This document shows, piece after piece, positions 1-44,422 of a stretch of DNA of 44,422 nt (position 1 is the stretch's first letter; each line of letters starts with the position of its first letter). The translations under genes were made by a program, and so were the position numbers. Location of the stretch: sequence record OZ035764.1; one strand, given 5' to 3'. The notes below the pieces were generated by a model. The model did not search any database, had not been told where the DNA came from, and saw nothing but the letters and a program-made list of their open reading frames with translations. Source of the DNA: Kagunavirus 536P11.

Positions 1-29
1 GTTACCACGAACATGGGTGAGGTAGGGGA

Positions 30-1280
30 ATGAGTATTCAGCTATCCGCTCCTCAGGCGCTGTTCCTTAACTGCGATAACAAATACAAGGCCTATGTCGG
101 TGGCTTCGGTAGCGGTAAGACGTTTGTTGGCTGTCTGGACCTGCTTACATTCATGCTTAAGCACCCCGGTACGCGCCTTGGTTACTTCGGCCCGACCTAC
201 CCGGCTATCCGCGACATCTTCTACCCGACATTCGAGGAAGCTGCTAACCTCCTGGGCCTTGATGTGCTGGTTAAATCCGGCGACAAAGAGGTCGTCGTTG
301 CGAGAGGTAAGACAGTAATCGGTACAGTAATCTGCCGTTCGATGGATAACCCAGGCTCTATCGTCGGTTTCAAAATAGCCGCGGCGGTCGTTGATGAACT
401 GGACGTTCTGAGCCGCGAGAAAGCGGAACTGGCGTGGAACAAAATCGTAGCCCGTATGCGTCTGGTTATCCCTGGAGTGGTAAACCACATCTCCGTTACC
501 ACGACACCGGAGGGATTCAAGTTCGTCTATGCCAAGTTCAAAGAGAACCCGACACCTAGCTACTCGATGGTGCAGGCTTCCACACACGAGAATGCGCGGT
601 TCCTCCCGCCGGATTACATTAGCTCGCTGACCGAGACTTACCCCGCGCAGCTGATTAACGCGTATCTTAACGGGGAGTTCGTCAACCTGACATCCGGCAG
701 CGTGTATTACGCCTACGACCGGCGCAAGCACCGCAGCAAAGAGACAATTCAACCTGGTGACACTTTGTACATCGGCCAGGACTTCAACGTTACGAAGAAT
801 GCAAGCGCCGTGTATGTGCAACGTAAAGACGGCTGGCACGCAGTAGCAGAACTGAAAGGTCTGTTCGATACGCCGGATACCGTGCGTGTGATTACTGAGA
901 AGTGGAAGTCGCAAGGCCACCGCATCGTCGTGTATCCGGATGCCAGCGGCAAGAACCGCAAAACCAACTCGGCGTCAATCTCCGATATTGCGTTACTACA
1001 GCAGGCAGGGTTTGATGTTCGCGCTAAATCCGCCAACCCCCCTGTTAAAGACCGTGTTTTAGCGGTGAATACCGCGCTGGAAAAAGGTAAGCTGTGGGTT
1101 AACGACCACTTATGCCCTGAGATAGCGAAGACGCTGGAGCAGCAGGCATACGACGATAACGGGGAGCCCGCTAAAGATGGCATCATTGACCATATGGCGG
1201 ATGCTCTCGGCTATCCTGTAGTTTACGAGATGCCGGTGGTTAAACCAGTAATAAACATCCCGGTGACTTTCGCACTTTAA
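30..1280 (+). CDS. terL: terminase large subunit
   Basis: 416 aa ORF; Walker A-like GGFGSGKT near N-terminus; its ATG overlaps the TGA (31-33) that closes the terS frame running in from the window end; portal follows. Confidence 0.85.
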   Translation: MSIQLSAPQALFLNCDNKYKAYVGGFGSGKTFVGCLDLLTFMLKHPGTRLGYFGPTYPAIRDIFYPTFEEAANLLGLDVLVKSGDKEVVVARGKTVIGTVICRSMDNPGSIVGFKIAAAVVDELDVLSREKAELAWNKIVARMRLVIPGVVNHISVTTTPEGFKFVYAKFKENPTPSYSMVQASTHENARFLPPDYISSLTETYPAQLINAYLNGEFVNLTSGSVYYAYDRRKHRSKETIQPGDTLYIGQDFNVTKNASAVYVQRKDGWHAVAELKGLFDTPDTVRVITEKWKSQGHRIVVYPDASGKNRKTNSASISDIALLQQAGFDVRAKSANPPVKDRVLAVNTALEKGKLWVNDHLCPEIAKTLEQQAYDDNGEPAKDGIIDHMADALGYPVVYEMPVVKPVINIPVTFAL

Positions 1281-1292
1281 GAGGATTATTCA

Positions 1293-2774
1293 ATGTTAAC
1301 TATGAACGGTCAGAATCAGGGTGTTAAGACTAAACACCGGGAATGGCTGCATCACTTCGATAAATGGCAGAAGGTACGTCACGCACTGGAAGGCGACCTT
1401 ATCCGCTATCTTCGCAACGTCGGAAAGAACGAACCAGACCCAACCTACGCGGCCCAGCGCCAGGAAGAATATGAGAACGGTGCTATCTGCTACAACTTCA
1501 CTAAACGTACCCTGGCGGGGATGGTCGGCAGTGTCATGCGCAAAGACCCTGAGCAAATTATTCCGCCTGAACTGGAGTACCTGTTGCGTAACGCTGACGG
1601 TTCAGGCGTCGGGCTGTGGCAGCACGCGCAGGATACGTTAATGGAGATTGACTCGGTGGGTCGGGGCGGGTTGCTGGTTGACGCGCCGGAGACAGCCGCG
1701 GCAACGGCTGCAGAGCAGAACGCAGGGTTATTAAACCCGGTCATCGCATTCTACACCGCAGAGAACATCATCAACTGGCGACTGACCCGCGTCGGTTCTG
1801 TTAACCGTGTGACGATGGTCGTGTTGCGTGAAGTGTGGGAATACTCAGAACCTGGAGCAGAGTTCGAAACTAAGTTCGGTGAACAGTACCGCGTCCTTGA
1901 CCTGATTGATGGTCGCTACCGCCAGCGCATTTACCGTTTCGACGCCGAGGGCGGCGCTCAGGGCGAAGTAATCGAAATCTTCCCGAAACTCGGCGAACAG
2001 TTACGCGGCAAAATCCCGTTCACGTTCATTGGGGCGAGCAACAACGATGCCACCATTGACGATGCACCTTTGCTACCGTTAGCTGAGCTTAATATCGGAC
2101 ATTTCCGCAACAGTGCAGACAATGAGGAATCAAGCTTCGTTGTAGGCCAACCCACTCTGTTCATCGCCCCCGGTGAAAACATGAGCATGGAACAGTGGAA
2201 AGAAGCCAACCCCCACGGTGTGCGCATGGGGTCGCGTTCGGGTCATAACATCGGTTACGGCGGCAATGCGTTTCTGGTTCAGGCGGGAGAGAACAACCTC
2301 GCCAAGCAGAACATGCTGGATAAAGAGAATCAGGCAATCCAGATTGGTGCGCAGCTTATCACCCCGACGCAGCAAATCACCGCTGAATCGGCCCGCCTGC
2401 AACGTGGCGCTGATACATCCGTTATGGCGACAATCGCGTGTAACGTAAGCATGGCGTATACAGATGCGCTGCGCTGGGTAGCTGCGATGCTTGGGCTACG
2501 TGAAGATACAGAGATTGAGTTTAAACTTAACATGGAGTTCTTCCTGCAACCGATGACCGCTCAGGACCGTGCTCAGTGGATGGCCGATATTAACGCGGGC
2601 CTGTTACCGGCTACGGCTTATTACGCAGCATTGCGCAAGGCGGGGGTTACTGACTGGACTGACGAGGAGATTAAGACTGCGATTGAGGACGCGCCCCTAC
2701 CGTTAGGTGCTGTTGCTCAGGTGGCAGGGGAGATTCCGCAGTCGGCACGGCAACAAGACGCCGCTCAGCAATAA
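1293..2774 (+). CDS. portal protein
   Basis: 493 aa ORF directly after terL; size and position typical of portal; RBS-like GAGGA upstream. Confidence 0.7.
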   Translation: MLTMNGQNQGVKTKHREWLHHFDKWQKVRHALEGDLIRYLRNVGKNEPDPTYAAQRQEEYENGAICYNFTKRTLAGMVGSVMRKDPEQIIPPELEYLLRNADGSGVGLWQHAQDTLMEIDSVGRGGLLVDAPETAAATAAEQNAGLLNPVIAFYTAENIINWRLTRVGSVNRVTMVVLREVWEYSEPGAEFETKFGEQYRVLDLIDGRYRQRIYRFDAEGGAQGEVIEIFPKLGEQLRGKIPFTFIGASNNDATIDDAPLLPLAELNIGHFRNSADNEESSFVVGQPTLFIAPGENMSMEQWKEANPHGVRMGSRSGHNIGYGGNAFLVQAGENNLAKQNMLDKENQAIQIGAQLITPTQQITAESARLQRGADTSVMATIACNVSMAYTDALRWVAAMLGLREDTEIEFKLNMEFFLQPMTAQDRAQWMADINAGLLPATAYYAALRKAGVTDWTDEEIKTAIEDAPLPLGAVAQVAGEIPQSARQQDAAQQ

Positions 2775-2784
2775 GTCCGCATAT

Positions 2785-2806
2785 AGCCCCGAAAGGGGCT
2801 TTCTTA
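2785..2806 (+). terminator. intrinsic terminator-like hairpin (AGCCCC-GAAA-GGGGCT then TTCTTA)
   Basis: GC stem with GNRA tetraloop followed by T-rich tract, just after portal stop. Confidence 0.45.
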
Positions 2807-2810
2807 TAGT

Positions 2811-3887
2811 ATGCTATTAACTTTAGCACCACAGGGTTTATCTATGAGCTTACTTACATCCCTAATCAGTCACCAGATATGGCTACAACGCACCGCATCT
2901 GGTGAAGTGAAAGACCTTGCGCCATTTCTTCAGGAAATGCGAGACGAAATCAAACGGCAGGTGCTGTTATTCGGTGACGACGGGCGAAGCACTGCACGAC
3001 TGAATAAATTGTTGCGCGACCTCGAAGAAGCACTGGCGGGGCTTACAGGCGACTGGCAGACAAAGCTGACAGAAGACCTTAAGGAACTGGCGGCGTGCGA
3101 GGCGGAGTGGAACGTAAAGACACTTAACGCCAACGTAAATGCGGAATTTGTTACGCCCACCGCCGAACAGGTGTGGGCTGCTGCTGAGTTTCAACCGCTC
3201 TCATTGAGCGGCAAGCCTGTTGATTTCTCTAAGCTGATGACCGGCTGGGGTGAAACCGAAGTCGCGCGCCTCGTAACCGGCGTTAAGATGGGTTTCGTAC
3301 AAGGTCAGACGACACGGCAGATTGTTAAGAATGTCATAGGCGCTGGCGGACTGGCTGACATCTCTGAACGCAACGCCGCTACGGTGATACGCACCGCGTT
3401 GTCGCACGTGTCCAACGAAGCCCGCAACGAGACATACCGACAGAATGACGACATCATCGAGAAATACGAATGGGTGTCAACGCTGGACAGCCGTACCAGT
3501 ACGATTTGCAGAGCCAGAGACGGAATGACGTGGGAAATCGGTAAAGGACCGATGCCCCCGGCCCATTTTGGGTGCAGAAGTACCACGGCCCCTGTAATAA
3601 GTTCAGAGTTCGACTTCCTGGATAAAGGTGCAAAACGGGCGGCTAAAGGCGCAGATGGTGGTACTCAGGTAAGCGCAGACACCACTTATTACGACTTTCT
3701 GAAACAGCAACCGGCATGGTTCGTGGATGAAGCACTCGGACCTACCCGCGGTGCTATATTCAGGAATAGTGGGATATCCCCAGAGGAATTCCGGGTAATA
3801 TCCGTCGACGCTTTTGGTAGACCTTTAACCTTGAAGGAGATGGCGGCGTTAGATAACAGGGTTGCTGAATATCTTAGGTCGGTATAA
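2811..3887 (+). CDS. head morphogenesis / minor capsid protein
   Basis: 358 aa ORF between portal and scaffold-capsid genes; assignment by position only. Confidence 0.45.
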   Translation: MLLTLAPQGLSMSLLTSLISHQIWLQRTASGEVKDLAPFLQEMRDEIKRQVLLFGDDGRSTARLNKLLRDLEEALAGLTGDWQTKLTEDLKELAACEAEWNVKTLNANVNAEFVTPTAEQVWAAAEFQPLSLSGKPVDFSKLMTGWGETEVARLVTGVKMGFVQGQTTRQIVKNVIGAGGLADISERNAATVIRTALSHVSNEARNETYRQNDDIIEKYEWVSTLDSRTSTICRARDGMTWEIGKGPMPPAHFGCRSTTAPVISSEFDFLDKGAKRAAKGADGGTQVSADTTYYDFLKQQPAWFVDEALGPTRGAIFRNSGISPEEFRVISVDAFGRPLTLKEMAALDNRVAEYLRSV

Positions 3888-3945
3888 AGTATATCTAGTA
3901 GCTAGCTTTGGTCGGTGAACTACTAAAAATAGAGAAAGAATATAA

Positions 3946-3996
3946 CCCCATGAAGGTATGCCTATCTCTGGCATCGACCAATCTTCATGGGGTTTT
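3946..3996 (+). terminator. nested stem-loop plus T-tract (terminator-like)
   Basis: 10-bp inverted repeat CCCCATGAAG / CTTCATGGGG (3946-3955 / 3983-3992) enclosing inner stem ATGCC / GGCAT, followed by TTTT. Confidence 0.45.
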
Positions 3997-4011
3997 CTTA
4001 TAGGGTTTAAT

Positions 4012-4581
4012 ATGGGAATTGTTTTTGGTGTGGGTATTAACGATGTTTCACCAATAAGTTGCGGAGGGGTGCATATAGCGTCCTACGCCGTATGGAAGAA
4101 CATGTTAAAGAGGTGCTACGACAAGAAATGGCAGCAAAGAAACAGAACTTATATAGGTTGCCGCGTGTCGGACGATTGGTTGGTGTTCAGTAATTTCAAG
4201 GTCTGGTTTGATGATTTTTATGTACCTGGGTGGCAGATAGATAAGGATTTACTTAACCCGGGAAATAAGGTTTACGATGCTTCTAACTGTGTTTTCATCC
4301 CTAAATCCCTCAATACTTTCCTAACAGCCCACGACGCTCTTCGAGGCGAACACCCACTCGGCGTACATTTCCATAAACAAAAGAAAAGATTCATCGCTCA
4401 AGTATCCGTGGATGGCGTATCTGAACAAATAGGCGCTTACGAAACCGCTCAAGAGGCACACGTAGCATGGTTTCATAGAAAAATTGAATTAGCATATGAA
4501 TACAAAGGTCTTTGCGATAGCATAGACCCACGCCTTTTCGAAGGCGTCTTACGTAAGATTAACTCAATGAAAGAGGTTTAG
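4012..4581 (+). CDS. HNH-AP2 type homing endonuclease-like protein
   Basis: C-terminal AP2-like DNA-binding segment (GVHFHKQKKRFIAQVSV...AHVAWFHRK); ORF-track start 3958 lies inside the upstream hairpin, so ATG 4012 preferred. Confidence 0.5.
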   Translation: MGIVFGVGINDVSPISCGGVHIASYAVWKNMLKRCYDKKWQQRNRTYIGCRVSDDWLVFSNFKVWFDDFYVPGWQIDKDLLNPGNKVYDASNCVFIPKSLNTFLTAHDALRGEHPLGVHFHKQKKRFIAQVSVDGVSEQIGAYETAQEAHVAWFHRKIELAYEYKGLCDSIDPRLFEGVLRKINSMKEV

Positions 4582-4584
4582 TTT

Positions 4585-5043
4585 ATGGGCTTTTTCAAAG
4601 TAACTGATGTGCTGTCACGTCGTGTAGTCCAGTACGCCCGCGTGTCTGGCTCTGGCGAGAACGTGGTATTTATCGAAGATGAAAGTGTACTGGGTACACC
4701 AGTAGACGATATGCCGTTTGCGGATAAAACCGGTATTGCGTTGCCAGCCGCGGGTATGCTTTATGAAATTCCGTATCTGGCTGACGCAGGCGACGTGTAC
4801 TTCTCGGCGCAACCGCAGGACGCTGAACTGGCGGACGGCAGCGCAACTATCACTGTCGAAGTTAAGGCGGGCAAAGCGCCGTATGCTCTTACCTGGTACA
4901 AAGACGGTAAGGAAGTTGTAAACGCACCTGAAGAGGCCTTGTCTCTGACGGTTAACGCAGCAGGTGAATACTTCGTTAAAGTCACCGATGCCGGTGGCGT
5001 AGAGGCCGTCAGTAAAGCGGCGAAGGTAACTAAGCCAGAATGA
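4585..5043 (+). CDS. Ig-like domain protein (possible capsid/virion decoration)
   Basis: 152 aa; C-terminal segment with PYALTWYKDGK Ig-like signature shared with ORF 8161-8511. Confidence 0.45.
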   Translation: MGFFKVTDVLSRRVVQYARVSGSGENVVFIEDESVLGTPVDDMPFADKTGIALPAAGMLYEIPYLADAGDVYFSAQPQDAELADGSATITVEVKAGKAPYALTWYKDGKEVVNAPEEALSLTVNAAGEYFVKVTDAGGVEAVSKAAKVTKPE

Positions 5044-5044
5044 T

Positions 5045-5069
5045 AAAAAGCCCCGTTAAGGGGCTTTTT
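5045..5069. terminator. intrinsic terminator (AAAAAGCCCC-GTTAA-GGGGCTTTTT)
   Basis: perfect GC stem flanked by A-run and T-run immediately after stop at 5043. Confidence 0.7.
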
Positions 5070-5133
5070 AGTGCCTGTGATTATTCCAGTTATTCCACTA
5101 AATTGTAAATGTTGGAATAAACTATTCGAATAG

Positions 5134-5162
5134 TTGACTTTTCACTGAAAATATGATAAGCT
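5134..5162 (+). promoter_or_regulatory. sigma70-like promoter TTGACT-17-TGaTAAGCT (extended -10)
   Basis: TTGACT 5134-5139, TG 5154-5155, TAAGCT 5157-5162; same architecture at 37080-37108; palindrome AACTATTCGAATAGTT (5120-5135) overlaps the -35. Confidence 0.5.
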
Positions 5163-5166
5163 CCAC

Positions 5167-5370
5167 CTGAGCTTGTGAAGTATGAACAAGCGACCGCGGC
5201 GCGGGCAGGTAACGGAGCGGGACGTAAGTCCTGAGTGTAGTTACGCTGACGCGTTCGGAAGGGCCATACTCTATTGCTTGTGTAAAAAGTAACTGGTTTA
5301 CTGAGATTACGCCGTTTCTATGTTTAAATGATAAGGACTAGCGCCCCGCTTTATGGCGGGGCTTTACTTA
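5167..5370 (+). ncRNA. candidate structured small RNA, copy A (boundaries approximate)
   Basis: no conserved ORF; blocks CTGAGCTTGTGA, CAAGCGACCGCGG and GAGTGTAGTTaCGCTGaCGCgTTCGGAAGGGCCA shared with 37112-37349; hairpins GCTTGT/ACAAGC and GGGAC-GUAA-GUCCU; ends in GCCCCGC/GCGGGGC hairpin plus T-tract. Confidence 0.4.
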
Positions 5371-5386
5371 TCGAGAAAGGAGAAAC

Positions 5387-5773
5387 ATGAATCTTAAAGC
5401 AACTGTCGTAGCGGGAGCATGTTTCATCATCCTGGCTTACGCACACGGCATCTACCAGTATCGCAGCGGCTGGAACGAAGGCCGGGCGAATCTCGTTTCG
5501 CAGCAACAGCAGAAAGCACAGGCTGAGTTAGCGAAGAAAACACAACGGCAGCAGCAGGACGAATCAAAGGCCGCAGCCGCTGACAACGAAGGCAAGACGA
5601 AATCAGAGGTGATTACCCGTGAAGTCGTTAAGTACATTAAAACGCCTGGTCGCAGCGTGTGCACTTTTGACACTGAGCGCGTGCAACTCAAGTCCCGCGC
5701 CGTCACCAACGCCAATTCCATCCCCGGATACGACAATGATGCAGCCGCCGTGCAAACTGGCCGCGCCAAGTAG
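5387..5773 (+). CDS. Rz: i-spanin (Rz-like)
   Basis: N-terminal TM helix then charged Q/A/K-rich periplasmic region; encloses start of an overlapping +1-frame lipoprotein ORF. Confidence 0.6.
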   Translation: MNLKATVVAGACFIILAYAHGIYQYRSGWNEGRANLVSQQQQKAQAELAKKTQRQQQDESKAAAADNEGKTKSEVITREVVKYIKTPGRSVCTFDTERVQLKSRAVTNANSIPGYDNDAAAVQTGRAK

Positions 5774-5882
5774 CGATGCCGACGAGGATTTGGCTATCGA
5801 CGTCCAGAACGCCGAATGTGTACGGCAACTGAGGCTGAAAGTGTTCATGTTGCAGGATTACGTGAGGAATATTCTGGAATAG
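5619..5882 (+). CDS. Rz1: o-spanin (Rz1-like lipoprotein)
   Basis: starts inside Rz in another frame; signal peptide with lipobox LSAC; Pro-rich mature region including MQPP. Confidence 0.55.
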   Translation: MKSLSTLKRLVAACALLTLSACNSSPAPSPTPIPSPDTTMMQPPCKLAAPSSDADEDLAIDVQNAECVRQLRLKVFMLQDYVRNILE

Positions 5883-5964
5883 TTGCCTTGCATGTTGGAA
5901 TAATTTATTCTTGACATGTAAATCCGGGCGGCCCGGGTTCCAACGTCCAGGGGACATACTGACT

Positions 5965-6666
5965 ATGAATCGTTTTTTACGTTATCCGTTCCAGGAAGAA
6001 GCTGGAGCAGAAGATAAAGCTGGTGGCGGTGACGCACCAAAAATGTTCACCGCTGAAGAAGTTCAGGCGCTGATTGAGAAAGAAGTTGCCGGGCTTAAGG
6101 CAAATCAGGAAGCGTTGCTGGCGGAGAAGAAAGAAGCCGCTCGCAAAGCAAAAGAGGCCGAAGAACAACGGCAGCGCGCGCACCAGGAGGCGTTAAAGGC
6201 TGCTGGTAAGATGGACGAGTTCGAAAAAACGATTCGTAGCCAGTATGACCCGGTGTTAGCCGAGAAAGATGGTCGCATCTCCAAAATGGCGGAGCGCATC
6301 CTCGGCAGCGAACGTAAAGCGGTGTTAGGCTCTTTTGCGGGTGACTTTATTACCCCGGAAGCAGCGGACATTCTTGCACCGTTCGTCAAGACTGAGTTCG
6401 AAGGTGATGATGTGGTTACTAAGTTTGTCGGCCCAGACGGCAACGTAATCACGACTGACCCGGAACAGTTCCGCAAATACCTGCGCGAACACAAAGCGTT
6501 TTCGCATTTGATTAAAGCAAATGCAGCTTCCGGCGGCGGGGCTTCCGGTAGCAAAGGCGGCGGGGCCGCACCAGCGTTTAAAGACATGAGTGAAGCAGAG
6601 CGTTTAGCCCTGTATAAATCGAACCCTGCCGAATTTGAACGGCAACTTAAAGCCCTGAGGAAATAA
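5965..6666 (+). CDS. scaffolding protein
   Basis: A/E/K-rich coiled-coil-like protein directly upstream of major capsid gene; ATG 5965 preferred over track start 5911. Confidence 0.6.
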   Translation: MNRFLRYPFQEEAGAEDKAGGGDAPKMFTAEEVQALIEKEVAGLKANQEALLAEKKEAARKAKEAEEQRQRAHQEALKAAGKMDEFEKTIRSQYDPVLAEKDGRISKMAERILGSERKAVLGSFAGDFITPEAADILAPFVKTEFEGDDVVTKFVGPDGNVITTDPEQFRKYLREHKAFSHLIKANAASGGGASGSKGGGAAPAFKDMSEAERLALYKSNPAEFERQLKALRK

Positions 6667-6668
6667 TA

Positions 6669-7718
6669 ATGGCAATTACCACTATCGGCGATATCGTAAC
6701 TGGCAACATCCCGGTCCTGGCGTCTTACATGACCGAGGACCCGGTAGAAAAAACTGCGTTCTTCCAGTCCGGTATTCTGACCCCGACTCCGTACGCTGCC
6801 GAGATTGCCCGCGGCCCGTCCAACGTCGCTAATATTCCGTTCTGGAAAGCGATTGACACTTCCATCGAGCCTAACTACTCGAACGACGTATACCAGGACA
6901 TCGCTACCCCGCGTAACGTGCAGACCGGCGAGATGATGGCGCGCGTTGCATACCTGAACGAAGGCTTTGGCCAGGCGGACCTGACCGTTGAACTGACCAG
7001 CCAGAACCCGCTGCAATCTGTGGCTTCTCGCCTGGATAACTTCTGGCAGCGTCAGGCACAACGCCGTCTGATTGCTACCGCGCTCGGTCTGTACAATGAC
7101 AACGTAGCTGCTACCGACGCATACCATGAGCAGAACGACATGGTAATCGACGTGTCCTCTACTCTGGGCTTCGACGCTGGCGCGTTCATCGACGCTACCC
7201 AGACTATGGGTGATGCACTGATGGGTAACGGTGGTGAAGTGCTGGGCGCTATCGCTATGCACAGCTTCGTATACGCGCAGGCGCGTAAGCAGCAGCTCAT
7301 TGACTTCACCAGAGACGCCGACAACGACACCCTGTTTGCCACCTACCAGGGCTACCGTGTGATTGTTGACGACAGCATGACTGTAGTCGGTACCGGCAGC
7401 AGCCGTAAGTTCATCTCCATCATCTTCGGCAACGGCGCTATCGGTTACGGAGAAGGTAACCCGACCAATCCGCTGGCATATGAGCGCGAAGAGTCCCGCG
7501 GCAACGGCGGTGGCGTCGAAACCCTGTGGACACGTAAGACTTGGTTGCTGCACCCACTGGGCTACCGCTTCACCAGCGCGGTGATCACCGGCAACGGCAC
7601 CGAGACCGTCGCACGCTCCGCTTCCTGGCAGGACCTGGCGAACGCCTCCAACTGGAACCGTGTTGTTGGCCGTAAGCACGTACCGATTGCCTTCCTGGTA
7701 ACTGGTGTAGGGGCTTAA
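6669..7718 (+). CDS. major capsid protein
   Basis: 349 aa ORF after scaffold, followed by strong terminator; position and size typical. Confidence 0.75.
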   Translation: MAITTIGDIVTGNIPVLASYMTEDPVEKTAFFQSGILTPTPYAAEIARGPSNVANIPFWKAIDTSIEPNYSNDVYQDIATPRNVQTGEMMARVAYLNEGFGQADLTVELTSQNPLQSVASRLDNFWQRQAQRRLIATALGLYNDNVAATDAYHEQNDMVIDVSSTLGFDAGAFIDATQTMGDALMGNGGEVLGAIAMHSFVYAQARKQQLIDFTRDADNDTLFATYQGYRVIVDDSMTVVGTGSSRKFISIIFGNGAIGYGEGNPTNPLAYEREESRGNGGGVETLWTRKTWLLHPLGYRFTSAVITGNGTETVARSASWQDLANASNWNRVVGRKHVPIAFLVTGVGA

Positions 7719-7733
7719 GGTTAAGCTATAATC

Positions 7734-7758
7734 GAGAGGGACTTCGGTCCCTCTTTTC
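7734..7758 (+). terminator. intrinsic terminator (AGAGGGA-CTTCGG-TCCCTCT-TTTT)
   Basis: GC stem-loop plus T-run right after capsid stop. Confidence 0.7.
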
Positions 7759-7777
7759 ATTTACTAAGAGGTGAATT

Positions 7778-8149
7778 ATGGCTAAGACCGGAAAAGGCTT
7801 GCCGCGCAGCCTTCAGAATGTCGACTTCGGCGACCTGGACATCAGCGTAGGCTGAGGAGAAGTAACAGGTAAACCGGCGGTAATCGCGGCGGGGGCGACC
7901 CAATATGCGGCACGTACCGCTATTGGTGCAGGTACGTCAAGCCTTGCGATCGGAACAACTTCGACTACCGCGATGGCGGGAAATAAGTTCGTTCAGGGTG
8001 CTGCGGTTACAGACGTCGGCACGCAGACCGTTACGGGTGAAGAGGCTGCCGCGGTTGCTACGTCCGCACAGACTGCGGTTAACGCGGTAGGCACTCAACT
8101 TAACGCCTTACTGGCACAACTTCGTGCCGCTAAAATCATCGCATCCTGA
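7778..8149 (+). CDS. small structural protein ORF interrupted by in-frame TGA at 7853-7855
   Basis: strong RBS AAGAGGTG before ATG 7778; frame stays open in same phase after the TGA to 8149; no start codon in frame between 7856 and 7972. Confidence 0.35.
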
Positions 8150-8160
8150 GGAGCTTAAAA

Positions 8161-8511
8161 ATGGTTGATGTAATTAAACGTCGTATTACTGGTGTGTCCG
8201 CCGATACCGTGGGTGCTAAAATCGATATGGCAAATATCTCGCCAGCGTCTTTCTCTTCCGCGCTGGCGGCTACTACCTCCGTTACCGCAGGTGAAACCAT
8301 GACACTGACCGTAACCGTAACGGGCGGTCTGGAGCCGTATTCCTACCAGTGGTACAAGAACAACAACGCTATCGCCGGGGCGAACGCTGCTTCCTATGTG
8401 AAGGCGTCCACTACTACCGCAGATTCCGGTACGTATAAAGTGGTTGTTCGCGATGTGTATGGTAATATTATCTCCAGCAGCACTGTAGCAACTGTAGCAA
8501 CTGTGTCTTAA
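8161..8511 (+). CDS. Ig-like domain protein (possible head decoration)
   Basis: 116 aa with EPYSYQWYKNN...GTYKVVVRD Ig-like signature. Confidence 0.5.
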   Translation: MVDVIKRRITGVSADTVGAKIDMANISPASFSSALAATTSVTAGETMTLTVTVTGGLEPYSYQWYKNNNAIAGANAASYVKASTTTADSGTYKVVVRDVYGNIISSSTVATVATVS

Positions 8512-8547
8512 TGCGACGGCCCTTCGGGGCCGTAATAAGGAAAGGTC

Positions 8548-8727
8548 ATGGCAGATAATTATGTAATCCGCGAAAAATACACCCACGTTGATGTTGTTGA
8601 CGGTCAGGTGATACCAGTTCGCGGTGTTGTAGAAGCGGACGAGCTGGTTGCAACCCAACCGGACAGCGAAGAAGCGCACAACAACGGCGGCGGTACTAAG
8701 CGTCGTCGCCGTAAGTCAGAGGAATAA
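8548..8727 (+). CDS. hypothetical small protein (59 aa, not in ORF track)
   Basis: ATG 8548 with AAGGAAAGG RBS; ends in basic tail KRRRRKSEE; fills gap between annotated ORFs. Confidence 0.45.
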   Translation: MADNYVIREKYTHVDVVDGQVIPVRGVVEADELVATQPDSEEAHNNGGGTKRRRRKSEE

Positions 8728-8730
8728 TTT

Positions 8731-9243
8731 ATGCCGCTAATCGTGGAAACGGGAGAAATCGTACCTGGCGCTGACAGTTACATTAGCCTGGCTGACGCCC
8801 GCGCGTTAGCGGCTAATTATGGCCTTGAGCTACCGGAAGACGATACCGCAGCAGAGGTGGCCTTGCGCAACGGCGCTACTTATGTCGGGCTTGCAGAACC
8901 GCAGATGTGCGGTAGACGCGTGTCGGCAGAACAGTCTCTTGCGTATCCTCGCACCGGCGTAACGTTAAATGGCTTCCCTGTAGCGAACAGTGTTATCCCG
9001 AAACAGATAATTCTTGCGCAGGTAATCGCCGCAGTTACGTATGGCGCAGGCACCGAAGTGCGGGCTAACTCAGACGGCCGTTCCGTGCAGACTGAGCGTG
9101 TCGAGGGTGCAGTGACAGTGACCTACTTCAACAACGGCAACAGTGGCGCTACGACCGCGATTACGGCTGCGGACGACGCCTTACGCCCGTTACTGTGCGG
9201 CGGTCTTAACAATGGCTTCTCGTTTAACGTGTACCGGGGTTAA
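8731..9243 (+). CDS. head-tail connector/adaptor-like protein
   Basis: 170 aa, first gene after head genes; assignment by position. Confidence 0.4.
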   Translation: MPLIVETGEIVPGADSYISLADARALAANYGLELPEDDTAAEVALRNGATYVGLAEPQMCGRRVSAEQSLAYPRTGVTLNGFPVANSVIPKQIILAQVIAAVTYGAGTEVRANSDGRSVQTERVEGAVTVTYFNNGNSGATTAITAADDALRPLLCGGLNNGFSFNVYRG

Positions 9244-9245
9244 AA

Positions 9246-9860
9246 ATGGCGAATACTAAAACAGAGATATTCACGCTAATCGGATCCGAGCTACCGGACA
9301 ACACGACCGGACTTATCACGCCAGCGAAGCTGCGCGGGGTATTAACCCAGATGGCGGACTCACCTATTTACGCCACTCCCGGTGTTAAAGAGGTTGAAGT
9401 TCTCCGCGCAGCGTCAACAGTAGCGCAAGCGCCCGCCGCAGTAGATACAGCATTGCAGTTAACTTTCGGCTCTGCTCAGGGTAGCGCATCTGACCCGGTA
9501 ATGCTTAATGCTGCGGGGCTGGTTACGTTCAACACCGCGGGTAATTATGCCGTCCGCATCAAGTTACAGGCGGGGCGCACTGGAGCGAGCGGTACATCTA
9601 TCCTGTTATCGCGCATCCTCATCAACGGTGCTCAGTACGGCTCTCCCGCTGCCACAAAAATAGTCAGCGCCGACATAACAATTCCTATTGAGTCCCGCGT
9701 CGTTATTAACCCAACCGCAGGCCAGACGTTTGCCGTTCAGATTATGCGGGATAGCGCCGGGGCCAACTTCGGCGGTGTATACCCACAAGCGGCTACAGTA
9801 ACCTCATGGGGCACGGCACCGTCGGCGCTACTGGTTATCTCGAGACTGGAGGCCGCTTGA
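9246..9860 (+). CDS. virion structural protein
   Basis: 204 aa ORF in head-tail junction region. Confidence 0.4.
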   Translation: MANTKTEIFTLIGSELPDNTTGLITPAKLRGVLTQMADSPIYATPGVKEVEVLRAASTVAQAPAAVDTALQLTFGSAQGSASDPVMLNAAGLVTFNTAGNYAVRIKLQAGRTGASGTSILLSRILINGAQYGSPAATKIVSADITIPIESRVVINPTAGQTFAVQIMRDSAGANFGGVYPQAATVTSWGTAPSALLVISRLEAA

Positions 9861-9954
9861 TGAATAAGTTCGCATGTGGTTTAGTTTTTGGTTTTCTTAC
9901 CGCGGTAGTCTTGCACAGTTACGGTGTTCTTTTGACGCTGCAAGAGGTGTTAAA

Positions 9955-10314
9955 ATGAGCACCGCTTTCAGTAAACGTATGCAAGGCGTGGGTACACGTC
10001 TGCTAACCAAATTCGGTAGCACGGTATCTTTGGTTCGTGCTGGCTCGAAAGTGTGGGATGAAGTTCTCGGTGAGTACGTCTGGTCTGCGGATGAAGTGTT
10101 GCCGTTGAAGGCGGTTCCGGTTCCGGTAAACGCGGGACTGGTAAACGGTACGACGATTCAGGCTGGCGACATGATTGTTAAAGCGGATTGCAGTGTTGTA
10201 CCGAAGATGGAAGACAAGGTGCAATTCGGCGGCGAGCAATGGTCTGTCGTAGCCATTGAGAAGAAGATGGTTAACGATGATGTCGTGGCATACTTTATCC
10301 AGGTGAGAAAATGA
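9955..10314 (+). CDS. head-tail joining protein (putative)
   Basis: ATG 9955 with AAGAGGTG RBS preferred over track start 9874; stop overlaps next gene start. Confidence 0.4.
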   Translation: MSTAFSKRMQGVGTRLLTKFGSTVSLVRAGSKVWDEVLGEYVWSADEVLPLKAVPVPVNAGLVNGTTIQAGDMIVKADCSVVPKMEDKVQFGGEQWSVVAIEKKMVNDDVVAYFIQVRK

Positions 10315-10706
10315 GTTTCGCGCTTGATGTCTCTAAGTTCGTGGAAAAGGCGAAGAAGAACCCAGAGAAGGTGATGCGTCAGGTGTCTATCAAGCTGTTT
10401 TCCGCTATTATAAAGGCGAGTCCGGTAGATACAGGCCGATTTCGTATGAACTGGATGGCATCTGGCGGTACTCCTGCTTCCGGGATTACGGACGCTACAG
10501 ATAAATCAGGAAACATAGCAATCGGAAACGCTACAGGTTTCGTACTGAAAGCCACCGACTGGCGCGAGTTCACGCTGACAAATAATCTGCCGTATGCACA
10601 ACGACTGGAGTATGGTTGGTCGCAGCAAGCGCCCGCCGGGATGGTCAGGACTAACGTGTCTCGCTTCCAGCAACTCATTAATGAAGAAGCCAACAAGGTG
10701 AAATAA
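10311..10706 (+). CDS. tail component, HK97 gp10-like
   Basis: 131 aa; PVDTGRFRMNW motif resembles HK97 gp10 family signature; overlapping start/stop with neighbours. Confidence 0.45.
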   Translation: MSFALDVSKFVEKAKKNPEKVMRQVSIKLFSAIIKASPVDTGRFRMNWMASGGTPASGITDATDKSGNIAIGNATGFVLKATDWREFTLTNNLPYAQRLEYGWSQQAPAGMVRTNVSRFQQLINEEANKVK

Positions 10707-11119
10707 TGGGCTACTTTGAGGACTTAACCAAAGCGTTTGATGTGCCGTTGGTAGCCTTCGGGAACGCAAACGGCATCAAGGTTGCGCTTGAAAACATCGA
10801 CGCGCCGACGTCAACCGATACGCCGTATCTGGCGAGTTACATGTTGCTGGCAGATACGGAACAGGCGGATTTGTTCTTCACCGAGCAACGCTCTGGTATC
10901 TATCAGGTCGACATTAACTACGCATCGGCGCAAGGTAGCGCGCCAATCAATAAAATGGCAGACTTACTTAACACGGCGTTTAAAGCAGGCAAGTCATTTT
11001 CACGTAACGACATCTGCGCCGAGGTTCAATCGGTTAGCCTGGGGCCGCTGATTGTAGAAAACGGATGGGCCAAAAGACCATTGTCAATTAACTTTATTGC
11101 ATTCACCAAGAGGCTGTGA
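10706..11119 (+). CDS. tail completion/terminator-like protein
   Basis: 137 aa ORF immediately upstream of major tail gene. Confidence 0.35.
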   Translation: MGYFEDLTKAFDVPLVAFGNANGIKVALENIDAPTSTDTPYLASYMLLADTEQADLFFTEQRSGIYQVDINYASAQGSAPINKMADLLNTAFKAGKSFSRNDICAEVQSVSLGPLIVENGWAKRPLSINFIAFTKRL

Positions 11120-12288
11120 ATATGACTACAACTCCTTTTAAGGGCGCGAATACCGCGCAATTCTATGTGGCGGAAGTTACCCCGGGCGTAACACCGGCTA
11201 ACCCTGTCTGGTCGCCGTTGCGTAACACTGGCGGTGTTCCTGCTATCACCCGCGACACGCTGACCTCCAACGAGCTGGACGGCAGCCGTGAAACTACATC
11301 CATCCGCACCGGTAACAAACAGGTTAGCGGTGAATACGCGATCGAGCTTAGCTCGAAAAGCCAGGACGACTGGCTGGCGGGTGCTTTAGGCGCTACGTGG
11401 CAATCAGGTGTTTCTCTGTCTGGGCTGTCGATTACCGTCGCACCAGCGGGTAAGACGTTCACACGCTCCACCGGCAGCTTTATTACCGACGGCGTTGAAG
11501 TGGGCGACCTGATTGCGTTTACCGACTTAACGGGGGATAACGCCAAACCGTTTATCGTAACCGCAGTAAATGCACTGGTAGTAACCGGGGCGGGTATCCA
11601 ACACACCCTGACCACCGAGAAAAAAACTAGTAAGGCTAAAACCGGCGACACGCTGGAAACCGGTAACACGTGTAAGACGTTCTCTATCCTTACCTGGTAC
11701 AAAGGCCAGTGCGGCGGTACTGACGCGTACACGTTAACCAAAGGCGTGGAAGTTTCTGGTTTTACCATCGAACAGGCTGTTAACGCGATGGTAACTGGCA
11801 GCTTCCCATTCATCGGTCGCAGTCAGGAGATTCTCACTACGCCGCCGACCGGTTCCAACTTCTCATCTGTTACTTTTGGTGATGAGCCGTTCTCTTCGGT
11901 TGACGTTTCCGTGTTCGATGGCTCTACGCCGTTGCGTTGTGATAGCCTTACCATCACCAACGACAACAGCGCGTCCGCGCAGTTCGAACTCGGCAATACT
12001 AATGTGGCGTTTGTGGAGCGTAGCCGCGCGGCTAACACCTTCTCCATCTCCGGCAAGCTGTACGACATGGCTATGATTCAGAAGTTTATCAACGAACAAC
12101 AGGTAGAGATTAACTCTATTCTGGCGGGGGTAAACGGGGCTATGTCTTTCAGTCTGAAACGTGCAGAACTCACGGCGGTTACGCCAGAGATTGGCGGGCC
12201 TGAGTCAATCACTCAGAGCATAGAAGGACAGTCCACAGGCAATCAATACCAATCTTCTATTGTAATACAGCGTATTAGCTACGCGTAA
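11116..12288 (+). CDS. major tail (tube) protein
   Basis: 390 aa ORF upstream of chaperone and tape measure; followed by terminator. Confidence 0.55.
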   Translation: MNMTTTPFKGANTAQFYVAEVTPGVTPANPVWSPLRNTGGVPAITRDTLTSNELDGSRETTSIRTGNKQVSGEYAIELSSKSQDDWLAGALGATWQSGVSLSGLSITVAPAGKTFTRSTGSFITDGVEVGDLIAFTDLTGDNAKPFIVTAVNALVVTGAGIQHTLTTEKKTSKAKTGDTLETGNTCKTFSILTWYKGQCGGTDAYTLTKGVEVSGFTIEQAVNAMVTGSFPFIGRSQEILTTPPTGSNFSSVTFGDEPFSSVDVSVFDGSTPLRCDSLTITNDNSASAQFELGNTNVAFVERSRAANTFSISGKLYDMAMIQKFINEQQVEINSILAGVNGAMSFSLKRAELTAVTPEIGGPESITQSIEGQSTGNQYQSSIVIQRISYA

Positions 12289-12292
12289 GGAA

Positions 12293-12312
12293 AAGGCCCC
12301 GAAAGGGGCCTT
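12293..12312. terminator. bidirectional terminator hairpin AAGGCCCC-GAAA-GGGGCCTT
   Basis: between convergent tail tube (+) and HNH (-) genes; U-tract on minus strand side. Confidence 0.6.
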
Positions 12313-12313
12313 A

Positions 12314-12808
12314 CTATTTACCGTGGTTCTCGTGGAACCCTAAATCTCTTTCAGCAACTCTCCTCGCAGCAACTGCATCTAGTAGCGTTTTAAAGCATCC
12401 GATGTGTGTTTTTACGTTATTGTTGAATATCTGTGCGTACCACAACCTTTCTTTCGCGTTCCAGTAAACCCCGGTTACTCCTGATTTATTATTACGCTGT
12501 TTTGACATATTTTTATGGTTTTCCGCATTGGACTTTTTAGCTAAGTTAAGCGGTCTATTGTTTATTCGGTTATGGTCTAGATGGTCTATTTGATCTGACG
12601 AGGTTAGCTTATCGTTAGGATTGTTTAAGTCCCAAGCTATACGGTGCGCCGCGTGCCATTTACCTCTGAAAAATATCCTTCTATATCCGTCTCGCTGTAC
12701 AGTACCTGCCTCCTCTCCAGCCTTAGCCCTCCCAGAACGTGTTACTCTGTTAAATATCCTTCCTGAAATTAAGTCGTATATGAAAAATTCATTCCAGTCC
12801 ATAATCAT
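12314..12808 (-). CDS. HNH-AP2 homing endonuclease-like protein
   Basis: HNH-like segment IDHLDHNRINNRPLNL and AP2-like segment GVTGVYWNAKERLWYAQI; start at MIMDW (RBS AGGAGA) preferred over track start 12940. Confidence 0.55.
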   Translation of the reverse strand: MIMDWNEFFIYDLISGRIFNRVTRSGRAKAGEEAGTVQRDGYRRIFFRGKWHAAHRIAWDLNNPNDKLTSSDQIDHLDHNRINNRPLNLAKKSNAENHKNMSKQRNNKSGVTGVYWNAKERLWYAQIFNNNVKTHIGCFKTLLDAVAARRVAERDLGFHENHGK

Positions 12809-12845
12809 CTCCTGTTGCGATAAGGCCCCTTTCGGGGCCTTTTTC

Positions 12846-13076
12846 TCACCCATCAATGTTACTTCGATACTCCCGTAACTTCTCCAGACTTTCAATTGCT
12901 TCGTTAAGGTCTGTATCAGCGTCCTTATGCCCTCTACCACCCATACATAACAGTTTCTTTAATGCGTGCTGTAGCGCGGGGTCGTTAATAACGAAGGCCC
13001 TTAGTACATCATAAACATCACATGTAATGGAATCGCCTGCGGTGTTGGTAAGTGTATGGTCGTATTTATTTGTCAC
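12846..13076 (-). CDS. hypothetical protein
   Basis: 76 aa ORF in minus-strand cassette. Confidence 0.4.
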   Translation of the reverse strand: MTNKYDHTLTNTAGDSITCDVYDVLRAFVINDPALQHALKKLLCMGGRGHKDADTDLNEAIESLEKLREYRSNIDG

Positions 13077-13266
13077 TGTTAACCCTCTTAAATCGGGCTA
13101 TGCCTGACTCGTTAATGTTGCCTATTTCAAAGAAGCTGCGATATTTAGGAGAATACATTCTTACGTCGCCATTCTCTAGGGTGATCCCTTCATATACAGC
13201 ACCTACTTCGAACCCATTTTTCTCCGCGTACGGACTCACATCGGTGCATTCATACATGTCTTTCAT
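13066..13266 (-). CDS. hypothetical protein
   Basis: 66 aa ORF in minus-strand cassette; ends overlap neighbours. Confidence 0.4.
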   Translation of the reverse strand: MKDMYECTDVSPYAEKNGFEVGAVYEGITLENGDVRMYSPKYRSFFEIGNINESGIARFKRVNSDK

Positions 13267-14393
13267 CTCAGCATCTCCGGTGAAATAGTTAAACGTGCGA
13301 CCTCGCCATATTCGGCACTATAAGTAATTACATTTGCACTACGGCCTGACATCCATCCGCCGCGGGAGGCGTAGGCGTCTTTAGCCGCTAAGGTGCGGTG
13401 TTGCTCAACAATCATGTTACGGCTTTCTACAATCTTCTGGTGGTGCAGGTGGCCTACGTGGGCGTAGCTGTAGACGCTCTCGCCGAAAGCCTTACGGAAT
13501 TTAGAAATCATTACTGACTCTATGGTATCAAATCTCGCACGGTGCCCATGGTGCATGAATAGTGTAGTTTTTCCATGCTGAACCATCTTGTATACGTCGG
13601 GGGAGGTGTCAACAAATACGCGAGGTTCGTTGTCATACAATGTGCAGAACATTTCGGCAAGCCATACGGAGCCGACAGGGTCGTGGTTACCTTGAACGAT
13701 TAAAAGTTTGACTGTGTGATGTTTAACAAGCGCCATATCAACAACACGGCGCACCATACGAATCATGTAGCGCACAAGTTTCTGATAACGCGTATCTGCG
13801 TCCAACACATGGCGTGACTCAGGGGTAACTGCATCCAGACTATCGAAGTGCGCGAAGTCCCCAAGCAGGTTAATAACCCCAGTTCCCGCGTCCGGTGCTT
13901 TCTGAAATGCAGCATCGAACCAGCGAGAAAACAGGTCTTCCGCAATCTTCATATCCCAGTCGTCTCCGCTCTCGTCTGCCCATGCCAGCATACCGAGATG
14001 AAAATCAGATACCGTGTAAAGATTGAGTAGTTTATCGTCACGTTTGGCCCGAGTCGCTTTAACAGGCGCTACCGGGGTAATCTCCGACTTCATACCCTCG
14101 ATTACGGCGTTCATCAACTCGACCTGACGTTCGGCATCTGTGTCGGTCTTAACCCATTGCAGTTTAGTGTTGCCGAACTCGTCCACAAGTGACGACGTTC
14201 CTTTAATCTTGTAGCCATCTGGTACAAGGTGGCTAACGTCGCGCCCGTGGCCTACGCCTTTCTTTGCCAGCTTCGCTTTACGGATACGAATTACACGGTC
14301 TGAGATGCCATATTTACGGGCTATATCGATAGTTTTAACTCCGGCGTTCAATTCTTCCTGTAACTGTTCGTCGGTTATTTTCTTCCGGGCCAT
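13263..14393 (-). CDS. HTH domain + calcineurin-like metallophosphoesterase
   Basis: N-terminal HTH-like segment (IDIARKYGISDRVIR); phosphoesterase motifs DFH, GDFAHFD, GNHD, HHGH, GHLHH; RBS GAGGAAG. Confidence 0.6.
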   Translation of the reverse strand: MARKKITDEQLQEELNAGVKTIDIARKYGISDRVIRIRKAKLAKKGVGHGRDVSHLVPDGYKIKGTSSLVDEFGNTKLQWVKTDTDAERQVELMNAVIEGMKSEITPVAPVKATRAKRDDKLLNLYTVSDFHLGMLAWADESGDDWDMKIAEDLFSRWFDAAFQKAPDAGTGVINLLGDFAHFDSLDAVTPESRHVLDADTRYQKLVRYMIRMVRRVVDMALVKHHTVKLLIVQGNHDPVGSVWLAEMFCTLYDNEPRVFVDTSPDVYKMVQHGKTTLFMHHGHRARFDTIESVMISKFRKAFGESVYSYAHVGHLHHQKIVESRNMIVEQHRTLAAKDAYASRGGWMSGRSANVITYSAEYGEVARLTISPEMLR

Positions 14394-14431
14394 GCTTACT
14401 TCCTCGTGTTTAGGATTTGTCCTATACTAGC

Positions 14432-14623
14432 TCACTTCTCGTTAACATTCGAGTTGCACGCCCAGATTAAAATAAATACCCACGGCAGCAGAACCCAACC
14501 AAGAAACAGATTAGCCATGAATATCGCCAACTTCGCTTTATGGTTGCGGAAATACGCAACCAGGAAAGGTGTGAAATAAGCGAGAAGTGCAAACAGAATT
14601 AAGGAAATTGGTAAACTTGACAT
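14432..14623 (-). CDS. small membrane protein, superinfection-immunity (Imm)-like
   Basis: 63 aa, two TM helices; FLGWVLLPWVFILIWA resembles Imm-family signature. Confidence 0.45.
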   Translation of the reverse strand: MSSLPISLILFALLAYFTPFLVAYFRNHKAKLAIFMANLFLGWVLLPWVFILIWACNSNVNEK

Positions 14624-14653
14624 TTTAAAACCCTCTATTGTTGGTGTAAGTGA

Positions 14654-14682
14654 ATAGTACGCTATTATATTGGGGTGCGCAA
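14654..14682 (-). promoter_or_regulatory. early promoter with operator (TTGCGC-17-TACTAT, core AATAG-N4-CTATT)
   Basis: minus strand reads CACCCCAATATAATAGCGTACTATTCACTTA, near-identical to 37391-37423. Confidence 0.55.
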
Positions 14683-14789
14683 GTAGTGTGTTAGAATAAT
14701 TTTGCGCCTAGTGTCGCACACGAAAAGCGGGTGGTTCCCGTCTGGCGCATTTCCTTTAACCAGTAACCTCTTAACCAAAGGATTAAAGA

Positions 14790-15206
14790 ATGAAACTTTC
14801 TGATTTTTATTTCGAAGACAAAGCGCTGGTAGGCAAGAAGATGCCGATTCTGCTGCCGAATGGCGAAGACTCCGGTGAGTGGCTTAACGTTGTAAATCCG
14901 GATGCGGACGCCGCCGTTAAAGCCGGGCGTGCTTTCATTATCGCGTACCGCCGCGGTCTGGCGCGTTTTGAAGAACTGGAAAAAGCTGCCAAAGAATCCG
15001 GCGACTATACTGAATATAACCTGGCGGTTAACGAACTGGCGGAAGACCTAAACCGGCAACTCGCGGCAGAAGTCGTAAACGGCTGGAGCTTTGACGAGCC
15101 ATTCTCTAAGGAAGCGTTTAACAAATTGCTCGATCAGTTCAAAGCATTAGGCACACAGGTAGCGGCGTTCCATAACGCTGAGCGCAAAGCATTACAGGAA
15201 AAGTAG
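14790..15206 (+). CDS. tail assembly chaperone (G-like)
   Basis: 138 aa ORF directly upstream of tape measure; -1 frame is open from 15182 through 15571. Confidence 0.6.
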   Translation: MKLSDFYFEDKALVGKKMPILLPNGEDSGEWLNVVNPDADAAVKAGRAFIIAYRRGLARFEELEKAAKESGDYTEYNLAVNELAEDLNRQLAAEVVNGWSFDEPFSKEAFNKLLDQFKALGTQVAAFHNAERKALQEK

Positions 15207-15571
15207 ACGCGCTGTACAGGTTCGCCACCTACGAGTTTGTGGATAAGCATAAAATCAGAGAGTTTGATTCTATAGCTGACGGACACGAACAGGCGCTTAT
15301 CGCGATGGGTGTAATCGATAAGAAAAAACGTGCAGCGCGACGGGGTGGGCCAGAATGCCCGCCCCTTTTTATATCCACCTTTGAGACGTATTGCGACATT
15401 AAGTTTACGCGACACGTGCGCGAGGACGCTGTAGTATTGTTTGCAAGAGAATCCGTTACGTGGCAAGACCTGAAAGCCTATCTCGATGTTACGCAAAAAC
15501 AGCTTAGCCTGTTCGAGATAGACATTATCATGGGCTTAGAAGCAATCTTTGAAGGTAGAAATCATGGCTGA
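15200..15571 (+). CDS. -1 frameshift extension of tail assembly chaperone (T-like)
   Basis: -1 frame open across G stop; GGAAAAG at 15197-15203 two codons before stop; track ORF 15239-15571 is the downstream part. Confidence 0.4.
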   Translation, partial: KVDALYRFATYEFVDKHKIREFDSIADGHEQALIAMGVIDKKKRAARRGGPECPPLFISTFETYCDIKFTRHVREDAVVLFARESVTWQDLKAYLDVTQKQLSLFEIDIIMGLEAIFEGRNHG

Positions 15572-17837
15572 TACCGCTAGCTTGATAGTACGAGTATCAT
15601 CGACCGGCGTCGATAAAACCACATCACAACTGAACGGGCTTACTAAGGCGGCTGGGGCCGCTGCTGCTGCCGTCGTCAGTCTGGAAACCGCTAAGCAGGT
15701 GTTCAGTGCGCTGGTGGACTCTCAGCGCAACTTCGATAAGCTTAACTCCGGACTCATCACAATGACCGGGAGCGCCGAGAACGCGGCAAAGGCTTTCAGC
15801 GTCCTGCAACAGTTTGCTAAAGAAACACCATATGGTCTTAACCAGGCTGTAGAGGGATTTACCAAGCTCGTGGCGCTCGGGCTTAACCCCAGCAAAGAGG
15901 CGTTAATCTCCTACGGCAACACTGCGGCTGCGATGGGTAAAGACCTTAACCAGATGATTGAGGCAGTTGCTGACGCCAGTACATTTGAATTCGAGCGCTT
16001 AAAAGAGTTTGGCATCAAGTCGTCACAGCAGGCTGATACTGTTTCGTTCACGTTCCGCGGTGTAACAACCACGGTTAAGAAGAACTCAGAAGAAATTCAG
16101 AAATACCTCCTTAACATCGGCAACACTGATTTCGCCGGAGCGATGGAGACTCGCTCGAAGACCCTTGACGGGCAGTTGTCGAGCCTTGCTGACTCCTTCG
16201 ATGGTCTTGTTCTTGCAGTAGCGCAGTCTGGTTTCGGTGATGCGGTAGGCGAACAAGCCGCAACAGCAGAAGATGCCATCACGGCGCTCACCGATGCCAT
16301 TGCGTCTAATGAGATAGCGGCCACACTCCAGGATTGGGCGACGCTGTTCAATGAGTCGTTCAAGTTTATTTCTGACGCCTTGAATGATTTGGCGTACGAC
16401 ACAGAAGAAAAATCGGCGAACATGTCAGATTCGCTTGGCACAATCCCTGACGCTATCCGTGAGTGGTTGCCTGACATTCAGCAGACATTCCACGAGGTTA
16501 TTGCATGGTTTCAGCGCATTGATGATTATGCCGTAGCGTTAGGCCAGACTCTTGCCGATGTGTTCGACCCAAGCAAAACGGCAGCACTAACATTTAAAAA
16601 CCTGACCGCGGAGGCCGACGCCGCATATGCCGCCAGCATAAAACGCGCTGAGGCAGAGTCACAGGCTATTACCGACCGGTCGAAACAGCGTAAAAAAGAA
16701 ATTGAGGAACAGCGCAAGCAGTATGACGAGCGCAAGAAGCAAGAAATTGACTTAGCCAGCCTTGTTAATAAAAAGGGTGGAACTGGCGGCACCGGAAACG
16801 CCGACGACAAAGCGACAAAAGCAGCCGCTAAGAAAGCAGAACAATTGCGGAATCAGGCGCAAGACTACCTCGACACTTTGGCCCGTCAGAACAATGACGA
16901 GTTAAAGGCTATTGACGCGCAGGAACAGCAGAAACTGGCTAAAGCGAAAGAGTTCTACAGTCAGGGTGCGCTATCGTTAAAAGAGTACGAACAGGCTAAA
17001 ACCGCAATTGTTCTTGAAGCAGGGCAAAAACGGCAGGATGAACTGGATAAACGCCAGAAGGAGGCCCAGGAAAAGCAACAGAAAGGTGATGATTTCATGG
17101 CTCAGATTATGGGCCAGAACGCCACCGAGCTCGAGCTTCTGGATATTCAGGAACAGCAGAAACTGGCGGTAGCCGATAAGTACAGGGAACAAGGTCTGAT
17201 TAGCGAGAAGCAGTATCAGGCAGCGCTTAACGCCATCAACGAGCAGTACGCGACCAAGCGAGCCGACGCAACGGCAACAGCTTTTGGCAACATGGCTTCT
17301 AACATCGGCTCCGCGTTAGGCGAAGCATCTGGCGCTTATAAAGCGTTCGCTATTGTACAGGCCACTATCGCTACGTACACCGCAGCTATTGAAGCGTATA
17401 AGTCAACGGCGGCTATCCCGGTTGTCGGACCGTTCCTTGCACCGGTAGCCGCTGCCGCTGCCGTTGGCGCAGGCATGGCGCAGGTTTCCGCTATCCGGTC
17501 TGCGCGTGAGCAGGGCGGTCAGTTGTCTGCGGGGCAGGCATCGACCATTGCCGAACGCGGTAAACCTGAGGTAATCATGCCGGCGGGGGCGTCGCGGGTA
17601 CGAACCGCGCAGCAGATGAAAGAGATTATGGGGCAAAACGGGTCTTCTTCCGGCCCATCTAATGTTACCATCGTAAACAACACGAGTTCGCAAATCGGCA
17701 ACGTGTCCACCGAGCAGGATGATGAAGGGCGTCTGCGCATCATCATCGAGGAACAGGTAGCCGCCTCTTTGCAGAATAGTAACAGTAAGATTAGCAAGGC
17801 CCGCAAGGCCACAAGAAACGCGCCGGGGTTCAAATAA
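15564..17837 (+). CDS. tape measure protein
   Basis: ~757 aa, A/Q/E/K-rich coiled coil with Gly/Ala-rich C-terminal part; ATG 15564 (RBS GAAGG) preferred over track start 15549. Confidence 0.75.
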   Translation: MADTASLIVRVSSTGVDKTTSQLNGLTKAAGAAAAAVVSLETAKQVFSALVDSQRNFDKLNSGLITMTGSAENAAKAFSVLQQFAKETPYGLNQAVEGFTKLVALGLNPSKEALISYGNTAAAMGKDLNQMIEAVADASTFEFERLKEFGIKSSQQADTVSFTFRGVTTTVKKNSEEIQKYLLNIGNTDFAGAMETRSKTLDGQLSSLADSFDGLVLAVAQSGFGDAVGEQAATAEDAITALTDAIASNEIAATLQDWATLFNESFKFISDALNDLAYDTEEKSANMSDSLGTIPDAIREWLPDIQQTFHEVIAWFQRIDDYAVALGQTLADVFDPSKTAALTFKNLTAEADAAYAASIKRAEAESQAITDRSKQRKKEIEEQRKQYDERKKQEIDLASLVNKKGGTGGTGNADDKATKAAAKKAEQLRNQAQDYLDTLARQNNDELKAIDAQEQQKLAKAKEFYSQGALSLKEYEQAKTAIVLEAGQKRQDELDKRQKEAQEKQQKGDDFMAQIMGQNATELELLDIQEQQKLAVADKYREQGLISEKQYQAALNAINEQYATKRADATATAFGNMASNIGSALGEASGAYKAFAIVQATIATYTAAIEAYKSTAAIPVVGPFLAPVAAAAAVGAGMAQVSAIRSAREQGGQLSAGQASTIAERGKPEVIMPAGASRVRTAQQMKEIMGQNGSSSGPSNVTIVNNTSSQIGNVSTEQDDEGRLRIIIEEQVAASLQNSNSKISKARKATRNAPGFK

Positions 17838-19234
17838 TGAGCGACTTATATTTTCCACGTAGCCTTAAGCCTATTGTGTCAAAAGGCTACTCAATGACCA
17901 GACGTAACAACGTCTGGAGTGTTGATTTAGCCGGTGGTGGCGTCCGTCAGGGGCGCGACACCTATTATGACGTGTTCCCCGTCAGCGTGACGCTTATCAC
18001 CTCCGCGATGGGGAGACAGGCGTTTCTGTCGTTCCTTGAGAAAGTAGACGGCGGTGCGTCCAGTTTCTGGATGGCCCACGACTTTGGCATGGGTATTGAG
18101 GATTATCAAGTCACCATCACGTCCACCATCGCGGAGTCCACCGAAGATGGCATTAACTGGACGATTACTTTCACAGCAACCGCTGAGAAATCACCGTTCC
18201 AGGACCTTGAGAACCAGTGCCTGATTAACAATCTTCCCGATTTGTACGGTTGCTACGGTGACTGTCTGGGTAGTTTCCTTAAGATATACGCGAACTATGA
18301 GACGACGTTCCCTCGCATCTGGAGTAATGAAGGCCCCGCTGGCTATCCGCCGATTAACCTTCTGGCGTCGGCTCTTGATAGCCGCATTGTTTACGAAGGT
18401 CCACAGATTTACTACATCAACAGAAACGGTAATCTTGTGCAGTCAGCCACTAATGAATGGCCTCTTACGTTTATCGATGGGGTTGCGGTTGGGCGTGTGC
18501 CGCCGGAAGCTGCATCCAGCAATATCCTGATTAAATCGTCGAAATTATCTGACGCATCGTGGTTAAAAAATAGAACAACAGTGTCAGAAGCAGCTGACGG
18601 AATTCTAAACGGCGGTACGTTCTCACTAGTACCAACCACGACAAACGGCGCTCACGTAGTGCAACAATCAGTGTCTTCCGCTTTTGCGGTGGGCGATGTA
18701 TACACCTTTAGTTACGTTGCTAAGGCTTACGGGTATAACTACGCACGATTACGCGCCGCGGATGAATCGGGGCTTATCGGTGACGTTCTTGTCAATTTAG
18801 CGGACGGAACGTTTTCTTCAGGCGCAACAGGAAGCACAGTAGCGTATTTAGGGGACGGGTGGTACAGATTTACGGAAACGGTAACGATAAAAAGCGCGGG
18901 AGCCACTCAGCTATCATTGGGTATATGGGTTTTTCAAACAGCGACAGTATCATCGTTTGCCGGCGATGGTTCCAGCGGAATTCTAGTATCCGCACCACAA
19001 ATAGAAAAATCATCGTTTGCCACATCCCCGATAGTAACAGAGGCGTCACCGGTAACCAGACCTACGCCATCGGCAAAAGTAGCAATGAACGGTGCGACAA
19101 GCATCGGCATTACCTACTCCGACGGTTCTACCATAAACGTACCCGCCGTAGATAACTACGCCACCATCCCACAGGCGGATTCTGCGTGGGGAAGTAAATA
19201 TATCACTCGTATCGACTTTAATGTGGACGGTTAA
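17837..19234 (+). CDS. minor tail protein
   Basis: 465 aa ORF immediately after tape measure with overlapping stop/start. Confidence 0.45.
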   Translation: MSDLYFPRSLKPIVSKGYSMTRRNNVWSVDLAGGGVRQGRDTYYDVFPVSVTLITSAMGRQAFLSFLEKVDGGASSFWMAHDFGMGIEDYQVTITSTIAESTEDGINWTITFTATAEKSPFQDLENQCLINNLPDLYGCYGDCLGSFLKIYANYETTFPRIWSNEGPAGYPPINLLASALDSRIVYEGPQIYYINRNGNLVQSATNEWPLTFIDGVAVGRVPPEAASSNILIKSSKLSDASWLKNRTTVSEAADGILNGGTFSLVPTTTNGAHVVQQSVSSAFAVGDVYTFSYVAKAYGYNYARLRAADESGLIGDVLVNLADGTFSSGATGSTVAYLGDGWYRFTETVTIKSAGATQLSLGIWVFQTATVSSFAGDGSSGILVSAPQIEKSSFATSPIVTEASPVTRPTPSAKVAMNGATSIGITYSDGSTINVPAVDNYATIPQADSAWGSKYITRIDFNVDG

Positions 19235-19237
19235 TGT

Positions 19238-19753
19238 ATGAGCCAGGAATCTGTAGAAGCAGCCTATCGCCGTAAACTGGCCTCTAACCCCGACGGCGAG
19301 ATGGACTATATCACGTTGCAAATCAGCCACCCGTTGCTATCGAAGACGTACTATCTTGTGCGCGGGTTACAGGAGCTAACAGCAACACTGGAGACCGGCG
19401 AAACAATCACGTTTGAGCCAACCCCTATGGAAGCGTCTGGTGCGGCTAATAATAACGATATGGACCAGACTACGACGTTTACACTTCCTGACGTCGGAAA
19501 TTTACTAGACGATGAGCTGGATAATATTCCGATGAATAGTACTGAGTTGCCGAAGTTCATATTTCGCCGTTATGTCAGCACAGACCTGTCTTACCCGGCA
19601 GACGGCCCTGTGGTATACGAGGCGCAGACCATAGCGCAGGACAAGGGGCGATTCTCCGCTAATTTAGGGACACCTATGCTGAACCAACGAAGCACTGGTA
19701 TACTTATGACACCTAAAGAGATACCGTTATTGCGCGGCCTGTTAATCACATGA
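19238..19753 (+). CDS. minor tail protein
   Basis: 171 aa ORF in tail tip cluster. Confidence 0.4.
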   Translation: MSQESVEAAYRRKLASNPDGEMDYITLQISHPLLSKTYYLVRGLQELTATLETGETITFEPTPMEASGAANNNDMDQTTTFTLPDVGNLLDDELDNIPMNSTELPKFIFRRYVSTDLSYPADGPVVYEAQTIAQDKGRFSANLGTPMLNQRSTGILMTPKEIPLLRGLLIT

Positions 19754-20115
19754 ACATTAACGACTACACGGGGATACCTTACGACTTTCGCAAACGCAAT
19801 TGCTGGCATCACGTGCGTATTGTCCGTGCGGATGCCGGGTTAGCTACACCGGCGTTCGACGCTACAAGCCCAACGGCAATTAACGAAGCGTTTGATGAAG
19901 GACATCGTGACACGAAGGGGCTTACGAAAATCGATAAGCCTGAGAACTTGTGCGCGGTTCTTATGGGTAGGCGCCGCGGTGGCAGAATCGTGTGGCACGC
20001 CGGGGTCTACTTTGACGGAATGGTGAGTCATTGCGAAATGGCATCTCGTCAGGTACGGCTTGACCGGCTTGTCGACCTAAGAGACTTATACACGGAGATC
20101 GAATTTTGGCGATAA
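19750..20115 (+). CDS. tail assembly protein with NlpC/P60-like Cys/His motif
   Basis: 121 aa; NCWHHV and HAGVY suggest a Cys-His peptidase-like fold as in lambda gpK-type proteins. Confidence 0.4.
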   Translation: MNINDYTGIPYDFRKRNCWHHVRIVRADAGLATPAFDATSPTAINEAFDEGHRDTKGLTKIDKPENLCAVLMGRRRGGRIVWHAGVYFDGMVSHCEMASRQVRLDRLVDLRDLYTEIEFWR

Positions 20116-22652
20116 TCCTGCACTACACGCGAAATGCTAACGGCGTATTTGACCGCACAAAGCACACCGGGATGCCGATGGAGTTTGTAGTCAACCGTAT
20201 CCCGGACGGTGTGCCCGTGCGCGTCTACCTCGGTGAAATCGGAGAGGATACTGACGTAACCGATGACTTCGATGCGCTTAAAGACGAAGACGCGGTGTAC
20301 CACATAGTAGAAGGGGCAGGTGGTGGCGCGCTTGTAGTAGGTGCGCTTGTTGCTTTGGTCGTCGTCGCAGCGACGGTTTTATTAACCAAGAAACCAAGTC
20401 TCGCGGTAGCAGCGACAAATAACCAAGCAAAATCCGCTAATAACAGCCTCACAGACCGCTCAAACAAGCCGCGTCCGTATGAGCGCTCTTATGACATTTG
20501 TGGCACTGTGCAGACCATCCCGAATGACCTGATGCAGACGTATAAGGCGTTCAACTCCACTGGTGCTTTGCTGGAATATTCGTACTATGACGCAGGGCGT
20601 GGGCATCTGCATATTGAGGCCGATGGCGTTACAGAAGGTGATACCCCGATAAGCGACATCACAGGGTCGTCTGTCGCTGTGTATGCGCCGTACACATCAC
20701 CCAACAATACGACGTCACCGCAGTTGCAAATCGGCGATGTCATTGACCAGAAACTCTATGTGACCTACTCCAACGTCGACGTCAACGGCATCGTACTGAA
20801 AGCGCCTAACGATATCGGGGCTAACCCAAGCGCGGACGGAACAGCCAAGCGTATTTCTAACACCGGGTATATCTACGACCCGTCCGGCGACTCTGCTTTT
20901 TCTGAGTTTCTTAGTGTTGGTGATGTCGCAGTGTTGAGCAATTTTGACGTTAAGGGCGTCACTAACCTAAACGGCTCGTTTGAGGTTTTATATGTCGACG
21001 ACTTCGAAGTAAGACTGGCGGTAAATGGTGCCGCTAACTGGGACGCATTGACCAGCGGGCAAACGTACACGTTAACAGAGCGTTCAGATACGTTTATAGG
21101 CCCGCGCGACACCTATGACGTGTCCCTGACTGGCTGGTACTACATGGTACGTGGAGAGGTTGACCATGTACTTGCTAACGTAGCGGGGCAGAACGGCCTC
21201 TACAAATACGACGGAGGTTATAGTCGCGCCAGCGTAACGGTAGAACTCCAGTACCAGATGATTGATTCTCAGCGCAACCCGATAGGTGATATTTACACGG
21301 TACAGGCTACAATTACAGGCAACAGTACGGATTACGTCGGTACGTCTATCTACGGGCAGTTGCCGACCGCGTCTCGTTTCCGCGCCCGCATGCGCCGTAT
21401 AACTAATTTCGACAAGGACTACGACGGTACAGTAAGCGACGAGATAACGTTCATCAACCTGTACGGTCAGTCACTGGACACTACCCCGCATTACGGCAAC
21501 CGAACTACAGTACATTGCGCCCGTAAACAGACACCACGCGCCGCCAGTATCAATAACCCTGAACTGCGCATGATTGCTACAGAGATGTGCTACAAATACC
21601 TCGGCAATGGGGTATTCGATACAGTAATGTCGCCAAACACTCAGGCCGTGCAGTCGCTAATCAGACTGGCTCGCGACCTGGCGGTGGGCAATCTGGAACT
21701 GACAACGGCAAACATGGATAAGTTGCTTGCCGTGCAGGAAGAAATTGAGTCCTATTTTGGCAGTGAATTAGCCGGACAATTCTGCTACACGTTCGACGAC
21801 TACGATACCACGATGCAGGACATAGTTCAGACCATAGCGGAAGCCGTATTCTGTACTGCGTACCGCAAAGGTGCAGATATTATGCTGCGATTCGACCGTC
21901 CGGTTGCGGGGCCTGAAATGGTGTTCACCCACCGCAGTAAGACGACCGGTACGGAGAAATGGACACGCACGTTCAATGATTCGACAACCTACGATAGCTT
22001 GTCGTTCTCGTACATCGACCCGGATACTAACGTACAGGAAACGATTTATATCCCGGAAGAACTCGGCGCAAACACCGAGGAATACGAATCGAAGGGCGTA
22101 CGTAACTATCAGCAGGCGTATTGGCTGGCGTGGCGGCGCTACCAACGCAACGCGTTAAGTAAAGTTGTCGTAGAGTTTGAAGCTACCGAAGAAGGTGCGC
22201 TCGCTACCCCAGGCGGTGTAATCAGCGTAGTTAAAGGCTCGCGTATTGCGCCACAGGACGGCTATGTTGCTGCCGTTAATGGGCTTACGCTGACACTGTC
22301 ACAGCCGGTTACGTTTACTCCGGGTGACGACCATTCCATCATCCTCAAGAAGCGCGATGGCTCTGTACAGAGTATCTCCGTTATTAAAGGAAGCCACGAC
22401 CGCGAGGTGATTATGCTCTCCGCGCCGGAGGAAGCAATCTACACGGGGAATAGCGCACTAAAAACTGAGTTTTCATTCGGCAACGAAGCAAGGCATAATG
22501 CTCAGAAGATAGTTGTTTCTTCAATCGACCCTGGCGACGACCGCACGGTCAAGATTACGGGCTACAACTATGACGATGGATTCTATAAATACGACGGTGT
22601 CGCGCCATACGGCAGCGGTTTCTCCGACGGATTCAGCAATGGTTTTGATTAA
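20106..22652 (+). CDS. tail tip / host specificity protein (J-like)
   Basis: 848 aa ORF after the small tail assembly genes. Confidence 0.5.
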   Translation: MAIILHYTRNANGVFDRTKHTGMPMEFVVNRIPDGVPVRVYLGEIGEDTDVTDDFDALKDEDAVYHIVEGAGGGALVVGALVALVVVAATVLLTKKPSLAVAATNNQAKSANNSLTDRSNKPRPYERSYDICGTVQTIPNDLMQTYKAFNSTGALLEYSYYDAGRGHLHIEADGVTEGDTPISDITGSSVAVYAPYTSPNNTTSPQLQIGDVIDQKLYVTYSNVDVNGIVLKAPNDIGANPSADGTAKRISNTGYIYDPSGDSAFSEFLSVGDVAVLSNFDVKGVTNLNGSFEVLYVDDFEVRLAVNGAANWDALTSGQTYTLTERSDTFIGPRDTYDVSLTGWYYMVRGEVDHVLANVAGQNGLYKYDGGYSRASVTVELQYQMIDSQRNPIGDIYTVQATITGNSTDYVGTSIYGQLPTASRFRARMRRITNFDKDYDGTVSDEITFINLYGQSLDTTPHYGNRTTVHCARKQTPRAASINNPELRMIATEMCYKYLGNGVFDTVMSPNTQAVQSLIRLARDLAVGNLELTTANMDKLLAVQEEIESYFGSELAGQFCYTFDDYDTTMQDIVQTIAEAVFCTAYRKGADIMLRFDRPVAGPEMVFTHRSKTTGTEKWTRTFNDSTTYDSLSFSYIDPDTNVQETIYIPEELGANTEEYESKGVRNYQQAYWLAWRRYQRNALSKVVVEFEATEEGALATPGGVISVVKGSRIAPQDGYVAAVNGLTLTLSQPVTFTPGDDHSIILKKRDGSVQSISVIKGSHDREVIMLSAPEEAIYTGNSALKTEFSFGNEARHNAQKIVVSSIDPGDDRTVKITGYNYDDGFYKYDGVAPYGSGFSDGFSNGFD

Positions 22653-22664
22653 AGAGGACTCTAT

Positions 22665-24902
22665 ATGTCAAGCGGATGCGGTGACGTTTTAAGCCTGGCG
22701 GATTTACAAACCGCCAAGAAGCACCAGATTTTCGAAGCTGAGGTTATCACCGGTAAATCCGGCGGTGTTGCTACGGGTGCTGATATCGATTACGCGACAA
22801 ATCAGGTTACTGGGCAGACACAGAAGACGTTACCCGCCGTGTTGCGTGATGCTGGTTTTTCTCCTGTATCGTGGGATTTCTCCTCTGGCGGTACGTTAAC
22901 AGTTAATGACCGCGACAAAGTGGTGTACGACCCTGTAAGTAAAACGTGGTACTCGTACGCGGGGACGTTACCAGTTACAGTTCCCGCGAGTTTTAATCCT
23001 GTAGGTAACGCTAACTGGAGTCCACAGACCGATCCTAATTTACGTGGTGAGTTATCCATCATTGAAAACATAGCTGAGCTTATGTCTAAAACGCCAAACC
23101 CAGAACTCACGTACACCGTGAAAGGCTATGCCCCCGGTACGACTTTCGGCGGGGGCATTTTCTACTGGGACGCCACCCTCCCTAAGTCACAACACAACGG
23201 CATCACTGTATTTAGTCCAACGGTGCCATGGGACGGAACCTACACCACTCTCGCGACCTTCTTAGCTGGCACAGGGGAAACCACCCCATCCGGCAGAGGA
23301 TGCTGGGTCCGTATGCAGAACAGCCGCGACATGCTCGTTTCTTGGGGCGGCGTTGACATCACAGGGACGAACGTTGCGGACGCCGCTGTAACCGCTGTTA
23401 TTAAGTATGCTAATACGGTCAAGCGTTCTGTTAGATTTGACTCTGGTGCAAATATTAAATGGGGCTTCTCTACCCTTGTCCAGCACTTTGACAAGTTCAA
23501 TCTTAATGTGCAATGTTCTGTTGTTCTGGAGAATATCAGCGGGATTAAGGTTTACGCGGAGAATGACGTTGAGTTCAACACTGACCACCCTACTTATGCG
23601 GAGCGTGTTGTCTTTCGCCTTAAAAACTGTAGCGAAGTGGAATTCTCTGGATTCAACTTCAACTCCAATTTCGCCGACTATTCGACGACGACATCGGACA
23701 CTACGTACAAGCCCCAAGAATGGTGGCAGGGCTTCACAGCCGAAGGTTGTTCTAATCTAGAAATCACTAAGCATCACGTTAATGCGTGCCAAGTATTTGT
23801 AAGGGCTGATTGTACAAACTTAGCAGCAAACCTTCATAACATAGATATTCATGTTACAGATAACATGTTTAAGTATGTAACGAATTACTGCGTTATTTCC
23901 AGAAACATAAATCTGGTTGAATTCAGCCGCAACAAGGTTTCATTTAACGGGAGGAAATGGCATACCTTTGGTGAAGCGTTCGCTCCAACAACAGGCTCTC
24001 TCAATATAATTGCTAGAGATAATATTTTTACTGACCAGATTGCGCAACAGTCGTGTATAACTCTGACGATAGGCGCTTTATCTGTAACTATTCAGGGTAA
24101 CTATTGCCGCCGGCAGTATGGTATTTTTGTTGAACTCGGTAGTTCAAGCAATGTGTTAATTTCTGGTAATACATCGATAAGTACCGGTGAGCGCGCTGAT
24201 ACAACACACATTCTTTTGGTTGGGGCGGTAGATGGCAATCCGGCAGGTGGGCTTTCAAACGTAAACATTACCGCAAACTATTTTCAAGGCGGTGGTTTTG
24301 CCATTCAAGAATACAATACCGGAAACGCATTGCGCACTGGGTTCAGTATAACTAATAATCATATGATTGACTGCAAATTACCAGCCATCACTAACCAATC
24401 TTACATTGGTGTTGTAGTTCGCGGTAACTATATGGAAGCACCCACTAACTTTCCTGATTTAGCTATCGCAGGACAGAGGCCTGTTATAGACGGTAACATG
24501 TTTGTTGGTGTTAGGGTGCGTGCAAGAGATTTAGGGTATAGCGTAATAGCTCCTAAGGTAACCAACAATGTATGGAGAGCAAACTCCCTGGGGGAATCAT
24601 ATCCAGCACTTATCGACTATACCGAATTCACCGCATTAGTGGCGGATGGCAACGACTCAACAGCAGCGGCGTACACGGACTTCATTGTCCACCCTTCAAA
24701 TTGTAATAATGCAGGGTTCCGTAGGGTAGGCCCAACTGAAGGTTTTAGCGTTAGCCCTTCCGCTCGTTTCGGCGCTAAATTGACGGACGCGCATGTGGGC
24801 GATTTTGTGGCTAATTCATCTCCTACGGCATCGGGTACTTATGCGTGGGTATGCGTTAATCAAACAACAAAAACATTCAGTTCTATCGCATTGAGTGCAT
24901 AA
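22665..24902 (+). CDS. tailspike / receptor-binding protein with beta-helix-like repeats
   Basis: 745 aa; repetitive V/I-x-N/G segments in central and C-terminal part typical of right-handed beta-helix; last structural gene. Confidence 0.55.
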   Translation: MSSGCGDVLSLADLQTAKKHQIFEAEVITGKSGGVATGADIDYATNQVTGQTQKTLPAVLRDAGFSPVSWDFSSGGTLTVNDRDKVVYDPVSKTWYSYAGTLPVTVPASFNPVGNANWSPQTDPNLRGELSIIENIAELMSKTPNPELTYTVKGYAPGTTFGGGIFYWDATLPKSQHNGITVFSPTVPWDGTYTTLATFLAGTGETTPSGRGCWVRMQNSRDMLVSWGGVDITGTNVADAAVTAVIKYANTVKRSVRFDSGANIKWGFSTLVQHFDKFNLNVQCSVVLENISGIKVYAENDVEFNTDHPTYAERVVFRLKNCSEVEFSGFNFNSNFADYSTTTSDTTYKPQEWWQGFTAEGCSNLEITKHHVNACQVFVRADCTNLAANLHNIDIHVTDNMFKYVTNYCVISRNINLVEFSRNKVSFNGRKWHTFGEAFAPTTGSLNIIARDNIFTDQIAQQSCITLTIGALSVTIQGNYCRRQYGIFVELGSSSNVLISGNTSISTGERADTTHILLVGAVDGNPAGGLSNVNITANYFQGGGFAIQEYNTGNALRTGFSITNNHMIDCKLPAITNQSYIGVVVRGNYMEAPTNFPDLAIAGQRPVIDGNMFVGVRVRARDLGYSVIAPKVTNNVWRANSLGESYPALIDYTEFTALVADGNDSTAAAYTDFIVHPSNCNNAGFRRVGPTEGFSVSPSARFGAKLTDAHVGDFVANSSPTASGTYAWVCVNQTTKTFSSIALSA

Positions 24903-24906
24903 AACT

Positions 24907-24930
24907 AAGGCCCCAAACGGGGCCTTTTCT
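24907..24930. terminator. bidirectional terminator AAGGCCCC-AAAC-GGGGCCTT-TTTCT
   Basis: between convergent tailspike (+) and minus-strand operon end. Confidence 0.65.
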
Positions 24931-25068
24931 CTACTCTTCCGATAACTTCTCCAGTACAAACGCCAGTTGCGCATTAGCGGCGTCTCTTTGCTGCCGTAGT
25001 CGTAGAACCTCTTCCTCGAGTTCCTTGATACGTTTTTGCAATGCTGGAATTGGGGATATGATGTTCAT
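24931..25068 (-). CDS. hypothetical small coiled-coil protein (45 aa, not in ORF track)
   Basis: start ATG overlaps stop of upstream gene (ATGA coupling); translation MNIISPIPALQKRIKELEEEVLRLRQQRDAANAQLAFVLEKLSEE. Confidence 0.35.
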   Translation of the reverse strand: MNIISPIPALQKRIKELEEEVLRLRQQRDAANAQLAFVLEKLSEE

Positions 25069-25250
25069 TTATTACCTTCGCTTTTCTTAAAACTGCGCTT
25101 TATATCCGGCAGCGTGTAGCATCGCGACTTTTCGTATTTACCGTCCGCGCTTACCAAAACAAAGCTGTTGCCGTCTTTTGATATGTACTCGATGGTGCAA
25201 GTATTGAATGAATGTACACTGTATATTTCATCGCCAACATTAAGTTTCAT
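25065..25250 (-). CDS. hypothetical protein
   Basis: 61 aa ORF with start/stop overlaps on both sides. Confidence 0.4.
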   Translation of the reverse strand: MKLNVGDEIYSVHSFNTCTIEYISKDGNSFVLVSADGKYEKSRCYTLPDIKRSFKKSEGNK

Positions 25251-26671
25251 TTCTTACCTCGTCTCTTCATGTAATTAAGCAATTCTTCCTGGACCGATTT
25301 CTTCTCGTCAGTACGCGCGGCAACAACCTCGTCCAGCGTGTCTTTAGCAACGATGTGGTAAAGGAATACCGGGCGCTCGTGTCCCGCCTGTTTCTGGCGT
25401 ACCGGGCCTATACGCTCAACGACCTGCAAATAGTGCTCAAGGTTCCAGCCTTGTGAAATAAACGCCAGATGATGCCCACCGTCCTGTAAATTGAGGCCGT
25501 GGCCCGCTGACGCCGGATGTACGCATAAGATTTCGATTTCACCGCGGTTCCACGCTTCCATCTGCTTATTGCCCTTAGCACCTTTTGCAAACGCCTGGGC
25601 TTGAGGGAATCGCTTAAGGATACGTTCCAGTTCGTGCTTGAACTGATAGGCGACCAGTAGCGGTGCGCCCTGTAACTCCTCGACAATGGACTCAAGCGCA
25701 TCCAGTTTCGTATCGTGCACTTTCTCCCAGTCTTTGGTTGCTTCTCCGTCCGGCCCCGACACATACACGGCACCAGATGCAATCTGCAAACACTTCGACG
25801 TCTTCGCCGCTGCGTTAGCTGCTTCAACTTCTCCGCTCTCCAGTTCTGCAAATAGCTTCTCCTCCATATCTATGTACGCCTGACGCGCTTTCTTCGGCAG
25901 GTCGATTTCAACCGGTACGATAATCGGCGCTTCGCAACCGAACCACTCGGCAGCGTCAATCGTGAGACTGATGTCCTTCATCCTCTGATGAATCTCATTA
26001 TCCGCGCCCGGGCGTACCCGATACCTTCGCGCCATAGCCGATTTACCTTCCTGCACCGAGTTAAACCACCGGTCGGTGAACGCAGTGTATGAAGAACCGA
26101 GGCGCTCGCCAGCGTCGATAAACCAGTTCTGCCCCCACAAGTCCTTGAGGCCGTTAGGTGACGGCGTACCGGTCAGGTTGATAAAACGCTTAACCTTACC
26201 GAACGCAACTTTACTTAGCGCCTTTGCTCGCTTGCTTCCACCTGAACGGCTGCGGAATGATTTCAGCTTCGTGCTCTCATCGGCAACGATGACCGTAAAA
26301 GGCCAGTCGTCTTTGCCATAGTAGTCAATCAGCCACTCGATAACTTCGTAGTTGGTGCACACCACGTTAGCGTCCGACTCCAGCGCCGCGATGCGGCGCT
26401 TCTCTGAACCGGTTGCATCTACGACACTCAGGCACGGGAAACCCCACTTAGTTTGTTCTGCGGGCCACGTGCCGGACGCAACACGTAACGGGGCTAGGAT
26501 TAACACGCGGTCCTCTTCTGTAAGTTGCCCATTGCGAAACAGGCGGTTGAGTACCCACATCGTTGCGGAACTTTTGCCCGCACCCATCGAAGCCCAAATA
26601 TTACAGCGAGGGTGTTTCAACATGAACGAAGTCATTAGCTTCTGGTATTCACGCCTTTGAAACTTACTCAT
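25247..26671 (-). CDS. SNF2-family / DExx-box helicase
   Basis: Walker A GAGKSS, DEST box, helicase C-terminal-like region. Confidence 0.65.
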   Translation of the reverse strand: MSKFQRREYQKLMTSFMLKHPRCNIWASMGAGKSSATMWVLNRLFRNGQLTEEDRVLILAPLRVASGTWPAEQTKWGFPCLSVVDATGSEKRRIAALESDANVVCTNYEVIEWLIDYYGKDDWPFTVIVADESTKLKSFRSRSGGSKRAKALSKVAFGKVKRFINLTGTPSPNGLKDLWGQNWFIDAGERLGSSYTAFTDRWFNSVQEGKSAMARRYRVRPGADNEIHQRMKDISLTIDAAEWFGCEAPIIVPVEIDLPKKARQAYIDMEEKLFAELESGEVEAANAAAKTSKCLQIASGAVYVSGPDGEATKDWEKVHDTKLDALESIVEELQGAPLLVAYQFKHELERILKRFPQAQAFAKGAKGNKQMEAWNRGEIEILCVHPASAGHGLNLQDGGHHLAFISQGWNLEHYLQVVERIGPVRQKQAGHERPVFLYHIVAKDTLDEVVAARTDEKKSVQEELLNYMKRRGKK

Positions 26672-27617
26672 TTACCACCCCCATGAATGCCTTTATAAAT
26701 TCAGCGGCTACTTGCGGGATGATGGCATTGCCGTAACCGCGCAATCGTCCCACTCTGGCGGGTATCCCATTAGCCAGCGGGAATGTGCCGGGTTCAACTG
26801 GCCTGAATTTCCCATCCCGGCATCCGAGCCAGTCAGCATCTGACCAGAAGCTGTGGTGCGTATTGGCCGCGATATTTTCAGTCCCTGCTCCGTTGAGTAG
26901 TCCAGCCTGTCGAATGTTCTGTCTTTTCCGTCCTTGCGAATAACTGTCTCTCCGCTCCCTCTGTAATCGTTCGCTGTTGGGGTCGGCCATGCCAAAAGGT
27001 ATTGTGCGTGCGTCGCCAGATTGCAATTCGCATTCGGTCTGTTGAAGCGTTTTTCCGCGTAGGCTTGTGGGTCTTTCGCTCTGCTGTTGTTGTCGTCCGC
27101 AACCGCTGGCGTCGGCCAGGTTGTACGCGCCGAAGAACAGTCTGTCGCGTTTGTGCGGGGCACCGACGCTACAAGCTGGGAGTACGGCAAACCCGACGGA
27201 GTAGTCTTCTCCTTCCAGATGAGTTTGTAAATCGCACATCCACGATTTTGCAATTGCTGGTGCAACCTGTTCCCCAAAGAGGACTGGAGGGCGGCACTCG
27301 CTGATGAGGTCGAGGAAGACTGGCGCGAGGTGTCTCGGGTCAAACTGCCCGAGTTGCTTTCCTGCCGCGCTAAACGGTTGGCAAGGCGGGCTTCCCGTCC
27401 AGCAAGGCGTATCTTCCGAAACTCCCGCAAGTCTGAGCGCGAGAGGCCAGCCGCCGATACCAGCGAAAAAATGACACTGGGTGAACCCGTCAAGGTCTTC
27501 TGGCTTAACTTCGGTAATGCTTCTTTCATCTACAACTCCAAAAGGTATGTGACCCTGCTTTATTAATTCACGCAGCCACGCTGCCGCGCTTTTATCCCAT
27601 TCATTGTAGTAATTCAT
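26664..27617 (-). CDS. DNA (cytosine-5)-methyltransferase
   Basis: motif I FFAGIGG and motif IV GSPPCQPFSAAGK (catalytic PCQ). Confidence 0.8.
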   Translation of the reverse strand: MNYYNEWDKSAAAWLRELIKQGHIPFGVVDERSITEVKPEDLDGFTQCHFFAGIGGWPLALRLAGVSEDTPCWTGSPPCQPFSAAGKQLGQFDPRHLAPVFLDLISECRPPVLFGEQVAPAIAKSWMCDLQTHLEGEDYSVGFAVLPACSVGAPHKRDRLFFGAYNLADASGCGRQQQQSERPTSLRGKTLQQTECELQSGDARTIPFGMADPNSERLQRERRDSYSQGRKRQNIRQAGLLNGAGTENIAANTHHSFWSDADWLGCRDGKFRPVEPGTFPLANGIPARVGRLRGYGNAIIPQVAAEFIKAFMGVVNE

Positions 27618-27805
27618 TTCGCCACCAGAACTAACTCTTTACGCCCGAACGCCGTAACGTTACCGGTTACGTCTTCGATAACCAGTTTACCGTTCGACTC
27701 GACGAACACCGTATCAACGGCAACAGGACGACGGGTCTTAACGTTGAAAATCATGTCGCCCGGTACGATGTCACGTGCGGGTTTGCGGTCATATTCGTGT
27801 TTCAT
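27614..27805 (-). CDS. hypothetical protein
   Basis: 63 aa ORF downstream of internal promoter 27839-27867. Confidence 0.4.
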   Translation of the reverse strand: MKHEYDRKPARDIVPGDMIFNVKTRRPVAVDTVFVESNGKLVIEDVTGNVTAFGRKELVLVAK

Positions 27806-27835
27806 TTCTCAATTCCTTATATTGTTGGTGTAGGA

Positions 27836-28120
27836 CTAACTATAATAGTTCGCTATTAGGTCGTCAACCTGTTTAAACGAACCAACGACAAAAACATTTG
27901 CACCACGTTTACGCATCCGCTCATGCTCCCGTAACTGGTGCGGGTCAGGCTTCGTGTTCTCGTCTTTCTTCACCTCGACGAACCAGATGACGCCGCCGGG
28001 GAGAATTATCAGCAGGTCAGGAGCGCCCACTCTATTTTCGTACGACAATTTGCGTACAAGGCCCCCCAGGGCCTCGAATCGGTCTTTTGCGTATTTCTGA
28101 ATCTTGCCTTCCGGGGTCAT
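27836..28120 (-). CDS. VRR-NUC domain nuclease
   Basis: PD-(D/E)XK-like GAPDLL...VEVKK signature; ATG at 28120 (M6 of track ORF) overlaps stop of upstream micro-ORF. Confidence 0.6.
   Translation of the reverse strand: MTPEGKIQKYAKDRFEALGGLVRKLSYENRVGAPDLLIILPGGVIWFVEVKKDENTKPDPHQLREHERMRKRGANVFVVGSFKQVDDLIANYYS
27839..27867 (-). promoter_or_regulatory. early promoter with operator (minus strand TTGACG-17-TATAGT, core AATAG-N4-CTATT)
   Basis: plus strand TATAATAGTTCGCTATTAGG at 27841-27860; lies inside the 3' end of the VRR-NUC ORF. Confidence 0.5.
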
Positions 28121-28269
28121 GACCGCAGAACCCAAGTTATAAACGCCCCGCCGAGAACGGCAACGCCAACAAACTTAAAGAACAGGCCATAACAGAACAT
28201 CGCGGCTATCCCCGCACCGAGTAACAGTGCGAGCATGGTTACTATCGTCCAAAATACAAACATTGTCAT
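28117..28269 (-). CDS. small hydrophobic membrane protein (50 aa, not in ORF track)
   Basis: MTMFVFWTIVTMLALLLGAGIAAMFCYGLFFKFVGVAVLGGAFITWVLRS; ATGA overlaps at both ends. Confidence 0.4.
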   Translation of the reverse strand: MTMFVFWTIVTMLALLLGAGIAAMFCYGLFFKFVGVAVLGGAFITWVLRS

Positions 28270-28355
28270 AATACGCACCCCTCCCGTTTTGTATGCTCAA
28301 TGCCACAGCGCGGACAGATTCGGCAGTCTTCTTCGTAGAACCAGTAAATTTTCAT
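28266..28355 (-). CDS. micro-ORF, 29 aa CxxC peptide (not in ORF track)
   Basis: MKIYWFYEEDCRICPRCGIEHTKREGCVL; ATGA coupling to both neighbours. Confidence 0.3.
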   Translation of the reverse strand: MKIYWFYEEDCRICPRCGIEHTKREGCVL

Positions 28356-28504
28356 TCCAGCACCCACAGATAAATTGCGACTAACATACCCAATACGGCG
28401 ACTAACATACCCAATACGGCGACCATCATGCCGTATTGACCCTCGTGGCAGTAGACACCGGCGGTGAATCCCGCCAGTACTGCGATAATCAGTTTACTTA
28501 GCAT
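28352..28504 (-). CDS. small membrane protein with internal tandem repeat (50 aa, not in ORF track)
   Basis: RBS AGGAG 8 nt upstream; MLSKLIIAVLAGFTAGVYCHEGQYGMMVAVLGMLVAVLGMLVAIYLWVLE; overlaps 3' end of DNA polymerase gene. Confidence 0.4.
   Translation of the reverse strand: MLSKLIIAVLAGFTAGVYCHEGQYGMMVAVLGMLVAVLGMLVAIYLWVLE
28382..28423. repeat. perfect 21-bp tandem direct repeat x2 (TAACATACCCAATACGGCGAC)
   Basis: in-frame duplication giving VAVLGML twice in the small membrane ORF. Confidence 0.8.
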
Positions 28505-30695
28505 AGCGTTTTAACTCCTGCCCTTCCGCTACAAGAGGGAACCCCTCGGCCCACTCAGGCAGAGAACACATTAATTTTTCCAGTTCGGCCACCGTGTACT
28601 CAGGGGTATCTGGGGTTTCACATACCAGTTCATCGTGTACCGAAAGCACGATAGGATACCCGCCACGCTCAACGTTAATCATCGCATATGCCAGTAAATC
28701 ACGGCACAGCGCCTGGACAATGTTTTCACATGCTTTACCGCCGTGGGTGTATAGAGTTGTCCATTGGCGGGTTAACTGGTTTTCGCCCTGATACTTGATT
28801 CGGACATTCGTGTTTACCCGTCCATCTTCGTCTGTTTCCTTTGTCACACTAACGCCGATTCCCGGATACGAGAGGATACGGCCTGACGGCAACTCCATAC
28901 ACAACCACCAGCCAGGAACCTTCCTGCCCGACGAATCAAATTCTACGGTACGCCATATGCGGATAGCCCTTTCACCATTCCGGCGCAAGTGTGCCCCGGC
29001 CCAAAATTCACGACCAGGATTACGAACAGCGGCTAAAATTCCGTCTTTAAGGTCGCGCCAGAACGCTACTGTTTCCGGGTGTGACTCGCGCCACATACGC
29101 TTGATTGCATCACATGTGCGCCACACTTTCTTGTCCAGAATATATGATGGTCGGTCATCCTTTTCACCTGGATGCGGTGGTCGCTTGGCTTCCTGAATAC
29201 GCGCCCACTCATACCCACGTGCGGTAGCAGCCCAGATGTGGTCGGGGAAAGTCCCGTCCATTGTTTTTGCCATCTCAATAAGGTCAAGACCTAAGTTTTT
29301 AGCAAACGTAACGAACGCTCCGACGCCGCCCTCGTAGCCGAGACCCAGTTCGCATGCTTTGCCTATCTGTCTGATTTCCTTAAAGTTTTTCTTAATATCG
29401 TCGGGGTCCATGCCAAACATCTTACCTGCGGTTACACAGTAAATATCCAGTCCGGCACGGAACGTATCGAGCGCGGTTTCTTCTCCTGCTAACCACGCTA
29501 ACCCACGACCTTCGACGTTAGAGTAATCAGCTACGACAAACTTGTGCCCGGCTTCCGGTATGATGCAGCTACGGACCGTCGATGCCGTCAGCTTGGCTAC
29601 GTCAAATCGGCGGTGAGCACGACCCTTAAGTAACGCTGAAATGCCTTTATCCAGTTCATCATCGTGATAGTAACCGCGCGCCAGGTTCTGCGGCTGAAAG
29701 CCTTTACCCGCCCATCGCAGAGTGCGTTTTGCCCCGCCGTACTGCAAGCAACCACGACGGCGGTCGTCAGACGAGCGGCCCAACAGAAGCGGGTTATATT
29801 TCGTGGACGCTGTTGACGCGGCACCGAGGCGCATTTCGATAATCGTCCGGGCGTCGTCCGGTAAATCATCATCTGCCAACAGGTCGTTAAGCGTAGACTT
29901 CTGCGCGTTGTGAATACGGTGCGCAGGCGCAAGTTCACGCAGAATCGGCAGAAAGTCCTTACCCGTAAGCGAGCCTCCGTATTTGCGCTGGGCTTCTTCC
30001 TGTAACTGCGCTTTATGTTTCTCTACGGCATCAATAGCGGCTTCCGCCAGTGCGACGTCAACCTTAAACCCGCGGTCATTAATTAACTGGTCCAGTTCCA
30101 GTACGCGGTCCTCGAACTCGGAGTTACCCCAACGCGGCAGCTTATGGAAGACTTCACGCATCGCAGTGATGTCGCTCACGGCGTACTTGATGAACAGCGC
30201 CCACTCATCAGGGTGTGTTTCGGCGGTGTAGCGTCTGATTTTGTAGTTCTTCGGCGTCGGCTTAGAGAAACGCTGAATCAGCGCCTTGCCGCGTTTATCT
30301 TTCGCATTGTCAGCGGACACGCCCAGCACTTCGCACAACGCATCAAGTGACCCCGGCAGCGCGTGACGAAACGCCCAAATCATTGTATCAATGGTGTTGC
30401 TTACCGGAATATCAAAGTCCCAACAGTGCTTCATGATGAGCCTGTCGAACATTGATCCGTTGTGCCATACCATCTTAATGCGACTGTTTGGCTTAACCAG
30501 GCGGCGTAACGCACGATGCAAATCACCCGGCATGTCGCTGCCGTCGGTGCAATCCCACACCCGCACAGGCTCGTCGTCAAAAGCATAGGTACAGATAAGC
30601 ACTTCGGTTGACGGGTGTTCGGCGTAAGCGTAGGAACCGACTTTCTTTAAATCGGCTTCGGAGAATGTTTCAAAGTCCAGGTATAAGTAGCTCAT
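28494..30695 (-). CDS. DNA polymerase I-like (family A) with 3'-5' exonuclease domain
   Basis: exo motif LDFETF; pol motifs DYSNVEGR, RQIGKACELGLGYEGG, VHDELV; start at M19 (ATG 30695, RBS AAGGA) preferred over track start 30749. Confidence 0.8.
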   Translation of the reverse strand: MSYLYLDFETFSEADLKKVGSYAYAEHPSTEVLICTYAFDDEPVRVWDCTDGSDMPGDLHRALRRLVKPNSRIKMVWHNGSMFDRLIMKHCWDFDIPVSNTIDTMIWAFRHALPGSLDALCEVLGVSADNAKDKRGKALIQRFSKPTPKNYKIRRYTAETHPDEWALFIKYAVSDITAMREVFHKLPRWGNSEFEDRVLELDQLINDRGFKVDVALAEAAIDAVEKHKAQLQEEAQRKYGGSLTGKDFLPILRELAPAHRIHNAQKSTLNDLLADDDLPDDARTIIEMRLGAASTASTKYNPLLLGRSSDDRRRGCLQYGGAKRTLRWAGKGFQPQNLARGYYHDDELDKGISALLKGRAHRRFDVAKLTASTVRSCIIPEAGHKFVVADYSNVEGRGLAWLAGEETALDTFRAGLDIYCVTAGKMFGMDPDDIKKNFKEIRQIGKACELGLGYEGGVGAFVTFAKNLGLDLIEMAKTMDGTFPDHIWAATARGYEWARIQEAKRPPHPGEKDDRPSYILDKKVWRTCDAIKRMWRESHPETVAFWRDLKDGILAAVRNPGREFWAGAHLRRNGERAIRIWRTVEFDSSGRKVPGWWLCMELPSGRILSYPGIGVSVTKETDEDGRVNTNVRIKYQGENQLTRQWTTLYTHGGKACENIVQALCRDLLAYAMINVERGGYPIVLSVHDELVCETPDTPEYTVAELEKLMCSLPEWAEGFPLVAEGQELKRYAK

Positions 30696-30847
30696 TTCTT
30701 TTTCCTTAAATCCAGTGCCTTCGTTTCGCTTAATCGTATTTTCATACAATCACGGCAAATCCACACATGCCTGTACCCAGCCCGGTACTCATCTGCGTAC
30801 CAAGGAAGCGGTTTCATATAGCGGTATACGTGCTTACAGAAAATCAT
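30692..30847 (-). CDS. hypothetical small Cys-containing protein (51 aa, not in ORF track)
   Basis: stop TGA overlaps polymerase ATG (ATGA); MIFCKHVYRY...WICRDCMKIR; alternative is that the region is polymerase N-terminal extension. Confidence 0.3.
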   Translation of the reverse strand: MIFCKHVYRYMKPLPWYADEYRAGYRHVWICRDCMKIRLSETKALDLRKKK

Positions 30848-30861
30848 TATTTTGACCCTTA

Positions 30862-30886
30862 GTAAAAAGGCCCAATAAAGGGCCTT
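30862..30886 (-). terminator. terminator hairpin (AAGGCCC-AATAAA-GGGCCTT) with U-tract on minus strand
   Basis: directly after stop of 30906-31535 gene. Confidence 0.5.
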
Positions 30887-30905
30887 AATTAAACAGATTC
30901 AGATA

Positions 30906-31535
30906 TTAACCACGGCGGCGACGTTCGCGGCGCGGTGCTTCATCTTCTTCGTCGTCTTCCAGGTCATTGACACTGGCTGCAACTTTAGAACCGCCGAACG
31001 CTTTACCTTCGCCTACGTATTTAATTGCCAGCAGGTTAATACCGAGAACTTTGTACTTCTGGCTGAACCAGATTTCAACGCTTACGTTAGCGACGCAGCC
31101 GCTGTAAACCTGTTCACCTTCAATCTGCTCGCCGTCTACATTGAAGTCCTGCTCTACCTGAGTCTCGCCTTTTTTGGAGGTTACAATCAGTGGCTGTTTC
31201 TGAGCTTTCGCTTTGAAGTAGAAGCCTTCCGGGAAGTCTTCAAACGGATTGTCGCGCTCGGCAATGTCCTTAATAGCACATTTATCCATGTGCTTACCTT
31301 CGCCGTAGTTGGACTTCATCCATTTCTCGGCGGCGGCTGCACCTAACGCTTCTTCAACTACAGCGTAAACGGTGTCGTAGAGAGCGTCGATTTGAGCATG
31401 GTCAGACGGCAGGATAATAGTCGCGCTGTACTGGCCTTTAGTGATTGAGCCATCATCGTTTTCACGGTCTTTTTCGCGTTCAAATACGTTAACCCATGCA
31501 GTGTTTACTTTACGCAGATTTAATTTCAGTCCCAT
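30906..31535 (-). CDS. DUF2815-like protein (possible ssDNA-binding)
   Basis: 209 aa with acidic C-terminal tail; conserved neighbour of the nuclease and polymerase genes. Confidence 0.4.
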   Translation of the reverse strand: MGLKLNLRKVNTAWVNVFEREKDRENDDGSITKGQYSATIILPSDHAQIDALYDTVYAVVEEALGAAAAEKWMKSNYGEGKHMDKCAIKDIAERDNPFEDFPEGFYFKAKAQKQPLIVTSKKGETQVEQDFNVDGEQIEGEQVYSGCVANVSVEIWFSQKYKVLGINLLAIKYVGEGKAFGGSKVAASVNDLEDDEEDEAPRRERRRRG

Positions 31536-31588
31536 TTGATTTCTCGCTTTTCAGTTTACTCCGGGAAGCTGCCCGGCCAGTGATTAGA

Positions 31589-31617
31589 ACTATAATAGCT
31601 AACTATTCAGGTGTCAA
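31589..31617 (-). promoter_or_regulatory. early promoter with operator (minus strand TTGACA-17-TATAGT, core AATAG-N4-CTATT)
   Basis: plus strand TATAATAGCTAACTATTCAG at 31591-31610. Confidence 0.55.
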
Positions 31618-31621
31618 CACT

Positions 31622-32884
31622 TTATTCTAAATCTTCTTCACTAACCTGATTCCACTCAGGACGTTTGTCGTCTGCCGTTGCGACACATGGCGCACCGGGC
31701 TTACGGGTAATGAAGTCTTTCAGTTCTTCTTCCGGTATAACTTTAACGGCCTCGGTCGGCGTCATAAGCACTTCTTTAGTCAGCTTGTCGCCGTACTTCT
31801 CGAATACCGCATCGGAATCTTTCCACGCACGGTTGCCCATCTTACCCTCAACCAGCTTGTACCCCGGCACTTTCTTACCGGAATGCAACGCGGCAGCCAT
31901 AGCTTTCTCAACCTTGTCGATGTGTTGACGCAACAACGGCAACTTCTCATACTCGGTTACGAGTTGCTCTGGTGTCAGTTCCAGTGCAAAATCGTCCTCC
32001 AGTTCTTCCGCCAGTACAGAATTAACGGTTTTTGTACGTGCGGCACATTGTTCAGAGAACCGACACCACTGACAGCCATCGACCGACGGCTTGAAGTCCG
32101 ACGCTTTAAGGTTCTTTTTACCACGGAAATACGCATCTAATGCTAACAGTGCACGTTTCCGTGCGAACTTAGCGAACAGTTCCAGACCTTCAACCGAGAT
32201 GTCCCACTCCGACGCGCCCCCAGCGTACGGCTGGAAGATGACCAGACGAACAACTGTGATGTTATATCGTCTCTTGAGTCGGCGATAAACACCGAGAGCA
32301 TAAAGCATAAGCTGCTTGTTTTCTTTCGCTTCAACACGGTGCCGTCCTGTTTTAAGGTCTCCAATAATGAGCATGTGCTCGTCAGTGTTAGCCAGTTCCT
32401 GCACGGCAACAAGGTCAGCGGTCCCGAACGTCTCAACGCCTTCATATCCCGGATGCAGCACCTCTGTAAGATTGACGCGCATTTCCAGCTTAGCGTAAGT
32501 CGCCACGTCTATAATCGCCTTGCAGTAGTCGGTATACTTGCGCACCTGCTCAATCATGTCAGCCGTGATTAGTACAGCGCCTTTCATCGGACTAATTAGC
32601 GCCTTAATCTGGCCTTTACCCTCGTCCAGCACGTAAGCGCCGACTTCACGCTCTAGTGGCAGTGCATTGCCGCGGATATAGGCGTTGAGATGTACCTCAG
32701 CTATGGTGTGCATAGCCGTGCCTAATACCGCGGCTTTACCGGACGTGTTGGGGATATCTTTCTCACAGGCCAGTGATGCGGCGCAGCTTAGCCACTTTTT
32801 AGCCCCGGACGGCGATAGTAAAGCGTGTACGTCGTTATTGCCACCGCGTTCTTTTAGTTTCATGCTCTTAAACTCCCACCCCAT
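31622..32884 (-). CDS. PD-(D/E)XK nuclease (DUF2800 / Cas4-RecB-like) with C-terminal Cys cluster
   Basis: 420 aa; IGDLK...E.K nuclease-like core; C-terminal CQWCRFSEQC. Confidence 0.5.
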   Translation of the reverse strand: MGWEFKSMKLKERGGNNDVHALLSPSGAKKWLSCAASLACEKDIPNTSGKAAVLGTAMHTIAEVHLNAYIRGNALPLEREVGAYVLDEGKGQIKALISPMKGAVLITADMIEQVRKYTDYCKAIIDVATYAKLEMRVNLTEVLHPGYEGVETFGTADLVAVQELANTDEHMLIIGDLKTGRHRVEAKENKQLMLYALGVYRRLKRRYNITVVRLVIFQPYAGGASEWDISVEGLELFAKFARKRALLALDAYFRGKKNLKASDFKPSVDGCQWCRFSEQCAARTKTVNSVLAEELEDDFALELTPEQLVTEYEKLPLLRQHIDKVEKAMAAALHSGKKVPGYKLVEGKMGNRAWKDSDAVFEKYGDKLTKEVLMTPTEAVKVIPEEELKDFITRKPGAPCVATADDKRPEWNQVSEEDLE

Positions 32885-33058
32885 TTAACTTTACGCGTTT
32901 TGCGTTTATATGCGCACGTGTCGCCGCTACGGTTGAATATAATCAGCCAAGTCGAGTTGCTTACTCGAAAAGGCTGGTGGCGTTTAATAAAGAGAAGTCG
33001 CGCTTTACGGTTCGTCATTCTGTAAACTCCTAAATCCACGCGAAATCAGAATACATAA

Positions 33059-33337
33059 TTACAAACATGCTCTGTTCTCCCACTGGTCAATTAAATGCCG
33101 TGTCTTATGGTCGCAGTGCATAGCCCATCCATACATAGACTCGAAGACATAAAAGTCAGGTTTGGCGAAAGTCGTGCGCTTAATCTGCGACACGTGACGG
33201 CCAATATCTTTGGGCCTCGGTGCTTTCCCTAAGTACGCCATCTCGTCCATCTGGTGCGCACCGGACGGCGCACGTAATAGCCATAGCGCCTCTGCGTTAT
33301 CCCGCCTGTCAACGGCGCGGTAGAGTTGGTAAATCAT
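33059..33337 (-). CDS. hypothetical protein
   Basis: 92 aa ORF. Confidence 0.4.
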   Translation of the reverse strand: MIYQLYRAVDRRDNAEALWLLRAPSGAHQMDEMAYLGKAPRPKDIGRHVSQIKRTTFAKPDFYVFESMYGWAMHCDHKTRHLIDQWENRACL

Positions 33338-33380
33338 AATTCCGACCCTCAGTTAAAGCGGCCCGAAGGCCGCGGGATAG

Positions 33381-33833
33381 TTATTCTTCTTCGAAATACT
33401 TGTTCTTGATTGCCGTCAGGCGTTCCAGGTACTCGGCCAGGTCTTCGTCTTTAATCGCAGCAATCTTCATCTTCTTACCCGTGAACTCCTCCAGCAGTTC
33501 ATCAGAATCGTCGCACGCGGCGTCGCTCGGGCCTTCGTTAATCGCATCGTCGATAGCCTGAATCTGGTCACGAAGAGACTGATAATCGACTTCTTCTTCC
33601 GGCTCTGGCGTAGGTTCCTCTACTTTAGCTTTACGCGGTTTGCGTTTCGGCTTCTCTTCTTCCGCCGGTTTAGTGTCAACGAGGTCTTCACCTTCAACCG
33701 GGATTTCTTTTGTTGCAACAGTAGGTGTGATTGTTGCAGTTTCAGCAACGACAACTTGTTTCACACTGTTCGTGGCAATTAGTTCATGCGCAACTACGAA
33801 ACGTTCCAGTAATACTAAGAATTTCTCTAACAT
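33381..33833 (-). CDS. acidic hypothetical protein
   Basis: 150 aa, D/E-rich with central basic patch; RBS GAGGAG; first gene after promoter 33865-33893. Confidence 0.45.
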   Translation of the reverse strand: MLEKFLVLLERFVVAHELIATNSVKQVVVAETATITPTVATKEIPVEGEDLVDTKPAEEEKPKRKPRKAKVEEPTPEPEEEVDYQSLRDQIQAIDDAINEGPSDAACDDSDELLEEFTGKKMKIAAIKDEDLAEYLERLTAIKNKYFEEE

Positions 33834-33864
33834 TTGTTTCTCTCCTCTCGTTTGGCATGGGCTA

Positions 33865-33893
33865 AATATAATAGCTAACTATTCACATGTCAA
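33865..33893 (-). promoter_or_regulatory. early promoter with operator (minus strand TTGACA-17-TATATT, core AATAG-N4-CTATT)
   Basis: plus strand TATAATAGCTAACTATTCAC at 33867-33886; divergent from 33913-33930. Confidence 0.6.
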
Positions 33894-33912
33894 TGGGCTT
33901 TTCTAAAATAAT

Positions 33913-33930
33913 TAATATGGTACTATTCAC
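33913..33930 (+). promoter_or_regulatory. operator-bearing extended -10 promoter (TGgTACTAT)
   Basis: TAATATGGTACTATTCAC about 30 nt upstream of the XRE-like gene start. Confidence 0.45.
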
Positions 33931-33957
33931 ATATCAACTAACTAAGGAGTAACTGAC

Positions 33958-34173
33958 ATGCAACCATCTGAGCTAGGCATCCGTGTAGAACAACGCCGTA
34001 AAGAACTCGGCATATCCCAGCGCCGTCTGGCTGTTCTGGCTGGCGTTTCCCAGGGCGCGATTAACCAGCTGGCACTCGGAGTAACTCAGGACGTCCGCCC
34101 GGCAACGCTGTTTAAACTGGCGGAAGTGCTGCAAGTAGACGCTAAGTGGCTGGCGTTCGGTGAAGGGGCTTAA
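33958..34173 (+). CDS. XRE/Cro-like helix-turn-helix transcriptional regulator
   Basis: 71 aa; HTH ISQRRLAVLAGVSQGAINQL; plus-strand gene inside minus-strand module, flanked by operators. Confidence 0.75.
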   Translation: MQPSELGIRVEQRRKELGISQRRLAVLAGVSQGAINQLALGVTQDVRPATLFKLAEVLQVDAKWLAFGEGA

Positions 34174-34190
34174 CGCCCCTTTCTTTTTAC

Positions 34191-36500
34191 CTACTCCAAA
34201 TCCTCCTCTGTCACTGTCAACATTTCATTCGGTTCGTATATTGTCTTCGGAATCTTGTTATCCGTTATTCGGGTGTTAAGCCTGTAACGGCCTGGGATTA
34301 TCTGGTTGTTTTCGTCAGTCCCAGGCACAAGATACCCGGCCTCAACCATTTTCTTAATCTTCCCGCGTTCTATGGCTTCTTTGGAGTTAAACGCCTTCGC
34401 GTTGGGGTCGGACTGTGCGAGTTTATTCGCGGCAGCTACCGTGATACCTTCGTTGCCGTTGTAGGTTCCTTCCGCCAGTTCAAACGCCGCCAGTATCGTG
34501 GCCTCTGAACTGTTGACGGCGTTCTCTACGGTTTTACGTACGTTTTCTTTACCTCCCTTTGTCAGCCCTTCTTCCCGCTCTTTCTCCTCGTCGGTCTTGA
34601 ATGGCTCGAAACCCCACGGCATCAATACAAGCGCCTTATGCGGTTCCGGCAGGTCGAGGTTTACTATTGTGCCGTATTCCTCTGTGCTACCGAGGAACTC
34701 AACAGCGCGGTACTCTTTCGGCGGCGGAGCTTCGCGGAACTGTACAGACTCGAGCACCATACCAACCGTCTTCTGTTGAGGGCCATGCTTAAATTTCGAG
34801 TGGTATACGTTTATCTGGCGGTCGGTTGCACGTTCAATTGTCAGTTCCACGTCGACGCCCGCATACAGCGCCCCACTACCACGGGCTTTCTTTCCGCCCT
34901 TCGGGGTATGATGGACAACGCCCACCGCAGCTTTAGTCGCGTCACGTACTTCTTTCAGGATGGCGATAACTTTACCCATGCCGATTGCCGTCGATGAACT
35001 GTTCTCGTCGAACTTATCAATCGTCAGCGCCAACGTCTGGTTAAGGGTATCGAACGCAACCATGCCAATTGGCTCGTCGCCAGCAGTTTCACGCATCAGC
35101 TTAATCAGGCTTTTCAGTTTGCCGACTTCACCCATATCGATAACGTGGATGTAGTTCTTCCCCTCCTCGCCATATTTAGCCGCGAGTGCGTCGATACGTG
35201 TGCATGTAGCTGCGCCACCCTCACCGTCGATATAGAAATGGTGGCAACGCTGGGTATCGGCCCCCGCAAACCGGTATCCAGCGGCGCTCAGGTACATCAT
35301 CCCCAGCGTATAGAAGGATTTGTACGTGCCGGATTCCCCAACAATATCCCATATGCAATCCGAGGGCATGTACCCCTCAACGACGAAATCAGCCTTTACC
35401 GGTTCCGGTAACTCGTCCTCCTCTGAGTCCTCGTCGTCTTCCAGGTCATCGAGGCTGCATTCGACCGTCTCACGCGCGCCCCAGCCGATGGCCTCAGCGA
35501 CTTCACTGAACGGTAGACCGGTCGCCTCGCAGGCATATTTCCATACCTCTTTCGGCGACATACCCTCTGTTGCCGTCAGGTCGGTGTCGTGAATCATGGT
35601 TACGTTAGGCGCGGCGTAACCCTCTCGCGGAAAGCACAGCAGGAAATCATCCGGGCGCGGTGTCGGGTCGCTGTAGTTCTCGGCGTGCTCAGGCGTCGCG
35701 GGCATCTTCAGGCCGCGCGGTGTGATGACACCACCATACTCGAACGCCAGCGCTTCGAAGGCGTCCGTAAACGCGGTGCGCAGTTCTTCCGGTATCTGGT
35801 AGTCCGATGCGCTGCTTACCTCGTAATCCGGGATGCCTTCCAGCAGGCGGTCAGGGTCTATCAGGTCATTGCGGCGCGACCAGACGACCTCAGAGTTAAC
35901 CGGCGGCAGGTACATCGGCTGAGACAGGGTGAACCCGCTGCGGTCTGCGCCCATGCCTTTAAAGAAATGCTCCAGCAGACCGTGACGGACGCGGATGATA
36001 TCACCGCCTTCTACCGGGCGCGCCAGCGGCATGACGACACGGAAACGCGGCGATTCGTCGGTGTGCGATGCCGTGGTGTAAATGCACATGGCTTTACGAC
36101 TGCGCTTAACCAGGCGCACAGCTTCCTGATACTCTTCCGGCGTCGCACTGTCGAAGTCCAGATAAGCGAGCGACGATTTGCTTACAGACGCGTCGCAGCG
36201 ATAGAAGAAGCCTTTACGCGCCTGCTTAAAGTCACTGGTTTCCGGGTCTTTTACGGTGCTGTGCGTTGAGTCACACGCCGCGGTGATATAACCGGGAGCG
36301 GTCTTCGGGTTAACCCCATCGCGAACGGCATCGAGTGGCTGAATTAGCTCTTTCAGGTCGTCCAGTGTTGCCGTGTGGGTTGTTCTGACGTTTATATCCT
36401 TTTTCTCTGCCCGCGCGTTGCGACGAGACCACGAGTAGGATAAAATTACATCGGACATGTTGTATATTCCTTCAGCAAGTAATTTAGCCTCGGCGTTCAC
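34191..36500 (-). CDS. DNA primase / helicase (P-loop NTPase domain)
   Basis: 769 aa; Walker A-like GESGTYKS; largest gene of the replication module. Confidence 0.55.
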   Translation of the reverse strand: MNAEAKLLAEGIYNMSDVILSYSWSRRNARAEKKDINVRTTHTATLDDLKELIQPLDAVRDGVNPKTAPGYITAACDSTHSTVKDPETSDFKQARKGFFYRCDASVSKSSLAYLDFDSATPEEYQEAVRLVKRSRKAMCIYTTASHTDESPRFRVVMPLARPVEGGDIIRVRHGLLEHFFKGMGADRSGFTLSQPMYLPPVNSEVVWSRRNDLIDPDRLLEGIPDYEVSSASDYQIPEELRTAFTDAFEALAFEYGGVITPRGLKMPATPEHAENYSDPTPRPDDFLLCFPREGYAAPNVTMIHDTDLTATEGMSPKEVWKYACEATGLPFSEVAEAIGWGARETVECSLDDLEDDEDSEEDELPEPVKADFVVEGYMPSDCIWDIVGESGTYKSFYTLGMMYLSAAGYRFAGADTQRCHHFYIDGEGGAATCTRIDALAAKYGEEGKNYIHVIDMGEVGKLKSLIKLMRETAGDEPIGMVAFDTLNQTLALTIDKFDENSSSTAIGMGKVIAILKEVRDATKAAVGVVHHTPKGGKKARGSGALYAGVDVELTIERATDRQINVYHSKFKHGPQQKTVGMVLESVQFREAPPPKEYRAVEFLGSTEEYGTIVNLDLPEPHKALVLMPWGFEPFKTDEEKEREEGLTKGGKENVRKTVENAVNSSEATILAAFELAEGTYNGNEGITVAAANKLAQSDPNAKAFNSKEAIERGKIKKMVEAGYLVPGTDENNQIIPGRYRLNTRITDNKIPKTIYEPNEMLTVTEEDLE

Positions 36501-36516
36501 GCGTCGGGGCTTTCTT

Positions 36517-36807
36517 TTATCTTTTGGCCAGACATTCCATCAAATGCGCGTACTTACGGTAATAATCTACGACAATCTCATCGCCGAAATACTGATAAAT
36601 GTACGCTAAGTGGTCAGAGACACCGATGGAGGCCGACATTGTGCTGAGTCTTCGGAGACTAATCAACTGCAATTCTTCTGTAACGCAAAACGGTGAATAA
36701 GAGTCCAGCTTACAAGAAACGTTAAAGCACAACGCGTACTCGCCTTGCGCTAAATAAACCATATAAGCATTGTCGTTCTCTTTATCGTGGAAAATTACAC
36801 CTTTCAT
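36517..36807 (-). CDS. hypothetical protein
   Basis: 96 aa ORF. Confidence 0.4.
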   Translation of the reverse strand: MKGVIFHDKENDNAYMVYLAQGEYALCFNVSCKLDSYSPFCVTEELQLISLRRLSTMSASIGVSDHLAYIYQYFGDEIVVDYYRKYAHLMECLAKR

Positions 36808-36974
36808 TTCACGTTCTCCTTAATCCACGCTTCAACTTTATTACGGTCAAATGTTCCCGGTAAACGGCGGCCCATTACTTTAACGCTGCAATCAGGAAAC
36901 TTTCCACTCTTAATCCAGTTATTAATCGTCTGGCGGGTGACGCCAATTAATTCTGCGACTTCATTGATAGTCAT
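36804..36974 (-). CDS. small HTH DNA-binding protein (AlpA/excisionase-like fold)
   Basis: MTINEVAELIGVTRQTINNWIKSGKFP; RBS AGGAGA; track start 37064 would place the upstream inverted repeat inside the coding region. Confidence 0.55.
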   Translation of the reverse strand: MTINEVAELIGVTRQTINNWIKSGKFPDCSVKVMGRRLPGTFDRNKVEAWIKENVK

Positions 36975-37014
36975 TTCACGCTCTCCTGTGTAAGATGTAT
37001 CGAAGTATAAGGCG

Positions 37015-37054
37015 GTAACTTTGTAAAAGCAACCAAAACCGAACACAAAGTTAC
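37015..37054. promoter_or_regulatory. 10-bp perfect inverted repeat GTAACTTTGT-N20-ACAAAGTTAC (putative operator)
   Basis: upstream of the minus-strand HTH gene and next to the divergent promoter at 37080. Confidence 0.45.
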
Positions 37055-37079
37055 TAAGATACAAAAGATGCTACTGGTA

Positions 37080-37108
37080 TTGACTTTTACTTAAAAATAT
37101 GCTAAGCT
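37080..37108 (+). promoter_or_regulatory. sigma70-like promoter TTGACT-17-TGcTAAGCT (extended -10)
   Basis: same architecture as 5134-5162. Confidence 0.5.
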
Positions 37109-37111
37109 TCA

Positions 37112-37349
37112 CTGAGCTTGTGAGATATCGCAAGCGACCGCGGAGCGGCAGGGAACGCAACGCGTGCCATTAGGCACTTGAGTGTAGTTCCGCTGGCGCT
37201 TTCGGAAGGGCCAAAGTCTATTGTTAATCCCGCCTAAATACCCAAGCCACTGATAATTAAAAGTTTCTATAGTTGCCGCAAGCAAGGTAGAGAGTACTTC
37301 ACTCCGCTGGGGTGGGCTAACGCCCACCCACTGCGTTGCGTACTCTTTT
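37112..37349 (+). ncRNA. candidate structured small RNA, copy B (boundaries approximate)
   Basis: shares three sequence blocks with copy A; hairpins GCTTG/CAAGC and GUGCC-AUUA-GGCAC (compensatory to copy A); terminal hairpin GGTGGGC/GCCCACC; no ORF conserved between copies. Confidence 0.4.
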
Positions 37350-37388
37350 AAGAAACGAAAGAATCACAACGGCATCGTAACTATTCTC

Positions 37389-37421
37389 TTGCACACCCCA
37401 ATATAATAGGATACTATTCAC
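37389..37421 (+). promoter_or_regulatory. early promoter with operator (TTGCAC-17-TACTAT, core AATAG-N4-CTATT)
   Basis: CACCCCAATATAATAGGATACTATTCACTTA, 29/31 identical to the minus-strand promoter at 14651-14682. Confidence 0.6.
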
Positions 37422-37451
37422 TTATCGGAACGAGACAGAGGAGTGAGGGTT

Positions 37452-37643
37452 ATGTTTAAGAAGGGTCAGTTGGCGAAAACGAAACGCGGCGGACAATATG
37501 TATTAGTGATACAGGACGAGAATAAGTATGACGAGGATAATCTTGTCGACGTATGGGGTCTGGTGAGAAAGAAAAACGGGTTCGCCTTTCGCGATAACCT
37601 GGAATTAATCGGCAACAATTTTAAATTCAAAGGGGCGAAGTGA
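37452..37643 (+). CDS. hypothetical small protein
   Basis: ATG 37452 with RBS GGAGTGAGGG; stop overlaps next start (TGATG). Confidence 0.5.
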   Translation: MFKKGQLAKTKRGGQYVLVIQDENKYDEDNLVDVWGLVRKKNGFAFRDNLELIGNNFKFKGAK

Positions 37644-37834
37644 TGGAAGAATTAATTTACGACGTATACGTCGACGGGGTTATCTCAGAGACGACAAGTA
37701 ATAAAGATTACGCAATAAAGTTGTATGTGTATTATGCCGCAGTGTTAGGAAGGATGGTAGAAGTGCGGGAGCGAACGGCATCGAATCATGAGGCGAAGAT
37801 ATACACAACGGCATCGGATAAAGAGGCGAAGTGA
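37643..37834 (+). CDS. hypothetical small protein with C-terminal RTASNHEAK motif
   Basis: coupled TGATG junctions at both ends; contains 22-nt repeat GAACGGCATCGAATCATGAGGC. Confidence 0.5.
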   Translation: MEELIYDVYVDGVISETTSNKDYAIKLYVYYAAVLGRMVEVRERTASNHEAKIYTTASDKEAK

Positions 37835-38037
37835 TGCAAGAATTATTTGAAGAACTGAAACATCATGAACTAGAAGAAGTGCATTTCATAATTGACCATT
37901 ACAAAGTCACTTTATTAGACGGTACAACCATTTCTTCAGGGGCAAGTGACGATTTGTTGAAATTTTTACTTTTACTACGAACGGCATCGAATCATGAGGC
38001 TCGTGCCGACGACTCTGAGGGAGGTTGCCGTGAATAA
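37834..38037 (+). CDS. hypothetical small protein with C-terminal RTASNHEAR motif
   Basis: second copy of the 22-nt repeat at 37979-38000. Confidence 0.5.
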   Translation: MQELFEELKHHELEEVHFIIDHYKVTLLDGTTISSGASDDLLKFLLLLRTASNHEARADDSEGGCRE

Positions 38038-38097
38038 TTACCCGTTCATTTTAATTGTCAGCGCCGTTTATGTGGTGCACGCGTTGTGGGGGTTGGT

Positions 38098-38298
38098 ATG
38101 AGTGTGTGGATTAAGTGTAGCGAGCAGGTTCCGTGCAGCGAGCCTGGCCGATGGTCAAAAGATGTTATCGCGCTAAGTGATACTGGGGATGTGTTTCGTC
38201 TGGCCTGTCAAGGTGAATACTGGCAAAGAACGTCAGCGTTTGTCGAATCCGGTTCCGAAAAAGTGGTTGCATGGGCGCCGTTACCCGAGGAGGACTAA
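38098..38298 (+). CDS. DUF551-like protein
   Basis: MSVWIKCSEQ...AWAPLPE; paralogous to 38449-38640. Confidence 0.55.
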   Translation: MSVWIKCSEQVPCSEPGRWSKDVIALSDTGDVFRLACQGEYWQRTSAFVESGSEKVVAWAPLPEED

Positions 38299-38301
38299 GT
38301 T

Positions 38302-38445
38302 ATGAGAGAAGCATTCGAACGGTGGGCCGTAGTCGAGGGTCTGCCGGTTAACAAGGGTTCGAAGAAAGAGTACCTGAACGTTAAGACGCGTCTCGCGTGG
38401 CGGGCGTGGAAAGCTGGTGTGCTGTTTATCGCGAATCAGAGGTGA
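38302..38445 (+). CDS. hypothetical small protein (47 aa, not in ORF track)
   Basis: RBS GAGGAGGA before ATG 38302; fills gap between the two DUF551-like genes. Confidence 0.4.
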   Translation: MREAFERWAVVEGLPVNKGSKKEYLNVKTRLAWRAWKAGVLFIANQR

Positions 38446-38448
38446 TTT

Positions 38449-38640
38449 ATGGGTGAGTGGATTAAGTGTAGTGAGCGGATGCCGGAAAAGCTTGATGATG
38501 TGCTGGTTACTGATGGCGAGCATGTCGAGGTTAAATGGTGGAACGGTAATATTTGGGGTTGTTGGTCACCGCGTAACTCAGATATTGGTTACAAAGATGT
38601 AACTCACTGGATGCCGTTACCGCAGCCGCCAGAATTGTGA
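38449..38640 (+). CDS. DUF551-like protein
   Basis: MGEWIKCSERMPEK...HWMPLPQPP. Confidence 0.55.
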   Translation: MGEWIKCSERMPEKLDDVLVTDGEHVEVKWWNGNIWGCWSPRNSDIGYKDVTHWMPLPQPPEL

Positions 38641-38682
38641 TGTTATATTGTAACAATAGTTTGAGATTTTACTGAGTGACTT

Positions 38683-38720
38683 ACGCTGCTACACAGCAGC
38701 GTATCATTTTTCTCATTTTT
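38683..38720 (+). terminator. intrinsic terminator (ACGCTGCT-ACAC-AGCAGCGT then T-rich tract)
   Basis: after DUF551-like gene stop. Confidence 0.6.
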
Positions 38721-38797
38721 GTTCTATTTCACGAAACGCAACAATCGAAGCGACTATTGCAGGAGATGCAACAATACACAACACCAATAAAATTTAC

Positions 38798-38830
38798 TTG
38801 CACACTAGGATAGAATAGGCTACTATTCAT
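38798..38830 (+). promoter_or_regulatory. early promoter with operator (TTGCAC-17-TACTAT, core AATAG-N4-CTATT)
   Basis: TTGCAC 38798-38803, TACTAT 38821-38826. Confidence 0.55.
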
Positions 38831-38857
38831 TTACACAAACGAGGGGGAGAGATAGAG

Positions 38858-38989
38858 ATGAAATACGAAATTTTAGACGTATTTGGATTAGCAAAGATTT
38901 ATGCGACACTCGGCTGGGTTATTGTTTGTGATGGGGACACAAAACGCGCCCACACTGAGGGTATTGAGGTGCAAGAAGATGAACAATAA
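38858..38989 (+). CDS. hypothetical small protein (43 aa, not in ORF track)
   Basis: RBS GAGGGGGAGAG before ATG 38858. Confidence 0.4.
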   Translation: MKYEILDVFGLAKIYATLGWVIVCDGDTKRAHTEGIEVQEDEQ

Positions 38990-39320
38990 AAACGAAGTAT
39001 TCGAGTACCTGATTGACCAGCTACGGCAGCAGGTAAATAACGACCAGTGCGAAGACCTGGCGCACGAGGTGTTGTCACTTAAGAATCAGTTACGTGATAC
39101 GTCGGAGCTGGTGGATGAGCTACTTGGGACAATAACGCTAATGAACGGGGATACGGTTGCCGTAAGGGAAATGCCCGCGAGTGCTGCCATAACTGGCGAT
39201 TCGTTAATGGCAAGGCTCCCGCCGTATGTATTAATTGCGGCGTGGCTAAATCCGGAGAGTGCAAACACGAGTGGGAGTATTATTACCCAAACGGCAGGCG
39301 TTGTACCAAATGCGGGGTGA
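38979..39320 (+). CDS. hypothetical protein; 3' part may continue in the -1 frame (Cys-rich, ending 39331)
   Basis: ATG 38979 with RBS GAGGTG; alternate frame 39119-39331 encodes a Cys-rich zinc-ribbon-like segment whose stop overlaps the next ATG. Confidence 0.4.
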   Translation: MNNKNEVFEYLIDQLRQQVNNDQCEDLAHEVLSLKNQLRDTSELVDELLGTITLMNGDTVAVREMPASAAITGDSLMARLPPYVLIAAWLNPESANTSGSIITQTAGVVPNAG

Positions 39321-39327
39321 TAAACTT

Positions 39328-39531
39328 ATGACCAGCATTCTTTTTATCTGGGTACTGTCCGCGGGCCAGATGCAACTCGCGGCATCAGAAACGTTTTACT
39401 CGATGGAGGCGTGCCAGTCGGCGGCACGCGCCGCAGAGAACGCGCACTTCCTGTTCCAGAGCGACAAGCCAAATGATTCAGAGGTACGCGCTATTTGCTC
39501 ACCTAAGCGACTTGGTAAACAGGAGAAGTGA
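39328..39531 (+). CDS. small secreted/membrane-like protein
   Basis: hydrophobic N-terminus MTSILFIWVLSA; ATG 39328 preferred over track start 39259. Confidence 0.45.
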   Translation: MTSILFIWVLSAGQMQLAASETFYSMEACQSAARAAENAHFLFQSDKPNDSEVRAICSPKRLGKQEK

Positions 39532-39533
39532 TT

Positions 39534-39800
39534 ATGGTACAGAGATATGAGTTATCGGAAAAATGGGGCCAGCCAGAGATGGCGAAGTATGACTACGGCG
39601 ACTATGTAGAGTACAACAGCTATAAGGAACTGGACGACTATTACCAGGAACGCATCGCCGATGCCAACGAGGAAATAGAGGTTCTCGTCGCAAGACTGGC
39701 GGAAGTAAACGCCGAGTTACAGAAATACAAAGACCAGTTCCCGGATTACGTCGAGTGTGCGAACTGTGGGTCAATTACACATGTGGAAGGGTTGGAGTAA
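39534..39800 (+). CDS. hypothetical protein
   Basis: ATG 39534 with RBS AGGAG preferred over track start 39528. Confidence 0.45.
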   Translation: MVQRYELSEKWGQPEMAKYDYGDYVEYNSYKELDDYYQERIADANEEIEVLVARLAEVNAELQKYKDQFPDYVECANCGSITHVEGLE

Positions 39801-40105
39801 TGATTGATGTGTATATCTATTGGAGCGGGATAGTTTTTAATTTTACCATTATCCCCGTGATTCTTTGGGTGCTTTGGTGTTTGGTACTGTTCCCCGCCGT
39901 AGAAGCCGTCAGCATGGCGCGGTACTACAGAAGAATCGGGAAAGTGCACGGGGTTAAAGTGCACAACTGGTTCAGGCTATTCCTCGCTAACTATGAGTTG
40001 TTCGGGCGCACATTCACGGCACAGCGGTGCTCTTACGGCTACTGGGAAGGGGTAGGGCAATGGGAAGTATTTCCTGCGGAGGCTGAAAATGAGCCTTGCA
40101 ACTGA
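39800..40105 (+). CDS. membrane protein
   Basis: hydrophobic N-terminal helix FNFTIIPVILWVLWCLVLFPA; ATG overlaps previous stop. Confidence 0.45.
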   Translation: MIDVYIYWSGIVFNFTIIPVILWVLWCLVLFPAVEAVSMARYYRRIGKVHGVKVHNWFRLFLANYELFGRTFTAQRCSYGYWEGVGQWEVFPAEAENEPCN

Positions 40106-40382
40106 CATCCTGAAACGAAGCGGCCTTGCGCCGCTGTCACCGAGAGCTAGAACACAGATATACAAGCGCCGCCATAACGCGCTGTACCCCGAGATTCAGG
40201 CCAGACGCAAAGCGGTCCGCGCCTGTGGATTCCAGAACGGGAAGGCCGTTAACCTCGGTGAGTTTAAAACACAGGAACGGGCAGCTATTGCGAACCGGCT
40301 ATTTAATTACTGGAAATCGCTGGGATACGATGATATTCCGACGAAACCACAGAGGCGACAATACATCTGGAGACATAAATAA
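40089..40382 (+). CDS. hypothetical basic protein
   Basis: 97 aa ORF with RBS GGAGG. Confidence 0.45.
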   Translation: MSLATDILKRSGLAPLSPRARTQIYKRRHNALYPEIQARRKAVRACGFQNGKAVNLGEFKTQERAAIANRLFNYWKSLGYDDIPTKPQRRQYIWRHK

Positions 40383-40457
40383 ACCGTTATTAGGATAATT
40401 CCTACCCGTGGTATCCTCCAGTTACTGCATACTTAATACGCACCTGGAGGATTCATC

Positions 40458-40766
40458 TTGGATAAATTTACTGAAACAGTGACAGGCTGGCTTCTCGCTG
40501 CCGCGCTAGCCGGAGGGGTAATCGGGCTAAGGCAACATAAGTCCGTTATTTCAGGCCCTATTGATGGCTTCTGCTTTATCGCAACTGGCTTCACTTGCGC
40601 CGTATTTGGCGCACCTCTCGCAGCTCAATGGTTTGGCATTACCGGTGAGCGTGAGATAGCTGGCCTCGGATTCATCCTCGCCATTCTCTGGATGCCTATC
40701 TATTCCCGCCTTTCTGGCATCGTATCGGGTGGCGATATTGCACGCCCGGGAGGACCGCATGACTGA
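40458..40766 (+). CDS. holin (multi-TM small membrane protein), TTG start
   Basis: three hydrophobic segments; GGAGG RBS 7 nt before TTG; directly upstream of endolysin. Confidence 0.55.
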   Translation: MDKFTETVTGWLLAAALAGGVIGLRQHKSVISGPIDGFCFIATGFTCAVFGAPLAAQWFGITGEREIAGLGFILAILWMPIYSRLSGIVSGGDIARPGGPHD

Positions 40767-41031
40767 GCTATTCTGGTTTGTCGTAATGCTGGCAATGGGC
40801 GCTTCGTCCCTGTTCAACGTGTATAATGAACGCGTGGACGACGGGCTATTTGGTCGGGTGCTCTATATCCTGACTGCTATTGTCTGCGCCGCCGGATGTA
40901 TCCACCTGTTACAAGGCAGCATGTCGCCTACGCTGCCTGAAACATTAATAACATTAGTTGCGCTGCGCCAGATTCGCCAGGCGTGGCTGTCGTACGGAGG
41001 ACATAAGCGTGTCTCGAAACATTTCAGATAA
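40759..41031 (+). CDS. second small membrane protein of lysis cassette (holin/antiholin-like)
   Basis: two TM segments; ATG overlaps holin stop (ATGACTGA); RBS GGGAGGA. Confidence 0.45.
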   Translation: MTELFWFVVMLAMGASSLFNVYNERVDDGLFGRVLYILTAIVCAAGCIHLLQGSMSPTLPETLITLVALRQIRQAWLSYGGHKRVSKHFR

Positions 41032-41497
41032 TGGGCTGCATTTTACCGCTGCGTTCGAGGGATTCCGTGGCACTGCGTACCGCGCTACGCCGAGTGAGAA
41101 GTACCTGACAATAGGCTACGGAAGCTACGGCCCCCATGTGTATGAAGGACAGAAGATTACACCGGGGCAGGGCCTCCTGTTACTGAATCGCGATATGGCT
41201 AAGGCGGTAGCTGCGGTTGACGCAGCAGCACACCATTCACTGGCACAGGCGCAGTTCGATGCAGTGTGCGACCTGGTGTATAACGCGGGTGCTGGTGTGA
41301 TTGCAGCTACTACAGGCACGGGTAAGGCGCTGCGTTCCGGTGATATTGCGACTCTGCGGGATAAGCTGGCACTGTTCATCAACCAGAACGGCAAACCGTT
41401 ACTCGGCCTGCGCCGTCGAACAGCGGGTCGTCTTGCATTGTTTGATGGCAAACCGTGGCAGGAGGCAGAGGCTATCGGACGCGCGGTGAAAGGTTGA
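41009..41497 (+). CDS. endolysin (lysozyme-like)
   Basis: lysozyme-like motif GLHFTAAFEGFRGTAYR...YLTIGYG; GTG start 41009 with RBS GGAGGA, overlapping previous gene. Confidence 0.6.
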   Translation: MSRNISDNGLHFTAAFEGFRGTAYRATPSEKYLTIGYGSYGPHVYEGQKITPGQGLLLLNRDMAKAVAAVDAAAHHSLAQAQFDAVCDLVYNAGAGVIAATTGTGKALRSGDIATLRDKLALFINQNGKPLLGLRRRTAGRLALFDGKPWQEAEAIGRAVKG

Positions 41498-41563
41498 CAC
41501 CTAAGACTAATCCGACGATACTTAAATCACCTCCTGTTCCATCCCTCTGCTCTCCAGTTTTAT

Positions 41564-41594
41564 CCCGGCCCTGACCCAGCCGGGATTTTTTTTA
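41564..41594 (+). terminator. intrinsic terminator (CCCGGC-N9-GCCGGG then T8)
   Basis: stem-loop followed by TTTTTTTT downstream of endolysin. Confidence 0.6.
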
Positions 41595-41614
41595 TCTATT
41601 TCTGCAATGACTAG

Positions 41615-41643
41615 TTGACTATTACCGTCGACCCTATTATATT
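41615..41643 (+). promoter_or_regulatory. sigma70-like promoter TTGACT-17-TATATT
   Basis: spacing 17; about 35 nt upstream of ATG 41678. Confidence 0.5.
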
Positions 41644-41677
41644 TACTCCATCGACAACGAGAACGGGGTAGAGAGAA

Positions 41678-41866
41678 ATGATGACTAAGATTAAGCATAC
41701 CGATAACTGGGGTGATTTCATGGAGATAGAGAAATGCCGTGACGGGACATTACTTATAATTTGTACAGACGGAGATACCGACGAATCAGTTAGTGTTAAC
41801 GTGAGTATGGATGATTTTATGATTATTGTTGAGCAAGTGGCGGCTTTTTACGGAGATGATAAATGA
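41678..41866 (+). CDS. hypothetical small protein
   Basis: 62 aa; first of a run of translationally coupled small ORFs. Confidence 0.45.
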   Translation: MMTKIKHTDNWGDFMEIEKCRDGTLLIICTDGDTDESVSVNVSMDDFMIIVEQVAAFYGDDK

Positions 41867-42012
41867 AAATCACAGATATCGAAGCATTCAAAGACGCACA
41901 ACTGATGGCGCGCATCGCCGTTAGTAACCTGAGCAACAGCATTCCCGCGGACGCGTTCTGGTTCGCTGCAATGCAGACACTGAAAGCAGCTTATGCAGGA
42001 GAGAAGAAATGA
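41863..42012 (+). CDS. hypothetical small protein (49 aa, not in ORF track)
   Basis: ATGA overlaps at both ends. Confidence 0.4.
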   Translation: MKITDIEAFKDAQLMARIAVSNLSNSIPADAFWFAAMQTLKAAYAGEKK

Positions 42013-42167
42013 GCGAACACGGTGAAGTAAGCCAACCCTTACGAGTAGGCCGTAAAGTCAGTCACACCCCGTTCCCGACACGCGAGGAACTGATGAAACG
42101 TAACAGTTTCCCGGGACCGGACAAGAACAAGTATCTCAATCGCATGTGGGGAGAGCGTAAAGAATGA
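42009..42167 (+). CDS. hypothetical small protein (52 aa, not in ORF track)
   Basis: ATGA overlaps at both ends. Confidence 0.4.
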   Translation: MSEHGEVSQPLRVGRKVSHTPFPTREELMKRNSFPGPDKNKYLNRMWGERKE

Positions 42168-42382
42168 AAAAGTATAAATTCATAATTGGTGACAATCTTA
42201 TGTATAACTCAACCCATTTGCGCCGTGTCCGTTGGTACAATCTACTATTTGTACGTGCAGGATTAGTTAACGTTATTGAGTGGGAGGGCATTGAGTCTGA
42301 CGTTAAGGTGGCGGAGGGTTTTGCGCGCTTGTACTTCAAGAAACGCGGCATGACACCGCATGTTATGGGGCACGAGTTATGA
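42164..42382 (+). CDS. hypothetical protein
   Basis: 72 aa ORF, coupled. Confidence 0.45.
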   Translation: MKKYKFIIGDNLMYNSTHLRRVRWYNLLFVRAGLVNVIEWEGIESDVKVAEGFARLYFKKRGMTPHVMGHEL

Positions 42383-42624
42383 CCGACCGTGAATACGAAA
42401 AGATGATGGTAGAGGCTGTTAACGGCGGCGTAGACATCGGTCGCGTGATGCACGTCCTGAATACTAAAATCGCGGTAGCGGAGCAAATGGTTGAGTCGCT
42501 CTATGAGACACGCCGTGAACTGATTAACCGCTTCAACCTGAACAAGTGCGAACATAAGTTCGACTACAATCCGAAAGATATGTGCGGCCAGTGTGTTAAA
42601 TGTGGGGTACAGAGACATGCCTAA
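42379..42624 (+). CDS. hypothetical protein with C-terminal CGQCVKCG motif
   Basis: 81 aa ORF. Confidence 0.45.
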   Translation: MTDREYEKMMVEAVNGGVDIGRVMHVLNTKIAVAEQMVESLYETRRELINRFNLNKCEHKFDYNPKDMCGQCVKCGVQRHA

Positions 42625-42820
42625 AATCACAATCGCATCACTCGAGCGCCGTATCCTGGTGCTTGAGTCTGAGAAACAGACGTTAGGCGGACAACTGTCA
42701 ATTAACGGTGAGTTTCAACTGGAGGCGTTTAAGTTGTTGCTCGTGAAATTGAAGGAAGAAGAGCAGAAGCTACTACTTTCCCCTGAGTTCGATTACGGTG
42801 TTGACGATGAAAGCGCCTGA
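42617..42820 (+). CDS. hypothetical coiled-coil protein
   Basis: ATG 42617 preferred over internal track start 42593. Confidence 0.4.
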   Translation: MPKITIASLERRILVLESEKQTLGGQLSINGEFQLEAFKLLLVKLKEEEQKLLLSPEFDYGVDDESA

Positions 42821-42989
42821 GCCAGTAGTTATCGATGACGTCCTGTGGAAACCTTACTCGGTTAACCACATCGACGCCGACGGGAAGAAGTTCAGCTTCT
42901 ACATTTTTGCAATTAGCCGTGAACACGCCGCTTGTGTGGTCGACGATATACGAGAAACGGCGTGGCTCGGTGATGAGATAGTGGGGTGA
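42807..42989 (+). CDS. hypothetical protein
   Basis: ATG 42807 (track start 42798 is GTG). Confidence 0.4.
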   Translation: MKAPEPVVIDDVLWKPYSVNHIDADGKKFSFYIFAISREHAACVVDDIRETAWLGDEIVG

Positions 42990-42993
42990 GAGT

Positions 42994-43224
42994 ATGTTTC
43001 ACGAACTAAAGATATTACCTGAGCATTTTGAACCTGTTATGGCAGGAATCAAGCTGGCGGAACTGCGATTAAACGACCGCGATTTCAAGGAAGACGACAC
43101 TCTGTGCCTGCGAGAATACGAAAACGGTGAATACACAGGCCGTATCGTTTACCGCCGCGTTATTCATGTTGCGGACGTAGGTGCTTACCTGCCTGGATAC
43201 GTGCTATTAAGTATGGAGGATTGA
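42994..43224 (+). CDS. hypothetical protein
   Basis: 76 aa ORF with RBS GTGGGGTGAG. Confidence 0.45.
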   Translation: MFHELKILPEHFEPVMAGIKLAELRLNDRDFKEDDTLCLREYENGEYTGRIVYRRVIHVADVGAYLPGYVLLSMED

Positions 43225-43226
43225 TT

Positions 43227-43397
43227 ATGTTCAGTGACATTAACGCAGCAATAGAAGAAGCAATCTGGCGCCGGTACAACGGCGATCAACAACGGCACTT
43301 CTGCCTGGTGCAGCGCGGTAACATGATTGCCGTAGTGCAGGACCGCGATAATAAATACCCAAATGCAATGTGGACGACGAGGGATTTCTTAGGATGA
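43227..43397 (+). CDS. hypothetical small protein (56 aa, not in ORF track)
   Basis: RBS GGAGGA; stop overlaps next ATG. Confidence 0.4.
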   Translation: MFSDINAAIEEAIWRRYNGDQQRHFCLVQRGNMIAVVQDRDNKYPNAMWTTRDFLG

Positions 43398-43630
43398 TTA
43401 CCAGCATTCCGAACCTGATTAAAGAATTTGGCACGATGGCCGAGACATGCCGACAAACCGGCCTCAACGAAATGACGATTGCGAAGTACAGTAAAGACGT
43501 TAACTGTGAGCGCCACGTAATTTATAACAACCGTCTCATGACGCACGTTAAGACAAGCCCTGTGTTATTCACCCGCCGGGGTATCACTAAAACTGAGCAA
43601 CGTATCGCACGAGAGGAGGGTGATGTATGA
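43394..43630 (+). CDS. hypothetical protein
   Basis: ATG 43394 (ATGA overlap) preferred over track start 43370. Confidence 0.4.
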   Translation: MITSIPNLIKEFGTMAETCRQTGLNEMTIAKYSKDVNCERHVIYNNRLMTHVKTSPVLFTRRGITKTEQRIAREEGDV

Positions 43631-43782
43631 AAAAGTTAACGGTGTACTGGAAGACAGGCGCTACATCAGAACTTGATGTTTTCAGCGTAACGCAATGTGA
43701 GAAGTTCTGGTACGCCGAAACATTCAACGGTGAAGTGAGAATCCCGTTAGCACTGGTAGACGGCGGAGATATCACCGGGTAA
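43627..43782 (+). CDS. hypothetical small protein (51 aa, not in ORF track)
   Basis: ATGA overlap with previous gene; followed by terminator. Confidence 0.4.
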   Translation: MKKLTVYWKTGATSELDVFSVTQCEKFWYAETFNGEVRIPLALVDGGDITG

Positions 43783-43792
43783 CCAACCATCA

Positions 43793-43815
43793 AGCCCTCT
43801 ACGGAGGGCTTTTCT
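43793..43815 (+). terminator. intrinsic terminator (AGCCCTC-TACG-GAGGGCT-TTTCT)
   Basis: right after stop at 43782. Confidence 0.65.
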
Positions 43816-43850
43816 GTACATCCAGCCCAATCCCCTTATATAATCCCTTT

Positions 43851-43892
43851 AGACGCGTAGGGCGCGTCTGATGCGCTCTGATGGTCAGACGC
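43851..43892 (+). promoter_or_regulatory. overlapping inverted repeats in terS leader
   Basis: AGACGCG/CGCGTCT (43851-43869) and GCGTCTGA/TCAGACGC (43864-43892) share the central arm; TATAAT at 43839-43844 upstream. Confidence 0.4.
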
Positions 43893-43909
43893 ATATGTCA
43901 GGGGGTTAT

Positions 43910-44422
43910 ATGAAACTTACACTTAAGCAACCATCACCTGAGGTGGTGCAAGCTGCACATGAAGAGGCTGTTAGTGCCAACCGTCGCCGTAAACGACCGC
44001 GGGGTAAACAGAGCCTTTACCAGTCATCCCGTAATTCTGCGGCATTGTGGGACCCGGACTATTGCGACGAGTTAATCCGGTTCTTTGACCGCAACTCATG
44101 GGAACTCGTACCTACGTCCAAGGGTGACGAACGTCCGCTGATTCAGGATAAACCCCCGTCACTGGCCCGCTTCGCCTTACACATCGGCGTAACTACCCCT
44201 ATTATTAAGCTGTGGTTGCGTGAGATTCCGGCGTTTGCAGAAGCCTATGAAACCGCTCAGGCGCTGGAAGAGGCGTATTTCACTGAGACAGGCGCTGCCG
44301 GTATCTCCGCTACGTTTGCTGCGGCTAAGCTGGGCTTAAGCAAAGAGAAACCTGTTGAATCCTCCGAAGAAACTGCGCCGACTGAGATTGTGTTCACCGT
44401 AGCGGAGCCGGTAGGTAAAATC
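43910..44422 (+). CDS. terS: terminase small subunit (3'-truncated by window end; frame closes at 31-33)
   Basis: RBS GGGGG before ATG 43910; open for all 171 codons to window end; HTH-like LARFALHIGVTTPIIKLW; frame 1 from window start reaches TGA at 31-33 overlapping terL ATG. Confidence 0.65.
   Translation, partial: MKLTLKQPSPEVVQAAHEEAVSANRRRKRPRGKQSLYQSSRNSAALWDPDYCDELIRFFDRNSWELVPTSKGDERPLIQDKPPSLARFALHIGVTTPIIKLWLREIPAFAEAYETAQALEEAYFTETGAAGISATFAAAKLGLSKEKPVESSEETAPTEIVFTVAEPVGKI

Follow-up and report, generated by a model that had tools for sequence, protein, structure and literature searches.

A conserved structured RNA at the head of operons in Guernseyvirinae phages, and its second copy in Kagunavirus 536P11

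Kagunavirus 536P11 carries two paralogous copies of a structured RNA, here called copies A and B, and both are oriented as the operon immediately downstream. The conserved core, of ~95-110 nt, is an RNA-level feature with a conserved fold, and the leader RNA is a well-supported, previously undescribed structured RNA family of the Guernseyvirinae. A promoter-proximal leader module is favoured, and the leader most likely acts on its own transcript, not as a free small RNA, because no canonical terminator closes copy B or the copy A of Jerseyviruses, and because the leader of Otaku, whose homology is not established, enters the ribosome-binding site.

The window, i.e., the whole stretch of 44,422 nt that was analysed (44.4 kb), represents the complete genome of a Kagunavirus, one of the K1G-like virulent siphophages of E. 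coli in the Guernseyvirinae. The copy B region is 95-99% identical to that of fPoEco01, AV104 and phiEc3/4, and the gene order of fPoEco01 transfers directly to the window. The features are listed below, with the promoters as read from the sequence.

Terminase, portal, head morphogenesis and decoration protein genes, then copy A, then spanin, scaffold, major capsid and tail genes: plus strand
Replication genes, the last of which encodes a 60-aa HTH_17 protein (HTH gene, 36804-36986): minus strand
Beyond the HTH gene, copy B, then small early genes, then holins and endolysin, then small genes up to the small terminase: plus strand
5081-5087 and 5090-5096: TTATTCC, twice, 5′ of P_A, with the inverted GGAATAA at 5114-5120
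5122-5133: perfect palindrome CTATTCGAATAG, adjoining the -35 of P_A
5134-5162, plus strand: predicted promoter P_A, with TTGACT (5134-5139), a 17-nt spacer and TGaTAAGCT (5154-5162)
5169-5280, plus strand: copy A core, with the 5′-terminal hairpin P0 (5171-5191), long hairpin (5194-5258), tail (5257-5265) and UCUAUUG (5270-5276)
5281-5386, plus strand: 3′ part of the copy A leader, from the scan for terminator-like hairpins
37080-37108, plus strand: predicted promoter P_B, with the -35 TTGACT (37080-37085), a 17-nt spacer and the extended -10 TGcTAAGCT (37100-37108)
37116-37135, plus strand: P0 of copy B, GCUUGUG-AGAUAU-CGCAAGC, from folding
37138-37205, plus strand: long irregular hairpin of copy B, from RNAalifold and pair counts
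37204-37212, plus strand: conserved unpaired tail GGAAGGGCC
37217-37223, plus strand: UCUAUUG block
37224-37349, plus strand: variable, AU-rich 3′ part of the copy B leader, with the block GUUUCUAU at 37263-37270
37389-37417, plus strand: early promoter, with TTGCAC (37389-37394), a 17-nt spacer and TACTAT (37412-37417)

The first-pass annotation had placed copy B between the HTH gene and the early promoter, and this placement stands; the start that it gave for the HTH gene, 36974, is a minor error for 36986. The plus-strand early promoter that it set at 37389 is found there, 3′ of copy B and 5′ of the first early gene (ATG at 37452). The operator-like inverted repeat at 37015-37054 is also present, as GTAACTTTGT (37015-37024) and ACAAAGTTAC (37045-37054), and the HTH/replication operon looks operator-controlled. 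A plausible minus-strand promoter, TTGCTT-17-TATACT (37032-37004), overlaps this 10-bp inverted repeat, and from its location P_B and the HTH promoter would stand back-to-back.

A palindromic motif, AATAGGATACTATT, lies over the -10 of the early promoter (motif copy at 37389-37424) and recurs at 38797-38833 and, on the minus strand, at 14683-14647; partial matches are seen at 33865-33935. The AATAGGATACTATT promoter family corresponds to the "phage promoter" consensus obtained with PHIRE for fBC-Eco01 (PMC9825357). Since these phages encode no RNA polymerase, the TTGCAC-17-TACTAT family more likely represents host-type promoters with a common operator than phage-polymerase promoters. Beside the minus-strand motif at 14683-14647, and just 5′ of the tail-assembly-chaperone ORF (14790), there is a match to the int-alpA RNA (RF02996, Rfam) at 14701-14765 on the plus strand, with 36.6 bits and a gathering score of 35.8.

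A BLAST search with positions 37001-37450 against the window identified positions 5134-5276, with 80.4% identity over 148 nt and an E value of 6.6e-25, far beyond chance. Copy B consists of the promoter at 37080-37108 and an RNA core at ~37114-37227, and copy A spans 5134-5280. Conservation between the two extends from the -35 through TCTATTG and then falls off, a short GTTTCTAT block being the exception; the copies share no more than the promoter and the 5′ structured domain, and their 3′ domains are unrelated. Thus the BLAST match and the A/B alignment bear out the earlier claim of a second copy that is a true paralogue, promoter included, and the E value together with the covarying fold agrees with the view that this is not a chance repeat. 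The substitutions in the hairpins had been described as structure-preserving, and this agrees with the stem swaps between the copies and with covariation across the family: the apical hairpin GUGCC/GGCAC of copy B corresponds to GGAC/GUCC in copy A, and GGAAC/GUUCC of copy B to GUAAC/GUUAC of copy A. The fold is conserved, which argues against a mere duplication of promoter and leader sequence, the case that the first-pass annotation had named as contrary to its proposal. The copy A core gives 130 bits (E 1e-34) with the covariance model R1. Copy B looks like a late promoter and leader that were duplicated into the early-region slot of some Kagunaviruses, and it looks as if it has been retained under structural constraint since the duplication.

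The two copies have the promoter layout TTGACT-17-TGnTAAGCT in common, as had been noted before. P_B is conserved in all B copies and is nearly identical to P_A, and its predicted transcription start is 37114/37115. With a good -35 and an extended -10, both sequences are promoter-like and are treated as predicted promoters; a consensus promoter scan lists neither, because TAAGCT fits TATAAT at only three of six positions. P_A is the sole recognisable promoter between a bidirectional terminator at 5045-5069 and the late genes. The TTATTCC/GGAATA repeats upstream of it are kept in Jerseyvirus and in GRNsp27, whose -35 is weak, and are absent from copy B; they look like a putative binding site for a late activator.

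The -10 hexamer repeats around the start site (37103-37119; 5157-5174; ~590-610 in L123). Both hexamers vary together by lineage, as TAAGCT...TGAGCT in Kagunavirus and TACGCT...TACGCT in Jerseyvirus, and the second hexamer doubles as the 5′ strand of P0. The repeated hexamer could be a sigma-dependent pause element, or simply the palindrome AAGCTC-N5-GAGCTT.

P0 begins 2-3 nt past the predicted start in both copies and in Jerseyvirus. The long hairpin that follows is built from a basal helix (CCG/CGG and GGAGCG/CGCUUU), then CAG/CUG, then GGAAC/GUUCC, with ~20 base pairs stacked around an internal loop. This loop has GCAACGC on its 5′ side and UUGAGUGUA on its 3′ side, and the 3′ strand carries the conserved sequence UGAGUGUAG. 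The apical sequence differs between types, and in copy B the apical hairpin is GUGCC-AUUA-GGCAC, at 37164-37177. In the family the tail reads CGGAAGGG(C/U)C and is followed by UCUAUUG; its GGAAGG core is invariant, with the exception of GGGAGG in Golestan-type B copies, and the bases after GGAAGG and the UCUAUUG block vary slightly.

In an alignment of 46 distinct Kagunavirus-type cores made with R1, 97% of the cells are paired, compared with 31-45% when the partners are slid. Four pairs have changed on both sides (32:91, 42:80, 44:79, 45:78), and one of these takes C:G, U:A and A:U. With Jerseyvirus sequences included, 98% of the cells are paired (24-43% in the slid controls), compensatory double changes are found in 9 of the 20 pairs, and no shuffle reaches the observed covariation score; these figures are for 52 distinct sequences from few lineages, in an alignment fitted to the model. 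The G:U pairs in the helices make the fold specific to the plus strand. Covarying stems together with conserved unpaired bases would be expected if an RNA offers a surface for binding.

A second pairing is available to the 5′ strand of the basal helix: on its own it can form CCGC-GGA-GCGG (37138-37148; general form CCGC-NNN-GCGG), which excludes the basal helix. The alternative hairpin shows a compensatory C:G to U:A change in L015, with a single-step intermediate in L053, and the distant relative GRNsp27 has a stable CGCC-GCAA-GGCG hairpin in the same position. The alternative hairpin may be a folding intermediate or a switch. A hand-drawn three-way-junction fold was rejected: its closing helix draws on bases that P0 already uses, and the covarying column 32:91 supports the long basal helix. 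K-turn, sarcin-ricin and boxA motifs were compared by eye with the internal loop, and none fits consistently.

All Kagunaviruses and typical Jerseyviruses examined have copy A at the head of the spanin/scaffold/capsid operon, and in the latter it is far more diverged. In Jersey, blauehaus, SS3e and Kenya-K2, BLAST matches the Kagunavirus query in the 3′ half only, and R1 gives E values of ~1e-10. Three P0 pairs are swapped on both sides in Jerseyvirus, where this hairpin reads UACGCU-UUC-AGCGUA; CGCG/CGCG forms the middle helix and GGGCG(U/C)...(A/G)CGCCC the apical stem, and the CGGAAGGG tail is retained. Positions 5082-5381 are 90-100% identical to Jerseyvirus LSPA1, compared with ~78% for the flanking genes, and conservation of the whole copy A leader exceeds that of the capsid genes.

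Copy B is found in some Kagunaviruses only. Several lack it, and an unrelated non-coding cassette occupies the slot in phages of this kind. A search with R1, filters off, found no second copy in Kagunavirus XY1 or Jerseyvirus LSPA1, and the slot in these two phages holds an unrelated non-coding unit of ~330 nt. The unit combines several hairpins with a strong promoter (TTGACA...) and, 5′ of the early promoter, the canonical terminator GGGCAGGC-[UUAG]-GGCCUGCCC-UUUAGUU. This unit may be a different RNA with an equivalent job. Its positions are as follows.

30270-30600, minus strand: slot unit of XY1 (L139)
37810-38120: slot unit of LSPA1 (L045)

The Serratia phage Otaku has a structured leader with the tail CAUUCGGAAAG, which has no 3′ hairpin and leads directly into the ribosome-binding site; its homology to the Guernseyvirinae leader RNA is uncertain, and R1 gives it no score. 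Pattern scans of IMG/VR and metagenomes returned Guernseyvirinae-like contigs (up to 45 kb) and a few chance matches. As far as the scans reach, the RNA family is confined to the Guernseyvirinae.

Neither copy was matched by Rfam 15, at gathering score in the whole window or at E values up to 10 in the two copies. The sole weak Rfam hit over copy B was OrzO-P, on the opposite strand, with 17.8 bits and a gathering score of 60. No tRNA or tmRNA was detected in the window. A coding gene was rejected, given that the short ORFs differ between A and B and that indels of 1 nt and 4 nt break every frame. No host homologue was found in 5,426 E. coli genomes. In bacterial genomes a loose pattern scan gave chance hits in GC-rich genomes, none of which was scored by R1 (best E 0.045). 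The literature that was searched for transcriptomes or non-coding RNAs of Kagunavirus and Jerseyvirus contained no mention of the leader RNA. Among 27 early and regulatory ORFs, Pfam recognised no Q- or N-like antiterminator domain; a protein of novel fold may have escaped this search. In the early region, positions 42994-43221 (plus strand) encode a 76-aa protein with matches to DUF3850 (E 2e-18) and to the ASCH domain, whose PUA-like fold is a proposed RNA binder; it is the sole recognisable RNA-binding candidate that the small early genes encode.

The 3′ part of the copy B leader ends in a composite 60-nt stem (37289-37348), which encloses the hairpin GGGUGGGC-UAAC-GCCCACCC (37310-37329). 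The first-pass annotation had reported this hairpin, as GGGTGGGC-TAAC-GCCCACCC, and had taken it for the end of a discrete small RNA. The hairpin is present, but the end is unsupported: no U tract lies 3′ of it, ACUGCGUUGCG comes next, the U run is consumed by the 3′ strand of the composite stem, and the hairpin sits within this larger stem. Judged by its letters, it is not a canonical terminator. In Golestan-type B copies the 3′ part is swapped for a (CUCA)n repeat and a GGUGCC-UUCG-GGCACC hairpin, and these copies have no more than the promoter and the 5′ domain in common with copy B of the window. The (CTCA)n repeat numbers ~7 in Golestan (L044, ~37780-37810) and ~4 in relatives, and one contig has (GTGA)n in its place (loci L044, L009); the region is C-rich and G-poor and resembles a Rho-loading site. 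In copy B of the window, perfect complementarity of 9 nt links the internal loop (37155-37163, ACGCAACGC) to the sequence just past the 3′ hairpin (37333-37341, GCGTTGCGT). This pairing is present in the minimum-free-energy fold of the full leader and is lost in L046-type copies; it may be due to chance.

In copy A the hairpin GCCCCGC-UUUAUG-GCGGGGC (5343-5362), followed by UUUACUU, lies 24 nt 5′ of the spanin ATG (5387); across the family, the 3′ hairpin is placed 24-28 nt before the start codon. Its stem covaries, with GCCCUGC/GCAGGGC in L001, GCCCGGC/GCCGGGC in Jersey and GCCCGAC/GUCGGGC in SS3e. UUUACUU follows it in Kagunavirus and only UUAGCGUAU, with no U tract, in Jerseyvirus; in most lineages the 3′ hairpin is without a U tract. 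Farther downstream, terminator-like hairpins are found at 38682-38703 in the early region and at 7734-7755 after the capsid gene. The latter is a strong plus-strand hairpin directly after the major capsid gene, within the late operon (GAGAGGGACUUCGGUCCCUCUU UUCAUUU). Another strong plus-strand hairpin of the late operon, GGGGUGGGCC...GCCCGCCCC UUUUUAU, is located at 15342-15365 in the tail-chaperone frameshift region.

The leading candidate among the explanations, put forward here tentatively, is a leader that acts in cis and modifies the elongating RNA polymerase, like HK022 put and not homologous to it. Copy B would serve as leader to the plus-strand early operon, and copy A to the late spanin/scaffold/capsid/tail operon. 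At copy B, host sigma-70 RNA polymerase would initiate at 37114/37115. The first ~90 nt would fold during synthesis into the 5′ hairpin and the long hairpin with its conserved unpaired nucleotides, and the nascent RNA would stay on its polymerase, near the RNA exit channel. The bound RNA would make the polymerase resist pausing and termination, so that polymerases from P_A and P_B could pass the GC-rich hairpin that closes the leader, as well as terminators farther along the operon (38682-38703, 7734-7755). We infer the cis action, the contact with polymerase and the suppression of termination. Points in favour are the position at the start of the transcript, the same direction as the operon, the downstream hairpins and terminators that need read-through, the presence of two paralogues on two operons, the lack of a recognised protein antiterminator and strong selection on the whole leader. 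On the other hand, a second promoter lies 3′ of copy B, which makes P_B dispensable for the early genes; copy B is missing from LSPA1 and several Kagunaviruses; and there is no sequence or covariance-model likeness to HK022 put, from which the architecture also differs. Antitermination without a factor would cost the late operon its temporal control, which the repeats 5′ of P_A might supply.

The leader may instead depend on a factor, as an attenuator, riboswitch or protein operator does. A phage or host protein, or a small ligand, would bind the core and select between CCGC-NNN-GCGG and the basal helix, and would in this way govern either read-through at the 3′ hairpin or how the first gene is translated. 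This explanation is somewhat unlikely. The two mutually exclusive pairings both have covariation support, the loop sequences are conserved, GRNsp27 has its hairpin at the equivalent place, the covarying 3′ hairpin stands shortly before the start codon, and the repeat motifs 5′ of P_A suggest regulation. However, no antiterminator pairing that joins the core to the 3′ hairpin was found to be conserved, the complementarity of 37155-37163 with 37333-37341 does not survive in L046-type copies, A and B have unrelated 3′ domains, and the Pfam search of the 27 ORFs identified no RNA-binding regulator.

An element for mRNA stability or processing is doubtful to a similar degree. The 5′-terminal hairpin of the ompA leader guards its transcript against 5′-end-dependent RNase E, and RNase III sites are known in T7 early RNA and in the lambda N leader; by analogy P0 would block 5′-end-dependent RNase E and the long hairpin would be an RNase III site. 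In all lineages P0 lies no more than 2-3 nt from the predicted 5′ end, despite wholly different sequence; this is consistent with the explanation, as are the ~20 stacked base pairs around the internal loop and the location at the head of long operons. However, such an element needs no invariant unpaired sequence, and UGAGUGUAG, CGGAAGGG and UCUAUUG are kept between paralogues that otherwise differ; nor does it need 90-100% conservation over the whole 300-nt copy A region.

A stand-alone small RNA that acts in trans is unlikely. Here P_A and P_B would yield abundant RNAs of ~200-235 nt, which bind a phage or host protein or base-pair with targets. The promoter-like sequences are strong, the whole copy A transcript is highly conserved, the scan for terminators lists the Kagunavirus copy A hairpin with its UUUACUU, and the canonical terminator of the XY1/LSPA1 unit implies that the slot can host a discrete RNA. 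Against this, no U tract follows the hairpin in copy B or in Jerseyvirus copy A, the Otaku leader (homology not established) is without a 3′ hairpin, and A and B share the 5′ structured domain only, with no long single-stranded seed conserved. A DNA-level element (replication origin, packaging site or protein operator) with an incidental fold is very improbable: copy B does lie beside the primase-helicase operon, and a palindrome, AAGCT(C/T)-N4-5-GAGCTT, spans the -10 and +1 to +8 with CTAT(T) half-sites nearby, but the stems covary, G:U pairs in the helices are A-C mismatches on the other strand, Jerseyviruses hold only the copy distant from the replication genes, and conservation covers the transcribed part, not the promoter alone.

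The Guernseyvirinae (K1G-like, Jersey-like) are among the commonest isolates for therapy and biocontrol of E. coli K1 and Salmonella, and hundreds of their genomes have been deposited. In the records examined the ~300-nt region is unannotated or holds spurious "hypothetical protein" calls, yet it is among the best-conserved stretches compared. The leader RNA marks the start of the late operon and, in some phages, of the early operon too. It offers a handle on the passage of host polymerase through terminator-studded operons in phages with no recognised antiterminator and no RNA polymerase of their own. If the cis-acting leader RNA acts directly on polymerase, it would enlarge a class essentially known from HK022 put, and could provide a compact read-through module for engineering. 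Even as merely an mRNA stabiliser or processing element, it would be a well-supported new RNA family suited to Rfam.

Several known systems resemble the leader RNA in part. As a phage-borne conserved non-coding motif it is of the same kind as Rfam families such as int-alpA, and no model matches it. Hfq-type small RNAs have a U-tailed intrinsic terminator, which is lacking in copy B; UUUACUU occurs in Kagunavirus copy A only. The A/B pair can be likened to the lambda nut sites with N, which are RNA sites that open two operons and act on the elongating polymerase. The pair differs from nut in having no conserved boxA (GCGCUUUCGG in copy B, ACGCGUUCGG in copy A, CGCAUUCGG in Jersey) and no 15-nt boxB hairpin, and no N-like protein is recognised.

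The layout of lambda PR′-6S RNA-tR′ with Q, and of P. aeruginosa AlpA, is also seen here: a constitutive-looking promoter stands before a ~200-nt non-coding leader, a terminator-like hairpin and the lysis and structural genes (PMC9371919). Q systems (lambda, 82, 21, AlpA) have a -10-like pause element in the first transcribed nucleotides, beside a binding site within the promoter; the hexamer that recurs around +1, TAAGCT/TGAGCT here and an exact TACGCT repeat in Jerseyvirus, may be comparable to it. However, Q systems act via DNA sites and a sigma-dependent pause and need no conserved RNA fold, and the Kagunavirus hexamer TGAGCT (at ~-1 to +5) has G at position 2, without the critical A. The eight-helix P. 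aeruginosa AlpA forms a ring at its N terminus and carries a helix-turn-helix at its C terminus (PMC9371919); the HTH_17 protein was considered as an AlpA-type antiterminator and rejected, being with 60 aa too small for a Q/AlpA "nozzle".

The put RNAs of HK022 are factor-independent processive antiterminators: they take up their fold in the nascent transcript, attach to the beta′ zinc-binding domain, and suppress pausing and render the polymerase resistant to terminators (PMC9378689). Like the leader RNA, putL and putR are paralogous structured RNAs just past a sigma-70 promoter, each at the head of a phage operon, and putL starts at +3 (PMC9378689), which compares with ~+3 of P_B (37116) and of P_A (5171) for the leader copies. 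Covarying stems, conserved bulges or loops and downstream terminators are common to both. A put RNA has ~70 nt in two stems of ~35 nt, with a V shape and an RNA triplex, whereas the leader RNA has ~95 nt in a short 5′ hairpin, a long hairpin and a purine-rich tail. The put sites serve two early operons of a temperate lambdoid phage, and one copy of the leader RNA stands on the late operon of a virulent siphophage. The sequence and structure of put (~70 nt, two stems, conserved residues such as the A9-G35 platform and U28) are not matched by the leader RNA. The sequence of putL was recovered from HK022 via published primers, and R1, filters off, found nothing in the immunity region that contains it. 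Homology was rejected for want of likeness in sequence, size or model score, the CAGG..GAACG.CAA resemblance being in a different structural context, and the likeness to put is one of layout only. On a rather speculative reading, the leader RNA would be a second and independently evolved family of factor-independent, RNA-only processive antiterminators, which while nascent would bind the RNA polymerase of E. coli or Salmonella and take it past terminators. A large group of virulent siphophages would employ it on the late operon, and some of them would have duplicated it for the early operon.

What the first reader, a model, noticed from the sequence alone, without database searches (positions are those of the whole stretch)
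37452..38037. Tandem array of three small genes with a repeated junction and repeated C-terminal motif
The three consecutive genes are joined by near-identical junctions (GGGGCGAAGTGATGGAAGAATTAATT and AGAGGCGAAGTGATGCAAGAATTATTT: SD, TGATG stop/start overlap, then M-E/Q-E-L). A 22-nt element GAACGGCATCGAATCATGAGGC occurs exactly at 37773-37794 and 37979-38000, giving both proteins the motif RTASNHEA(K/R). The core ACGGCATCG occurs twice more, at 37369-37377 and 37808-37816. This suggests modular duplication or recombination making a small paralogous family right after the early promoter.
Basis: seen in the sequence. Interest (0 to 1): 0.4.

Follow-up and report, generated by a model that had tools for sequence, protein, structure and literature searches.

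The report
Swappable early-gene slot with shared joints
The repeats are real, but they are not a duplicated gene family: they are the shared joints of a swappable-gene slot in Kagunavirus phages, and this phage carries two unrelated inserts in a slot that usually holds one.

Summary
The paralogy interpretation is not supported.

The window is a Kagunavirus (Guernseyvirinae) coliphage. Genes g1, g2 and g3 are small ORFs with TGATG stop/start overlaps.

In 45 unique related loci, the position after g1 is a slot holding one of at least seven unrelated gene bodies. Each body sits between the same 5' joint (end of g1, SD, TGATG, MEEL) and the same 51-nt 3' element. That element encodes the tail TASNHDARADDSEGGCR and carries the SD and start of whatever gene follows.

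The window holds two bodies, A and B. The left part is about 100% identical to phage Bas73 and the right part to phage ORH_001. The switch lies inside the first 23-nt repeat.

The g2 and g3 bodies share no detectable sequence similarity and have different predicted topologies. The tail has low model confidence.

The 3' element behaves as a nucleic-acid element rather than a peptide:
- It is read in other frames in some phages.
- It is non-coding in two phages, where a small hairpin is kept by a double compensatory change.
- Its synonymous diversity is about 3-fold below a neighbouring gene.

This is a new, well-resolved example of boundary-sequence modular exchange. Interest is moderate to low.

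The parts
37358..37451 (+). Block directly upstream of g1 that is invariant in relatives. It carries promoter-like hexamers seen by eye (TTGCAC 37389-37394, 17-nt spacer, TACTAT 37412-37417; TATAAT 37402-37407) and the g1 SD. It contains the coincidental ACGGCATCG at 37369.
   Evidence: Alignment of 41 relatives: nearly every column is invariant from about 37358 to the ATG, while the sequence further upstream is mosaic. The consensus promoter scan did not call it.
37452..37643 (+). g1, 63 aa. The N-terminus (MFKKGQL) and C-terminus (ELIGNNFKFKGAK) are conserved and the middle is hypervariable. Member of phrog_12538, function unknown.
   Evidence: About 14 distinct middles were recovered in 46 loci; the three tested match phrog_12538 over their full length.
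37608..37654 (+). 5' boundary (joint) of the slot, copy 1: the end of g1, SD GGGGCGAAG, the TGATG stop/start overlap and the first codons MEEL.
   Evidence: Conserved in all loci whatever body follows. pi is 0.03 over the 27 nt measured.
37643..37834 (+). g2, 63 aa, a chimera. It has an A-type body (MEELIYDVYVDG..., phrog_30617) and a head of the 3' element. Its last 12 codons (KIYTTASDKEAK) come from the end of a D-type cassette plus the hybrid joint.
   Evidence: 37621-37720 is 100% identical to Bas73 (85-90% over 37721-37760); the sequence from about 37785 is identical to ORH_001.
37772..37794 (+). Truncated first copy of the 3' boundary element: its head, which includes both arms of the small hairpin. 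The crossover point (microhomology ATGAGGC) is at its 3' end.
37808..37836 (+). Hybrid joint J. It combines the head of the 3' element (ACGGCATCGGAT) with the end of the 5' joint (AAAGAGGCGAAGTGATG). It is the scar that links two cassettes.
   Evidence: The same J links D+B in ORH_001/Hrm2 and, with small differences, C+B in L020. A related in-frame version is in Salmonella phage SP-101.
37834..38037 (+). g3, 67 aa: B-type body (M[E/Q]ELFEELKHH...) with the full tail RTASNHEARADDSEGGCRE.
37981..38031 (+). Complete 51-nt 3' boundary element (ACGGCATCG...GAGGGAGGTTGCCGT). It has a small hairpin, weakened here by a U-to-G change, then a spacer, then SD GAGGGAGG. The GTG start of the next ORF follows immediately.
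   Evidence: Present once in each of 121 phage records at 90% identity or more in nearly all. Diversity and frame evidence; hairpin evidence.
38030..38101 (+). 23-codon hydrophobic ORF (V/M-NNYPFILIVSAVYVVHALWGLV). It starts at a GTG 5 nt after the SD and overlaps the g3 stop (GTGAATAA). Its own stop overlaps the next ATG (ATGA).
   Evidence: Read directly from the sequence. The same ORF recurs in L003, L007, L020, L037 and L049. In L040 it sits at a different position with an ATG start.
38682..38712 (+). Terminator-like hairpin plus T-run. It lies after the last small gene and is the probable end of the operon.

Best explanation
The three genes open an early operon of translationally coupled small ORFs in a Kagunavirus. 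The position after g1 is a cassette slot. Across the phage group it holds one of at least seven unrelated small gene bodies.

Every body is framed by the same two short boundary elements:
- A 5' joint: the last codons of g1, an SD, a TGATG overlap and MEEL.
- A 51-nt 3' element: a small hairpin, a spacer, a strong SD and the start of the next gene.

The shared 'C-terminal motif' is the coding shadow of the 3' element. Most inserts are read through it in one frame, so termination sits on the next start codon.

The window carries two bodies (A, then B) because a recombination event joined an A-cassette phage (Bas73-like) to a phage that already had a D-J-B tandem (ORH_001-like). The crossover lies inside the head of the 3' element. 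This left a truncated element copy (37772-37794), a remnant of the D cassette and the hybrid joint J.

Shown: the anatomy, the mosaic ancestry, the reassortment across both boundaries, and the nucleotide-level conservation of the element.

Inferred: that the boundary elements work as translation-initiation or coupling signals for the next cistron. Also inferred: that they serve as the homology patches for cassette exchange, probably through the phage's own Gp2.5-like annealing protein and exonuclease.
For: 1. Slot anatomy. In 45 unique loci the body types count B 15, A 6, E 6, F 4, D 3, C 2, A' 2, empty 2, and tandems A+B 3, D+B 1, C+B 1. All non-A bodies hit phrog_30617 only through the tail.

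2. Reassortment. Each body type is found next to 3-8 different downstream genes and several g1 variants. Four-gamete combinations occur across both boundaries.

3. Chimera. Window 37621-37720 is 100% identical to Bas73 (85-90% over 37721-37760), and 37801-37960 is 100% identical to ORH_001 (85-100% on to 38100). The switch is at ATGAGGC.

4. The tandem is real and heritable. The same A-J-B unit is in three other assemblies, two of them with different flanks.

5. The element is not a peptide module.
- pi by codon position is 0.075/0.032/0.075, against 0.016/0.007/0.124 in the neighbouring gene.
- Four-fold-site pi is 0.06 against 0.18.
- Within the B family, body pi is 0.36 but the N-terminus is 0.03 and the tail 0.05.
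- The element is read in other frames in L006/L015/L019 and in L022/L011.
- In L044/L047 it is non-coding yet conserved, with GCAUC/GAUGC changed to GCGCC/GGCGC.
- The hairpin is 98.3% paired, with 2 pairs changed on both sides and 0 of 500 shuffles reaching this. The consensus dG is -8.4 kcal/mol, z -2.8.

6. Coupling. All junctions of this run overlap stop and start (TGATG twice, GTGAATAA, ATGA). In relatives the element ends in TAATG, AAATGA or GTGxATAA.

7. Recombination machinery. The window encodes a Gp2.5-like SSB/annealing protein and an exonuclease.
Against: - No expression, translation or recombination data exist. The coupling and anchor roles are inferred.
- The crossover that made the window's g2 used only about 7 nt of microhomology. 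J itself looks like an illegitimate join. So not all events used the long boundary homology.
- The overall diversity of the element (pi about 0.05-0.06) is close to that of conserved genes taken over all sites (0.05). Part of its conservation may simply be backbone ancestry.
- Hairpin covariation rests on one lineage (L044/L047). There the next gene lacks a canonical ATG (ATA). The window's own element carries a mismatch that weakens the hairpin (dG -4.0, z -0.4).
- The whole 51-nt element does not fold better than shuffles (z -0.3 to -0.6).
Confidence: 0.72

Rival explanations
1. One reading: g1-g3 are a small paralogous family produced by tandem duplication. The repeated joints and the C-terminal motif would then be remnants of common descent of the genes.
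For: Repeated joints and a repeated tail in consecutive genes of similar size. The N-termini M-E/Q-E-L are shared.
Against: - The bodies are unrelated: BLASTP aligns only the tail, g1 against g3 gives nothing, and hhalign aligns only 20 tail columns.
- The AF2 topologies differ.
- Most relatives have a single gene in the slot, drawn from at least seven unrelated bodies.
- The two halves of the window's array have different nearest relatives.
Confidence: 0.04
2. The tail TASNHDARADDSEGGCR(E) is a functional peptide module, such as a degron, a localisation signal or a partner-binding tag. Selection would keep it on every protein placed in the slot, and the nucleotide conservation would be secondary.
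For: The tail is nearly invariant at protein level in 41 B-family and 31 A-family proteins, while the bodies diverge to 55% identity. Most loci (about 38 of 46) keep the tail in frame. When the slot is empty, g1 itself is fused in frame to the tail (L027/L029; P0093).
Against: - The codon-position pattern is not that of purifying selection on a peptide. Positions 1 and 2 are about 3-fold more diverse, and four-fold sites about 3-fold less diverse, than in the neighbouring gene.
- The tail is not translated in frame in L006/L015/L019, L022 and L011, and not at all in L044/L047, yet the DNA is conserved.
- Model confidence is low: pLDDT 38-62.
- g2 of the window has lost the distal two thirds of the tail.
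Confidence: 0.12
3. The boundary elements are recognition sites of a dedicated, sequence-specific cassette-capture mechanism, analogous to integron attC sites or homing-endonuclease targets. They would not simply be translation signals that also offer homology.
For: The conservation islands have very sharp edges between unrelated DNA on both sides. The hybrid joint J recurs in three different tandems. The element contains a small hairpin. An HNH endonuclease gene is present elsewhere in the genome.
Against: - The element is single-copy per genome, not one per cassette.
- No recombinase is adjacent to the locus.
- The joins seen are heterogeneous: 7-nt microhomology, in-frame fusions and frameshifts. 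This is typical of general or illegitimate recombination filtered by selection.
- The end of the element is an ordinary SD plus start codon.
Confidence: 0.06

Closest known systems
Short conserved 'boundary' or 'linker' sequences at mosaic junctions of lambdoid phages. Susskind and Botstein 1978 and Clark et al. 2001 (HK620), as cited in PMC3029335.
   Same: Short conserved sequences at gene boundaries flank non-homologous, interchangeable segments. Reassortment is seen on both sides. Exchange is proposed to occur by general homologous recombination at these patches.
   Different: Here the patches lie inside a lytic siphophage early operon. They overlap coding ends and translation signals, giving every insert the same N-terminal residues and the same C-terminal tail. 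One slot has at least seven alternative bodies. [quoted passage not shown]
PeSLs (promoter-early stem-loop cassettes) of T4-type phages, which mediate modular shuffling of ORFans (Arbiol et al. 2010, PMC2839356; Comeau et al. 2014, PMC4122927).
   Same: A conserved regulatory sequence of about 50-100 bp flanks small genes of unknown function in a hyperplastic early region. It is proposed both to supply expression signals to whatever lies next to it and to act as the preferred crossover site. Tandem and deleted states coexist.
   Different: PeSLs are a sigma-70 promoter plus a terminator stem-loop, present in many copies per genome, and lie between genes. The Kagunavirus elements contain no promoter or terminator called by the scan. 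They are single-locus and act, by inference, at the level of translation (SD, stop/start overlap, small hairpin). They also overlap coding sequence.
Translationally coupled polycistronic operons with overlapping stop and start codons (ATGA, TGATG). General bacterial and phage knowledge.
   Same: All junctions in this run overlap stop and start, with an SD inside the upstream ORF.
   Different: What is unusual is that the same junction sequence is kept while the ORFs on either side are swapped.

Membership tests
   BLASTP aligns only the 9-aa tail. g1 against g3 gives nothing. hhalign of the family profiles aligns only 20 tail columns. The PHROG hit of g3 covers the tail only.
   AF2 with family alignments gives g3 as H-E-E-E-H and g2 as E-E-H-E. 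Body pLDDT is about 90 in both and the tail is 38-62. These are predictions, not solved structures.
Boundary-sequence (linker) mediated modular exchange | Short conserved sequence flanked on both sides by non-homologous alternatives | tested here: met
   The 51-nt element and the roughly 45-nt 5' joint are conserved in 41 unique contexts, with unrelated DNA immediately outside them. The element is present in 121 GenBank records.
Boundary-sequence (linker) mediated modular exchange | Independent assortment of the segments on either side | tested here: met
   Each body type occurs with 3-8 different downstream genes. Four-gamete combinations occur for g1 x slot, slot x downstream and g1 x downstream. 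The same A-J-B unit is found in different backgrounds.
Boundary-sequence (linker) mediated modular exchange | Crossovers actually occur within the conserved patch | tested here: inconclusive
   The window's crossover maps inside the head of the element but uses only about 7 nt of shared sequence. Other joins are fusions or frameshifts at the patches. No experimental crosses have been done.
PeSL-type mobile regulatory cassettes | The element contains a sigma-70 early promoter and a terminator stem-loop | tested here: not met
   No promoter-like or terminator-like site was called in or next to either boundary on the + strand. The hairpin has 5-6 bp and no T-run.
PeSL-type mobile regulatory cassettes | Many dispersed copies per genome, flanking ORFans | tested here: not met
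   The boundaries occur only at this locus in the window, and the 3' element occurs once per record in relatives (122 places in 121 records).
Translationally coupled operon | Stop/start overlap, with an SD inside the upstream cistron, at each junction | tested here: met
   TGATG at 37641-37645 and 37832-37836, GTGAATAA at 38030-38037, ATGA at 38098-38101. GGGGCGAAG, GAGGCGAAG and GAGGGAGG lie upstream of the starts. Equivalent overlaps are seen in relatives.
Translationally coupled operon | Downstream translation depends on upstream translation | not testable with these tools
   This needs reporter fusions or ribosome profiling.
Structured cis-acting RNA element | Base pairs kept through compensatory change, and stability beyond shuffled sequence | tested here: inconclusive
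   For the 6-bp hairpin: 98.3% of cells paired, 2 pairs changed on both sides (one lineage, L044/L047), 0 of 500 shuffles reaching this. The consensus dG is -8.4 with z -2.8, but the window variant gives -4.0 with z -0.4. The whole element is not stable (z -0.3 to -0.6). The long-range alternative pairings show no covariation. There is no Rfam match.

The most novel reading that the evidence does not exclude
The two boundary elements form a dedicated 'adaptor' system for small early genes in Guernseyvirinae. The elements would be a coupling joint and a 51-nt unit of hairpin, spacer and SD. Any ORF dropped between them would be expressed at once, coupled to its neighbours, and could be swapped between co-infecting phages by the phage's own annealing and exonuclease pair. 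This would be a translation-level analogue of T4 PeSLs or of an integron cassette site. It would maintain an old, deeply diverged pool of alleles (body pi 0.36) of host-takeover or anti-defence genes on a homogenised backbone.
Probability: 0.25. Interest if true: 0.55.

Novelty: new member of a known kind. Interest (0 to 1): 0.33.

Why it matters
It gives an unusually clean, base-resolved example of how lytic phages swap small early genes. Short conserved expression signals double as crossover patches, and tandem, single, empty, fused and frameshifted states are all caught in nature.

It also carries a practical warning for annotation. A shared C-terminal 'motif', or a shared PHROG (phrog_30617), can come from an overlapping regulatory element. 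It need not mean the proteins are homologous.

Finally, the slot marks a set of at least seven unrelated, fast-evolving early proteins. These are natural candidates for host-takeover or anti-defence functions in a phage genus used for therapy against E. coli K1 and UPEC strains.

Tried and rejected
- Whole-element RNA structure and two long-range pairings (ACGGCA with UGCCGU at the element end, and with the internal UGCCG). There is no excess stability and no covariation. An extended 8-bp version of the hairpin is worse than the 6-bp one.
- Rfam at gathering threshold over the window, and at E<=1 over 37000-38150: nothing at the locus.
- ACGGCATCG as a dispersed genomic motif. There are 9 copies against 0.42 expected, but the extra copies share no context and reflect AACGGCA word bias. 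The leader copy is a single-base variant of ACGGCAACG.
- The alternative-frame ORF M(R/M)LVPTTLREVAVNN across the element. Its substitutions include L>P, L>R and M>R, and it has no SD, so it was judged non-coding.
- An antisense promoter-like site at 38061-38034. It is the only hit, against 4.3 expected by chance, and lies in DNA that varies among relatives.
- A database search with the tail alone. A doubled tail returned mostly B-family proteins because few candidates are collected, so it could not enumerate all tail-bearing families.
- Fold searches of both models against the PDB: no match with E<=0.001. Pfam: no family for g1-g3 or the other bodies.
- Literature search for a description of this locus in Kagunavirus: none found.

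Full report
**1. What is in the sequence**

The window is a Kagunavirus-type (Guernseyvirinae) siphophage of E. coli. The region 36800-38700 matches 176 phage records, almost all Escherichia or Salmonella phages of this subfamily. No record covers more than 70% of it, so the region is mosaic.

The exact repeat is 23 nt (37772-37794 and 37978-38000). A third, degenerate copy of its head lies at 37807-37838.

With ATG starts the genes are g1 37452-37643, g2 37643-37834 and g3 37834-38037, joined by TGATG overlaps. The joint 17-mer occurs exactly twice, against 0.16 expected even with three mismatches allowed. The distal 25 nt of the 3' element is unique in the genome.

**2. The genes are not paralogs**

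- g2 and g3 align only over RTASNHEA(K/R). g1 and g3 do not align at all.
- Profiles built from 41 relatives of g3 and 31 relatives of g2 align over 20 tail columns only.
- AlphaFold2 with these alignments gives confident but different bodies. g3 is helix, three strands, helix. g2 is two strands, helix, strand. The tail has pLDDT 38-62.
- Neither model has a meaningful PDB neighbour. No Pfam family matches.
- g1 belongs to phrog_12538. g2 belongs to phrog_30617. g3 touches phrog_30617 only through the tail.

**3. What relatives show**

I compared 12 GenBank phages, 37 IMG/VR loci found with the two boundary sequences and three assemblies that encode g2.

The position after g1 is a slot. In 45 unique loci it holds one of at least seven bodies:
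- A: MEELIYDVYVDG...
- A': ...IYDVYVGG...
- B: MEELFEELKHH...
- C: MIKVEIKSK...
- D: MQIIITDNT...
- E: MEELICIES...
- F: MEELPQCE...
- or nothing.

The counts are B 15, A 6, E 6, F 4, D 3, C 2, A' 2, empty 2, and tandems A+B 3, D+B 1, C+B 1.

Bodies C, D, E and F hit phrog_30617 only through the tail. The D body belongs to phrog_5684.

All bodies lie between two conserved sequences. The first is the 5' joint ...GGCAACAATTTTAAATTCAAAGGGGCGAAGTGATGGAAGAATTA. The second is the 51-nt element ACGGCATCGAATCATGATGCTCGTGCCGACGACTCTGAGGGAGGTTGCCGT. The sequence immediately outside either one is unrelated from phage to phage.

The element is present once in each of 121 GenBank phage records, at 90% identity or more in nearly all. 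It ends in a strong SD (GAGGGAGG). The start codon of whatever gene comes next follows directly, always overlapping the stop of the slot gene (GTGAATAA, TAATG, AAATGA).

Each body type occurs with 3-8 different downstream genes and with several g1 variants. The segments therefore reassort across both boundaries.

**4. How the window's tandem arose**

- Window 37621-37720 is 100% identical to Bas73 (85-90% over 37721-37760). Bas73 has an A body only.
- Window 37801-37960 is 100% identical to ORH_001 (85-100% on to 38100). ORH_001 has D+B.
- The two identities switch within 37775-37795, at the shared heptamer ATGAGGC.

So g2 is a chimera. It has an A body and the head of the A cassette's 3' element. 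It then continues with the last codons of a D cassette (KIYTTAS) and the hybrid joint J (DKEAK-stop).

J (ACGGCATCGGAT + AAAGAGGCGAAGTGATG) is the head of the 3' element fused to the end of the 5' joint. The same J links D to B in ORH_001/Hrm2. With small differences it links C to B in L020. A related in-frame version fuses B to A' in Salmonella phage SP-101.

Each is present twice because two cassettes are stacked.

The tandem is not an assembly artefact. The A-J-B unit occurs in three other assemblies. One is nearly identical to the window and two have different g1, leader and downstream genes. The tandem state is rare: among the 121 GenBank records only ORH_001 and Hrm2 carry J.

**5. Peptide or nucleic-acid element?**

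Several results point to the nucleic acid.

(i) Diversity by codon position in the element is 0.075/0.032/0.075. In the conserved neighbouring gene (MREAFERW...) it is 0.016/0.007/0.124. At four-fold sites it is 0.06 against 0.18, and at positions 1 and 2 it is 0.040 against 0.013.

(ii) Within the B family the body has pi 0.36 (third positions 0.43). The first 11 codons have 0.03 and the tail 0.05. The ends do not share the history of the body.

(iii) The element is read in another frame in L006/L015/L019 (...HNGIES-stop) and in L022/L011 (...ERHRIMMLVPTT...) (also P0081 and P0124).

(iv) In L044/L047, g1 and the slot are deleted. The element then lies after a stop codon, untranslated, yet it is conserved. 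Its two 5-nt arms have changed together from GCAUC/GAUGC to GCGCC/GGCGC.

On 39 distinct sequences the 6-bp hairpin is paired in 98.3% of cells. Two pairs are changed on both sides and the closing pair alternates G-U/G-C. None of 500 shuffles reaches these values. The consensus hairpin has dG -8.4 kcal/mol, z -2.8.

Caveats:
- The compensatory change is one lineage, and in it the next gene starts with ATA.
- The window's own element has a U-to-G change that weakens the hairpin (dG -4.0, z -0.4).
- The whole 51 nt is no more stable than shuffles.
- Other pairings show no covariation.

My reading is that the element is a portable translation-initiation and coupling region for the next cistron. 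The tail is its coding shadow. This is an inference from the anatomy.

**6. Mechanism of exchange (inferred)**

The phage encodes a Gp2.5-like ssDNA-binding/annealing protein (30906-31535, minus strand) and an exonuclease (31622-32884, minus strand). Phage annealing and exonuclease systems are known to recombine short or diverged homologies (PMC2327257 for lambda Red, abstract seen).

The two boundaries are the only homology available between phages with different cassettes. Viable recombinants must therefore cross there.

Not every event used long homology:
- The window's crossover used about 7 nt.
- J looks like an illegitimate join.
- The locus also shows in-frame fusions: g1 to the tail in L027/L029 and P0093, g1 to B in P0023, and B to the 23-aa ORF in P0064.
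- It shows frameshifts, and a near-complete deletion of g1 in L046.

The pattern fits general and illegitimate recombination filtered by the need to keep the joints.

**7. Comparison with what is known**

The closest concept is the short conserved boundary or linker sequences of lambdoid phages (Susskind and Botstein 1978; Clark et al. 2001, as cited in PMC3029335). That paper notes that such sequences cannot be found at most mosaic junctions.

The closest worked example is the PeSL cassettes of T4-type phages (PMC2839356). There a conserved regulatory motif flanks ORFans and mediates insertion, deletion and replacement.

The Kagunavirus elements differ from PeSLs in four ways:
- They have no promoter or terminator called by the scan.
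- They are confined to one locus.
- They overlap coding ends.
- They act, by inference, at the level of translation.

I found no description of this locus in the held literature.

**8. Verdict**

This is a new, well-resolved member of a known kind of phage genome plasticity. It has a modestly interesting twist: a regulatory element that stamps the same tail on unrelated proteins.

Function of the proteins is unknown. I take them to be dispensable early accessory proteins, because the slot can be empty and g1 can be almost deleted. Interest is 0.33.

Noticed in passing
window 37080-37345 (+): A region of about 260 nt lies between the divergent HTH gene and the invariant block before g1. It has a promoter-like TTGACT-17-TAAGCT with an upstream TG (37080-37108, seen by eye). 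The 342-nt stretch 37110-37451 folds much better than shuffles (MFE -111.5, z -3.0) and has no Rfam match. In relatives this region exists in at least four unrelated versions. Each has a GC-rich hairpin at the same relative place (GGGTGGGC/GCCCACCC here, GGGCAGGC/GCCTGCCC+TTT, GGTGCC/GGCACC). It may be a small RNA or an attenuator.
   Followed up: partly
window 37452-37643; L001-L049: g1 keeps its first ~7 and last ~12 codons. Its middle exists in about 14 very different versions of nearly the same length; the three tested match phrog_12538 over their full length. This is a hypervariable small protein with conserved ends. In L046 the middle is deleted, leaving a mini-ORF of about 10 codons in front of the joint.
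   Followed up: partly
window 38030-38101 (+): Unannotated-size ORF of 23 codons encoding a hydrophobic peptide (NNYPFILIVSAVYVVHALWGLV). It has a strong SD and stop/start overlaps on both sides. It is conserved in several relatives. In L040 it sits at a different position with an ATG start, and in P0064 it is fused to the B protein.
   Followed up: partly
window 38098-38298 and 38449-38640 (+): Two DUF551 paralogs flank the conserved 47-aa gene (38302-38445; the Pfam family Phage_phiTE_015 is on record for this gene's counterparts in L050-L052). Their first 37 nt are 84% identical (TATGRGTGWGTGGATTAAGTGTAG...). Relatives usually have one DUF551 gene here.
   Followed up: no
L024, L030, L031, L033, L043; L044, L047: Some relatives carry an extra gene of about 85 codons (MNKATASVV...FAIYFK). 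It is inserted between the promoter block and g1, with a duplicated GACAGAGGAGTGAGGGTTATG junction. In L044/L047 this gene is followed directly by the 51-nt element, and g1 and the slot are deleted. The same cassette logic therefore applies one position upstream.
   Followed up: partly
L002, L005, L008, L009, L022, L026, L035, L040, L049 (leader, alignment A3 columns ~265-290): One leader version contains a (CTCA)n tetranucleotide repeat whose copy number differs between phages, from about 2 to 7 units. This version is not present in the window.
   Followed up: no
window 14701-14765 (+): Rfam match to the int-alpA RNA motif (RF02996, 36.6 bits against a gathering score of 35.8). It lies between a DNA-repair exonuclease gene on the minus strand and a plus-strand ORF. 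This is unexpected in a lytic phage with no integrase noted.
   Followed up: no
window 12314-12940 (-), 30906-31535 (-), 31622-32884 (-): An HNH endonuclease gene, a Gp2.5-like ssDNA-binding/annealing protein gene and an exonuclease gene. The last two form a plausible phage-encoded recombination pair.
   Followed up: partly
window, whole: ACAACGGCA (9 copies), AACGGCATC (8) and ACGGCATCG (7 on the + strand) are the most frequent 9-mers of the genome. ACGGCATCG occurs 9 times on both strands against 0.42 expected. Outside the slot the copies share no longer context.
   Followed up: partly

Follow-up and report, generated by a model that had tools for sequence, protein, structure and literature searches.

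A probable one-base deletion parts two putative zinc-binding modules from the start of a Kagunavirus accessory gene

The locus described here raises the question of whether a Cys-rich reading frame that begins within gene 38979-39320 of Kagunavirus 536P11 (record OZ035764.1) is the C-terminal part of that gene and, if so, whether the two frames are separated by a mutation, by an error in the deposited sequence, or by a programmed change of frame. The window, which is the whole stretch of 44,422 nucleotides analyzed in the present study, represents the complete genome (~44.4 kb) of a Kagunavirus (Guernseyvirinae) coliphage, and its best matches in a phage collection were fFiEco03 and fPoEco01, with ~91% identity over ~83% of the last 14 kb. 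The small accessory genes among which gene 38979 is found form a row on the plus strand, flanked by the helicase-primase/HTH genes on one side and by the holin-endolysin cassette on the other. Upstream of this row is a non-coding gap of 217 nt (38641-38857) with a terminator-like hairpin at 38682-38703 (9-bp stem and T-run), past which the 43-aa gene listed in Table 1 is the first gene; a simple scan of the gap detected no sigma-70-like promoter. The explanation that we favor, and hold to be quite likely, is a real, recent, and private one-base deletion (one A lost at ~39151, which turns GGGGAAT into GGGGAT) at the boundary between the N-terminal domain and the zinc modules of an accessory gene of the phrog_6094 family.

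The coordinates and frames that an earlier note had given for this region from the letters of the sequence were confirmed (Table 1). The -1 frame encodes ...YGCRKGNARECCHNWRFVNGKAPAVCINCGVAKSGECKHEWEYYYPNGRRCTKCGVINL and contains eight Cys, including CxxC pairs, while FVNGKAPAVCINCGVAK is an example of a junction or zinc-module peptide. As the note had stated, this frame has no usable start: the first ATG, GTG, or TTG is the GTG at 39242, and no Shine-Dalgarno-like sequence is found before it. The overlap of its stop with the next ATG was also found in the sequence, and the same ATGA stop/start overlap is present in phage 26, hz69, and DUEC01.

Table 1. Coordinates of the features at and around the disrupted gene
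Feature	Position	Strand	Remarks
Upstream gene, 43 aa	38858-38989	+	11-nt overlap with the start of gene 38979 (ORF list; gene calls on the Logan contig)
Gene 38979-39320, frame 0	ATG 38979 to TGA 39318-39320	+	113-aa product, C-terminal end ...LMNGDTVAVREMPASAAITGDSLMARLPPYVLIAAWLNPESANTSGSIITQTAGVVPNAG
N-terminal helical (coiled-coil-like) domain	38979-39149	+	Codons 1-57, MNNKNEVFEYLIDQLRQQVNN...TLMNG; start codon still in frame
Open -1 frame	39119 (after TGA 39116-39118) to TGA 39329-39331	+	Translation ...ERGYGCRKGNARECCHNWRFVNGKAPAVCINCGVAKSGECKHEWEYYYPNGRRCTKCGVINL
Frameshift site	39147-39152	+	GGGGAT in the window, GGGGAAT in the closest relatives (DNA alignments)
Out-of-frame tail of the annotated ORF	39150-39320	+	56 aa, DTVAVREMPASAAITG...VVPNAG, then TGA 39318-39320
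Stranded C-terminal coding segment, -1 frame	39152-39331	+	59 codons and TGA; linker, zinc modules 1 and 2
Zinc module 1 (CxH...CxxCG)	39182-39241	+	-1 frame translation
Zinc module 2 (CxH...CxxCG)	39260-39316	+	-1 frame translation
Downstream small gene, 67 aa	39328-39531	+	ATG overlaps the stop of the Cys frame (ATGA 39328-39331)

Regarding the origin of the two frames, a tblastn search with the 59-aa Cys-rich translation matched 25 phage records, the best at E=9e-27, and these scores are far beyond chance. The relatives examined comprised 17 distinct isolate phages (phiWAO78-1, RP180, DUEC01, phage 26, hz69, Bas70, 22664BS2, AV104, ZCEC5, vB_kpnM_D1, LM02P1, BCH953P1, 5sent1, GZMU_E2010, ZCSE9, BUCT789, and Henuyfy11N) and three metagenome contigs (L007, L008, and L014). 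In all 20, the N-terminal MSNKNEVFEYLIDQLRQQ...LRD...TLMNG and the zinc modules are continuous in one ORF, and the N-terminal part of the window gene is 75-88% identical to many homologs. The four sequences closest at the junction (phage 26, L007, L008, and L014) have AACGGGGAATACGG where the window has AACGGGGATACGG, so that their codons AAC GGG GAA TAC GGT TGC (N G E Y G C) correspond to AAC GGG GA- TAC GGT TGC in the window. The deletion was placed by DNA alignments with phage 26, L007, and L008 (A1 and A2) together with the sequence of L014; the missing A leaves a single A at 39151 after GGGG 39147-39150, and the codon affected is the 58th of ~117 in the ancestral gene. These comparisons show that the ancestral gene was a single ORF of ~117 aa, the zinc modules of which are now in the -1 frame without a start codon. 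The suggestion made earlier that a frameshift within gene 38979 had parted the zinc-module segment from its start was thus borne out by the 20 single-ORF relatives and by the absence of conservation in the tail frame.

The same relatives indicate which of the two frames past the junction has been maintained. In comparisons with seven relatives, pN/pS past the junction was 0.20-0.35 in the Cys frame vs 1.3-4.0 in the annotated tail frame. In six of the seven, the equivalent +1 (tail) frame is interrupted by between one and three stops; it is open in relatives only where GTG GCT AAA (Val-Ala-Lys) replaces GTG ACT AAA. The protein repaired at the junction matched phrog_6094 over residues 1-113 (E=1.9e-32), whereas the annotated product matched it over residues 1-68 only (E=8.4e-28). 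In a search of 5.8 billion proteins, the tail, of which the stretch EMPASAAITGDSLMAR is a part, was covered solely by the identical protein P0001. Judged from these ratios and matches, purifying selection is shown to have acted on the Cys frame and not on the annotated tail frame, and the tail at 39150-39320 is, on the same grounds, not a conserved coding frame. The outcome that the earlier note had named as fatal to its proposal, namely orthologs in which only the annotated frame is conserved and the Cys frame is interrupted by stops, is the opposite of what the ortholog comparison yielded, since the Cys frame is conserved within one ORF and the stops fall in the tail frame. The out-of-frame tail also showed a weak match to phrog_30590, a family of 40 aa (E=0.0046, residues 82-109), which hints that wrong-frame ORFs over the zinc modules may have been annotated in other phages and clustered into a PHROG.

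The stranded frame itself has no stop in 59 codons and retains all eight ligand positions, and neither further disabling mutations nor relaxed selection, as in an old and decaying pseudogene, was found. Because the 59 codons and the ligands are intact and the pN/pS ratio of this frame is low, the event appears to be recent, or else an error. The ligands form two Cys-His-Cys-Cys modules, C69/H71/C84/C87 and C95/H97/C109/C112 in alignment A3, in which C69, C84, and C87 are invariant and H71, C95, H97, C109, and C112 are conserved in at least 90% of the sequences; all eight are present in the -1 frame of the window. Each predicted module follows the pattern E-C-x-H-x-W-x(7-10)-C-x-x-C-G and presents four metal ligands in two knuckles. 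The zinc-ribbon-like character ascribed to this frame in the earlier note holds for six of its eight Cys together with two His, which occupy conserved ligand positions, while the remaining two Cys lie in the linker and at a variable position. Concerning curated zinc-ribbon families or solved folds, there was no Pfam match above the cutoff, the best Foldseek match in the PDB had E=1.4, and a sequence profile search of the PDB gave no match below E=0.1. The modules are predicted from their sequence to be zinc-ribbon-like and putatively zinc-binding.

The main rival to a genuine private deletion, and a less likely one, is an error of sequencing or consensus building, in which case GGGGAAT is the true sequence, the 117-aa gene of the phage is intact, and only the deposited sequence has the deletion. 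The perfect condition of the stranded frame, with its 59 codons and all of its ligands, would suit such an error, as would the G4 run adjoining the site; the lack of further decay in this frame is to be expected of a sequencing error as much as of a very recent mutation. The allele has also been seen in this one genome alone: P0001 is a cluster with one member, both contigs that carry it are the same phage, and an exact-pattern scan for the same allele with GGGGA(N)TACGG returned 0 matches in IMG/VR, 0 in genome contigs, and 1 in metagenomes, the last of which is the intact GGGGAAT form. Against an error, the independent Logan assembly of run ERR12949609 is identical to the window over 6342 nt including the deletion, and the same 113-aa protein was called on it. 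Its single contig of 44452 nt probably stems from a k-mer graph that closed on itself, which would imply accurate and deep reads; the excess of 30 nt over the window of 44422 nt equals k-1 for k=31, as would fit a genome with permutation or terminal redundancy that was assembled at k=31 into a closed circle. Moreover, the lost base belonged to a run of two A and not to a long homopolymer, and no true frame change was found in other conserved genes of the window (tblastn of 70 fFiEco03 proteins). We consider a consensus error to be unlikely on this balance.

Programmed -1 ribosomal frameshifting or transcriptional slippage near 39147-39152, which would yield a short and a full-length product, is suggested by a second frame that has no start codon and a stop coupled to the next gene, and by the shift being needed exactly at the domain boundary. 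However, the earlier note was correct in that no canonical slippery heptamer is visible: X_XXY_YYZ does not occur in frame 0 in 39100-39320, neither the P-site nor the A-site tRNA re-pairs at C GGG GAU after a -1 slip, and re-pairing is poor at all codon pairs in 39120-39180. Transcriptional slippage typically involves at least eight A or T in a row where the shift occurs; the longest homopolymers in 39100-39330 are GGGG at 39147 and 39314. The 121 nt of 39140-39260 form no unusual fold (MFE -38.4 kcal/mol vs a shuffle mean of -38.1, z = -0.08), the two-frame layout is not conserved in any of the 20 relatives, and the other split members of the family are split at different places. Since signals are absent, the relatives need no frameshift, and other alleles are broken elsewhere, programmed recoding is not supported and in our opinion is very improbable; the view that an indel and programmed recoding were equally likely therefore stands for the indel and not for recoding. 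Expression of the C-terminal part alone, from the internal GTG at 39242, appears to be even harder to credit. A GTG-initiated ORF does exist at 39242-39331, but it is preceded by TGTATTAATTGCGGC, which is not a purine-rich ribosome-binding sequence, the intact relatives use this GTG as the conserved Val codon of their CGV motif, and the 29-aa single-module peptide would have neither module 1 nor the N-terminal domain. A genuine one-base deletion remains the preferred reading.

By profile comparison, the gene belongs to phrog_6094, a family without an established function. The window locus matches the phrog_6094 profile, and its N-terminal domain and CxHxW...CxxCG modules, at least one of which would share an ORF with that domain in an intact member, are split at ~39151; the window carries, on this reading of the sequence, a disrupted allele of phrog_6094. 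The N-terminal helical domain of 57 residues is the most conserved part of the family. Searches of Pfam, NCBIfam, and PADLOC returned sub-threshold coiled-coil matches alone, such as TolA_bind_tri (E=0.07, 13.6 bits vs a cutoff of 30.1). The labels 'cell division protein' and 'TolA-binding protein' in some records go back to such sub-threshold matches. The AlphaFold2 model of P0028, an intact proxy with the same architecture, has helices at 4-20 and 24-56, a disordered linker at 56-68, and two small beta-hairpin modules, with a mean pLDDT of only 65. Foldseek comparisons of this model gave no match below E=1 in the PDB and, in BFVD, uncharacterized family members exclusively. No relevant reports came from literature searches that combined Kagunavirus with zinc or with NRG857c, or from a search with the run accession.

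The family is a mosaic (P0002-P0120). After a constant domain of ~55 aa at the N-terminus come between one and three zinc modules, which belong to several subtypes, and optional coiled-coil or SH3-like inserts (W..W.GG.CPV...DIV.YR), with a recurring SGCRKEDxQEC linker between them. Among 105 apparently intact listed members, 51 have one module, 45 have two, and 9 have three. RP180 contains a 99-nt tandem unit of linker and module with 73% identity (L002 800-947), which suggests the gain and loss of modules via recombination at the linker. Disruption is also frequent, with independent cases in other phages and metagenomes: among 120 listed homologs, ~13 look broken, whether by a shifted frame, a deletion, an early stop codon, or a missing ligand Cys. 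In P0027 (L009), one nucleotide is missing from a run of C within module 1. A large deletion in P0062 and P0074, which is found on five contigs from several samples (L010-L013 for P0062), joins TLMN out of frame to the tail of module 2, and P0094, P0045, P0108, and P0109 are shifted at other points. Ligand losses from Cys to Arg, Gly, or Trp occur in the family (P0013 and P0107 also being among the disrupted members), with one such cluster having 44 members, and DUEC01 and GZMU_E2010 carry ligand substitutions. Taken together, phrog_6094 is a modular, fast-changing, and frequently broken accessory gene.

If the deletion is real, translation from 38979 would produce a 113-aa protein in which the intact N-terminal domain of 57 aa is followed by a meaningless tail of 56 aa, and neither Cys-His-Cys-Cys module would be made beyond background frameshifting. 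The tail frame stays open until 8 nt before the next ATG, so that the downstream gene is probably translated almost as before, polarity should be small, and the mutation would be tolerable. The frameshifted alleles P0027 and P0062/P0074 similarly terminate within a few nt of the downstream ATG, and we speculate that this may reflect the survivorship of non-polar alleles. Since the family is modular, fast-changing, often broken, and without an established function, losing the C-terminus probably has a nearly neutral effect in culture. A bolder reading, which we regard as doubtful, is that phrog_6094 is a cassette-shuffling protein, in which a helical N-terminus carries swappable Cys-His-Cys-Cys modules and SH3-like inserts that are exchanged at SGCRKEDxQEC linkers and diversify in an arms race with host factors, e.g., defense systems. 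Alleles without the C-terminus, such as the present one and the 80-aa P0062 type, would then be selected host-range or escape variants and not products of neutral decay, and the survivors would be those in which the shifted frame is open to the start of the next gene. Under our preferred reading of a recent private deletion, the annotation of gene 38979-39320 needs a flag to mark it as the frameshifted form of a gene of 117 aa, and the 56-aa tail does not belong in protein databases as real sequence. The locus adds one more broken copy to a family that is a clear example of a modular and often-broken phage accessory gene, and the cassette-like diversification of this family is the sole part that is possibly worth more study.

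Several observations were made elsewhere in the window. Two genes downstream of gene 38979, an 88-aa ORF at 39534-39800 (+) has a sub-threshold Pfam match to Gad1 (Gabija anti-defence 1; E=0.0052, 16.8 bits vs a cutoff of 27), which is no more than a hint that anti-defense functions may reside in this row of genes. A 66-aa ORF at 38098-38298 (+; MSVWIKCSEQVPC...), which was not called as a gene on the identical Logan contig, matches DUF551 with 25.6 bits vs the Pfam cutoff of 22, and is a second DUF551 paralog beside the called one at 38449-38640. A second frameshift was indicated by tblastn at ~14636 and was rejected: the N-terminus of FE3_023 of fFiEco03 ('superinfection immunity protein', 109 aa; L027 14430-14759) appears to be over-extended in the annotation, its conserved part is a 63-aa ORF that is intact in the window at 14432-14623 (region 14432-14790, minus strand), and an 11-nt indel and a 1-nt indel upstream of this ORF mimicked a frameshift.

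Among known systems, the genes for the G/GT tail assembly chaperones of tailed phages, which use programmed -1 frameshifting (annotated as FE3_024/025 in fFiEco03), resemble the present locus in that a startless second frame continues the first ORF, but the latter has no slippery heptamer, stimulatory structure, or two-frame conservation in relatives. The modules share with zinc-ribbon or two-knuckle modules the CxH and CxxC ligand pairs that are ~12-13 residues apart and the predicted beta-hairpins; their weak and non-significant structural neighbors are zinc-ribbon ribosomal proteins, RPA, and the Nudix N-terminal ribbon. In contrast to generic zinc ribbons, the family has a Cys-His-Cys-Cys ligand set with a conserved Trp, and no match above the threshold in Pfam, NCBIfam, or the PDB. 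A full HMMER scan with the 59-aa segment also found tandem motif arrays in P0121, P0127, P0130-P0133, P0139, and P0145, comprising small array proteins with five to six CxHEW..CxxCG repeats and bacterial signal-peptide proteins with GHxWxxATCTxPxTCxRCG repeats. Of the bacterial proteins, one reaches 3562 aa and has 21 matched stretches, and one has an NPCBM domain. The HxW...CxxCG array repeat was not covered by any Pfam family. The tandem arrays P0132 and P0133 and the bacterial HxW..CxxPxxCxxCG repeat proteins P0127, P0145, and P0121 have the same HxW...CxxCG motif with a period of ~24-25 residues, but differ in their long arrays, signal peptides, NPCBM domain, lack of the phrog_6094 N-terminal domain, and uncurated status. 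The closest counterparts are the intact phrog_6094 orthologs of Guernseyvirinae, namely UAW06912.1 of phage 26 (Escherichia), UTQ77431.1 of hz69 ('cell division protein'), RP180_51, and QNI21785.1 of Salmonella phage 5sent1 ('putative tolA-binding protein'). The window has in common with them the MSNKNEVFEYLIDQLRQQ...LRD helical domain, the CxHxW...CxxCG modules, a location ahead of the lysis cassette, and the overlap of the stop codon with the ATG of the next gene, and differs from them in that its gene is split by a 1-nt deletion.

What the first reader, a model, noticed from the sequence alone, without database searches (positions are those of the whole stretch)
40391..40460. Mutually exclusive hairpins over the holin ribosome-binding site
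Just upstream of the holin TTG start (40458), stem TCCTCCAG (40413-40420) pairs perfectly with CTGGAGGA (40444-40451), burying the GGAGG Shine-Dalgarno. An alternative stem AGGATA (40391-40396) / TATCCT (40411-40416) overlaps the left arm and would free the RBS when formed. This is the layout of an RNA switch that could gate holin translation and so lysis timing.
Basis: seen in the sequence. Interest (0 to 1): 0.45.

Follow-up and report, generated by a model that had tools for sequence, protein, structure and literature searches.

The report
Promoter-embedded hairpin guarding the holin gene
A strongly conserved RNA hairpin does bury the ribosome-binding site of this phage's holin gene, but it looks less like a two-state RNA switch than like the bacteriophage T4 lysozyme trick: a promoter sits inside the hairpin, so only the lysis cassette's own transcripts would be translatable and read-through transcripts from upstream genes would stay silent.

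Summary
The window is a complete Kagunavirus-type E. coli siphophage genome. The main hairpin is real: ATCCTCCAG (40413-40421) pairs with CTGGAGGAT (40444-40452), 9 perfect pairs and -14.2 kcal/mol, covering the GGAGG Shine-Dalgarno 7 nt before the holin TTG at 40458. The hairpin lies in an island (40388-40480) that is 95-100% identical across 60 distinct relatives, against 55-88% in the flanks.

The proposed alternative stem is not supported. It is weak (-5.4 kcal/mol), has about 0-1% ensemble probability, and is broken by G40393A in 25 of 60 relatives without compensation.

A better explanation comes from TGgTATCCT (40409-40417), an extended -10 promoter motif overlapping the left arm. The predicted start near 40424 would give transcripts that lack the left arm and have a freer ribosome-binding site. 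Transcripts reading through from upstream would keep the site occluded.

The same geometry recurs upstream of homologous holins in five other families with unrelated intergenic sequences: Dhillonvirus, KW1E, eiAU, Scapp and a metagenomic phage. There the hairpin is usually a true terminator. This matches T4 gene e regulation. No transcription start has been mapped, so the promoter remains a prediction.

The parts
40089..40382 (+). Last gene (97 aa, unknown function) of the co-directional run of small genes upstream of the lysis cassette. It is the source of read-through transcription.
   Evidence: ORF list; PHROG 9632, unknown function; gene map of a 91%-identical relative. The simple scan finds no terminator-like site in the roughly 350 nt before the holin; its only + strand site between 38703 and 40458 is the terminator at 38682-38703.
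40387..40398 (+). Conserved block TTATTAGGATAA in the -35 zone of the predicted promoter (-37 to -26). The best -35 candidate is TTAGGA at 40390-40395, which is TTAAGA in 42% of relatives.
   Evidence: Conservation table; retained in the divergent relative L131; promoter scoring. Its function is inferred only.
40391..40404 (+). Small local hairpin UAGGA-UAAU-UCCUA (-4.2 kcal/mol).
   Evidence: Broken by G40393A in 25 of 60 relatives and absent in L131.
40392..40397 (+). Rejected as a functional element.
40409..40417 (+). Predicted extended -10 promoter element TGgTATCCT (hexamer 40412-40417). T40409, G40410 and T40412 are invariant, while the 'n' at 40411 is G or C (58/42%).
   Evidence: The same element is kept in L131 and L036, where the surrounding sequence has diverged.
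40413..40421 (+). Left (5') arm of the hairpin, ATCCTCCAG. It occupies the -10 and discriminator region of the predicted promoter.
40424..40424 (+). Predicted transcription start (A, 7 nt after the -10 hexamer). It would give a 34-nt 5'UTR lacking the left arm.
   Evidence: Inference from -10 geometry; folding of the truncated RNA. Not mapped experimentally.
40422..40443 (+). 22-nt loop, which would be the first 20 nt of the predicted own-promoter mRNA. It is 93-100% conserved per position within Kagunavirus but completely different in L131.
40444..40452 (+). Right (3') arm CTGGAGGAT, containing the Shine-Dalgarno GGAGG (40446-40450).
40458..40766 (+). Holin gene with a TTG start. The MDK N-terminus is shared with the ATG-initiated Dhillonvirus homologues.
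   Evidence: PHROG 2359 holin, E = 8e-31.
40759..41031 (+). Second holin-like gene, overlapping the end of the first.
   Evidence: PHROG 2508 holin.
41009..41497 (+). Endolysin. The start is uncertain: relatives annotate the equivalent of 40994 or 41009.
   Evidence: Pfam Phage_lysozyme, E = 2.9e-25.
41563..41593 (+). Strong intrinsic terminator (TCCCGGC-9 nt-GCCGGGA followed by T8) closing the lysis cassette.
   Evidence: Read directly from the sequence. The scan tool missed it because its loop is 9 nt.

Best explanation
The hairpin is an insulator that makes holin expression depend on the lysis cassette's own promoter.

Transcripts that enter from the upstream run of small genes contain both arms. 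The 9-bp stem forms and buries the GGAGG, so the holin is poorly translated; the overlapping downstream lysis genes may be too, if they are translationally coupled. In most related phages the equivalent hairpin is followed by a U-run and would also terminate those transcripts.

An extended -10 promoter (TGgTATCCT, 40409-40417) overlaps the left arm, so the arm lies in the -10 and discriminator region. RNA polymerase starting there (about A40424) makes an mRNA without the left arm. That mRNA cannot form the hairpin and its ribosome-binding site is more accessible.

This is the logic shown experimentally for T4 gene e (lysozyme), soc, 49 and I-TevI.

Shown here: the hairpin, its stability, its conservation, and the recurrence of the promoter-plus-hairpin geometry in six families whose intergenic sequences are unrelated.

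Inferred: that the -10 motif is an active promoter, the start site, and the effect on translation and lysis timing.
For: 1. The hairpin is real and stable.

2. Positions 40388-40480 are 95-100% identical in 60 distinct Kagunavirus sequences, against 55-88% in the flanks. All nine stem pairs are kept. The only arm changes are C40419U and A40420G (both giving G.U pairs), one A.C mismatch at the inner end in L087, and stem-extending changes in L031 and L036.

3. T40409, G40410 and T40412 are invariant while 40411 is freely G or C. That is the TGnT pattern of an extended -10, and these bases lie outside the stem. The 70%-identity relative L131 keeps TGgTATCCT and both arms, although its loop and the spacer upstream of the -10 differ.

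4. Homologous holins (34-50% identity) in five other families with unalignable intergenic DNA show the same layout:
- Dhillonvirus: TGaTATAGT, arm AGTCCCAGTGA, T6, ATG.
- L072: TTGGAC-17-TGtTAATAT, arm ATCCCCCGTG.
- KW1E: TTGACC-17-TACTAT, arm TCCCCGG, T8.
- eiAU: TGtTACCAT, arm GGCCCTGTA.
- Serratia Scapp/Smarc4: TAATCT, arm TGGCCCC.
In each, the -10 end plus 7 nt falls between 2 nt before and 3 nt after the 3' end of the left arm. The predicted 5'UTRs are 25-34 nt.

5. The empirical p for a promoter score that high in that 7-position register is 0.0005-0.023 per family. Combining the five non-discovery families by Fisher's method gives about 2e-8 (my calculation). In Dhillonvirus, L072, KW1E, Serratia and the Kagunavirus relative L036 it is the best-scoring promoter within 200 nt.

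6. Opening the ribosome-binding site costs 2.6-15 kcal/mol more in long transcripts than in those starting at the predicted site, in all ten sequences tested. In the window the cost is about 10 versus about 3.9 kcal/mol for 40446-40460.

7. Context: a co-directional run of small genes lies upstream with no terminator-like site immediately before the holin, and a strong terminator follows the endolysin, so the cassette looks like its own transcription unit. Erwinia phage RF1, whose holin follows a divergent region with no co-directional upstream genes, has no hairpin over its Shine-Dalgarno.

8. A composite scan of all ORF starts in the window finds this layout at only three sites. The holin is the only credible one.

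9. Precedent: T4 gene e and others (PMC3014915, section 29).
Against: - No transcription start site data exist for any of these phages.
- In the window itself the promoter is only moderate: -10 TATCCT matches 4 of 6, the best -35 matches 3 of 6, the score is 6.3 and the empirical p is 0.016.
- Two other sites within 200 nt upstream score slightly higher: TGGAGA-17-TAGGAT ending at 40396, and TTAATT-17-TACGAT ending at 40331. The first would give a transcript containing the whole hairpin.
- The null distribution for promoter scores comes from the whole, mostly coding, genome. AT-rich intergenic DNA would score higher, so the p-values are optimistic.
- There is no two-sided compensatory change within Kagunavirus. 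The structural support is conservation plus recurrence of the structure, not classical covariation.
- A sigma-70 promoter would be active from the start of infection, so the model does not by itself explain lysis timing.
- Overlap of terminator and promoter could simply reflect genome compaction.
Confidence: 0.55

Rival explanations
1. Constitutive translational attenuator. All holin mRNAs start upstream of the hairpin, from an upstream-operon promoter or a promoter such as TAGGAT at 40391-40396. The hairpin, together with the weak TTG start, simply keeps holin synthesis low at all times and so sets the lysis clock. This resembles the Shine-Dalgarno-sequestering 5'UTR hairpin of IS200 tnpA.
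For: The hairpin is stable and conserved. TTG is invariant. An alternative -10 candidate upstream of the hairpin scores slightly higher in the window (7.6 against 6.3), and TAAGAT is kept in L131. Precedent: IS200 (PMC4513863).
Against: - It does not explain why T40409, G40410 and T40412 are invariant outside the stem while 40411 varies.
- It does not explain why a -10-like hexamer abuts the left arm in five further unrelated intergenic sequences.
- In Dhillonvirus, L072, KW1E and eiAU the hairpin is a canonical terminator abutting the start codon. It would abort, not attenuate, any mRNA that contains it, so those holins need a start inside the hairpin.
- The -35 of the TAGGAT candidate lies in the upstream gene, which is replaced in about a third of relatives.
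Confidence: 0.2
2. Leaky or degenerate intrinsic terminator with no role in translation. The hairpin is the end of the upstream transcription unit, and overlap with the Shine-Dalgarno and the promoter reflects genome compaction.
For: Four related families, and the divergent Kagunavirus relative L131 (tail UUUAUUUU), have the hairpin followed by a U-run. The window tail TTCATCTT still has 5 T in 8.
Against: - In the window the loop is 22 nt and the U-tract is interrupted, so it does not meet the terminator scan criteria.
- The Serratia phages have a separate canonical terminator about 60 nt upstream and still keep a second, non-terminator hairpin over the Shine-Dalgarno, with a -10-like hexamer abutting it. 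This argues that occlusion itself is selected.
- Whatever its origin, the physical consequence, an occluded Shine-Dalgarno on long RNAs, follows from the pairing.
Confidence: 0.13
3. One reading: an RNA switch in which AGGATA/TATCCT forms instead of the main stem and frees the ribosome-binding site, possibly triggered by a factor.
For: The two stems share 40413-40417, so they are mutually exclusive in principle.
Against: - The alternative stem is -5.4 against -14.2 kcal/mol.
- Its probability is 0.00 in full RNA and about 0.01 in nascent RNA.
- It is broken by G40393A in 25 of 60 relatives without compensation.
- A 6-bp repeat of this kind is about what chance gives.
- There is no Rfam match.
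Confidence: 0.04
4. DNA-level element. The 9-bp inverted repeat is a binding site (operator) for a dimeric phage or host regulator flanking the start site.
For: The arms are invariant, and the phage has other operator-like palindromes.
Against: - Arm spacing varies from 8 to 22 nt among families and the arm sequences are unrelated.
- In most families the repeat is followed by a U-run, which is an RNA-level signature.
- The changes seen in the left arm are exactly those that keep G.U pairing, which is meaningful only in RNA.
Confidence: 0.05

Closest known systems
T4 gene e (lysozyme) translational control, also T4 soc, 49 and I-TevI (McPheeters et al. 1986; reviewed in PMC3014915)
   Same: A lysis gene lies downstream of earlier co-directional transcription. 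A hairpin sequesters the Shine-Dalgarno or start codon on the long transcripts. A promoter lies within or next to the DNA encoding the 5' strand of the hairpin, so its transcripts lack that strand and are translated.
   Different: T4 uses gp55-dependent late promoters (TATAAATA), which give built-in timing. Here the candidate is a host sigma-70 extended -10 promoter with no known temporal regulator. The protected gene is the holin, not the endolysin. In most sister families the hairpin doubles as an intrinsic terminator. Nothing here has been tested experimentally.
Protection of IS elements from outside transcription: IS10 fold-back inhibition, and the IS200 left-end terminator plus Shine-Dalgarno-sequestering hairpin (PMC4513863)
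   Same: A terminator and/or hairpin at the 5' edge of a dangerous gene prevents expression from impinging transcripts. In IS10 (from my own knowledge) the element's own promoter starts inside the structure.
   Different: The genetic context differs. In IS200 the Shine-Dalgarno hairpin is part of the element's own 5'UTR, making it a constitutive attenuator. That corresponds to the rival explanation, not the favoured one.
Lambda S gene sdi stem-loop with dual-start motif (from my own knowledge; no source retrieved here)
   Same: An RNA stem-loop at the holin ribosome-binding site influences holin translation and lysis timing.
   Different: sdi partitions ribosomes between two start codons (S107 antiholin and S105 holin). 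This holin has a single start (M-D-K, no second Met or start nearby). Lambda late transcription is controlled by Q antitermination at pR'-tR'.
Riboswitch or RNA thermometer with mutually exclusive helices
   Same: Only the occlusion of the Shine-Dalgarno by a helix.
   Different: There is no stable alternative helix, no conserved aptamer and no Rfam match.

Membership tests
T4 gene e-type promoter-selected RBS occlusion | A stable hairpin sequesters the Shine-Dalgarno and/or start codon on long transcripts | tested here: met
   9-bp stem, -14.2 kcal/mol, pair probabilities 0.85-1.0; opening the ribosome-binding site costs about 10-12 kcal/mol.
T4 gene e-type promoter-selected RBS occlusion | A promoter positioned so that transcription starts 3' of the hairpin's 5' strand | tested here: inconclusive
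   TGgTATCCT overlaps the left arm and the predicted start, 40424, is 3 nt past the arm. The empirical p is 0.016 in the window, and the same geometry occurs in five other families (p 0.0005-0.023 each). This is sequence prediction only; no start site has been mapped.
T4 gene e-type promoter-selected RBS occlusion | Co-directional upstream transcription that reads into the gene | tested here: inconclusive
   A run of + strand small genes from about 37.07 kb to 40382. The last terminator-like site before the holin is at 38682-38703. No RNA data.
T4 gene e-type promoter-selected RBS occlusion | Short transcripts are translated much better than long ones | not testable with these tools
   Only thermodynamic prediction: a difference of 4.5-6 kcal/mol in the window and up to 15 in relatives.
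   -5.4 against -14.2 kcal/mol; the alternative stem has probability 0.00-0.016.
   Main helix 99.3% of cells paired. The alternative helix loses a G-C pair in 5 of 16 representatives and 25 of 60 distinct sequences, with no compensation.
   Rfam 15 scan at E <= 10 gave only two chance-level hits elsewhere in the region.
Intrinsic (Rho-independent) terminator | G+C-rich stem with a short loop (about 3-10 nt) | tested here: not met
   The stem is G+C-rich, but the loop is 22 nt in the window and the scan did not call it. The criterion is met in L131 (9 nt), Dhillonvirus (8-12), KW1E (8) and eiAU (7).
Intrinsic (Rho-independent) terminator | Uninterrupted U-tract immediately after the stem | tested here: not met
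   The window tail is UUCAUCUUG. Relatives have U6-U8, UUUAUUUU or UUUUCUU.
Lambda S-type sdi / dual-start holin control | Two closely spaced in-frame start codons giving holin and antiholin | tested here: not met
   The N-terminus is MDKFTETVTGW. The next Met is at residue 79 and no second start is nearby.

The most novel reading that the evidence does not exclude
Enterobacterial siphophages of at least six genera or lineages share an undescribed lysis-cassette 'entry gate'. A host-type promoter has its -10 and G+C-rich discriminator region doubling as the 5' arm of a terminator or Shine-Dalgarno-occluding hairpin.

Beyond insulating the holin from early transcription, the C-rich discriminators (CCAGTT, CCCAGT, CCCCCG, TCCCCG) resemble those of stringently controlled promoters. 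Holin transcription, and hence lysis timing, could therefore be tuned by host physiology (ppGpp/DksA, supercoiling). Alternatively it could depend on an unidentified phage activator binding the conserved TTATTARGATAA block in the -35 zone.
Probability: 0.12. Interest if true: 0.7.

Novelty: new member of a known kind. Interest (0 to 1): 0.45.

Why it matters
Holin dosage sets the time of lysis, and premature holin synthesis kills the infection. How virulent siphophages that lack their own RNA polymerase, and have no known late regulator, keep lysis genes quiet while transcribing neighbouring early genes in the same direction is largely unexplored.

If the model holds, a compact and portable device does this job in many coliphage genera used for phage therapy (Kagunavirus, Dhillonvirus). 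The device is a promoter nested in a terminator or RBS-occluding hairpin.

It would also give a simple handle for engineering lysis timing, and a design for insulating toxic genes in synthetic constructs. It further shows that the T4 gene e strategy is not peculiar to T4-type late promoters.

Tried and rejected
- Rfam scan of 39800-41000 at E <= 10: nothing relevant.
- Outer helix of the MFE fold (40406-40412 with 40455-40461): not conserved, because G40411C breaks it without compensation.
- A third partner for the left arm (CTGGAG 40367-40372): it lies in the upstream gene, which varies or is replaced in relatives.
- GATAAT (40394-40399) as the -10: destroyed in L131 (GATACC), and its -35 is not conserved.
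- TGNTATCCT as a repeated phage promoter motif: only this one copy in the genome.
- Prophage or bacterial homologues: the genome-contig scan found none.
- The metagenome scan and the 5.8-billion-protein search added only the same families, plus a distant high-GC Oxalobacteraceae group (L074/L075 type) that lacks the layout.
- Pectobacterium phage Wc4-1 (L128): weak and unclear, not counted.
- Trans-pairing of the putative ~65-nt RNA from 41529-41593 with the holin leader: not better than shuffles (21 of 300).
- Literature search for transcriptome or start-site data on Kagunavirus, Dhillonvirus or Guernseyvirinae: none usable.
- Classical covariation within Kagunavirus: the region is too invariant, with no two-sided changes.

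Full report
**What the window is.** The 44,422-bp window is a complete genome of a Kagunavirus-type (Guernseyvirinae) E. coli siphophage. It is 87-91% identical over the lysis region to more than 100 deposited phages.

The finding lies in the 75-nt gap between a 97-aa gene of unknown function (40089-40382) and the lysis cassette. The cassette consists of:
- the holin, 40458-40766, with a TTG start (PHROG 2359 'holin', E = 8e-31);
- a second holin-like gene, 40759-41031 (PHROG 2508);
- the endolysin, about 41009-41497 (Pfam Phage_lysozyme, E = 2.9e-25).

The TTG start is supported by homology. Dhillonvirus homologues begin ATG-GAT-AAG (MDK...) where this phage has TTG-GAT-AAA.

**Checking the observation.** The main inverted repeat is present and is one pair longer than reported. 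ATCCTCCAG (40413-40421) pairs with CTGGAGGAT (40444-40452): 9 perfect pairs with a 22-nt loop.

Both of its left-arm coordinates are one base low. GGAGG (40446-40450) sits in the right arm, 7 nt before the TTG.

The isolated hairpin folds at -14.2 kcal/mol. The 93-nt intergenic RNA folds at -23.8 kcal/mol, z = -2.9 against dinucleotide shuffles. In a 221-nt read-through RNA every stem pair has probability 0.87-1.0 and the Shine-Dalgarno bases are unpaired with probability at most 0.01.

A perfect 9-bp stem is not remarkable in itself: the window has about 13 of them, against roughly 6 expected by my estimate. Its placement and conservation are what matter.

The alternative stem AGGATA (40392-40397) / TATCCT (40412-40417) also exists. 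It is a 6-bp, A/U-rich repeat of the kind chance supplies.

**The alternative stem fails every test.**
- It is worth -5.4 kcal/mol, against -14.2 for the main stem.
- Its pair probabilities are 0.00 in full-length RNA. They are only about 0.01 in nascent RNA that ends before the right arm is made, because AGGA prefers the local hairpin UAGGA-UAAU-UCCUA.
- Among 60 distinct Kagunavirus sequences, 25 carry G40393A. This removes one of its two G-C pairs without any compensating change, and the variant no longer folds into the stem at all.

The region therefore does not have the layout of a two-state RNA switch. It also matches no Rfam family.

**The hairpin is under strong constraint.** I collected about 75 Kagunavirus loci from IMG/VR, metagenomes and GenBank. 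Positions 40388-40480 are 95-100% identical in 60 distinct sequences, whereas the flanking coding DNA is 55-88% identical.

Seven of the nine stem pairs never vary. The only arm changes are:
- C40419U and A40420G, in L131 and L039, both giving G.U pairs;
- one T40445C, in L087, giving an A.C mismatch at the inner end;
- changes in L031 and L036 that extend the stem to 11-13 pairs.

There is no two-sided compensatory change. Within the genus the evidence is therefore conservation, not covariation.

**A promoter motif overlaps the left arm.** Immediately 5' of, and overlapping, the left arm is TGgTATCCT (40409-40417). This is the extended -10 pattern TGnTAnnnT.

T40409, G40410 and T40412 are invariant, while the 'n' at 40411 is G in 58% and C in 42% of sequences. 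These bases lie outside the stem, so an RNA-structure model gives no reason for that pattern.

The most divergent Kagunavirus-like relative is L131, whose holin is 70% identical. It keeps TGgTATCCT, both arms and the TTG, although its loop and the spacer upstream of the -10 are completely different. Its tail has become UUUAUUUU, which is terminator-like.

A start 7 nt after the hexamer would be A40424, 3 nt beyond the left arm. That RNA cannot form the hairpin. The cost of opening 40446-40460 falls from about 10 to about 3.9 kcal/mol.

**The same geometry recurs in unrelated sequences.** Homologous holins (34-50% identity) occur in other siphophages whose intergenic DNA cannot be aligned with this one. 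Each shows a -10 hexamer abutting or overlapping the 5' arm of a G+C-rich hairpin whose 3' arm carries the G-rich Shine-Dalgarno just before the start codon:

| Family | Sequence layout |
|---|---|
| Dhillonvirus (HK578, Sodalis SO-1 and many others) | cgTGaTATAGTcccagtga-gctaaaac-ttactgggacTTTTTTATG; a subtype (L071/L126) has a C insertion in the left arm matched by A>G in the right |
| Metagenomic phage L072 | TTGGAC-17-TGtTAATATcccccgtg-13 nt-cacgggggatTTTATTTTG |
| KW1E_UTAR | TTGACC-17-TACTATtccccgg-8 nt-tcggggaTTTTTTTTATG |
| Edwardsiella phage eiAU | TGtTACCATggccctgta-7 nt-tacggggccTTTTCTTATG |
| Serratia phages Scapp and Smarc4 | TAATCTggcccc-...-ggggcta-tcca-TTG, with a separate canonical terminator about 60 nt upstream |

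In all of them the -10 end plus 7 nt falls between 2 nt before and 3 nt after the 3' end of the left arm. That base is a purine in eight of the ten sequences. The predicted leaders are 25-34 nt.

I scored promoters with a simple position-weight model, using frequencies recalled from memory. I took as null the best score in any seven consecutive positions on either strand of the window. The arm-abutting site then has an empirical p of:
- 0.016 for the window;
- 0.0023 for HK578 and 0.0007 for L071;
- 0.0014 for L072;
- 0.0005 for KW1E;
- 0.023 for eiAU;
- 0.0185 for Serratia.

Treating the window as the discovery case, Fisher combination of the other five gives about 2e-8 (my calculation). This is optimistic, because intergenic DNA is more A/T-rich than the null.

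In Dhillonvirus, L072, KW1E, Serratia and L036 this site is the best-scoring promoter within 200 nt of the start. In every sequence, opening the ribosome-binding site costs 2.6-15 kcal/mol more in the long RNA than in the RNA starting at the predicted site.

One control points the same way. In Erwinia phage RF1 the homologous holin follows a divergent region with no co-directional upstream genes, and no hairpin covers its Shine-Dalgarno. A distant high-GC group (L074/L075) also lacks the layout.

**Genomic context.** A related annotated genome shows about 16 small + strand genes running from a divergent region at about 37.07 kb into the holin. The scan finds a strong terminator at 38682-38703 and no terminator-like site immediately upstream of the holin.

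Downstream of the endolysin there is a strong terminator (41563-41593; G+C stem plus T8), followed by near-consensus promoters. The lysis cassette therefore looks like a self-contained unit embedded in co-directional transcription.

I also scanned every candidate ORF start in the window for the composite of promoter score, stem and start codon. This returned three sites, of which only the holin is a credible gene start.

**Interpretation.** The best-supported mechanism is the one established for T4 gene e, and for soc, 49 and I-TevI. Long transcripts from earlier promoters form a hairpin that hides the ribosome-binding site. A promoter lying in the DNA for the 5' strand of that hairpin makes transcripts that lack it and are translated (PMC3014915, section 29).

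Here the promoter would be a host sigma-70 extended -10 type. The protected gene is the holin. In most sister lineages the hairpin doubles as an intrinsic terminator; in the window the 22-nt loop and the interrupted U-tract make termination doubtful, so occlusion of the Shine-Dalgarno would be the main effect.

I put this at about 0.55. The rivals are:
- a constitutive attenuator present in all holin mRNAs (0.2), as for the IS200 tnpA leader (PMC4513863);
- a degenerate terminator with no translational role (0.13);
- a DNA operator (0.05);

**Weak points.**
- No transcription start has been mapped in any of these phages.
- The window's own promoter is only moderate, and two other candidates within 200 nt upstream score slightly higher in the window. 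One of them, TAGGAT at 40391-40396, would give a transcript containing the whole hairpin.
- A sigma-70 promoter does not by itself provide late timing. Timing may come from holin accumulation, from the weak TTG start, or from an unidentified factor acting on the conserved TTATTARGATAA block in the -35 zone.
- The near-invariance of the 22-nt loop within Kagunavirus, and of the first seven holin codons including synonymous sites, is not explained by the hairpin alone.

**Novelty and score.** The device is a new member of a known kind: RBS occlusion bypassed by an internal promoter. I found no description of it for these phage genera. It is broader and more regular than a single-genome curiosity, but it remains mechanistically unproven. 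Interest: 0.45.

Noticed in passing
window 14651-14670 (+), 31590-31609 (-), 33866-33885 (-), 33910-33929 (-), 37401-37420 (-), 38810-38829 (-): There are six copies of a quasi-palindromic 20-mer, TGAATAGTAnCCTATTATAT (AATAG/CTATT arms), against 0 expected by chance. It is the motif that the fBC-Eco01 paper listed as 'phage promoters' from PHIRE, although these phages encode no RNA polymerase. It overlaps -10-like TATTAT sequences and looks like an operator for a phage regulator at several promoters.
   Followed up: partly
window 41494-41593: A near-consensus promoter (TTGACA-17-GATACT) overlaps the endolysin stop codon and is followed about 40 nt later by a strong terminator (41563-41593, T8). 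This predicts an RNA of about 65 nt containing ACCUCCU and CUCCAGUU, the latter an 8-mer shared with the hairpin's left-arm region (40416-40423). Predicted pairing with the holin leader was no better than shuffles (21 of 300). The layout resembles lambda pR'-tR' (6S RNA).
   Followed up: partly
window 41615-41643: A second strong sigma-70-like promoter (TTGACT-17-TATATT) lies just after that terminator. It heads the run of small genes that leads to the terminase and structural genes.
   Followed up: no
window 38682-38830: A strong + strand terminator (TACGCTGCT-ACAC-AGCAGCGTA plus a T-run) is followed by a candidate promoter, TTGCAC-17-TACTAT (38795-38823). One copy of the 20-mer operator-like motif overlaps that promoter's spacer and -10. 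This is probably the regulated promoter of the gene block that reads into the holin.
   Followed up: partly
window 40458-40480: The first seven codons of the holin are essentially invariant, including synonymous positions, in 60 distinct relatives, while the rest of the gene is 80-90% identical. The constraint appears to act at the nucleotide level on the translation initiation region.
   Followed up: partly
L134 (Edwardsiella phage eiAU, NC_042029) locus 1468 versus annotated 1522: The annotated holin start is probably 54 nt too far downstream. The ATG directly after the hairpin and U-run gives MDLWQKV..., matching the MDK/MDL N-termini of the homologues.
   Followed up: partly
window 40380-40387 and upstream; loci L009, L011, L014 and others: The gene upstream of the conserved island comes in at least two unrelated versions among relatives (ends ...ggagacataaataaaccg versus ...caagattattaccaaacaac). 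The island therefore starts at a mosaic recombination boundary near 40388.
   Followed up: no
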